Part shown: piece after piece, positions 1 to 64,000 of the stretch
Numbering within the stretch: the first letter of the stretch is position 1
Layout of the letters: each line of letters starts with the position of its first letter
Source: Podospora anserina
Taxonomy: Eukaryota
Assembly (NCBI GenBank): GCA_017654855.1
Contig: CM030335.1
Span: forward strand, 1,674,001-1,738,000
Direction of reading: 5' to 3'
DNA: 64,000 nt
Notes under the pieces: model-generated
Told to the model about the DNA's origin: nothing
Databases searched by the model: none
Seen by the model: the letters and a program-made list of their open reading frames with translations, nothing else
Program-made: the position numbers and the translations under genes

Positions 1-1056
1 TGTGTTGAGAACATTGAGATATAAAGGAGTTGGTGGGTAGTATCCGTCCCAACTATGTTAGTGGTTTCTCTGCCACCTTGTTGGCCTCAAAATTGCATCA
101 GAATGCGGATGCAGTTGAATAACACGCTAGTCGTCAAACTCATGATTACCCTAGGCAGGTAGGTTTATTGTCTCTTTATTCATGGTTCATGGATTCCCAA
201 TTTGCTTTGTAGCGTGTGTTTAATGATTTCCTTCCCCAATCCCTGACTGCTATACGTATACAGTCTGTCTGTTGGCTATATGGGAATGAGTTGGACCTGC
301 TCTTCCTGTTGAGGGGGAAACGTAAACATTGGCCAAGGCCTGAGCGAAAAATGTTTATTCAACCTACAGAGTATGACAATGGCACATTACCCGGTTCGTG
401 CGACTGGCCAGAGCATCTGGATTAGAGTTGTAAATTCGTCTCCATGCTCCCATATATCTTGTGTTAAATAGGTGCACTCAGACCAATACAATCGAGAAAA
501 GTTCATCAATTAGTCCATTCTACTCATAATACACAAACATAATCTTCCTTGAAAAAGAACTTCCCAACGTCCTGTTTCCGTCACCGCTGGCTTCCTTAAC
601 CAAAATCAACACAAATCAGAACAAAAATAGCGGGTATCAAATAAGTCCTCAAACCATTCCCTCCAAGCCAACAATCAACTCCATTCCCTTCCCCTTTCAA
701 CGCAAGTAGCATCGCTCGAGTACTCAATCGACGAGAAATAAATCCCTTCTCCACCAGGACACTAGTAGGTTTTATGCCGCTAGTGTAGCCCTAGTGACTA
801 GCGGTTGGTGATGTCATCTTCCTCTGATTTTCAAGAGGGGATGAAGTGGGCAAAGATATCGAGGGGAGAGGTATGATGTGAAAAGGTTTCGGTGAGGTGT
901 TGGTGAGATCGAGGTCACGGGGCTGTCCCGTGATGTGACTCCTGGCTGGCGAGGGGCGAGTGGTGTAGGGTGTAGTAAGAAAGAGGCGCATTGAGAGCGC
1001 TGTCCTCATGTCAAGGCTTCCACCGGGGAAGATGACTGTATCGAGGTGACTGGCGC

Positions 1057-1158
1057 TTAGACGCACTCGCCGCATTGGGGGTGCTGGCAGTGGACACAGG
1101 AGTTGCTGATGACGAGCATAGCTCCGCACTGGCAGCAGCGAGGTTGGTAGGCAGACAT
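1057..1158 (-). CDS. 33-aa Cys/His-rich micro-protein, putative metal-binding (MSAYQPRCCQCGAMLVISNSCVHCQHPQCGECV)
   Basis: Manual translation: ATG at 1158 with A at -3, TAA at 1059-1057. Pattern CCxC-x9-CxxCxHxxCxxC (7 Cys, 2 His). TATATA at 1317-1322 lies about 160 nt upstream. Too short for the ORF track. Confidence 0.6.
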   Translation of the reverse strand: MSAYQPRCCQCGAMLVISNSCVHCQHPQCGECV

Positions 1159-1329
1159 TATGGAGGTGTTTGCAAGGGTACTAGCTCGAGGCTGCGATGC
1201 TGAACAGAGATTATGTTTGTCTTGATGTTTGAGCAGATGGCAGGACTGGAGCAGTGATGGTAGGGAAGAGAAAGAAAAGAAGTGCAGCCTAGCTACACGG
1301 TTGGGGGCTACCGAGCTATATACTGAAAC

Positions 1330-3010
1330 TCAAAGGTCAGGACTGCCTTGGGGTGGCAAGTTTCCCCGGAAGGTGTGGGCGTTTGGGTGATGGCTTGGAG
1401 GTCGAGGTCGCATGACCACAACGAATAGGAAGCCAGGCTGAGGCCGGTTTCCGGAGAAGCGGGAGATGACTTGGGGTGTCTTTGTTCCCCAGGCGCCCTG
1501 TTGACCGAGAATTGTCTTGGAAAACACCCTTGGATCAGCAGCTTTTCTCTGGGGAAATCGTGAGATGGACCTCAAAGAAGGTTCAAAATGGCCTGGTGCG
1601 AACTGCAATGCCTCCCACAGTCCATGCAGTGCATCCCCTGGCTGCAGTAGCTTGGGTGTGATCGAAGCTTCCCCGCAGCTAATCAAGCTCTCGGGATTGG
1701 CTGCGTCACCAGACTGTCACCAATCAGCGAAAGCCATGAGCTTTCGAGATTTGGTAACGTTTTGTTTCGTGGGGGCTGCCGGAATCCCCCGGAGCGACAC
1801 CATCACCACCCTCACCATTCCCAGCCCTGTGGTTCGCCGCCGTCGTGGCCGGCAACTTTCTATTGAGTGGGGGATCGTCCGAATAGGGAAGAAACGACCC
1901 CGAAGACCCTGTGGGACACACGGTCAAAGAAACGCACTGACGGGACTGACGTGGGTGGTGTATCCGATGTTGAGTTGCCGCTGAAAAGATGCCGCCTCGA
2001 CAATTCCTTTGTCTGTAGGACATGAAGCTCTCATTCTGGGCCGAGAACTGTCGACACGATTATGAGAGAAGCGGGAATGCTGGGAAACTGAGATGAAGCA
2101 CTGCAGCTCCGATGGGGAGAGATACACGTGGCTCAAACACATGTTCGGCGGCTCCCAAGCGTCGGTGACCGAATCAGCACGAAGGAAGAGGGCAGACTTG
2201 TTGCATCTCTTAGAAACCGAGATGCTGGAAATGGCAATGAAGTGAAGTAAGGTGGAATGTGGAGATTGGCTGCCACCCAGCCGGGCTCGAAATTCCAGCC
2301 ACACGCAGTTGTGTGGCAGGTGGCGGTATGCTCAGACAGTCTCACTCCACTAACCCACCACAAGGCACACACGGCCAACCGTGCCAACCCACACAACAGA
2401 GGCAACTCGCAGGATTCGACCCAGGAAGTGGAATTAAAAAGTGCTCCAATCACCCGCCGAGGCATTCTCGTTGGCGTCTCATCCCTCCAGATCTTTTGAC
2501 TTGGGGTGCCTGTCTTTTCCAATTGCTTGAACAATGCTCAGATGCTAAGAATTAATGCCGATTAGGTTTGCAGGAATTCCCGAGGGGGCAATTCGAGGTC
2601 CGAGAAGTCGAGGCCGCATTTACAAATTTGGCTGGTGTTGTCGACGGCTCCCTCGACGTGGCAACGCCGCAATGCCCGCCAACACTTCACCAGCCTCTGC
2701 AAAGGAGCGGCCAGGCCCGGCCACGATGAGGACAGCACTACGAGTCAGCCGCCGCATCTCACCGCATCTCCGTTTCCCGAGTATGATGGAACAATAGCGT
2801 TCGGAGCTGGTTCCAACCGGCACTTTGAAGGCAGCATTTCAGCCACACGGCGGAGGAATTCGAGGTAGGCTGTGCTGCCGTATATCCGCCAGCAACAGAA
2901 TTCCTTCTATGAATGGCTTTTGGCAGTGGGCAATCTCGAAAGCCGTCATCCACTTCGCGGTGGGTCATGCGAGGACTTCCTGACACATGAAAGCGGCACA
3001 AGGCATTCCT
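1330..3010 (-). pseudogene. Possible decayed gene relic, family unknown
   Basis: Protein-like fragments in shifting minus-strand frames (e.g. YGSTAYLEFLRRVAEMLPSK, LFLRADSVTDAWEPP, DALHGLWEALQF) broken by stops. No recognisable domain. Confidence 0.25.
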
Positions 3011-3326
3011 GATGGCCTCCCGGGATAGGGGCCTCTTGTTTATAGTGATCCTCTAGGTATTCAAAGAAGCTTTATAACCATCTCACTTTTGACGTTGCAC
3101 GTTCAGTCCTCATCTCACCATTCAGACGCCGTCAGCAACTCGACATTGGTAGCCTGCAGCATCTACTCAGCCAGTGATACATACCTCTTTTGATCCTACT
3201 GATCCTCCACCTCGCACTCCTATTTAGGCCGCCTTTGCGTTCGGTTCAACACTTTGGGAACCGGGAATATACCTCCTGACCTCACCTACACACAGAAAAG
3301 CTTTTTTTTCCAGCTCAACAATCATC

Positions 3327-5884
3327 ATGGTCCGAATCAATCTTTGTAACTGGGGAAGGACGCCTAGTGCCTCGAATTCGACACTACCCCTGAGAACCCG
3401 AGAGAAGGAGGAGCTCCCAAGATCACAATCGATGCTTCAGATCCACCCTCTTGAGACCGAAGATGGTGTATTAATCAAGATTGACCCACCCAAAGAACCC
3501 GAGCTTGAAGACTTACGAGAACGAAACCATGTGCCTCTTGATTTGGTCCTCTCGATCGATGTGTCAGGCAGCATGGGTGCAGATGCACCTGTTCCAGCAA
3601 AGAACGGCACAGAAGGAGAGCATTATGGCTTGTCGGTGCTGGATCTTGTGAGGCACGCAGCCAAGACTATCTTGGAGACATTGGACGATCATGACAGGTT
3701 GGGGATTGTGACGTTCAGCACCAGCAGCAAGGCAAGTTTACGTCTGTGTGCGCCTTAAAGACCTCAAGACTAACAACTGAAAACAGGTGGTTCGAGAACT
3801 CACATACATGACACCAGCCAACAAGGCCAAGATCCTCAAGCAGCTTGATGCGTTACAGCCGTTATCCATGACCAATCTTTGGCATGGTATCCGTGATGGC
3901 CTCAGTTTGTTCAATAACAATCTCAAGGCAGTCAATGACCGTCGCAACCCTGGCAGTGGCCGAGTACCGGCCTTGTTAGTTCTCACAGATGGCATGCCGA
4001 ATCACCAGTGCCCAAATCAGGGATATGTCGCCAAACTCAGGCAGTGGAGTACCCTTCCTGCCTCCATTCACACTTTTGGATTTGGGTATAGCTTGCGATC
4101 TGGTCTGCTCAAGTCGATTGCCGAGGTCGGCGGTGGCAACTACTCCTTCATTCCAGATGCCGGCATGATTGTAAGTTTTATTATCATTTGGTTTGAATTC
4201 AGAGCACTAACGAATCCAGGGAACTGTCTTTGTACATGCTGTCGCTAATCTCCAGTCAACTTTCGCAACCAATGCCGAACTCCAGCTCACCTACCCAGCG
4301 CCGCTGGAGCTCAGACAGACAACAGGCGATGCCGTGGAGAAACAACAACCATTTTCACCATCTGGGGACGACTCTCCCAATAAAACTCTCTACATCTCCC
4401 TCGGCAACCTCCAATACGGCCAATCCCGAGAAATCTACCTCAGCTACAACTGCACCTCAGAGTACATCAAGTCCGTCAAGAACAGAAAAAGCTCTACCCC
4501 GCTCCCAACCATCACAGCAGTCCTCAAATTTCACGAAGACACCCACTCCTTCAACCCCAACCAACCCACCCGTCTCACCACCAAACGCAACATCACCGAC
4601 CACTCCGTCTCCCTCCCCCCTGCCGAAATAGCCTACCACATCTCCCGCTCCTCCCTCATCTCCTTCATCTCCAAGTTCTTCCCCCTCGACTTCGAAAACG
4701 AGCACCAACCCCTCTCCGACCTCCCCGACGACATCCCGTCCCAACTCACCGCCCTCGTCAACTCCCTCCCCGCCGTGAAATACACCACCACCCACCCAGG
4801 CTGCAAATCCCTCCTCATCGACCTCTGCGGCCTCAACATCGACCCCTTAACCACCCCCCCCTCATCCTGGACCGGTCAGATCGCCCTCGCCCTGACAAAC
4901 ACGCAATATTACTTCCGCTGGGGAAAACACTACCTCCCCTCCCTAGCCGGCGCCCACGCCCGCCAAATCTGCAACACCTTCAAAGACGCCGGCCCAAAAC
5001 AATACGGAGCCCACTCCCCTTTATTCATCACCTGCAGAGACAAACTAGACGACGCGTTCGACCACCTCCCCCCCCCAAAGCCGAGCAATGCCCTGCCACC
5101 AGTCTACGCCCGGTACACCCCCGCCTCCGATTCCCCGCCGGCGTACGACACCCAGGATTATAGAGACGAAGGCTGGAAGTGGGGCAGCGGTGGTGGCAAC
5201 AGTGGTGATGTATACAACACCGCCAACGTCACAATCAACATGTCAGATTACAATGACGAAGAAGGGGCTTGTTTTGCCGGTTTCACCCTCGTCACGTTGG
5301 CAAACGGCAACAGCGTCAAGATTGGTTCTTTGCGAAGGGGGGCAAGGGTGTTGACTCCGAGGGGGGGGAGAAAGGTTGCTGCGGTGATGAAAACCCCCGT
5401 GAGAAGAATGGGGATGACAGTTGTTCAGGGGGGACGGCAAAGGTTTTTGGTTACGGGGTGGCATCCTGTTAGGGTTGGGGAAAAGTGGGTGTACCCGCAG
5501 GAGATGAAGGCGGGGGGGAGGGTGAGGTATACGGGGTTTATTTACTCTGTTTTGCTTGAAAGGGACGACGACGTGGAGGCGCATGCGATGATGTTGGGTG
5601 GGGGAGGGGTTTGGGGGGTTACGTTGGGGCATGGGATGACTGGTTCTTCGACCGCGGGGGATGATGTGAGGGCTCATGGGTTCTTTGGGGATTATGACAT
5701 GGTTGGGAGGGCGCTGTCGGGGCTGCAGAGACTGGGTAATGGGTTGGTCCTTGGAGGTGGGGTGGTGAGAGATCCGGTGGATGGGTTGGTGAATGGGTTC
5801 AAGAGGGCTGTGGTCACTCGGACGCCAGGGCCTGTTGCCAGAGGGAGTTGTGGGAAGCAGAGGAAGATGATGTTGTACGCTTAG
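3327..5884 (+). CDS. VWA-Vwaint-Hint (Vint) protein; exons 3327-3731, 3787-4170, 4220-5884
   Basis: VWA MIDAS motifs DVSGSM and LVLTDGMPN, plus IHTFGFG. Vwaint-like YFRWGKHYLPSL..AH..QICNTFKD. Hint start CFAG (Cys codon 5270), block B TGWH, C-terminal VTLGHG..AHGFFGDY. Introns GC-AG 3732-3786 and GT-AG 4171-4219, both with CTAAC branch sites, restore the frame. Confidence 0.9.
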
Positions 5885-6249
5885 CATTTTGTATCAACAG
5901 CACATGCCTAAGTAACACTTATCTTGTATTTAAATAAATATATGTCGTCATTATCAACACATGGTCAGAATGTTGACAGGTGGTCAATGCTATGGAGCGT
6001 AACATGTGTGTTCAATTTGCTAGTTATCGCAAAACAGAGTTTTGATACAGCTCATGGTCAACAGATCTGTATAGGTATGACGCTACCGCATATCCCATCC
6101 CAATCTGCATCCTTCAAGGTAGGTATCCTTCAGTCAGAGATAAGATAGGTTCCCCACTTGAATCTGCTCCTCCCATTACTAGATCACCATATCCCTTCCT
6201 TGATATTGTAACAATCCATAAACATGGTCAAGCGCTGGAGTATCTTTAG

Positions 6250-7181
6250 CTACTCTCGCTTCCCATATTTCTCTGTGAGGTGATCGAGCAGCTCCTCGCC
6301 CGTCCTGAACTCCCAAGCATCGCTGCTCTGATCGCTGTTCACAATCGCCTCGACAGCATCAGCAATATCCCAAAAAGCATCGCCGTCAAGGAAAAACAAG
6401 ATGTAGCAGATCTTGACCTTCTCCGTTTTGAAGGTGTCTGGCTTGTCGCTCCAGGCGCGGGTGATGTCGCGTTTCCAGAGCATAAAGTTGAAATACCGAA
6501 CATACTTGTTAGGCTCGGAGCCATCAAATCGGGTGGGCTCTTTGGCGGTTTCTTTCTTTTCGGTACCGGCCATCTCTTGATCGGACTTTGTGTCACTGGC
6601 TTCGAGGTCGGCAACCTTTCTCTTCAAGTTGCTGATCTCATGATTCAGACTGGCATTCTTGTTCTTCAAATCCCGAATTTGCTTGTTGGAGTATCCAGCC
6701 AGCTCATTCCAGATTCCAAGCAGGCTACCCAGGCCGCCAGGACGAGCAATGTGAGGGTGGTGGATGTTGACTCCCAGATGCTGGAGGACGTCGAGCCTGG
6801 AGAGGACCTCGGGTTGGATCTCGAGGGTGGCATAGATGTTCTTGTAGAATGGCAGCGCTTTTCGGAGTTCATTACGGACGTCGGCGATGTCCTGAGTGGA
6901 CCAAGACACTGCATTTAATTGGGAGGAGAAGGATTTTGGGGTACCTCTGGGAACAGAGACGGCGCGATTGAACGGGGCTGGGCTGGTGATGGTAGAAGGG
7001 GACCCAAAAGACACTTGAACATGAGGGGCCAGCGAATTTGGGGAAGGGGTGGGGGAGGGGTCGCGCTGGTGGAAGACATCACGGGATTGGCTTGGGAATC
7101 GACGGCGCCTTGAGGACAGTTCTCAGTCCTGTTGCTGGGAGGCGTTTGGAATCCGTTCAGGGGCTTCTGGTCAGAGGCCAT
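6250..7181 (-). CDS. Retrotransposon Gag (capsid N-terminal)-like protein preceded by a coiled coil; 5' end uncertain or frameshifted
   Basis: C-terminal ~95 aa PTRFDGS..F..W....F.TEKVKI.YI..L.GDA...F.T.EELL..L...YG resembles Ty3/gypsy Gag capsid N-lobes. The long frame (6250-7014) has no ATG until 6573. ATG 7181 (MASDQK) is in a different frame that stops at 6915. Confidence 0.55.
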
Positions 7182-7816
7182 CGTGACAGTCAAATTCAAC
7201 ACACGCAAGATGTTGAGCGAGAGAATCGTAGCAGAGAGAAGATGGAAGCCGGGAAATGAGTGGATTCAACCATGATCAAGCGCGTCACTCTTAAACGGAA
7301 GGAACGATGCTCAGACAATAAAGTTCGTGAGGCAGCTAGCTACCAGCCATACTCCGTATGGCCTTCACACTCTGACAAAGGCATGGATGGTACCTCATTT
7401 TGTCTAGATAGTCATTCATCACAATTCCATTCTTATCCAAAGTAATCTGGCGCAGAGAATACTGACGGGATCTCTCCAGAATCAGAGCTGTGGATGCTTT
7501 TGCAAATAACAGCATGGTGTTGTTGCAGCTCCTTCCTCGGTGTTGATGATGTTGCAGAGTGACAGGGTGCAGGGTGAACAGCTGCTTGCCAACTGGTCTC
7601 CACCCCGGCTGCCGCACAGGCCATCTGCGCCGACTGCCCCACTTCCTCTGGTGCGGGCCAATCTGAATTTCACACCGCTTTCATAGGGTTTTCAAGCCCT
7701 GCCAAAAATTTGGTGAGCGCCCTTCGAGCAGAGCCACCTCCCAAATTGCATCTTGCACGACCGGTGATACTTTCGACAACAGAGGGACCAGAGGGGCTTG
7801 ATCCACAACATTCACA

Positions 7817-8839
7817 ATGGTGAGTACCCTCGTTGTTGCAAACGACGGCATCATCGATTGCTGCCGTCGATGGCCCAATTGCTGTTTGTCGATTTACTGA
7901 CCGAGTCTCTTCGAAATCCAGGCGATCAAGCACAACCAGCAGATTCCCAACAACCGTAAGCAATATCCATCTACACATCCCAGTCCAGCGACCGACAGAG
8001 ACTCCGACGAGACGATGACGATGCCAAACCCGGGCTACGAAGATTTTGGAGGAACACAGCGACTGACATCGAATTTCAGATTTCCGCAAGGATTGGCAGA
8101 GGCGCGTGCGGTGCCACTTCGACCAGGTTCGTAATTATTGATCGAGCTGGGATAGCGGCCGATAATCTCGAAAACACATGGGAACCTCAATTCTGACGTG
8201 ATGGAAAATATAGCCCGGCAAGAAGGTCACCCGCCGTCTGGCGCGCCGTGCGAAGGCTGCTGCCGTTGCCCCTCGCCCCGTCGACAAGCTCCGCCCCATC
8301 GTCAGATGCCCGTGAGTTTACTCCAGCAGCAACGGAGGAATGTGTAGTGGAGGATGTGGCCTAACGAGATTCTGTGCAGCACCATCAAGTATAACCGCCG
8401 GACACGCCTCGGCCGTGGTTTCTCCCTCGCTGAGCTCAAGGCCGCCGGTATCCCCAAGCTTTATGCTCCCACCATCGGCATTGCCGTCGACCCCCGCCGT
8501 GCCAACCTCTCCGAGGAGTCCCTTGCCGCCAATGTCGAGCGCCTCAAGGCCTACAAGGCCCGCTTGATCGTCTTCCCCCGCAAGTCCAACAAGGTCAAAA
8601 AGGCCGACACCCCCAAGGACCAGCAGTCCGGCGAGACCGTCAAGACCATTGCCTCCGCTTTCGGTCTTGGTGCCCCTCTTGCTCCTGGCTTCACCGAGAT
8701 CTCCAAGAGCGACCTCCCCAAGAACGTCGAGGGCGGTGCCTACAAGGCCCTCCGCAAGGCCAGATCCGATGCCCGCCACCAGGGCATCCGCGAGAAGCGC
8801 GCCAAGGACAAGGCCGACGAGGAGAAGGCCAAGAAATAG
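7817..8839 (+). CDS. RPL13: 60S ribosomal protein eL13; exons 7817-7819, 7922-7955, 8080-8126, 8214-8311, 8380-8839
   Basis: Spliced translation MAIKHNQQIPNNHFRKDWQRRVRCHFDQPGKK...[28 protein letters not shown]. Four GT-AG introns. Strong codon bias. Confidence 0.97.
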
Positions 8840-9397
8840 GCGTCTGGTTCTTCTTTTTGTGTTGGGGTGCAACGGTTAGGAATGATTCCCTGAGGTGTTC
8901 ATTGGGCTGGTTCTGCTGGTCTGCATTTCTGCTTTTCCCGGTATCCCGGACGGGAACAATAAAACGTTCTCTCTCCATGGCTGTGTAGTTCGGGGGCAGA
9001 CCCTCGGGTTCGGGCAGATAACACGCATCATAGGGATTTAGAGCATTCACAAAATGAATGGACAAAGGGAAAAAAAAGCATGATTGATGGCCACACATGA
9101 TTTTCGGGTGATCAGCGGTAATTGACTGGGTTTTTCTACAAATAATGGTTCAGTTATGAATGCTGTTTACATGTTTCGCTGTTACAACGCTGTACAGGTT
9201 GTCCCTCTGGAGTTTACTGCCACTGATATACCTCCATCAACTCTGAACAGTCACACATCCAGGCTTTATACGAGATAATAGAAGCGTCCCCCCTCAGGCA
9301 AGCCAGACGGGGAGTTCGACCCCCAAGTGTTCACCTCCAACATGGTTCCAGGCGTGGGAGGTCTCGAGGACATGCGCACATATCCCCCAGGTACCTC

Positions 9398-11766
9398 CTA
9401 CACCTGGCTCGTCCCCTCCCTATCCTTCACCACCAACTCCCCTCCTCTCTCCAGCACGGCCTCGACCAGCCTCCTCCTAGCAGGTGACATCTGATCTTTG
9501 AACATCCCTAGCAACATAGCCATCAGCACCAGGGCATTCTCCCTGTCAACCTTGACCATCCTCTCCGGCTGCTTCTGCGCCTGGGCGTCAGCCTGCTGAG
9601 GTTCCAGTCCCAACCCCTGGACCAACTCCGTAACTTCCTTTGTCTCTTTCTCCTCATCATTCTTACCCTGCTTCTCCTCTTCAATCTCTTCCACTCTGTT
9701 GTCACCAGTCCCAAGAAACTTGCCCACCATCTCATCATCCCCCGTCGCAGCCTTCACAATCGCCTTCAAAACCCCCTCTTCCGCTGCCGTGTCTTCCACC
9801 ACCTTGAGCACCATGTTGGACCCCTCAGGGTGTTGACTCGCCATGAGCGCCAAAACAGTAATTGCATCCGACCTGACAGACGGCCACTTTGCCTGCGTGA
9901 GCATCGTCGTAAACGACCCAGCAATAATGTCCGAGTGTGTCTTGTAGAACTCCTCCAGCTCCCCCGAGGACCCCAACACCCCAGGATCCTGAGACAAGAC
10001 TCTACAAACCGCCGAAACCACCACCCTGGCAGCCTCAAGCTTGGTAGGATCCTCGTTTGGAGAGCCAGTAGCCGAGCGGTACAACAGGTCAAGGTTCGTC
10101 CTGTATGTTGCCGTCTCCCCCTGAGAAGATGACTCCGCTGAAGCCAGGCCGTTCTCATCCTTTTCGTCAGAGGCAATCGACACCGGCTTGCAAACCAACC
10201 TCACATTCTCCCTACACCCCACAAGCAACAACCTCCCCAAGCTCACAGCAGCAAACATCATACTCGGCTGACTATTCCCAAACCCCTCCCACAACCCAGC
10301 CAAAGTCCCACTCTTCAACAACATCTCCCCCAACACCGGTTTATTCGCCGCCGGGATAGCCAAGTTTTTTGTAAACCCCAACGCAGCATGCGTCAGCTGC
10401 AAGCTCGGCCGCTCTCCCTGCCTCACCTTCCCGGGGACTGACCTCCCCAAAATTTTCACCACCCCTTCACCAACTCTCGGCAACAACTTCTTAGTCGACT
10501 CATCACTCCTCCCCAAATTCCCCAACGCCAAACAAGCCGCGTTCTGCAACTGAGGGAACTTCTCCAATTCCAACCACCCCACCAACGTCCCCACCTCCTC
10601 ACTATCAATCCCATACACATCCCCAAACCCTTCCACGTCGGTAATATCCGCAAAGAGCGTCACAAATCCATGCTGAACTTGCTTCAGCTGCTCCTTCGTC
10701 TCCTCTTCTACATCCTCCCCCGCGGTCTCAAACCTGATATACGACTGCAAAAACGCTTCTTGCAATAGACTAAAGTGCTTGTTTTGGATAAAAAACACCT
10801 GGAGGCCTCTATTGACGAGGTAGGAGAGGGCAGAGGTGCAGATCGACAAGAAGATTTCCCGATCGAGGGGGGACGAGAGGCGGTTCTCTTTGTTGATGGC
10901 CAGGGTGAGGAGGGCGGCGGGGGTACGGGGGTAGCAGATTTTGAACTCGGATGCTACAAAGGGGGGGTGGCGGTTAGCTGGTTGTTATGGGCATGCGAGG
11001 AAGGGGGAAAATACCATGGTTTGTGAGGAGTTCAAGGACGGTCATGATTTGGGTGAGGTGGGCCTCGCATGCTCGGAGGCGTTCGCCGGAGATGAGGTCG
11101 ATGAGGACTTTGCTTAGCGCTGCGTTGGAGACTTGGAGTTGGGCTGAGCCTAGGAGGAGTGTTAGCTCATTGATAGGGATAGAGAGGAAGGGGAAGGGGA
11201 AGGGGAAGGGGCTTACTGTAATCTACGCAGACGTTGAGCATGGTGATGACGGCAAAAGGGAGAAGGTGGTCCTCAGAGAGAAACATCTTGAGCATGTTTG
11301 TCAGCTTGCCAGAGGCGACCACGACCTTTCTGTTCTCATCTAGACCGTTTGTCAGTACCAGGTTCACTTTGCACATGATGTGAAGTAGCCACTCACCATT
11401 GTCAACACAGGCATTGCCAATAACCCTCAAAGCCTGTTTGTTGAGTGGATGAGACCCTTGAAAGACACCGTCATAGTAGACGGGAACAGTGTCCAGAAGG
11501 AATGACAGAAGCCCCGACTTCCCAATGACTTCTCTCCATGATGCTACTCACAAAGTCAGCAACGTCCCAGAAATATGAGCTTTGCAAAAAAACTTACGGT
11601 CTCTAGCAGCAACAGCAAATTGACCAGAAATGCAAGCGAGCGCATCTCGATCGGCGCGTGGCAAAAGTGTAACCAGCTTTCTCAGCACTGCTTCCCAGAA
11701 TTTCGGCTTCTCCCCGGGGTCGCCCTTGAGAATGAGGGCAACCTGCTCTTCCAAAGGGAGAGGCAT
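9398..11766 (-). CDS. Armadillo-repeat protein, SmgGDS/Bem4-like small-GTPase regulator (multi-exon)
   Basis: ARM-like segments ALRVIGNACVDN, AACLALGNLGRSD, AALGFTKNLAIP. Several short GT-AG introns between 10.9 and 11.7 kb. Confidence 0.6.
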
Positions 11767-12254
11767 CTTGGTGATGATTCTGCGGCGGATGTGATAAACA
11801 CTTATTAACGAATGTAGTGGGATGTAACTGATACCCAAGACTGATTGGTAAGATGTCGATACGGCTTCACTGGTGGTGATGCTGGGCTATTGTTATTAGA
11901 AAGAGAAGAAGTGAACAGGCAGAGGTTCAGCCCTCGTTTGCTTTCACTCAATTTGGTAGGGTCCAACTTCATCAGAATGGCAGTTGAAGGTCAGTTGTGA
12001 CTTCCCAACATTCAACAAGTGCAGTCACGGTGAGCAATGTGGTCCGTGCACATGACATTTGGGGCGTTGGCCACTTCCCCCTTTGTTTGGTGGATCTTGG
12101 ATTATGCACCATCACGACGGCAAAAAGACTGACAAAACAGACACAATTCTCATGTTGTTACATCGACACCTGAGTTTTGTCTACATTATACATGCTACAC
12201 AGGGATATCCTCAGCGGTAATATACACACAGCAACCCAGCAGGTTCCGGCAGCT

Positions 12255-13587
12255 TTATTTCGTACCCGTAACCCACTTCTTCTCGATCGCATTGTCGATA
12301 TTGGCAGTGCCAATAACAGGGAGGCCACGTCTCTCGAGCTCCTCCCGGATAACCTTCCAGCGACCCATCATCTTCTCCTTGTCGATGGGTGTGACTCTGC
12401 GGGGGAACACCTTTACGTTGGGTAGAGACTGGAAGAGCTGCTTGTTCTCAATCTCCTCGGCGAGCTTCTTAGCCTTGGGTGGCTTCACGATCTCCTTGAG
12501 AAGAACACCACCGGAATTGATAGCGACCAACTTGCCATCTGGAATCCTGTGTCCAGTAAGCTTGTAGATACGCTTGGCAATCTATCATATGGTTAGCACT
12601 GGTTTGTTGTGCAAAAGAGAGGGCCAGACTCACAAAATATTTGTAGATGAGGTCCTTGATCATGGGCCGCTTCCATTCATGGCCAATTTCCTTCAATAGC
12701 GCCCGGGCCTCTTCAGTGCTGATAACATGGTCCGCCGAGTCCTTTGTTGCGTCAACTTCCTCCTTGACCTCGGTCTCGGTCTCTTGCTCGGAAGCGACAC
12801 CTGTGTCGGCTTCCTCCTTGGTCTCCTCCGTTATCTCAGCTACTTGCTCAGAAGCGACAGCTGTCTTAACTTCCTCCTTGGCCTCCACAACCTCAGCCTC
12901 TTGCTCCGGGGTGACAGCTGCCTCGAGCTGTTCCTTGGCCTCCTCCGTTACCTCAGCCTCTTGCTCGGCGGCAGTAGCTGTCTCGACGTCTTCGGCTGGC
13001 TTCAATATAAGAGTGCCATGTGAGCCACCGCACAGCTTGGTTTGAACAGTGGTGGCCGTCAATGCCGCGGGGCCCCACCCGGACTCGAGCAGAGCATCCC
13101 TAGCGGGAGTCGCGTCCGGCGTGTTCATTTGCCGTCTCGCAACCATGGCCTCAACCAACGCACGGTAAACCGCCACCTCGAGAACGGCTGGGTCGGTAAT
13201 CTTCTCTGCGGGGCCATAACCAACCCACTGCCTGCCCACACCATAGTTGTCTGGGTTCTCCCACCAACCATCCAGTCCACCCACTTCCTCCAGCTCTAAT
13301 CCATCTTGTGCCGGCTCGTATGCGGGGTCGGTGATCTTGTCTGGGCGGACGGCAGCCTTCTGTGCTTGTGGGGGTGGTTTGAGACCCTGTGGTGGGGTGT
13401 AGGCTTCAACAGCGTCGGAGCGGGGGAGGGACGTGGAAAGAGTTCGCCTTTGAAGGGATTGGGTCTTTGTGGAGGAAGAGGAAGTCGTCGCGACGGCAGC
13501 CACAGCGGTGGTGGTACGGATATGGGTCGGAGAGGAGCAGCACAGGCTCGCGGAGACGGCGCCCCGTAACCTCGGGAGATGGCGCAT
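12255..13587 (-). CDS. Mitochondrial large-subunit ribosomal protein, mL50-like (one intron ~12582-12632)
   Basis: Arg/Ser/Thr-rich presequence-like N-terminus (MRHLPRLRG...). C-terminal KRIYKLTGHRIPD..LPNVKVFPRRVTPIDKEKMMGRWKVI.EEL..RGLPV is typical of fungal mL50. Confidence 0.7.
12760..12970 (-). repeat. Imperfect ~57-60 nt tandem repeat (about 4 copies) encoding acidic EQEAEV.E..KE units
   Basis: TTGCTC anchors recur at ~12784, 12844, 12901 and 12961. The protein shows EQEAEVTEEAKE / EQEAEVVEAKE / EQVAEITEETKE / EQETETEVKE. Confidence 0.8.
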
Positions 13588-14291
13588 AGTTTGTGTATTC
13601 TTTTCGGAGCGAGGAGGCGGGCTATTGGTGTCCCAATTGACCAAAACAGTTGGGAGGCTCAGGTACTGGGAGAGGTTGTCGGTATTTCGCTCTGCCCGGT
13701 CCTCTCAAATCTCGAATCCCAAACGCAGAGTGGACGACAGGCACCTCGGGCGATGAGCGCTCAACATCCAGGCCAAAATTTCCATCGGATGCCAAGCACT
13801 TTTTACAACATGTGGGGCAATGAACCGGGGAAAAGAGACGGTGCATCAGCCACACTTTCTCCAACTACCCGTGTGGCTTACGTGTGAGATTCAGCAAAAT
13901 ACAGCTAAGACATGGTAGCTCCAGCCACATATCCGACGAGCTGGGTTAGCTCAATTCAAAAAAACTTGCTTGGCGCATCATTGGATGATCAGAGGTTGAC
14001 GAACGACTTTTGGGATCCCGAAGAACTGCCCGTCGAGAGCTTTCAATTCGTCTGCTCGTCCACCACCACCTCCTCCCACCGGCAACGACCACGATCTTTT
14101 GCTCTCGTAGCATATACCTGGACCTACGAGCTCCTCAACTCCAGGGACCAGCCTCACAACTTCTCTACCAGCTACCTAACACCCCGCCTTGATCTCAAGC
14201 TTCTTCAACCAAACCCGATTCATCCCGCATCCGGGGATATCTTTCCCACCACCACCACCAAAGCTATCACCACCCACTCACCAAAACCACC

Positions 14292-15317
14292 ATGCCAATA
14301 TCCACCACCCCTCGCAGCGTCTCCGACGCAACCCGCTTCACAGCCACAACCCCCCACGCCGACTCCAAAACCGCCCGCTTCAGCAAACCCCCCAACACCT
14401 CCTCCCTGCCCCCATCAGGGGGTTCTCCAGAAGGGAACCCAATCCGGATCGAAACCCCCGACGAAAAAGTCGCCCGCCTCCGCGCCGCCCACCAAAGAGC
14501 CAAACTCGCCAATGTCTCCAAGCTAGAGCAGTACCTCGCCGTAGGCCGCTCCCTAGCCGACAAGGGGCACCGTTTGTCAGTCATGGCACTGATAGGCTTC
14601 TCCGGTACTTAACCCCCATCCCCCTCCCCTTTTCAGGTGTATGTCACTAACTCTCTCCATCCAGGCCTCGGCATAGTAGCAACAGCCTACACCTTCTACG
14701 ACATGATGGTCCTCAACCGCAAGCGCAAAGCAGAATGGATCGAGACCCAAAAGCAACTCGAGGCCGACGAGCTCGCCCAGGCCAGACTGGCGTACATGAC
14801 TGGCAAGGCGGACGAGGACCAAATCGCGCTTGTAGAAGAAGTCATGGAAAGAGAGCGGCAGCAAGGAATGGCGGGGAAGACGTCGTTCTTTGAGAAAATC
14901 CCCAGCGGGTTCGCTCCTGCGGAAAGGACACACTCCCCAAGTGTGACGGAGGTTGTGAGCTGGCCTTCTTCTGCTGCGCCGGTACCAGAGCAACAGGGAG
15001 AGGGGGGAAAGAAGAAGGGGCTCTGGACTTGGTTGACTGCTAATCTGAAAAAGGAGGAGGAAGGGGAGGAGGTGATGGGTAAGGAGAGGAGATTAGGGTG
15101 GGAGTCGTTGAGTGAGGAGGATGATGGGATGGGGGTGAGAGATAGCGATCTTGTCCGGGCGTCGGAGGGGAGGGGGGTGGCCAGGGGGTTGAAGGAGAAG
15201 GCGAGGGAGGCGTTTGAGAAGGAGAAGGAGAATGAGAGGAGGGGTGGGGCGTTGGATCGGATTGGGTTGGAGGAGAAACAGGAGGGGGAGAAGAAGAAGA
15301 AGGGGTGGTTTTGGTAG
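14292..15317 (+). CDS. Cytochrome c oxidase assembly factor, COX14-domain protein (intron 14605-14664)
   Basis: RSVSDATRFT..ETP.EKVARLR..RSLADKGHR followed by one hydrophobic helix and NRKRK. Splicing joins ORFs 14292 and 14637. Confidence 0.6.
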
Positions 15318-16357
15318 AGACCTACTACCACACAACCAGAGGTATATAACGACCGCGTTGGCTGGTGATGAGGGCTGTGCTGTCGACTGGGAGGAAAGGT
15401 TCGAAATGCAAAGGAATGGAGATGGTGGGCTGGACGGGTTGTAAGGCAACCATAATCACCACTTTCAAAGAGGGATTGTGACCAGCAGGCCGCTTTGTGA
15501 AAGAGGCGCTGCTTGTATCGATAGTGTATTAGGAGAAAAAGGAAACCGTTGCATAACTCCGGCGTTTTTTTTGGTTGTTTTTTTGTATGACATATTCATC
15601 ATCTTGTACATACATGTACACTCACCATAGTGGAAGTCATTTGATGTTGAATTGAGAGCAGAGAAGTAGATTATGTGTGGTACTTGTTCATGTAGTCATA
15701 CGCTTCGGTGAAGCCCACACATCTCTCTCCCATGTCTCTCCCATGTCTCACATCCCAAGGCAGCACAGTCAAGGAAGGGTATGATATCAATGTTCCGCTT
15801 TGTATTCTTTTTCTCATCAGCAAAGATACTAATGCCTCAACCAATGCAAATAACTGGATATAAGAAATTCCAGCTGTGTGTTGTGTGTGTGTGTGTTGTT
15901 GTGTCCGATTCCACTGCCCTCCCAATTTGACATCTCAACTCCCAATTCCCCTGCTCGCTCGCTGTCCCATTCCCAAACTATACACAAAAGAAGTCACTTT
16001 GCTCGCTGGCAATGATGTGTGTGCGCGTTGCATGAAATACCAATGCTGCCCTTCCCATTCCTTCAGCCGTCCCAAACAAAACACAAGCGCCGGCCCAAAG
16101 GCAACAAAAGACCGTATCCATCCCAAGCCCTATACAGTGACCAAAAACAGAAAAAAAAGCAAACGAGTGAGAACCAAAACCTAATTACGCTTCCTTGGTA
16201 TCAACCGCAAATCATCTGTCAGGCAACCTCCCCTTTAACAACAAGCAGCACAAATCCTCCTACCACCAAGCCATCCCTTCTCTTGTTCCCCATGACACCC
16301 AATCCTCTCCCTCACCCCCTCAACCCTACTCTTCCACCTCCCATCAGCTTCATCCCT

Positions 16358-17439
16358 CTAAGAAATGATGATATGATTAAAATGCCCCGGCACCTTCATC
16401 CTGCACTTATCACAATCCGCCCGGTACCCTATACTGAACGACCTCTTCACTCCCGGCGGCACCGCGGTCCACGAGTTGACCGTATGTCTTGACCTCGCGT
16501 GCCCCCGTTTCGGTGATGGCGAGCCCGATTCCACCTCCATTCCTCCATTTGGTGAACCCGGTCGCGGAGATTGCTCCCTCATCGATGCCAGCAACGGGTG
16601 CACGTGCGTCAAGTGGCTGAGATGTCCGCTCGGGGACGTGGTGATAGGGTGAGGGGAGCAGCACGAATCAAGCACCATGGCTGGGCTGTCTTCACCGCCG
16701 GTTTCGCTGATCGGGGATGGCAGCCGGCGGTTCTGGATGTGATTCCAATCCGCCATTGCCAGAGCGTTGGTGGTCGGATTCGAGTCGTGGGCCACGGCAG
16801 CGTCAACCATGCCGTTGCTGTCAAAGGCCATGGAAGTGGGTTCTTCCGGTGTTGTTGCCAGCGCACCGTGGGCCTCGTTCCAGTTTTGGCCTCGAACCTG
16901 AGCTGCAAAGCTGCAGTATATTGGTGTCGGGATGCGACCGGTGACACTGGGAAGTGGCTCCGGTTGGAAAGCGTTGAGGTGGTTCGGGTTTGGCTCGGGG
17001 GCGGTGTCCATCATGTCCATGTCCATGTCCATGTCTGCCATGGTGATACTAACATTGACCGGGGATTGTAGGGTTGGAACTGTGACGATCTCTGGCTCCT
17101 CGGCGAAGGCAAAATGACCTGGCTCCTCAGAATCCGAACTGTTTGGCGTGATGGTTCGTGGTTGGCTCGGGATGATGAATGTTGTTGGCGGCGCATGGAA
17201 TCTTGGTGGTTCGGCCCATCGCTTAGATGGGGGAGACGTCCTAAGTGGAAGGGCTTGGAGGCGTTTCTGGGTCACCAGATGTTAGCTACGTCCCGGCTAT
17301 GTCGACTCTGATGGGATGCGACAATACTTACACTCCTGTGTTCAGTGAAGCCAAGCGTACCACCAGGGGATATCTCGGCAAGGTCCTCTTCTCTCCCCCT
17401 TTTGCGCTGGAGCGCAGGCCAGCTCTCGTTGGACAACAT
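16358..17439 (-). CDS. Hypothetical low-complexity protein with C-terminal GYRADCDKCRMKVPGHFNH motif (one intron ~17277-17331)
   Basis: ATG 17439 exon with NLS-like RKRGRE is spliced into the 305-codon ORF. CxxC...HxxH at the C-terminus. Confidence 0.7.
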
Positions 17440-20098
17440 GGCGCAATTGGTTGACGATGAGGCTCTGGGAAGCGTCCCCTCTATGTCTGTACCTCTCGAC
17501 CAGTGCCGTTCGCAAGCAACTGGAGTCGTATACTGCGTGTTTATCAATGATTGAGCGGAGTCGGAGAGCCGGCAAATTCGAGATGATGGTCGTCGATGAA
17601 ATGATTCTGCGCGGTGCGTATAGCGAACGAATGTTTTAAAAAAAATTTGCCGATGATACCCTCCAGTACCATGTATCGTTCTCAATGTCTTGCAAGAAGA
17701 ACAGAGGAAAGGAGGGGGCGGAGTCTGGAAGGGCTGACGGGAGGGATGGCAGGCAGGCTGGATTGGAGGTCTGGGGCTGGGCCTTGGCCGTCCTCTCAGC
17801 TCCTGCTGGGGTTCAAATGGCTGTTAGCAGAGACATGACAGTAGGTGGCGGTTGGCCCTTACTCCAAGTTTCTCACTAGCACGACCCCAAGACCTGGAAC
17901 GTGCTGTCCCACTCCCCGGAAACAGGCAAGCGATAGCAAGTCCCGACGATGCTATCTTATCGATACGGGCAGGAATATGATATGAGAAGTCGATGTCGAT
18001 GCAACTTGCTGAATACCTAATTTGGCTCGTTGATGTGATCGTTGATGGGCAGAATGACAAAGAGCGCGGATGATGGTGAGAACAAAACTTTTGTCCGTCC
18101 GAATATGCAGTGTGAGACAAACACTCCAAGCTGAAGAACAACGACGACCTCGATGAGGGGCCGGGCAACAGCCGACGTCAGATGCAACAGGGGGTCACAG
18201 CTGCCTGGTTCAACAGGAGACACAAGAGAAGCAGGATGAACAGGAAAGGGGAAGATGCTGCAGGGTGAGGGCATCGAGGGATAGGTATCTGGTAGTTAGC
18301 CATCCAAAATACCTAAAGCATTGTCGAGATGCCTGGCCAGAAAAGAGAAGCATTTCACCTTGCTTCTTCGTGTTGACCCCACCTCCATTCAGACGCATCT
18401 CACGCACGGACATCCCCATAAACATGGGGCGGGCGTCAACCGTCAGTGCTCCCGGCTCGCTGGGAAGCCTTATTCACCAGTCAAGTCCCGTTGAGAAGCT
18501 CGTCAGTTTCAGAATTGCTTCAAGAACTGTCCACCGCGTCCATTTCCGGTTTGTTGTCTCTGTCCCATTTTGGATTCTGGATGGCAAACACATGGGATGG
18601 AAAATAACAAGCTGACGCATAATTTACGGTCCGGCCATGCGAGGTTGGCTGGGAACCAGTGGCCGTTGGTGGTCGTTGGTCAACGGCCGGTCCTCGAGAG
18701 GCCGTCCACGAGTAGGGAGGGGACATCGGTGATCGGGTCTGATGGAATCATGAACTTGATGAGACATTTATCATGGGTGGATAGTGGGTGTATCGGACAA
18801 TGGTGTTATTGCTGACTCGTGTGGTTCCAGTCCCGGAAGATTCGAAACGTGTAAGAAGCATTGAAGAACATGTCTTCAGTGCCACTTGGTCGGGACTGTG
18901 GGAGCATCAAAGGACACGCAGAGTTCAAGACATGACTGTCGCCGGCCGACTCAAAATACTCATGCTCATATCACCATCCGGTCTCGGCCCCGGCCGACAA
19001 TGGCTTCGGTAGCCGTGGCCTGGAACCCGGCAGTCAGCGATAAAGAACGGCCGGTCTTGCGGTTTGTCGCCCTTAGGTCCGGCCTTTTTGCGGACCAGTG
19101 GAGCAGAAGCCCGCCAGTCCGTCGGCATCACAAGCACAACATCACGACCTGCTAGACCTCGGTCGTCTCGGGAGTGGAAAGGCTTCATTATCGCCAAGTG
19201 GCCGATGTGGCACTCTGCTAGGCTCATGACATGGAGCATTGATGGGACCCTTGGTTATGCGTCACCTTCGAGCATCTGCTGTGTGATGCAAACCAAGGGT
19301 ACGGATCCGGAACCCGGAGGACCCAGCTGTTAACTTCGGATCCAACCAAGCAGTCTATCCTCTTTTGGGGAATCGGAGGCTCGTTGCTGTCTCCAAATTT
19401 CTCCAAATCTTGCGGTTTGGTCTCGAGTATCTTCCGTGTCGCACTTTCACACAACTGACGACAATCCCATTCTCTTCTGGCCAATCATAAGCAGGGTGTT
19501 GCAAAGAAGCACAAATGCTCGAAGAGCATATCCAGATTGATACACGGGGCGGTGGCGGAGGCTCAATATGAGCTGCGAGGTTGATTACACGTCTGCTTGA
19601 TGGCCAGAATGGAAGGCGGTGAAGCATTGCATCGTCAAAAAAAGTTTACCCCTCCCCCACCTTCGAAGTTGCTACCCGCTACAACGGCGCACTTCCAAAC
19701 TCGTCGCCCGGACGCCCTGCTGCATTGAGCCTAGGATTTGGCCAAAGACATCTGTTGTTCTGCTGCTTGCCTCCGTCTTCGGACACACATGCGTGGAAGG
19801 GATCGTCTTAGTGGCCGGGGGTGGCCAATTCCTCTTCCCGTCAGGTTCACCCCGCCAGCCTGTCGATGCTCTCAGTATTGCATCGTGGGTTGGATTTCAT
19901 GAGCTGCCTACGCAGAATGCTGAAACTTGCAAATCTCCCAAGGTATATCTCGCTCATTGCTTGGAGCTCGCGATGGCATGTCAATTCAGCCACGGCGTTC
20001 AACGTACAGGTAGGGATTGTTACCATTTGGAAATTTTAGTGCCCGACATCCCGCCCCGGACCGATATTGGTCTTGGGACACTGAACTGGGGCACCGTC

Positions 20099-20105
20099 TG
20101 AGTCA
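20099..20105 (+). promoter_or_regulatory. Gcn4/CPC-1 (cross-pathway control) element TGAGTCA
   Basis: Perfect TGA(G/C)TCA about 415 nt upstream of the DAHP synthase ATG, an expected target class. Confidence 0.55.
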
Positions 20106-20518
20106 CTTGAACAAGTCAATATCATCTCATCTCCCACTTGCTCCAGAGATACCAGAATTGTCCCGCTTCAAATATTCCAATTGCGAAGCTTTATCAGTCA
20201 AGCCCCTTTTAATTGGTTTATCGAAGTTCAAGCTCCTCGGTTTCTTTTGTTGCTGCACCTGGCCCACTACAATTGTAATTGCTCGGATCTCAGAGGTCAA
20301 CCCAATTTTTGCCTTAAAGAACCTACCCCAGCCCATCTCACCCTCCAAACTGGCCGCACCTTCCCTGTTACTTGCAGCTACAACATCACCTCTGGAGAAC
20401 ATCGCTTCGTGTTGTCTCTTCTCGTCCTTCACAACACACCCTCACCCGGATTTTTGGGCTGTCTTGCTTTCATTCGACACGCAACCGTTTTGTGATACCC
20501 TATAATACATCGCTCACC

Positions 20519-21762
<1,244 letters not shown>

Positions 21763-22293
21763 GATCTCACCTTTGACCGGATGGGGAATACTTTGTACTT
21801 TCGGGAGTTTTTACCTCGACAAGGGGTTTCTGGGTTTAGCATTGGGCAATGAAAACACAAAAAGCGGAAGGAATGGGAATTTCAAAAGCAGGAAGGCAAA
21901 AAAAAGTGCGTCGTATCATGGGAAGGGAGACAAAAAGCAAGCTTGGGGAATAAACATGAGCAGGGTTCCATGTCGGTTTTTTTTGGTCAACAACAAAAAC
22001 GGGGTTGATGGAGGGGTGGTGGTCGAGTGCCGCATAATGAAACCGTTTTTTGCGAGCAAGGTTGTTCCCGTAGGGGGGGAGTAATGTAAGGAAATGAAAA
22101 AGATCTTGTCAACATGCTCGGTGCCATGTGTATTACTTTCAACAGACCAAGCCCGACTCATTTGTCCATTAAGGCCATAACACGTCGTATGATATGTATT
22201 GCTTTTAACAGAGCCAACCCAAGTTGTATTCCCGTTCAAACGCCAAAAACACCGCGTCGCATCATGGTATCCATCTCCTTTTACACATCTCCA

Positions 22294-22961
22294 TCATCGT
22301 GCACCACCGCCCTCCCCCAAAGGACTGTACGTCCCCTGCCCTTCGCCTCCTCCTCCACCAGTACCTCTCCTCGTGAGCCCCCCTCCACCAATATTCCCCC
22401 CTCTCTGGGCATTCCCACCGGAAACCAACCCCCCTATCACCCCCATTATCCCCCCTCCCCCCTCATTCCCACGTTCTTGCCTCTGTCTTTCCATTCTCGA
22501 GTCAATAACCCTTTTTACCCCCGCCCAGCTCAGCAGGCCGGCGGTGCCGAGGATGAAGCCCCAGACTATGATCTTGTCCTTGTTGCTGTCGCGCTGGAAG
22601 CAGGAGGTGACGACGTCTTTTTCTTCGGCGTCTTTGCAGATGGGGAGGTTGTATTTGAGGCAGAAGGCGCGATTGCATTGGGTGCAGGAGGAGGAGGAGG
22701 CTCGGGGGGAGAGGAAGCCGGGGGGTGGGTTGGGGGAGGGGGGGTTGTCGTGGAGGGGGCCGAGGGGGATGATGGTGCTGTTTGTGAAGCAGGTGCATTT
22801 GCAGAAAGTTGGGGCGGCTGGACAGAGGGGAGGGGAGGGTTAGTGGGAAGAAAGGAAAAACGGGGAGAGTGGTTGGGGTTGGGGGGTTGGGGGGTGTGCT
22901 TACAGGCTGAGGCTATTCCTAGGAGGAGGAAGATGGTGGAGAGGAGGGGTATTGGCTTCAT
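22294..22961 (-). CDS. Small single-pass membrane protein with signal peptide and Cys-rich luminal domain (1 intron)
   Basis: Signal MKPIPLLSTIFLLLGIASA. After splicing: FCKCTCF...SCTQCNRAFC...C...CFQRDS, then TM IIVWGFILGTAGLLSWAGV and a Gly-rich tail. Confidence 0.75.
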
Positions 22962-23419
22962 GATTGGGAACGGGAGTAAATGGTGATCGGTGGACTGGTG
23001 GGTTGGGGTGGATGACGGGGGTGGTGGTTGATGAACTGGGTGGTGGGATTAGGTCGCTATATCATCAGTTTGTTCGTCGAGCTTGGTTGGCCTGATATTG
23101 TTGGTTTCCCCCCGTCGGGGTTTGCTGTGATATTCGTTCCTGGCGTCTACGCGATGCGATGCGATTGCGCTCCCTTATCTCCAACCTTCAACTGTCCGCC
23201 AATGCGATGACGCTGCCTGCCGCCGCCAACCACAGCCACAGACTTCCACCCACCCGCCACACCACCATACCATTCACCAGCCCCACTATGTGGGCCGAGA
23301 AAGCACAGACATTTCACACACGCTCCTAGATTTGCAAGCGTGCACAGGCCATTTTGGGAAGGGATATTTAATCTCGGCCACCCAGCCAGATTTTGATCGG
23401 TTTCTTCTTTTCTTTCCTC

Positions 23420-23521
23420 GCCCTTCGGGGCATTTGGTCAATTTGAAACGATACAGAGAAGATTAGCATGGCCCCTGCACTAAGGATGACACGCTACTCA
23501 AAGAGACGCTACCAATTTTTT
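23420..23521 (+). ncRNA. SNR6: U6 spliceosomal snRNA (intronless)
   Basis: 5' stem-loop GCCC-TTCG-GGGC; ATTTGGTCAATTTGAAAC; ACAGAGA box 23453-23459; AGC triad 23465-23467; ISL GCATGGCCCCTGC..AAGGATGAC; oligo-T Pol III terminator. Confidence 0.95.
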
Positions 23522-24228
23522 CACTGTCCTCTTGGCGATCAGAAGCTGGGAGATGGGGAAGAGATGTTGATGGTTTTGGTGATGGTTGTTGGCGTTGGGA
23601 GATGGTTATCGTTTATTGGAGATGGATGCTATTTACTTTTGTTGGGCTTTTGGCAATGGATGACTGATGTATGATGTTGATGACGATTGATGGACGACTG
23701 GAAGAGCTCTTGCAGGAATGATTGTCGTTGTCAAACTTGAAGTCGCGTGTTCGATGCTGCTGGTGACCTGCAATAGCGTTCCGTCAATAACCTTGAATGT
23801 ATGGTAGATGACAGGTCAAAGAGCCATTTTCCTATCTTCATGTCGTTGTACAATTACCTGATTACTTTCATTTCTGTGGTGTGTTACCGTCATCTAGATA
23901 TCTATAAGGAAAATGACAGGACCGCCCGAACAAAAGCACCTGAACCCCATCCGGGTATCTCATCCTCGACTCCTTGCCATTCCCCAAGACTCCAAACACA
24001 GATTCTTAAGACCCCAACGGCATGCTATCAACCAAGCTCCTTTCCTGGAAAGATAACCCAAGCAGTCCATCCATTTCCAACCCTCCTCTCCTACTTTCCA
24101 AACGCACTCCTCAACACCGAATCATTCCCCACCTTGGACACCCTCCTGCTCGCCCCCTCAAGCACAATCTCCGACAGCTCATACCCCTCCTCATCGACAT
24201 CCACCTCTGGAATCACCGGCGGACCCTC

Positions 24229-26063
24229 CTAGTCATCCTCCAGATCACCTTCAGCTCCCCTCCCCCTCCCACCAGCCTTATCCTTCCTAATATCAACCCA
24301 CCCCATCCCCAAAGCCGTAAAAACCGCCACCCCTCCCGCCGCAGTAGCCATGTAAAACACCTTACCTATACTCCTCGACCAAGCCTCCAACACAACATCC
24401 AAATCCCCCTCTTTGACCACCTCCCTAAATCTCGTCGCGCCCGCTTGGAGGATCTCCCTGCTGTACGGAACTGCTTGGGATAGTTCATTTTGAAGGGTTT
24501 CCCCAAATATGGTGTTAGCTCCAGCAAGGAGGATGGAGATACCGAGGTTTTGGACAAAGACCAGGATGCACGTCCCCATTGCTATGTCCTGCGGCGGGAG
24601 GATGGCTTGGATTGCTAGGAGGGGCATCTGCATTCCCGCGCCGCGGCCGATGCCGCCGAGGATTTGGTAGAGGATGTACTGCACTGGAGGCGTGGTGGGG
24701 GAGAAGGTTGAGCAGAGACCGTTGGAGACGGCGCCGACGGAGGCGGAGAAGATGGTGTAGGGGATTACATAGCCCGTTTTTTGAACTGGTGAGGGGAGGG
24801 CGACGGTTAGCTTTGGGGAGTGGGGAGAAAGGGGAGGGAAGGGACTTACCAAGCGGACCGACGATGACGGCTAGGATGAGCTGGCTGACGATGCTGGCCA
24901 TGACGTACACGCCTGACATGATGGGGGTTGCGCCGTGGACGGCTTGGAAGTATATTGGCAAAAAGAAACTCGCGACGTAGACGATGAAGAGGAGGAAGCA
25001 GTTTGTGATGGCGCTGGTCCAGACTTGTCGTTGGGTAACGAGGGAGAGTGGGACGAGGGCTACGTCGCCGAGGTACCAGTCCCAGATGAGGAAGACTATC
25101 GTCGTTGCGCCAGCTCCGGAGAAGAGGCCAATGATGATGGGGGAGTTCCATGGGTATTTGTCACCGCCCCATGACAGCGCTAGCATCAGCTGGACAGCTG
25201 CGGGTGCTAGCAGTGCGAATCCGAGGAGGTCGAGCTCGATGTAGATGCGACGAAGGACGTCCATAGCGCGCCGTTTCTGGAAGGCGTCTGGGATGTGGAC
25301 AAAGGAGAGCGCAACGATGACGAGAGCGCCGATTGGGAGGTTGATATAGAAGCACCAGCGCCAGGAAACGTAAGAGGTAAAGGCTCCACCGACGAGGGGA
25401 CCAGCAATGATGCCAAGCTGCGAGAAGCCCATCATGATTCCGGTGTATGTTGGCCGCCGACTCATGGGTACTGATGTTCCGAGGATGGTGAGAGCTCCGT
25501 TGATGAGGCCCGCCCCCCCGATCCCGGCGATAGCGCGACCAGTGATGAGCATCCAGGAGGCGACTGAGGCGCCGCAGATGGCAGAACCAATCTCGAAGAT
25601 CGCGAAGAAGGTGATGAAGGTCCATTGGGTGCTGAACTTCTGGTAAATCTTGCCTGTGAGGGGTTGAAGGGCGGCGCTGGCGAGTTGGTAGATGGCGGCA
25701 TACCATCCGACGTCTTCAAGGGATTTGAACTCATCCGTAATGCGAGGTATCTGTTTCCGACAGATTAGCGACCTGTATCTTGGAGAAAAGGGGCGCTTTG
25801 ATAGCGGTACTCACTGCAGTGGCGAGGATGGAGGTATCAAGCATCATCAGAAAGACAACTACTGTGACAGAGGCCAGCAAGGCGGCCAGCTTGAATCCTT
25901 CGACATATTCGGGCTCGGTAGTCTTGGGCACGGTGAACTCATTCGAGGGACTTGGCTGACTTGAGGGGCCATCGCTTCTTGTCGCAGCTCTTGAAGGCCC
26001 GGGGAATCTATCGAGTTCTGGATCTGAAGGCAGACGGCGATGGGAAAGCGACCTTCTCTCCAT
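24229..26063 (-). CDS. MFS drug/toxin efflux transporter, DHA2/14-TMS family (2 introns)
   Basis: Motifs LDTSILATA/IPRIT.EF, GRAIAGIGGAG, GPLVGGAFT.YVSWRWCFYINLPIG, LPIYFQAV.G. Many hydrophobic helices. Confidence 0.92.
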
Positions 26064-27182
26064 CGCAATGGCGGCGATTCACACGAGCAGGAGTAGTAGG
26101 ATGATGATGATGCTGTTGTTGTCAGTCGTCTTTACATGGAGGCTTACCAAGTTCGGGCAAAAATAAATTTGTCGTATTTGAAGCCAAGTCAAAAAAGTGC
26201 ATCGAGAAAGTCGACTAGGTCGAAAGGGCAGTTGTTGTACTGAGGACTGTTAAGTAACAACTCAACCAGTCGCGTCTACAGAGACATAGATCCATATCAC
26301 TCGCCGACGGAGGTGCCATTGCAACTACTGTAGGGTGGTAGGTCACCTGGGCTGGAGCAGGGCGGAATCGCCGTCATTTTCGGCCTTCAGTGTAAGGGCT
26401 GCAGCGCCAGTTGCTCCTTCCACTTTTGCTTAACGCGTGGGCCATGAGCTTCAACACGAAACTTCATCGCATGTAGCAACGTGCGTAGTGGCCGATCATT
26501 CAGCCCTACAACACCGCATGGAGTGCTTGTACGCATCCATGGATGACGCCTTTCCTTAGCAAGTAAGCGTGAGGGTCATCGCAACGACAAGCCAACCACG
26601 GAGAATCCACAGCACATTGGGTCTCTTTCGCTGATTCAAACCACACAGGAGCAACAGGACATACGGCGGCCGAATTTATCGCATCACATCAAGTATCTCA
26701 TCCTACAACAACCTGGCAGCAATTCGGCCGGAACCAAGAGTGTCGTCAAAAGTGGAGATCAACAACACAAACCCTAACCCTGCCAATACCACTCCGTTCC
26801 GGGCGATCCGGAATGGAAGCTTCGGCTCCACAGGCATGTGGAGCGGAGTTCGGACAAATCGAGATTTCCCGACTTCCGAGCTCACCGGGCAAGTTTGCAT
26901 CGAGATCCCATTCATTCAACATGGCCACGAATCCTCCTCCAATGCGCTCCGATACCACCCATTCCGGCTGCTGAATCCATTGTCACTCTTTTACTCTCCT
27001 TCTCTCAACGTTGCTAGTTTTCCTCGTTCAGATTGGCGCTCTCTCTCAACCGTGTGGGATATCGGAAACCGGTATTCCGGCCGAAACCGTGCCCGTCTCC
27101 TTTCGGTTTGCGTGCCCCTTTTTGAGCAGCCAACGTCTTGAACGTTCAACCCTAACCCTTCCGAGAGTGTTCCTCCAACATC

Positions 27183-29673
27183 ATGGAGACAGCATCGTCC
27201 TCCTCAACGACGACAACTAACGGCTCGGTCAATGGGATGCCGGCCCCGTACGGCAGGGCTTGCACAAACTGTGCGAGGGCGAAGTGCAGGTGTATCTACC
27301 GGACCGGCGGTGCCGACTGTGAGAGGTAGGCCAACACCGTTTTCACTCTAATAATGGCCGAGAGGACTTTCGGCCGAGTTGTGATGGCTCAACTGCCTCC
27401 TACTGTTTATTCAACGTCTTCTGTTTGTACTCTTTCAATCCTATAAGCATACGACCGTTGGACAGACAGGAACGGGATTGGTCACCTGCTCAAAACAGCC
27501 TGAAACCGCCGTGCCGGGACGGGTCAAGTCCCCACCTAGGTGTGCATGATGGTATGCGGTTGCCCGCATTTCCCCACGGCGCCTATCCCGTCCCAGGTTG
27601 GCGGCTCCGTGTCCCGGAGCACCGGGTCCGGGTTACAGGTCCGGACGAGGCTCAACTCCGCCGTTGGCTTCGGTGATCGTCGTTCCACTTGCAGTTCCCC
27701 ATGGGGTCCCCTCTATTTCGTTGACACATTGCTCCATCCATTGCTTGGACGCTGACATGGAACCAGATGTCATCGGTTACGGAAAGAGTGCATCCCATCG
27801 GTCTCGGTCAGGAAGAGAAATGGCAAGCGTACCCATGTCTCCCGTGCCGCCCAGCTTGAGGCTAAGCTAGAGGACCTTGTATCTCTTCTCCGTCATCAGG
27901 CCGGACCGGGTGGCACGGCTCCTTCTCCGGGTGAGCCGTCTGTTGCTTCTAGCACACCGGCACCAAGTGCTCGTTCGGCGGCCAGTGTTGCGGGTGATCA
28001 TTCATCACATCCGGTGCCAGTTGCTGTTTTGCCTCCCCAGCTACCAGATTGTCATCCGGCTCATGGAAAAGGCCGTCCAACGCCTGTCACTCGCGGTACT
28101 CTCCTTGGCAGCGTATTTGAGCCTCAGGATGTGGGACCGCGCTCACCAACCCCCCCGCCGGTCGAGCCGCCAGCCATCCCGTATTGCACCTATCAGCCAA
28201 GTCCATTCGAGGCTGCTGATGGACTGGTGACGTTCAGAAAGTATATGTTGATCTTCCTCCCATTTGTATACCTGCCATCCAACATGACGGAGGAACGGCT
28301 TCGAAAAACATATCCCTTTTTGTGGTTCAGCATCATGACTGTCACCTCCAAGAACGTGGATCGACGTCTTGTGATGAGCGAGTCAATCAAGAAGTTCATT
28401 GCCCAGAAGATGGTCATGGAACATGAGAAGAGCTTAGACCTTCTTTTTGGCCTCTTGGTCATCATGGGCTGGTGAGATTGTTGTCTGTCTGACCTGACTG
28501 GGCAAGGTGCTGACCCAGATGCAGGACTCATTATCACATAAAGCGGGAAAAACCCATCCTTTCACTTCTGGCATCGCTCGCAAAATCATTAGTATTTGAT
28601 CTTGGCTTGAACAAAGTTCCTAGTGAGCCGTACATTTCAGCGTGTTTGAAGACAGCCTTCCACCCTCCACCAAGAGAAAAGACGATGGAGGAACGACGAG
28701 CCGTGCTGGCGTGTTTCCTGCTCACATCTCAGATATCTCATTCCCTAAAGAGGCTGGACGCCCTAACCTGGACGTCTCACATGGAAGAAAGCTTACAGTT
28801 CCTTACCCAGCGGCACGAGTGGGAAGGGGACGATCTTTTGGTTGCTCAGGTCAAGATTCAACTCATCGTCGAGCAGCTCAACAGGGCCACATCACAGTCA
28901 AGAGACAATGCGCCACCTTCGTACTATCTTTCGGCCCTCCACACTCAGCTTACCAACATCAAGACCCAGCTCCCCAGTCATTTGCAACAAAACGGTACAG
29001 TCTACCCCCCTCGTCTCTCTCTTCATTTAGGACTGCAAATGCTAATAATACCATGGCAGACACAATCCTCAGCCACATCTCCTACACCGAGCTCGCCATC
29101 CACGAAGCCGCCGTTGCCAAGCCCCGTATCTCCCCAACCACCACCGTCCCCGACCTCCAGCGCTACGCCGCCATGGAGGCCTGCCTCAACGCCATCAAAG
29201 ACTGGTTCGACCGCCACTTCTCCATCCCGTCATACGTCTACATCGGCATGACGTTCAGCTACTGGTGCCACATGGCCCACTGCCTCCTCTCCCTCTACCG
29301 GCTCTCCGTCCTCGACGACCCCGCCTGGGACCGCCGCGCCGTCCGCAACAAGCTCGATCTGCTACGGATCTGCGACCAGCTCAAGCTAGGCTTTGAGGAG
29401 CTCTCCGCCAAAAGAAGGCTAGACTCGGGCCCGACGATCGAGGAGGATGGGTTCACCAAGTTTAACATGATGCTGCGGACAATGAAGAGCGGGTGGGTGG
29501 CGGAGCTGGCGGCGATTGACGGGGTGGATCTGAACGGCGGGGGGCATCATTCGAGCTCGGTGGAACAGTACCTGGATGCGGGGAACGCGAATGAGCTGAA
29601 CTTGCCGTTGTTTCATGCCGAGGATCCGGAGGCGTGGATGGCGGGGTTGTTCGATATGAATTGGGATCCTTGA
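27183..29673 (+). CDS. Zn(II)2Cys6 transcription factor; first intron 27326-27766 splits the zinc cluster, further introns ~28473-28523 and ~28995-29058
   Basis: Spliced CTNCARAKCRCIYRTGGADCER|CHRLRKEC matches C-x2-C-x6-C-x8-C-x2-C-x6-C. Middle region FLPFV...YPFLW..KSLDLL.GLL..EERRAVLACF is typical of fungal C6 regulators. Confidence 0.9.
27469..27686 (+). ncRNA. Candidate structured intronic RNA element (unknown class)
   Basis: About ten mutually nested helices read directly from the sequence (see findings). GC-rich island inside a 441-nt intron. Confidence 0.5.
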
Positions 29674-29775
29674 GCTTGTTCGGCAGCATCGCATTGACAT
29701 CACCGGACAACTGATCACGGCAACTTGAACGAGGACAACTTTTATTTACGCGACTGTTCTGTTGTTACAAAGGTT

Positions 29776-31241
29776 CTATACAGGGTTTCTCCTTAGGGGA
29801 GAGAGAGGGGGTGAGGTCAGAGCCACGGCTGTGGGCATTGCTGGTACTGGTGGTGGTGGTGCTGCCCATTCTTGCCTTGCTTCCCCTTCATACTGCGGCT
29901 GTGAGGCGCTGAAACTCATCGCTCTCGACTTGATGCCCCCGGGTATCATGAAGTTGGGTAGATTCGGGCTCGCAACATTTTCTGGGCCCTGTGGTGGTCG
30001 GGATGGCTGTGATGGGTGCGGCGGATAATACGGTGATGCCTGTGAGGCCATACCGAGCGACTGCCGGTGGGGCGTCAGGGGCGACACCGGGAGGATCGGG
30101 TGCCCTGGGGAAGGATAAGCTGTGAAGGCGCTTACTGGGCGGTAGGGCACGCCGTGTGCGCCGAGGTCACCGCCTTGAGAGGAGGGGATGTACTGCTGCT
30201 GCTGCTGTTGGTAGTATCCCTGATTCGGGGCATAAGCAAACTGCTGCTGGGGTTGGCCGGGTGAAGTCTGGGCAAAGGCAATGTGCTGCTGCTGCTGCTG
30301 CTGCTGCTCTTGACCCGGCGATCCTACCATCGCAAACTTCTGTTGTTCTTGTGTTGGTAGGGGGGGTAGGTAAGCCCCATACTGCTGCTGCCCTTCCCGT
30401 TGGTACCCCCAATACTGCCCCTGCCCCTGCCCCCCCGGACTCCCACCCACCGCTACACCAACCTGCGACGGAGAGAAACTCGACTGCCTCCTCGCGCCCG
30501 CGGCAGCGAATGCGTACTCGTCTTTGTGAAAGAAGGGGTCATCGTTTGTGGCAGAACCGTTCCTACTGCTGAGATCACCTGGAAGGGTCGGTTCAGGGTA
30601 TTGCTGCGGCTTGGTATTGTCAACCATGTTCATCGTGTCAGGGTAATCAGCCGTGACGACTGCACCGCGGATCCCGCCTTTTTTCTTGCGCCAGAGGAGG
30701 AAGATGATGAGGGCGATGAGAGCGACGGCTGCGACTGCCCCGGCTGCTATCCCGGCTGCTGTGCCGGGGGATAGACCGCTTCCCTCTTCTGAAGGGGGAA
30801 GGGGTGATTCGGTTGCGGAGGGGGAGGCGCTGGCGGCGGGGGAGGTGGTTTCTGTTGCGCTGAGTGTTGTTGAGGTTTCTACCGCGCTGGTGGTTGTTTG
30901 AGTGTCATCGGTTTTTGTCGTATCGTCATCTTCGGTTGTGGAGGAAGGGGATGGGGTTCGGGAGGACAGGCGGGTGGTGATGGTGGTGCGGGCTGTTATT
31001 ATTGTCGTTCTTCGCGGGGGTTCTGGTTCTTGGTCTTGTCGGGGAGACAGGTGGTGGATGGGTTCGTGGGGGAGGTTGCTTGGTGGGATAGCGGGCTGGG
31101 GTTGTTAGTTGATGAATGCCATGAGCGTCGGATCACACGAAGACTTACATCCACCGCCCTCCCCCTCACCACCGTCGCTACTACATCAACTCGTGCTATC
31201 ACGCCCACAGTAACTGAGAGTAGCAATCGACCGGTCTTCAT
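29776..31241 (-). CDS. Type I membrane protein with Ser/Thr-rich ectodomain and Gln/Pro-rich cytoplasmic tail (cell-wall-sensor-like architecture); intron ~31096-31148
   Basis: Hydrophobic N-terminus, TTTSAVETSTTLSATETTS region, TM AGIAAGAVAAVALIALIIFLLW followed by RKKK, polyQ tail. Confidence 0.75.
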
Positions 31242-32416
31242 TTGCTGCCTGCTGCGACTGCGGTTGCTTTTCGATGGAGATCCTCAGTTATGTTGCATTC
31301 TTTCCCGGAAGTGTGTTGTATATCGCTTGCTAGCTGCTCCCGTCGTCAAACTGTTCGTCAAGAGTGAGAAAGCAAAGAGAGGGGGACAAGAACACCCATG
31401 TGAACACGGGTTCGGACTTGGGGGGGCCATGTATCACTTATAAAAGGTGGCTTTGTATACAAATCTTGGAAATCCTTCCCGTCCCCGTGTGGATGGATGT
31501 TTTGGGTTATTATGCGAACTTTTGGTCTGGTATCAGATGTGAGGTTGTCGGGTTTGGCCACCGAAGGAGGCGGGCTCCTTGGAGCAATGGGATTTTTCGG
31601 CGTCAGCTTTCTGTTAAGCTTACATTTGATCCTGGTCTTGGGAATAGGCAAGGGGGAACGGACATGTACAGTAGATCTCGTCACTCAAAACAAGCTGTGG
31701 TCAATTTGCGGTCGTCGTCTGGGCGGGCTGGAAGGAAAAACAGAATGGTTTTGTGGAGTCCGAGAAAGCGACCAATGGGAAATTTCCGAGGGAGAGAAGC
31801 AAACATTGATGTTGCTGGTGGTGGTGGACTTTGCAGGACCAACTCAACTCCTTGGTCGAAGGGACGGGTGGTTTGTTGTTGGTTTGGGGGCCGGGCTTGG
31901 ACCGTGCCCGGCCGGTCGGGTCGGTCGGTGGTGGGGCCGGATGTGAGATGTGAGGGGTTGTTGGTGCTCGCTTTTAGTGCGTCATTGGGAAAGATGAAAA
32001 GTTTGAGATCTCTCGCGCGATTGGACTGTCGAGTATAAATATGGGAAAATGTTTGCATTTGTGGGATGTTGGAAGGCGAGAAGGAGAGGTGGGTGGAGGA
32101 TGTGAGCAGTGTCACACATAACCCTAACTGCAAACTGGAGCTAATGTACACTTCACGGGAGGGCAGAAAATGGGGAAAATGGTTTCCACAAAGTTATTCA
32201 CTTCTAAGACAAAGCGTGTCAAAAGGAAAGTAGTTGTGTTATTCTCATGATTGTGTCCCCATCATAACCCTAACCGACTAACAGACCGACCGACCCAAGA
32301 TATCCTATGCCATGCTGGCAACAAAGTGTGTTGATTGAAGAGAGTGTGAAAAAAGGGGTATCGTGCAAAATTTGTGTTGTGTATGTGTGTGTGTGTTGTG
32401 TGAGTGAGGGAATAAC

Positions 32417-32569
32417 TTATTTGCATCCAGAGCAGGAGCCTATAGGTGAGTTGTTAATAATGTGAAAGACAGGAGAGGAGAGGTCGTTCGTGATGGAGTG
32501 GTGTGACATACAGTCAGAGCCGCAAGAGCAGCTAGAGGCGGAGCCGGAGCAGTTGCAAGAGCCACCCAT
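32417..32569 (-). CDS. MT1: Copper metallothionein, 26 aa (MGGSCNCSGSASSCSCGSDCSCSGCK); exons 32569-32512 and 32439-32417
   Basis: Seven Cys in CxC clusters, resembling the Neurospora Cu-metallothionein. GTATGT...TAG intron 32511-32440. Missing from the ORF track. Confidence 0.93.
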   Translation of the reverse strand: MGGSCNCSGSASSCSCGSDCMSHHSITNDLSSPVFHIINNSPIGSCSGCK

Positions 32570-32689
32570 TTTGATAGTTGTTTGGGGTTTGTTGGTTAAG
32601 AGTTGATTGTTGGTTTTGTATTGATGAGTGTGAGATGATTGGAAGCTGATGATGGAATAAGAGGGAGAGATGAGGGGAGATCAAGCGGG

Positions 32690-32697
32690 TATTTATA
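32690..32697 (-). promoter_or_regulatory. TATA box of the metallothionein gene
   Basis: TATAAATA on the minus strand about 120 nt upstream of the ATG. Confidence 0.7.
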
Positions 32698-34214
32698 CAC
32701 CGAGATCTGGCGGATTGGGGGACAAGAGAAATAGGCAGGCACGCAGGCAACACAGCAGATACGATGGCAAAAAAAAAAACCGGATGCCACCTAATGCGTG
32801 GTTTGTGCCGGTTCTGCGGATCATGGCGTGCGTCTTTTGTGCGGGATGCAGCTGTTTGGGGAGCGCTAGAGACGTGGTCCACCCCCTTGGCAACCTAGAT
32901 TTGTTGGTGACCAGACCACCAGGCGTCAGATGGGCAGAGTGCTATTGGATGACCATGACAAATTGGAACGGGAATTGATTAAGGCAAAAAAGATAGGTAG
33001 ATACTGAGAATGGAATGTTGAGGCGAGCTCTGGCGTTGGACGTTGGCGTTGAGGTCACCGTCTAACTGTTAGAGATTGCTGTGTGATATGGTCGCTCGCC
33101 CTAACAGCGGGGTACGGCAGATCACAATGTTCCTGGGGCAGACTACAACGCTTGTCTTCCGAACGGGTTATTTACCGATTCCAAACTAGCACCGGGACTG
33201 GGTGAACAAATAGCGAACCATTACAAGACCCTGACAATGAAAGATTCTAGGCTTTCTCAACCTCTCACGCGTGAACCCTTTGACGTACACTTGTAAGTTG
33301 AAAGTGCGGGGTCACTGTGCCACGGTCCACCAGGGCCGATCAGCTGCGTCATCCCCCACCAAAAGTGACCCTGTCTGCGATATTTGTGCGTGAACTTCAT
33401 CCAGTCAACGCCAGTCATCCCACCGCTAGTGTATCTGTGGTGAGTAGCCAAAGGAGATGGTGATTCAGCTGATCGAGCGTTTTTAAGAGGTTTCCGCGGG
33501 GTCACGGCCTTACGCGCGCCAATCATTCACTCATTCACGGCGGCGAACGCCGTCATGGTTCGGGTCCCCCCACGACGCTGTGGTACGTGCGGGAGGTCCA
33601 CAATGCCGCAAACCGCCGGGGGTGGGTCGTCCGTTCCGATTCGGTCGCCACCGGTTTCCATTCGTCATGGTTCCGGCACCTTTCGGGGTCGGAATGTTAA
33701 ACTGATGGCCGTTCATGCCGCGGCACACGAACTGTCATTGGACCCAAGTCAGGAAGGCCGAGCGCCGTGTCGGATCCATGGCCATGTCACAGATCCATCT
33801 GATTTTCGAGGTGGTCAAGGCGCCCCAAAACTTCAAATGGCACCAGAAGAGACGCTGACGAGTAAATAGATTCAGTGCAGCTATAGAAGCTATTCCAAAA
33901 TGGCGGTTCCTTCAAATCTGGTTTAAAGAGACAACCAGAATCACCACAGTCACTGCTGGTGAGTGTCATTTCCAGGCACAGGAGTTCTTGCATCGTACGT
34001 TTGCTCGTGCTTCCAGGGGTGTTGAAACTGCCCCTGAATCGCTTCAAGCTCCCATCGAACGATATGCTTCTGCCACATTGCCATCGCCCAGTGAGCCATC
34101 AAGCTCATCCTGAAGCCCCCAATCATAAATAACAGCAACTATCTACTATTTCCGTCTTTTCATGTTTGAATCACATCACTCAATTTCCACATTAAATCTT
34201 CCATTGCCGTGAAC

Positions 34215-35078
34215 ATGTCTACAATCCCGCGCAGATCAAACTCTACCAATCCCCGTCCAGGGAGCTCTGCCTTCCCCAGAGTCCCCAGGAGCAAGCTTGC
34301 GCCCCAACCATTAGACCTCAAGCGTTCAAACACTACAGCTGGAACCCAGTCATCTCAACCTCAACAGGAACAGACGTCAAGGTCAACCCCCTACTCGTCA
34401 TCAGCCAGGGAACGCATCGACCCCAGAGCACCCCTCTCACCCATTCCATCCTCCGCCGGCTCCCGCTCAACACCGTACTCCTCCAACCTAAAAGAGCGAA
34501 CCGACCTCCGCTCTTCCGCAGCCCCCCGACCTCTCCAAACAGCCCAATCCCTCAACCGAAGGCCCTCTAACGCCACAGAAACCACCACAGGCCATAGGCG
34601 ACGTCCCTCTCTAGGAGGGGAGTCGATCGGCCAATTTGCCTCCAGCCGGCGCCCTTCAGCACCAGACGGGCACAACCGGCGCTCTTCCGCTTCTCAACAA
34701 CAGCAGTCCAGTAACACCCCCCCACGGAGACCCTCGGCACCAACCCATACCCGTCGCCCCTCTGGACCAACCTACCAGCCCCAACCACAACGGCACAATC
34801 TTCGTCCTTCAGCACAGCAACAAAATCATGGGCGGAGGGATGGCGGTGGAGGAGGGGTAGGGGGGAGACCGCCGATAACCCAGCAGGTGGATCAGGCGAC
34901 AAAGACGCAGATTAACCAGACTTATGCGGTTACTATGATGGCTAGTCCGTATAACCCTTTGCCGTTCTTTTTGCCGATTCCTTTGGGGATTGCGATGCTT
35001 TTGACGCCGAGCGGGAAGGATGTGAGGGGGGCGGGGCCGGCGCCGATGAGAGCTGGGACTGTGGGTGGGAGGCGGTGA
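34215..35078 (+). CDS. Hypothetical Ser/Pro/Arg/Gln-rich disordered protein with C-terminal hydrophobic segment
   Basis: Intronless 287-aa ORF with repeated RRPS motifs and terminal PLPFFLPIPLGIAMLL. Confidence 0.6.
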   Translation: MSTIPRRSNSTNPRPGSSAFPRVPRSKLAPQPLDLKRSNTTAGTQSSQPQQEQTSRSTPYSSSARERIDPRAPLSPIPSSAGSRSTPYSSNLKERTDLRSSAAPRPLQTAQSLNRRPSNATETTTGHRRRPSLGGESIGQFASSRRPSAPDGHNRRSSASQQQQSSNTPPRRPSAPTHTRRPSGPTYQPQPQRHNLRPSAQQQNHGRRDGGGGGVGGRPPITQQVDQATKTQINQTYAVTMMASPYNPLPFFLPIPLGIAMLLTPSGKDVRGAGPAPMRAGTVGGRR

Positions 35079-35741
35079 TTACCTCTCTAGGGGTATTCCG
35101 GACATTCCATGGGGAAGTTTCTGAGTGGATAGGGAGTTGTGCTCCGGACAGACGAAGTCCTGACAAGTCCGGGCTTATTCTGGTTGTCAGATGGAATTCG
35201 GAGGAGGGTGGATTGGGAGGGAGCCAAGGGAAGCCAAGGTCTTCTTGGTGTCTATGAGACTCGAGTCTTTAGAGGACAGCAGCTGGGCATTATGTAATTT
35301 AGGAGGCATTTGGATCATTGTGTAGACGGCCCTGCGACTATCGGGGCTGTAACTGGCCCTCCATATTATGTCTGCATTTACAGATAGTTAGAAGAAACAG
35401 GCACTCTGGGAACCTCTATTTTTACCTCTCCCTCATGCTAGTCTCGGACCTTTCCTCCCGTCGATTGCGGCCATGATCGTGAATCTTACCGCCATGTGCC
35501 GTCCACATTCCAGCCTTTGTCCGTTCAACCCAGGAACCAAATTCCACCGTCTCTACAACCCGACGAAAACCTAAGACATGATCATTTTATTCTCCGTTCC
35601 AATCATGTCAACCCTCTCTCTTCAAAACAACGAAGTCCCTTTTACAATGGTATAAATCCACCCTCTCGTCGATCATTCCCTTCCTCTCACCTTCTCACCC
35701 CGTACACCACTCTCTCTCTTCACCGTACTGTCCTGCCCAAA

Positions 35742-36575
35742 ATGCAACTCCTCTCCCTCCTAGCCCTCGGACTCTCCACAACCCCTTGCCTCGCCGCCGT
35801 CGCCGCCCCGGCCGAAGCAGCCCGCCTCCCGGCCTCAGAAGTCATCCGCAACCTCGAGCTCCTCACCCGCTCCACCCGGGACCTCATCCCGGCTGCCCGT
35901 GACCTCTCCACTCGCGCCGCCGTTCAGTTCAGGGGTATGTTACCCAGTCTTTTCCCTTTTCCCTTAGCCCTTACTAACCTCCCTCAAAGACAACGAACGC
36001 GGCCCCTTCGCAACCGTAGTCGACGGCCTCGAAGACCTCGCCTCCACCGCCACCTCGGACCGCAACTCCATCATCGACGAGGACCGCCGCGGCCGCGAGC
36101 CAACGTACATCGGCCGTGACGCCCGCAATATCGACAAGGCTATCAGCGATCTGTTTGACCGGGCCAAAGAGCTGAGTGAGCGTATTGGCGATGAGAGTAG
36201 ATTTGGACGGTTGTTCTCCAACGTTGGGAGCAAGGTGGGACGGGGGTTGGAGAGGTGGGGGGATGCGGTTTATGAAGTGAGTAGTAGCTTCTTGAGGGAC
36301 AGTTGGGGGTGTTTGGATATTTGCTGACGCTATGGGGGTAGTTGGCCAAGACGATTGATGACCGCGTTGATGGTGGGCTCGAGACGGGGACTTGGAGGGA
36401 GGTGTTGAGGGTTACGGGGACGATTGACAAGGTTGTTAATGATTATACTAGTGGACGGGTGAGGTTGAGCAGCATCCTTAGGGATATTGGACGGCCGGGG
36501 GATAGGGCTGGGGGGATTAGCATTGATTTGGGGTTGAGGCCTATTGGGTTGAGGCTTGGTGCTGGGAGGGTTTAA
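35742..36575 (+). CDS. Putative secreted helical protein (2 introns)
   Basis: Signal peptide MQLLSLLALGLSTTPCLA; TATAAA at ~35651; GTATGT (~35935) and GTGAGT (~36278) introns with CTAAC/CTGAC branch sites. Confidence 0.7.
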
Positions 36576-36737
36576 AGGGGGGGTAGTTGTTGGGGAGATA
36601 GGTAGGAGGGATGGTAACAAGGGGTAAGGTAGGATAGTTTGAAGCAAAACTTGTACTGTTTTTTTTTGTCCTTTTTAATAGTATCCACGAGTTACAGAAC
36701 CAACAATGATACACCCAAGAAGATTGATGGCGAAACA

Positions 36738-38068
36738 CTACAACATCACAAACCTCGCCCCATCCTCACTCCCCATCTCAGACTCACACAAATCAATCGC
36801 AAATTTCAACCCACCCACACTCACCGTGCAATCCCTCTCCAGCTTCTCCAATATCGCCCTCTTCGGATTACTCTTCAACTCCTTCTCCCTCTTCTCCCTC
36901 GCTTGACCAACCTCTTCGGTCGGACACCACAACCTAAGGTCTACAGATTTCCTTCTCCGGCTGCCTCCACGCGTCTCACCAGAAGACGGCCACTTCCCCA
37001 GCGTAGGACTAATCTCCATCTCGGCCTCCGGGACCGGACTTCCAGCGGTGGACTTACTGGCCTCCAAGAACTCTTCCACGAGGTAGGTCTTCCCTGCATT
37101 TGGAAAAGGTGGGAGACGTGGCCCCCACTGGTCCTCGTCAACCCAGTCCTCGTCAGGGAGCACCACCGCCGCGGATAGGAATTTGCTTTCTTTTGGCAAC
37201 TTGTACTTTTTTCTCTTGAGAGCGGAGTCCAAGGCGCAGCGGAGATTCCCTGCCTTTCGCCTGCGGATGTAGCCGCTCGTGTGGATCAGGGCGGTTTCGC
37301 TGGCGATGTAGCGCGAGACGCGGAGAATGAAGATGGATACGTCGTTGTCGGGGGCGTTTTTGAAGAATCCATCACGGCGGACGATGGCGCGCTCCCTGTT
37401 ACATGACACAGAGTTAGTAGAAACTGGTGAAGAATTGCAAAGGTGCCTTTCAGGTTACAACTTACCGATCGTACGAGTCAAGTTCGTAATCACCTCCCAC
37501 CAAGGGGAAGTACTGTAACTGGTCCTCCTTTTTCTTTCCGCCAATGGCTCGCTTCTTGGTGGCTGGGGCAGCAGTAGTGGGAGCTACTTTGCGCTTTGCT
37601 GCCCTGGAGGGTTGGACTCGCGTTGGGGCTTGAACTTTATCTTTGCTCGAGCGTGGAGGTAGCAGACAGTCTACGCCGTCTGGTTCTGAGAGACCGCAAT
37701 AGACTCTTGTCCCGGGATTTTCTTCGCGCGTCTGGTGCCACGTTCGCCCGTCAGCATTACTGCGCTACTCGCAAGATGTGATTCAACAATTGGTACAATA
37801 CCCTCTTGTGGTCTTCCAGCAAGAGGACACGGTCGATCTCCGCCTTGTACCAGGCCTTGACTCGGTTGTAGAACTCGTCTCGTGAGTATACCTCGCCCTT
37901 CTTAAGGGCGAGCAAGTCGTGCTTCACGTCATTTATACCGCCAGTGTGGTACTTGAGAGGCGAGTTCGTGGTGTTGCCCGACTCTTCGACCTCACTGGCA
38001 ACCTTGGCGAAATTCCATGTTGGCGTGGGAAGAGGCGTCGTTTTTCTTCCTGCTCCTTTAGGACCCAT
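36738..38068 (-). CDS. Hypothetical basic, lineage-specific protein; junction near 37760-37800 is uncertain (possible pseudogene)
   Basis: MGPKG exon, a middle frame (RAAKRKVAPTTAAPATKKR), a clear GTAAGT intron at ~37465, and ORF 36738-37409. The first join needs a ~37-nt intron or a frameshift. Confidence 0.4.
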
Positions 38069-41000
38069 CGTGTGATGCTGAAAAAGGTTCGTTGGACTTT
38101 TTGAACTATCACGAGGGAGAGACTGGTGGGAAACAGATACCAGCAAGCTTACAGTATGTTCAAAAACGCAAAGGATGACCTGAAGTCTGAGTCCAGCTGT
38201 TTTGTTTCTTGAGGTCAGAGTCAGAATCACCACAATGAAAAATCGGGGGTTCACAAGTCCCCCAGGGTTGACAAAGTCTCTCTGCCCAGAGCAAACAAAG
38301 AAACATAACGCGGCAGGTGTCTTTATGCTACTTAGGTAGCCAGCCACAACACTAACACTGTTGCAAGTCTGAACAAAAGGAGGGCAAACTTCATTGTTCT
38401 CTCGTCTTCAAGATTCAAAATCAAGTCCCCGAGGCTGACACAACTTTGAGGAGGACCTTTGGTTCAGGGGTAAAAAGGGGTAACCACAACATTGACAAGA
38501 GCATCTCATCGCCAAGTATCATTGAAGCGCATCCATTCTCGCTGAGACGGCAGTAGACGACGTTTGCTCTTTCTGCATCTGAGTTGGATCTGTGAGACGT
38601 TGTGGCAGTCGCCTCGTGCCCAAGTCAATCAAATACTAGCATCTTTGGACTCAATGTCGTGAATAACCCACCGTGCTCACAATAACTCATACATACTGCC
38701 TTTCCGAATCTGCACATCATACCAAAAAGCTGCTTTGTTGTTGATGTGACATTAGCTCTTGAAGTCAACAGTGCTAACTTTGTTTCCGCGCTCTTTTGTT
38801 GAATCGTCCATACCGTCCCTAAATAGCTATTGGTACATGTAATGATGAGCCATGATCAAACTGCAGGGGTGTATTAAATCGACATTCGACACCCCTCTCG
38901 CTGCCTAGGTACACAACTCCATGGGTGCCTAGACGATCGGAATCAGCACTAAACACCGACGGCTAACATGAATGCCAGCCAACACTGTCACATGTGCTAC
39001 TATAGCCGGGTTATGGGTTCCGCATGTCACACCGTCTATTACTACAAGGGTCAGCAATCACACCATCTAGCTCTTATCTTGCCAATTCCCAAACAGTCTT
39101 TTTTTTTCTTGCTTTTAACCCCCTTAAGTCACCATCATCCGACTGCGTCAGACTCGGACGAGAGAGCCGAATCGATCTGCCCTTCAGCCGCCGAAGTCTG
39201 CATTCATCTCAAAGGACCACAGTCAACCCGCGCCCTGTAGTAGGGTAGATGTAGAAACTGTGCTCCCCCGATATAATTGCGTATAATATCGAGGGCGTAC
39301 TCTCGGGCCGCCGCCGCTGATGAGTTGCCAGTACAGTCACAACAGAAACCAATCAAAGAAGGGGGCGACGATCCGGCGTATATCGTGTTTCCGTCATGTT
39401 GCATTGCATATCATCACATAAACCATATCCTATCAGGGACATTGCACAAGACCAAGGCTCTTCTCCGTGACAGCTGTTGACGCACTCTGCCTCGTGCCCG
39501 ATACCAGTGTCGCTATGCATCGGACTTATGACCTCCACATTCAATAGTTGATGCAGTGCTTTACGACCAAGACCGCCCAGAGTGTAGAAAGACAGCCAGG
39601 CCCGTTCCTTCTGCAGCAGGTTACAGATGAAAGTGGGTGGTTGGTTGGACGGGTGGGTAACACGGCATGTAAATCCATCCGTCTCCTAACGTCTTGGCTA
39701 GGACCTGAACTCAGGACCCAAACTCGGACTGGGATGGATTTGGACCTACACGGAGTTCTGGCTGGAACCTTGTGGACGTCTCGTGGAACCACTCTGTGAG
39801 AAACAGGGACCTATGAAGCCACTATGCACGTAAACACACATCCTGTGCGTGTGCGAATGAGTCCGCTCGTGTACTCTATCTGTGACAACTGCGGCGCAGC
39901 CTGTGCTACCTGAAATGTCGAGGGGCAATCACTCTGTACACAAATTTCGATTTGACCAAAGACAACACGACATCGGACGAGGTACAACAAAGGGCAGAGA
40001 TTGATTGTCGAGAATGAAACTAGAAACAGCATCGAGACGGGCGTAGGAATGTAGCATGCCATCACATGCGAAACAAGAGCAAAACAAAGCGCCCATCACC
40101 ACATAAGCACCAAGTCGTCCAGGCAGGAATAAGAAAAAGAGAAAAGTCCGAGTTATCATCCACCTTTACTCCATATGGGAAGGGTAAGATGCCCCCCCCA
40201 CCCCCCCACCAGAGTCCACAAAAGGAAGCGCGTACTCCGTACACTCCACCATCTATCTAGGCCCGGAAGCTGACATCCTGAGGTGATGCCATGCTGCAAC
40301 AAACCCTTGGCCACGTAGAATGCGCCGCACACCTTCTCCTTCTCCGATTTCTCGGTCTCGCATAATCCCTCCCCAATCGACCTATCAAGACTCCAGCAAG
40401 TGACACTAGATTGCCCCATTCTTTTTTTGATCTCTAATGCTGCCGGCATGTATACCTGGAAGCAGTGCCACACACCGACAGCACCGCCGAGTGGAAAAAA
40501 CTTACCGCGATCGCATTATCATTGCGGCAATGCGTATATCCCAATCCAGCCATAAGAAGAACATTTGATGATGATTGTGGCCGCCTTGCAGGAGACCCCT
40601 ACCACAGGGGGGTCGTGTGCCCCGTGGGGGGGCGTATTCTCGCACGTCAGGCTGTAGAAAGTTTGCCCCGGATGGGTACAGATTGGATTGAACAATCTGT
40701 ATGTCTGTTACGTGTCTATAATCCCGATACCACGCAGCCAATGTCCATCGAGCCAAGTAAGATGACCGATCATGACTGATCCCCATATCAGCAATGATCA
40801 GAATCATGCCAATTGCTTACAACCAAACCCGCAACACTACCTATACACACATGAATCACGATATGACCCCATCCAGTCCCGTATTCTGGAAAAGATGACG
40901 CTATTCCCAATCACTTCAACCCCAGTTCGGGAATAACACCCGAAACATGGGAACTGCAAGAAACGTGTGCAAGCCTCCAGTCCTTGTCACCCTAGCTCAC

Positions 41001-44000
41001 CGTCAAGGTTGCATGTGTTAATTTCCGGAAAGAGAAGGATCGCGAGCCAAAATGCATCGTCCATGTTCATGTTCGCCAGTTCGGACCCCGGCTTCGGCTG
41101 GCTTGCAACTCCCACCACTCAAGAAGAACAATTCATGATTTTTAAATATCGCCAAGCAAACCCCATTCGGTTGTCGGCATCCAACTGGGGGGGGGGTCAA
41201 GCTCTGCTGCTCTAGCTACACGATGGTAACCCAGACTGTACAACGGATCGTACACATGGGCTTTTGATAATTTCTTGGGTCATATTGCCACATGGTGACC
41301 TTGTCCAGATAGATATGAGATTGCCGCACTGTGTGCGTGCTGTCAATTTGAACAAGATCGCAATGACCCAACGGCTGGAGAGCTGGAAAAAGAATCTATC
41401 GAATACCAAGACCAATGCCTTTGACTCCGCGGCCCCCAAATTCAGTTAGACAACATCCCAACGTTTCAATCCTCAGCCCACGTCCTCCCTCCTTCCACAA
41501 GTTCAGCGCCGCCAGTCTGGGTAGACATGGATGCGGGTGGTTGGTGTGGATGACACCAAGGTCTTGGCTAGCAGCGAAAAAAAAAGGAAGATGACACGAT
41601 TACAAAAAGCGCTAAACAAAAAGCCGATTTTGGGAGCATTGATTACCCAAGTCGACGCTAGCAGAGATTTTGGCTGGTGCTGACTAGACCACTGCCAACT
41701 ACGGAGTCGAGAAATGCTACGGTATATCCGAATCCCGAAATAGCAGCTTCCCTGATTTGTTTTTGTCGATACAATCGTGAAGATATGATCCGAGAGGAGG
41801 AGGGGGCGGGTATTTGTGAGTCCTGGTCTCGGCCTCCTGTCGGGCGCCGCCGGCGGACTCTCCGGACGAGTCGCAAGAACGCAAAAGAAAAAAAAAGACG
41901 CCAACGGAATCTCCAACATTGCCCTAGTCCGGCCTAGCGCGTCCCGACTATGGCCTCATGCCCTGTCCCTGTCTCTCCTCCTTCCTCCGGTCTCGAAGGA
42001 TTCCGTGAACAAAGTTCCCGTCGGGGGTGGTCTATGTGGCCAGCTCCTTTGGGCCAGGTCATCATCTTCACCTTCCCTTTCCCATGACCGCTGACATCTT
42101 CTAGATATCCAAAAGATATCGCTTTGCCCAGGAACAAGAAGATTATTATTATCAACGCCATGACTCCCCGTGATGATGGCGCCTCCAACACCTACCCACC
42201 TGCATGAGGAGAACATGTGGACCAGACCAGATAGAAACAGTCACTCGCGCGCGCTCCAAATCTCCCCCCCAAATGAATGGCTCCGTCTTGCATATCACAT
42301 TGGTCACGTTTTCCCCTCCACAGACCAACTAGAATACTGTAAACCTCAAAACATTTTTGTTTTCTTCGATCCGCGTGTGCGCGGCCGGCAAGTCATCAGT
42401 TCAACCTATAGCTGCATCAAGCTGAGCTGTCACCGCTGTAATTGGCTGTTTAATTGTCCATGTGATAGTGGCCAATCTCTCCCCGGCCAATGCTTATCGT
42501 ATATTTTTTTGCTGTTTTCTGTTCAGTTGCGGGATTTAAGGGTCAGGAAAAATTGGGGTTTGGGGTGGGAAATCTGATATCAATATGATGCGGTGTGTCC
42601 CAGATACGAAAAGACCGATGCACTGCGTTAGGGTTCTAGCCAGCCAGCCAGCCAGCCACATGTCAAAAAGTGACGGTGTGCTTTCGCACTGTTTCGGGTG
42701 GCTGGACTTATGGAATAGAATCTCCCAGAAAGAAGAAAAAAAAAAAACTCTGTGTAGTGTAGTAAGGTACTTTGATCGTTGGTAGACAAACGCCACCATG
42801 AGAGGAACCGTAAATTAGTAGATGGCGGGGGACTGGAGTGTTATAATCTAGCTCGGCCGTTCCGGGCCGAGCTACCGGACTTTGCTGCAGTGGCTACTTT
42901 GAGTCGAGCGACGTCTACGATTAGGCAGGTAGGTTTGAACGTTTGGTGCCTTGGTTTATCGGCTGAAACCTTGTCTTTTTTCTTTTCGGTGCGGAGGTAC
43001 ATGGCGAGTTGATTATTACTTCGCCCCGACCGCGATGCTGCCTTTTTTTGGGGAGAAGTAACGCTTGCCGAGAATGGAATGCGGTCTGCAAGGAAACTCA
43101 ATAAACTAAGCAGGCATACTTTGGATCCCAGGCTCTTCCATCGGCAGTATGCACAAGCTGAAGAAGTGCATCAAAAAACGATGACTCAAGACCCCCAGCA
43201 TAATGATGATGCATCACATCAAACTGCCACTCACTCCGCCCGCACGCACAACACATCATAGGGTAGGTATATGCAGAACCCACCCAGAACCATATCATCA
43301 TATCTACCATAGATATGCGGATAGGCGGCAGTTATATGACTTTGGATGATAACCCAATGACGGCACCTCACCTGCAGATATGTTACACCCTGTCCACACA
43401 CAAACCTCTGCAGACGCCTTAGAGTAAAGGATAATGTCCCCCCCCACATGCACATCTAGAAACCAAGAATACAGGGTACAACCTCGGACTTTTCCCAATC
43501 TTGTAGCCATCATCCGAGTTTCTTCGGCCCATGCTATCTCCATCGAGTATCTATACTTCCATCTTCTACACCCGAGTTCTATCGGCTCATCGCACTGGCC
43601 TGCTCGGATCGATCAATCCCGCCAAGCGACATTATTATCAGTATTGAAAGGGTTCGGACCTTGTGAAACTCAACCCCCCCCCCTGTGCCCGCATCACACC
43701 AACCAGTATCTTCTGTGTTTTTGTGAGATCAGAAGGACTCGGCCTCGTGTACTACGCATACAGACAGCAAATGTTCAATGTTGTTGTGCGAGGGGATCGC
43801 TTTCCAGAACGGGAGCAAAACAAACAGATGATGGTGTTGGTGCTACGCTTTCATTCCAGTCCCGTATCGTGTGAGTTACAAGCTGCAAGTAAACCGACAA
43901 ACGAAACGACCAACAAGCGCATCATAATATACCCTCATCAAACGGGTTTGCCGTCTTTAAGAATGCCAGCACCCCAACTTGACACCGACTCGGCTCCCGA

Positions 44001-47000
44001 CCGTTCATTCTTCGTGTGCGTACCCCCGTGCGGCCTGCGGACGAAAACCCCTACCCAGAGGAGATAACCCCAACTCCGGCAGTTGTTGGGCCACAGCCAC
44101 GCTTTGTATGTGTGAGAGTTGGTGTTACAATAGCCCGCTCGTGCTGTGCTGCATGAAATTTGTCTTTCCAGCGGTAAGGTAAGGGTTGAACCAACACAAG
44201 TCTTACAATCAACAAGTTGCTGCTGCCAAGTGCCCGAGCATAAGATCGAATATTGGCTTTTGAGCCAAGAAGAGGGGGGCAGAAGAAGGTCTTTGCTTGA
44301 ATGATAGCGGTCTCTGACTCGGTGTGTTGGAACCAACAGCCCTTGGCTTCGCGGTCCGGACTGGACTGGGGGGTTTTTCTTTGAGTTGCTATGTTTATGC
44401 CAGCTCAGATGCAGGAAGGCAAACGGACGGGATATATCATCTATAAAATCCGGACAGACTCGGGGGATAATGATAACGACAATGGGCTAGCAGGCGTAAC
44501 AGCGATGGCGCAATCACCAACGACATATGCTGTAGTAGCTGTCGAATCATATGCCTCCTTTCGGACTAACATCATCGAGATCGTGTGATCCCTGCGGTTG
44601 GCCCCAAGCCCAGGGTGTGGACCTACTGCGAGAAGAAGAATGGCAGCTGCACACGTTTTGGTGGCTCGGGTATAGCAGATAAAGTCTCAACTGGCGGCGT
44701 TTACACGCATCTATCCATCCTCTTGGGTCGCACGTGAGCCTATCAAGAGATGGGTTGGTTCTCCCTGAGGTACTGGCATGTTTTGTTCCACTTTTATTGT
44801 ATTAGGTTTCGTTTTTTGTGTGTGTTGTTGGTGTCAAATTGTGACGTTGTGTTGGCTGGTCTCACTGTGCGACCAAGCACTGTGAATATGCCCGAAGTGA
44901 GCACAAAATCTCTCCTTTAAGAATAGGGGTGGCGCAGGGGGTGTCTTGGTTATGGCTGGATTGATATGGGGATTCTATGCTTGTGACACAGATCCGGATT
45001 GAGGTTGATCGTGGGTTTGAGTTGGAGGTTATATGTAGTGATGGTTAATTCTATTCTCTTAGGTAGGTATGATCAAGAGGAAGTGGAATCTGATTGTGCA
45101 TCGAGCTGGAATCCAGTCTTGATACAATGTTAAAGGCGTAGATGAATGAAGAAATCTCGCGCGTCGCCAGCATGGCATGTGATGCCAAAACCCATCCGCG
45201 GAAGCAGCCGAGTTGTACGTACAATTTTACACAATCTTTTTCCCCCCTCGCAAGAAGCAGCATCCCTGTCAAGGATTTTCCACGTTTCCTTCCTTTGACG
45301 TTTACCGATGAAACTGTTAATCCCGGTAGTGCAACCCCTGCCTCGGTGTGTCAGATATGCTTCCAAGCTCTCCCTGTGAGCACATGTGGTAAACATGCCG
45401 TAATTGGTGGTTCAAAGGTGGCGGGTGTGGCTTGTTCTCGTACAAGCATTCGTAGTCGGACCCCTATTTCCGGATTTTTTTTTTCGAAACCTCGTGTTGC
45501 CCCAAAGCTGGTACCCTACCCGAAGCGCTGCATGCCAGATGTTCGAGACAGTTGCCCCAAGCGAACAGTGCCTCCGAACAATAACGGGGGGGACGCAACG
45601 TTCTCTTGATCTTCCTTACAAAATCGGAGGGGTTTGTTGCCAAGGTCGCCGAGATTCAGTATGTGTATCTCAGTCATCGATGGTGGCATTTTCTGACATC
45701 CTGCAAATGTCAGATGCGAACGGAAGTGGGAATTACGCGGGACCGAGAAAATCAGTAATCATTGATCAGATACTCGTACAATCGTGTCTGACTGGCTCAT
45801 CGAGATCTTAGTAAATATACTATCACCATTGGGCACCGATTAATCCACTTATTGGCGTGCGTGCATAGTCGGTGCATCTCGGGCTCTCAGCTTCACCATG
45901 TTGGGGATGAATGGATGATGCATGCCGGGTTTACGTTATACCCGACTCAACAGCCGGCTAGTCGTCTCACCGTCCGCTAGAGCTTCCAGATATCTCAACA
46001 AAGTTTGCTGATATGGTCCCTTTTCGTTGCCTCCTAGAAATCAATCTTTTGTTCTGGTGGCACCGAGTCAGTTCTGTGGCGCCACAGCTCATCACCGGAC
46101 TTTCCCATCTCCACTCAAGGGGCGAGTACTACCACGCCCCTGCCCCTGCTGGCGAAGCTTGCGCGTTTCGGGCTTTTGGTCCAATCCTCTGGGTCCTGAC
46201 CAAGCTGATGATGGAACTGTAGTGTCGTAGTCCGACTCCGGCTGGTGTCGGATCCCAGCATCAAGTGTTTTTGTCTTGTTGTGTTGTTATTATGCCAGTG
46301 GTGTTTTGCGAGCGCGACGAAAAGGAGGAGAGCGGATGGATGTGATATCAACGGGAGCCATCAAAGCCCAATGGCGCGCGAGATGCAGCTTGTCGGGCTA
46401 TATATTGGTGGCGTCATGTACATCGCCAAAATGATAGGTCTAGCTAGTGGAACCGTCATGGTGACTGGTTGGGCCGATACGACTTGCTCATACGAGCGAG
46501 TACCGCATGATAAAAGTATCAGCGCTTGTGTCGCCCTCCTCAGCTTGCAACAAATCAGCGGCGTCGCTATCACCCAATCTACTTCCGTACCCCGAGTACA
46601 TACACACTACAGTCACCCACGTAATCCGAGGCAATGGCATCATTGGACCCACGATCCACACAAGACGCGAGGAACTAGTCCCGTGGTTCGGTCCAGCTCG
46701 CTTGGTGCACCCTCCCCTTCTCTAAAAGGCTCCCCTGCAGGCGTGGATTGGTTATGCGGCGTCTGGGCGCACCTTGCTTATGCGGCTTTGGATAGCCTCT
46801 CATGGCAGACTCTTGGCTGCATGGTCCAAGGTTCTGCCTGAGCTGTTTATGATTTCCTGCTTTGTCAGAGTGACACAGGCAGCTAATCGCGACAAGATCA
46901 TAGAGAGGGCATGGCACGAGTCGATATGCCGTACGCACGTACCGGTCGGTACCTAGTAGAGACAGGGATGGCGAATAGCCGCGGGCTCAGAGATGTTTAG

Positions 47001-48256
47001 AGACTATGGGGGGTGAAACACCCGATGGCGACGGGTTTGGCGATGAAGATCAGCAGTTTTGGTTTCGGAAAGGGGTTAGACGGGAACGCTACTCACTGCC
47101 CTTCTGCGACAAGGCAATTACCTAGAGGCCGGCAATGATGAAGATATTCGACGATAGTGTCAAGGAACGACATTGATTAATGCGGGGGGTGGGTGAGTGA
47201 ATGACACTTTGGATGGATCGTGGCTGGAGCCTAACAGGTAAGAAGAAATACAAAATCCCCCCGCTGGCATCAATTAGATCGGAGCTGGGCGCGCACCAAA
47301 TTGCCATGCCGGGACTTTGAGGGTGGATCAGTTCGCATTTCTGTGAGTCGCATGGATCGGCTTTTGTTTTTTTGAAAAGGTGTCATCAGGATCCATCTCC
47401 ATGAGAGCCCAGGTCGGGTGTTGCATGATTGAAATGAACAAAAGGGAGAGAGAAAAAGGGAGGCGGACTAGATGCTCCATTTTTTTTTGTTGTTGTCTTG
47501 TCTCCCTTTGATGATCTGAGTCAAAATATTCGAGAGAGGGACGGGAGCAACTGCAGATATCATCACACCCGACGGTGCTGGTGCTGCTGGGAGAGCAGGG
47601 GCCTGCTAGGGGGCTCCTGGTGGTCCGGAACACCTGTTTAGCGCCAATCTTATACCTGTCACGACCCCTGTCGCCCTGGTCGCTAGTTTTTACGCCAACC
47701 GCTCAGATCGAGCCTAGGCGCGTTGCTGGACTGCGCCTTCAGCACTGTGTGGCCCCGTCGTACCAAAGATGCCAGGCACTTTACACACCACTTGCTCCAC
47801 TCACCCCCCCTGTTCTAATAATATTCTCTAATTTGTTTCGCTATTTCGCTATCTACTACTTGCTCCCTGCACCACGAAGCTTTGCCTCGACTCCCGCTTT
47901 CCTCTGGTTTACACTTTTACACTTTCCATTACACTTTCTCCATCCCCAACACCTCACCACCACCTCACACCTTCACCACCTGCCATCATCACCTCTCATT
48001 CACTTCCAACGGTACACACCCTCCCACTCCCCATCTAGAGGTAGTAGTTCGTGTTGTTTCTACTCGCCCTTGCTACAACAAAGAGGTGAGAGACAGTCGA
48101 CTACCGATCGCATTTATAGCGTGTAGTTGTTTTTTTTTTCTTTTGTTTCGCTTGCTGCTGTACCATATGTAAGTTCCTTCCTTCCTCCCCCCCCCCACCC
48201 CCCCCCTCACCCCCATCATCAACATGATCATTGTCGTCATCATTTGCTATGACTCT

Positions 48257-48263
48257 CACCCTA

Positions 48264-48294
<31 letters not shown>
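48257..48294 (+). repeat. (CACCCT)n hexamer repeat in a 5'-UTR intron
   Basis: About 6 copies, read directly. Confidence 0.8.
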
Positions 48295-48295
<1 letters not shown>

Positions 48296-48594
48296 ATTAC
48301 CGCTCCTGCCCAGCTCCCAGCTGCCAACTCCCAGCTTCCATCTCGTCTCGAGTGTGATGATTTTGCGACACGGGATCCCTGCACACGCACCACCATCGGC
48401 ATTTCGCGGTGCCATGGTGCAACATGTGTCTGGTGAACCTTTTCTCACCCGAAGCGACTACCACCTCATCTCAATTGCCAATCTCGCCTCATTCATCTCA
48501 TTCAAGTCATTCTTCTCCCCCATCGCTCATCACTCACCGTCAACCCCGCTAACACTGAATCACAGATGCCGTGTCGCCAGACCGGCGCCTCAAA

Positions 48595-51500
48595 ATGACC
48601 ACCTCAACCTCACCATATGCGAGGACTCCAGAGTTCCCTTCCTACAGCCGGCAACCTGAGGGTCATCCATCAGATATGTCTCGGCAGCATGGGAATCGAC
48701 CAAGCCCACACCCTAAAATGGCTGCCTCCAAGGGGGAACCAGATCCCCTCGTGCAAAACTATGCGCACATTTTGGAACTGAAGCAGCGTCGCAAGGTCGA
48801 TGAGCAGCAGTTGCGCCTGAAGCTTGATAACAAGAAGATGGACCTCGACTCGTGGTTTCGGACTGACCGAGAAAGGTATCTCGCCTTGGAGGGGCATCCT
48901 GAACTTCTCAATGGGATAGTGAAGCTTTTGAAGGAGGTAAACCAGTTCAAGGCCAGGGATCTGGACCGCGAATATGACGAGGAACTGGCTGCCCTGAGGA
49001 AACGGTATGAAGAAATGGAGGCCAGCCAGTGGCAGAACGTGTTGAATATCGATGTGCCGCCGCCTTCCACGTCGGGGCCGCCTCCTGTAAGTTTTCGATG
49101 GACGTGCCCAGAACTTTGTGTCGATTTGCTCATCGGATATCCAGCTGCCTGCTTCCGAAAGGCCGCAGCCGCCCATCTTGTCGTCCTCTACCGCCCCGCC
49201 TAACAATCCACATGGGCCGCTCATGGCTCCAAGCGTGTCTGGTTATCCCAGAGGCTTCGTTGGTTCCTCGGAGCCTGTCAGACACGGGCCTCTGACGATT
49301 GCACCACACTACCCCCCGACAATGCGCTCGTCTTTGGAGCCTCCACCCCAGACCAATGGGTCGCGAGAACCCCCGGTATCATCCATGCATGCCCACCCAG
49401 CGCCAGTCTCGTCTTCCATGCGGAATATGTACCATCCCATGCCACAGATGGCTCCCCCACAGCCACAGCTAACCAGTAATGGCCGTCGTATTCTTCCAGG
49501 AGCGCCAACAACAAATGGCTGGCACAGGAACCCTAGTTATGGTCCTGCCATGTACTCTACACCTCCAGGCAGAATGCCACCGCTCCATCCGACATACCCC
49601 AAGAGTGATGGACCCACCAACCCTTCGGCCCATGAACGCCAGGTTCTGCCTCCGATCCTCCCCCCTCAGCTGCATCGTCCTGGTCCGGTGGAGGAAGGAC
49701 AGCAGCCCAAGAGAAAGGCCACCCTTACCGACTCGGCTCCCCCAGACGTCAAACGAGCCAAGCAAGACCACACACCCAGCAGTGCCGATCTCGAGCGCGC
49801 AACTCCCACCGCGAGTGAGGATGTCCGTCCGCAGCGGACAGTCCAGTTTAGTGAGGTGTGGGGAGGCGGCAACCCAGAGTACAAGCACATCATTATCCAG
49901 TTCCCCGATGGTGGAGATTACTACATCCTTCGCTGCGAGGAGCACGGCGTCAACTTTGGAGAACACCCACTTCGAGGGGCTGCGAAGCATTTGGCTAGTG
50001 CTCAACACGGGAGGATGTCTAAAGAGCACACGCAGGCTATCAGAACGCTGGGTTGGATTGTGGAAGGATGTGACTTCAAGTTGATGGAGATGAACAACAG
50101 GATGGTCATTGAAGCCTTCAAGAATGGCTACAAGCCTTTCAACGCCAACCAGCTCAACAAGACTGAACGGGCAAAGAAGGGCTTCCCTCAGCTTGACAAG
50201 AATGGAACCCCCATGAGCAGCCCCCTGAGCGCAGCCGCCTCCAGACAGCGGAAGGCGGCTTCTGGGATTGCGAATCCAGCACCGGCTGGGCTGTATACAG
50301 GATATTGTACTGCCGATCAAAAGCAACACCCTGTTGTGATTTTGCCGTGGGACGAGGAGAATCTGAACTCGGCTGGTCTGTTGGAGCTCACCCTCGAGAG
50401 CGCTGGCTTGTTTTCCGGTCCGCTTCCAAAGTGTTACGAGTATGACCGTGATGACAAGGGTCAAGTGAGGAGGATCAAAGGATGGGCCGAAGGGTACGGG
50501 ATTGGCGGCCCCCTCGTGAAGAAGCGGGAATTTCCAGTGCTCATCATCGATAGCGATGACCGGTAAGACAGTCGCGACTATTTTCTGTTTCTTCCCTTCT
50601 CGCTAACAATATGGGTAGGCAAAGCTGGCAACTTGGATGGATTGAGGCCAAATACCTGACTCCTTTTGATTTTGGCGATACTTCTGAGATTCCCCACTCG
50701 GCGGTGGCGCGAGAGTACTACGCCAAAACCATTCGAAAGTACCCAACTTACGATGATCTTCGACAAGATATGACTGCGAGGGGACAGCCCGTCGGCCCTG
50801 CCCAGACCCCATTGCCAAAGAAAATGGCGGATAGCCCGTCTCCGTCCGCATCCGTGTCTTTTCCGTCTTCGACCGCTGGCTTGGCCACCGCACAGTCGGC
50901 GACTTCGCAACCCTTGCAGCAACACGACGTGGAGATGGCGGATGTTGGTTCGGATTCAGACCAAGAATCTGTTACCAAATCAATGTCCAACTCTACCAAT
51001 GACATCGACATGGCAACTGCTGACAGTCGCCGGACGAGCGTGTCTAATCCCGACGAAGGCACAGAGACCGAGAAGGAGTTGCCACACCCCAGTGCGCAAG
51101 CCATTGCCGCCCAGGCCCTCATCAATCTCGAGACGCCTGCACGGAGCACTGGCTTCACAGCCATCAACTCACGGAGCGCCGCGTCCAGCGCAGAGCCACC
51201 CTCCCGCCAAAGCCCAGTCCCCGGAGCGTCTACCGAAAGAAGGCGAGTGGAGAAAATCCATGCCCGGAGTAAGAATGTGCTTGCCACAACTCAACCAGCG
51301 ACTCCCATCGTATCGCCACAGCCCATGTCGTCCATCGTCGTCAACACTGGTGTGGCAAATGGTCAGAAGCCAGACAGGGCCGAATCAGCCCCGGTCCACC
51401 AGAGTACGACGACGGCCGAGCGAGACCAGGAGCGCGCTCAGAGCGAATCCCTGACCCCTGCCTCACTGACAACTCCCGCCACACCGGCCTTTGTGTACCA

Positions 51501-52113
51501 CTTGCCGTCTGTTGAGCCTGTTCCACTGCAGCAGCAGGAGTATCCAACCCCCCTCCCATCGGCAACCGAGTCCGCGTCAGCCCCAACCGTATCCCTGGCC
51601 AGCGCAAGGGAGACTTCCCCTAGTGCTGGACCTCTGGCAACGCCCTCTGCCAGCGAGGCTTATGGTGCTAGCGAGTTCCCGGTGAAGACATCTGTCCCGG
51701 TGATCAAGACAGAAGCGGGCGAAGAGCCGGAAACATTCACAATTGGTGCGATTCGAGCGGGCGACGAAGAAATATTCAACTCAAAGATCGCCGGTACCCT
51801 TTTGTCCATTGAAGACGATCATACTACCGGGGTTCTGAAAGCTGTCCCGGGGTCACCAGAAGCTGTCTCGTCTTTCCAGATCGACCCCAAGCAGATCAAG
51901 ACTGCGGCTCGGTCCATGCGTGGCGAGGGAGGCAGCTGCGAGGTCACGATCGAGTTCATTGGGAATAAAACGCTGACACTGGTGTTTGAATTGGGTAGGG
52001 TCAATATTGAAGAACGCCTCGAGTCTGGAAAGATCCAAGCCAGGAGGTTTTGCCGGCGTCTGTTGGCCTGGAACAAGGCGGTAGAATGCCCCAGTATCGC
52101 CAACGCTCCGTGA
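48595..52113 (+). CDS. Large Pro/Ser-rich putative nuclear protein with coiled coil and C-x2-H...H-x5-H metal-binding-like motif (introns ~49087-49144 and ~50563-50618)
   Basis: Three ORFs joined by GT-AG introns; NLS-like KRKA..KRAK; motif YYILRCEEHGVNFGEHPLRGAAKHLASAQHG. Confidence 0.75.

Positions 52114-64000: not shown

Follow-up and report, generated by a model that had tools for sequence, protein, structure and literature searches.

Among the described systems closest to the locus studied here are the fungal TPP riboswitch introns (RF00059), e.g., those in thiamine-biosynthesis genes of Neurospora. Others are the autoregulatory introns of ribosomal-protein genes, in which splicing is blocked by the encoded protein once it has bound a stem-loop of the pre-mRNA, and the zipper stems of long yeast introns, which are helices that draw the branch point close to the 5′ splice site. 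Introns of fungi are, to our knowledge, short and hardly ever conserved at the sequence level. The available text of Gao et al. 2021 (PMC8216456) describes mRNA-associated fungal intronic structures in the RPS13, lysyl-tRNA synthetase, and metacaspase 1B introns, mentions autoregulatory ribosomal-protein intron elements, and reports intronic snoRNAs in Pezizomycotina. No Zn2Cys6 regulator intron is among the 17 structures listed there, and the term zinc or zn2 is absent from the available text of Li and Breaker 2017 (PMC5640933); the supplements of both papers could list weaker candidates. Literature searches with four 11- to 12-nt pieces of the block described below gave, among the matches listed, animals, viruses, a parasite, and a bacterium and no fungal introns; Zn2Cys6 was absent among the matches listed for intron retention and autoregulation. 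The conserved intronic cis-element of a Zn2Cys6 regulator gene that the present study reveals is, in our reading, new.

The element lies in a 64-kb stretch of Podospora anserina DNA, the whole of which is called the window here (Table 1). The spliced reading of the host gene gives a zinc cluster of the form C-X2-C-X6-C-X8-C-X2-C-X6-C, which is that of a Zn2Cys6 protein. An annotated 643-aa orthologue (P0002) shares its N-terminus and exon 1/2 junction, with 99% identity over exon 2. A protein search returned 29 matches at E ≤ 1e-10, with identity down to 33%, spanning Podosporaceae, Chaetomiaceae, Lasiosphaeriaceae, and beyond; 28 of them carry the precomputed family PF27751, and some sources name the orthologues WAR1. 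The four exon translations, searched separately, had no match in Pfam. The product of the neighbouring divergent gene is, as read from its sequence, an MFS transporter. A transporter gene was found upstream on the opposite strand in 5/5 loci with enough upstream DNA (tblastn), and the pair is syntenic in related loci. Thus, the placement of the regulator divergent to a transporter gene, an efflux pump in the words of an earlier note, is borne out, and the regulator gene is Sordariales-wide and head-to-head with an MFS transporter gene.

Table 1. Positions of the gene parts and conserved elements in the window
Feature	Position	Strand	Remarks
MFS-type transporter gene, divergent	24229..26078	-	ORFs
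Exon 1, Zn2Cys6 regulator gene	27183..27325	+	Start codon to Cys4 and 2 bases of an Arg codon
Intron 1	27326..27766	+	441 nt, GT..AG; joints 27325 to 27767 in contigs of 4/4 runs
Nested-helix core of the earlier note	27469..27686	+	64% GC; helices found here, lineage-specific
Conserved non-coding element (CNE)	27566..27669	+	Alignments A1, A2; covariance model R1
Core block / candidate hairpin H1	27575..27611	+	24/37 positions invariant in 7 sequences
CNE 3′ part	27638..27662	+	Invariant CCGG block, then conserved pyrimidine-rich 27653-27662 (A2)
Exon 2 (Cys5, Cys6, linker)	27767..28471	+	Contig joints, ORFs, protein P0002
Intron 2	28472-28524	+	53 nt; contig joints
Intron 3	28995-29059	+	65 nt; contig joints
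Exons 3-4	stop codon ends at 29673	+	Joints, ORFs, P0002

Intron 1 splits the zinc cluster between Cys4 and Cys5, in phase 2 within an Arg codon, and its unusual length, already pointed out in the earlier note, holds against the gene's other two introns. It begins with GTAGGC, has a branch-site CTGAC at 27752-27756, and ends with CAG at 27764-27766. The splicing data are assembled contigs from four transcriptome-like runs, whose RNA nature is a guess; all three GT..AG joints of the gene are present in them. Exactly 441 nt are skipped by contigs in 4/4 runs. Intron 1 is therefore an ordinary U2-type spliceosomal intron with GT..AG ends, a branch site, and removal from RNA. The joint was the same in every run, and no alternative splice site was seen in the contigs, rare variants being dropped in assembly. 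Contigs that retain intron 1 and cross the exon 1-intron border were found in 3/4 runs, while no contig of any of the four runs retained intron 2 or 3. Depths were 6.8, 6.5, and 10.6 for the intron-1-retaining contigs and 30.9, 50.6, and 141.2 for the splice-joint contigs, depth being a poor measure of level. The retention may simply mean that a long intron is spliced slowly. If intron 1 is retained, a TAG at 27327-27329 falls in frame directly after Cys4; therefore, no functional regulator would come from the retained fraction. The retaining contigs of two runs (X17 and X18) end at 27727 and 27724, and nothing is drawn from these ends; likewise, the positions 26899-26968 at which contigs start do not mark where transcripts begin.

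The orthologous loci are metagenome contigs whose flanking genes match those of the window, and the comparison comprises seven sequences from about four lineages, which are not independent of one another. A long intron of 279 to 375 nt occupies the same codon position in all six loci that hold exon 1. Splice signals apart, no part of this intron but the CNE can be aligned in every related locus; alignment A1 has 44 invariant columns, 37 of which fall within 27575-27658, and covariance model R1 finds one match per locus, at 78 to 107 bits. At the core block, 21 to 23 of 27 positions match the window and 22 to 27 of 27 match among the other loci. At four-fold third positions of the adjacent zinc-cluster codons, only 10 to 16 of 28 to 32 match the window (0.32-0.53). 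In 30-nt bins, identity is 0.57-0.70 in the CNE and 0.73-0.87 in the zinc-cluster codons; the remaining bins that lie wholly in the intron have 0.00-0.43. Conservation of the CNE is thus on a par with that of the zinc-cluster codons, with the four-fold sites near saturation. The block occurs once in each of the seven loci holding that part of the intron. We conclude that a block of about 100 nt is under purifying selection across related fungi, single-copy per locus and non-coding. The earlier note had named want of conservation in orthologues, and many genomic copies as of a MITE or introner-like element, as arguments against its proposal; the first fails on the 7/7 loci, and for the second, no further copy was seen in the 64-kb window or in the whole 96 kb searched (the window plus 32 kb of related loci).

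A coding micro-exon or small ORF was considered and rejected, as six-frame searches gave only short hits over the block, the best frame has a stop in one locus (L002), and the variable positions lack a three-base rhythm. Exact-pattern scans with the core block gave, as expected, no match in prokaryote genomes or viral contigs. Four 7-mers are common to the block and the divergent promoter, but this sharing is confined to the closest three or four loci. In its 5′ part, the window intron holds some 110 nt of additional sequence that has no counterpart in the orthologues; the intron therefore gains and loses sequence freely.

The elaborate fold that had been read in this intron behaves differently from the block. 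All ten helices listed in the earlier note are, at the coordinates given there, fully complementary when G-U pairs are counted (base 27604 is common to two of them), and the minimum free energy (MFE) structure of 27460-27700 returns the nested helices. The whole intron has a sense z of -2.17, with 4/100 shuffles folding as well, and an antisense z of -0.86. For the GC-rich core itself (27460-27700), the sense z is -1.27, with 21/200 shuffles as good, and the antisense z is -1.10. Whole-intron values of four orthologues (-2.00, -0.29, -0.01, and +0.39) scatter around 0 and are not clearly below shuffled controls either. A sequence of 64% GC gives such helices, which is why there are many of them here. 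Across six orthologous introns, the helices pair in only 108/223 cells as against 29-40% in slid controls, helices 1 and 2 are paired in 34% and 47% of cells, and the long helices have 5′ strands that do not align across loci. The claim of a highly structured multi-helix RNA thus lacks support: the core is no more stable than its shuffles, the long-range helices are not kept, and folding energy in the window and the orthologues does not single out a structured cis-regulatory RNA. That the elaborate fold is the conserved feature is not supported. The earlier note had itself named a folding energy no better than that of shuffles, together with want of covariation, as arguments against its proposal, and both are observed. 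A long list of helices in a GC-rich sequence is not evidence for a structured RNA, and the informative signal came from orthologues rather than from folding.

A smaller structure is the candidate hairpin H1, which coincides with the core block and consists of four short stems that could hold 13 base pairs, a 3-nt bulge, and a 3-nt loop. RNAalifold picks it as a local hairpin, and it is part of the whole-intron MFE structure in four of the six complete orthologous introns, with outer-stem probabilities of 0.52-0.94 in those four. In the whole-intron ensembles of the window and one related locus (L003), the outer-stem probability is close to 0, as the block is paired there with sequence upstream of it. 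Sense z values in the seven sequences are -1.27, -2.07, -1.83, -3.07, -2.34, -0.22, and -1.78, against antisense values of -1.80, -1.47, -1.10, -1.52, -0.90, -0.65, and -0.24, i.e., sense lies below antisense in 6/7. Five pairs vary on one side, and all are kept paired via G-U; lineage-specific changes in L002, L004, and L001 each give new pairs or a shifted helix, and three pairs are broken in one or two sequences each. The substitutions seen in the loci preserve the fold better than random changes do, with fractions of 0.059, 0.286, 0.275, 0.111, and 0.272, for which a Fisher combination by hand gives p of about 0.06, which is not significant. None of the 13 pairs changed on both sides in these seven sequences, a sample of low power. 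The covariation score was reached by shuffles in 238/500 trials, and the RNAalifold covariation term is unfavourable (+0.43). The covariation that the earlier note proposed to look for in orthologues is therefore missing from H1, and the comparison does not identify a structured RNA by this route. The bulge and loop of H1 are as invariant as its stems, a pattern that agrees equally with sequence-specific recognition of RNA and of DNA.

Searches for known RNAs were in line with the earlier note in one respect, as it had found no TPP consensus in the intron. Rfam cmscan of 26900-28200 at E ≤ 10 gave four chance-level matches, none of them to TPP, and the six related loci at E ≤ 1 matched neither TPP nor a snoRNA family. 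These results confirm that a TPP element is missing from the intron and lend no support to a known structured RNA. No snoRNA family matched the intron, so it is not placed among snoRNA hosts by Rfam; no conserved C/D or H/ACA boxes were seen by eye in alignment A1, and ARAGORN found no tRNA. Matches to the mascRNA model (17.2 bits in the window, 26.6 bits in L003) were rejected, being below the gathering score of 42.5 and on opposite strands.

How the locus compares with the systems described above can now be stated. Like the TPP introns, it has a conserved RNA-capable element in a spliceosomal intron, with a premature stop where productive splicing fails; unlike them, it has no model match at E ≤ 10, a single joint in 4/4 runs, and no covariation, and its host is a regulator and not a biosynthetic gene. 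What it shares with the ribosomal-protein introns is a short conserved stem-loop (predicted here) that has an invariant bulge and loop and lies in an intron of the very gene concerned; in addition, the unspliced fraction cannot yield the protein. In contrast, the host here is a DNA-binding zinc-cluster factor, and we know of no RNA binding by this class. The window-specific helices at 27469-27686 would, like zipper stems, shorten the effective distance between the splice signals, but zipper stems need pairing only, whereas here a sequence block is kept and the pairing is not. As in introner-like elements or MITEs, the insert is GC-rich, hairpin-rich, and intronic, with weak terminal inverted repeats (27469-27486/27672-27686); unlike those, it is single-copy in the 96 kb searched, and the intron position is orthologous in six loci. 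With the structures of PMC8216456, as far as its available text describes them, it shares a single copy (per genome there, per locus here), the same gene, an intronic place, and an unknown or presumed cis-regulatory role. Those structures were accepted for significant covariation, in contrast to none in our seven sequences.

Considering all this, the block probably helps control the host gene. Our main reading, to which we give a probability of roughly 0.4, is that it acts on the pre-mRNA and tunes splicing of intron 1. In yeast, upstream activating sites have poor activity when they lie downstream, which we count for action at the RNA level. A DNA-level element is a possible but somewhat doubtful alternative; here the intron would hold a platform bound by one or more transcription factors, perhaps by the regulator itself, or a promoter for an internal or antisense transcript. 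What is conserved in the block is primary sequence: 24/37 core positions are invariant, unpaired and paired positions are equally constant, and covariation is absent. Zinc-cluster proteins usually bind CGG/CCG half-sites, and the CNE 3′ part has an invariant CCGG; TCCGG/CCGGA occurs 9.1 times per kb in the intron, 5.4 in the shared promoter, and 2.1 in the whole window. Autoregulation is also common among zinc-cluster regulators, and the host gene is a regulator, which counts for a DNA site. However, the most conserved 27 nt have no CGG/CCG triplet kept in all loci, and no 8-mer or 9-mer of the block recurs in the divergent promoter in at least 3/6 loci. Furthermore, a DNA site would have no need of the greater sense-strand stability of H1 in 6/7 sequences or of the G-U-compatible one-sided changes, and the block lies in the transcribed region, some 390 nt past the start codon.

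The other readings are of much lower probability. An intron-hosted small RNA gene, snoRNA-like or tRNA-like, with the block as its guide or protein-binding core, is improbable, although guide sequences typically show long invariant stretches, which can be counted in its favour. The intronic snoRNAs of Pezizomycotina (PMC8216456, available text) and the weak mascRNA matches also speak for it. Against it stand the lack of a snoRNA or other family match (26900-28200 at E ≤ 10, loci at E ≤ 1), the weak scores and opposite strands of the mascRNA matches, and the absence of a tRNA and of conserved boxes in A1; the intron contigs cross the exon 1-intron border and are therefore pre-mRNA rather than a free small RNA. 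Still less probable is an intron without function, i.e., an ordinary long intron or a mobile relic (introner-like or MITE) in which the block is kept by chance or in a mutational cold spot. Core folding no better than shuffles and the additional 5′ sequence of the window intron would suit it, but the match of 21-23/27 positions beside four-fold sites at 0.32-0.53, the same intron in 7/7 loci, and the absence of a second copy from the 64-kb window or the 32 kb of related loci do not. An intron position common to 6/6 exon-1 loci argues against recent insertion.

The riboswitch-like RNA of the earlier note, a ligand-sensing multi-helix structure at 27469-27686 gating splicing of the regulator, is hardly credible, and a ligand-sensing riboswitch in intron 1 is unlikely. 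The helices do exist in the window, and intron-retaining contigs occur; 27506-27542 sequesters the block and excludes H1, so that two conformations are possible on paper. In contrast, the core has a z of -1.27, with 21/200 shuffles as good and a similar value on the antisense strand, orthologue z values run from -2.00 through -0.29 and -0.01 to +0.39, the helices pair in only 108/223 orthologue cells as against 29-40% in slid controls, their long 5′ strands do not align across loci, no Rfam family is matched at E ≤ 10, and a single splice joint is seen in the contigs. In sum, a selected element in the intron and intron-retaining contigs in 3/4 runs are in line with that proposal, while the multi-helix fold and the lack of covariation are not.

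Returning to action on the pre-mRNA, the sense-strand block would fold into a short interrupted stem-loop or form another sequence-specific platform, and a protein would recognise it in the pre-mRNA. Such recognition could tune how efficiently the long intron 1 is removed, and, with the retained fraction lacking a functional regulator, the element would set regulator dosage. We infer only weakly that the block acts as RNA, that H1 forms, and that splicing is affected. A more elaborate version, which we regard as a long shot, is a two-state RNA switch with the block as its sensor or effector, in which H1 would compete with sequestration of the block by upstream sequence that is lineage-specific (in the window, 27506-27542). 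In that case, a protein or small molecule tied to transporter-related stress might shift the balance, and with it the fate of intron 1, removal or retention, and thereby production of the regulator. If true, the locus would be an example of a eukaryotic splicing switch that is unrelated to TPP and sits in a transcription-factor gene.

Whichever level it acts on, the intronic block is conserved like the neighbouring zinc-finger codons, and it belongs to a regulator and transporter pair kept across Sordariales. It therefore offers a target of 37 to 100 nt for testing whether retention of the intron or a DNA site within the gene sets the dosage of such a regulator.

Our analysis confirms that the intron proposed in the earlier note is real. 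Contigs were mapped on 26600-29900 from four public runs, each belonging to a different study, whose records do not say RNA; a contig joining 27325 to 27767 was present in all four, skipping 441 nt with GT..AG ends. By sequence reading, intron 1 is canonical (5′ GTAGGC, CTGAC at 27752-27756, 3′ CAG) and in phase 2, lying within an Arg codon between Cys4 and Cys5 of a C-X2-C-X6-C-X8-C-X2-C-X6-C zinc cluster. The spliced gene model agrees with an annotated 643-aa orthologue (99% identical over exon 2). Publicly named protein matches assign the window to Podospora and show the regulator family across Sordariales; some sources label this family 'WAR1'. Position 27936 is C in the window and T in all four mapped runs, probably a strain difference, which by reading of the frame would turn a Pro codon into Ser in the exon 2 linker.

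The regulator and the transporter form a head-to-head pair, and a U6 gene lies within 1 kb past the transporter's 3′ end. The motif CAACCCTAACCC is invariant in all six loci holding the region. Its distance upstream of the start codon is 24 nt in the window and roughly 30-90 nt in related loci, and it falls where transcript contigs give coverage. Three runs each contain one long contig (3.2-4.3 kb) reaching from regulator exon 2 past the 3′ end of that gene and into the convergent neighbour. Since these contigs span the junction region, the 3′ ends of the two transcription units seem to overlap or meet, a contig not being proof of a single transcript.

Features of the regulator locus and its surroundings (window coordinates)
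Feature	Position	Strand	Remarks
U6 spliceosomal RNA gene	23420-23520	+	Rfam RF00026, 95 bits (gathering score 44)
Transporter gene	24229-26078	-	MFS-type
Second, similar telomere-repeat-like copy	26768-26778		~380 nt further upstream than the first
Telomere-repeat-like motif	27148-27159		12 nt
Regulator gene	27183-29673	+	Zn2Cys6
Intron 1	27326-27766	+	441 nt
Window-specific stretch	27338-27450		~110 nt, lower GC
Hairpin in this stretch	27355-27376		9 bp
Conserved block	27566-27669
Candidate hairpin (block core)	27575-27611
Intron 2	28472-28524	+	53 nt, skipped in 4/4 runs
Intron 3	28995-29059	+	65 nt, skipped in 4/4 runs
Junction region	29700-29900
Convergent neighbour gene	29776-31104	-

Searching metagenome contigs with the exon-2 protein yielded eight loci (exon 2 protein identity 56-73%). 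The divergent transporter gene is present in 5/5 loci with enough upstream DNA, and the convergent downstream gene is likewise kept in five; these common flanking genes indicate that the loci are truly orthologous. In all six loci containing exon 1, the codon position of the intron is identical, and its lengths are 325, 325, 321, 279, 375, and 375 nt (the two of 375 nt being identical copies); in a seventh (L001), just the 3′-terminal 221 nt of the intron are present. Thus, the long intron is a conserved feature of this regulator gene. Most of the extra length in the window is explained by the window-specific stretch, which is absent from all orthologues.

Aligning seven intron sequences, the window's among them, revealed a single sharp island of conservation, with 37 of the 44 invariant columns within 27575-27658. 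Identity to the window in 30-nt bins across 27566-27655 was 0.70, 0.67, and 0.57, against 0.00-0.43 in the other wholly intronic bins and 0.73-0.87 in the zinc-cluster codons. At four-fold degenerate third positions of those codons, only 10-16 of 28-32 match the window (0.32-0.53), which puts neutral sites close to saturation; in the block core, 21-23 of 27 positions match. Read from its sequence, the block is not coding: the six frames gave short hits only, the best frame has a stop in one orthologue, and variation follows no three-base periodicity. It occurs once per locus; in 96 kb (window plus loci), its eight source copies are the only matches to a covariance model derived from it.

The earlier note had proposed a highly structured RNA inside this intron as a candidate riboswitch-like element, which our data do not support. 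All ten helices listed there are complementary at the coordinates given (base 27604 being claimed by two), and their nested arrangement is recovered in the minimum-energy fold of 27460-27700. This region has a GC content of 64% against 46-52% in the intron flanks, and its z-score was -1.27 in sense, with 21 of 200 dinucleotide shuffles folding as well, and -1.10 in antisense; the proposed structure is not more than chance. Corresponding values for the whole intron were -2.17 (4/100 shuffles as good) and -0.86. Mapped onto the alignment, the note's structure has 59.1% of its cells paired with the window's row included and 48% (108 of 223) without it, where sliding the 3′ partners by 1-3 columns gives 29-40%; the two outer helices reach 34% and 47%. 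Whole-intron z-scores of four orthologues scatter (-2.00, -0.29, -0.01, and +0.39), so high structure is not conserved and does not characterise this intron family. The note's statement that the TPP consensus is lacking holds, as no TPP riboswitch matched in Rfam at E≤10, where only chance-level matches appeared. ARAGORN found no tRNA, no second copy of the intron exists within the 64-kb window, and no Rfam family matched the block in related loci. The best match there, to a tRNA-like model (26.6 bits), was rejected as being below its threshold of 42.5 and on the strand opposite to the window's weak match.

Intron 1 has an unspliced minority form, and nothing beyond that can be said from contigs, whose depths are rough and which drop rare forms. 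Contigs keeping intron 1 and crossing the exon 1-intron border were present in three of the four runs (depths 6.8, 6.5, and 10.6, versus 30.9, 50.6, and 141.2 for joint-carrying contigs), and none in any of the four kept intron 2 or 3. Upstream intergenic bins had zero depth in two of these three runs, which argues against plain DNA carry-over. If the intron is kept, a TAG comes immediately after the codons of exon 1, so such transcripts cannot yield the regulator. In contrast to this immediate stop in the window, the whole 325-nt intron of one orthologue (L008, 2675-2999), translated by hand, is by eye stop-free in the exon 1 frame.

We tentatively favour, at roughly 40%, a cis-element at the pre-mRNA level: the block would act on the pre-mRNA and tune removal of intron 1. 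Its core could fold into an interrupted hairpin of 13 bp, in which four short stems are combined with a bulge and a loop of 3 nt each. This hairpin is chosen by RNAalifold and present in the whole-intron minimum-energy fold of 4/6 complete introns, with an outer stem probability of 0.52-0.94 in those four. It is more stable in sense than antisense in six of seven sequences, and five pairs vary on one side only, all staying paired via G-U. In three loci (L002, L004, and L001), lineage-specific changes give rise to additional pairs or shift the helix, and observed substitutions keep folding better than random ones of the same kind (fractions 0.059-0.286; hand-calculated Fisher combination, p about 0.06).

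Against an RNA hairpin, two-sided changes are seen in no pair, each of three pairs is disrupted in one or two sequences, and bulge and loop are no less invariant than the stems. Besides, shuffles reached the observed covariation score in 238/500 trials, and the prediction for the window and L003 has the block paired to upstream sequence in place of the hairpin. Therefore, a site read at the DNA level is still a serious rival, ranked next as somewhat less likely. The invariant CCGG in the block's 3′ part and the enrichment of CCGG-type motifs in the intron and shared promoter speak for a DNA site, but no CGG/CCG triplet is conserved within the 27 nt of highest conservation, and none of the element's 8-mers reappears in the promoter in at least 3 of 6 loci. 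That the intron hosts a small RNA, that the block senses a ligand as a switch, or that it has no function all trail behind both the pre-mRNA element and the DNA site.

No description of the block was found in the article text searched. Within the portions consulted of two fungal ncRNA screens, a zinc-cluster regulator intron is not listed by term search (PMC5640933) and is not among 17 structures (PMC8216456). Among the matches listed when full texts were searched for fragments of the block, only papers on animals, viruses, a parasite, and a bacterium appeared. The unsupported riboswitch-like proposal still led to a genuine feature: a single-copy block of ~100 nt, under purifying selection, in the conserved long intron of a regulator/transporter pair.
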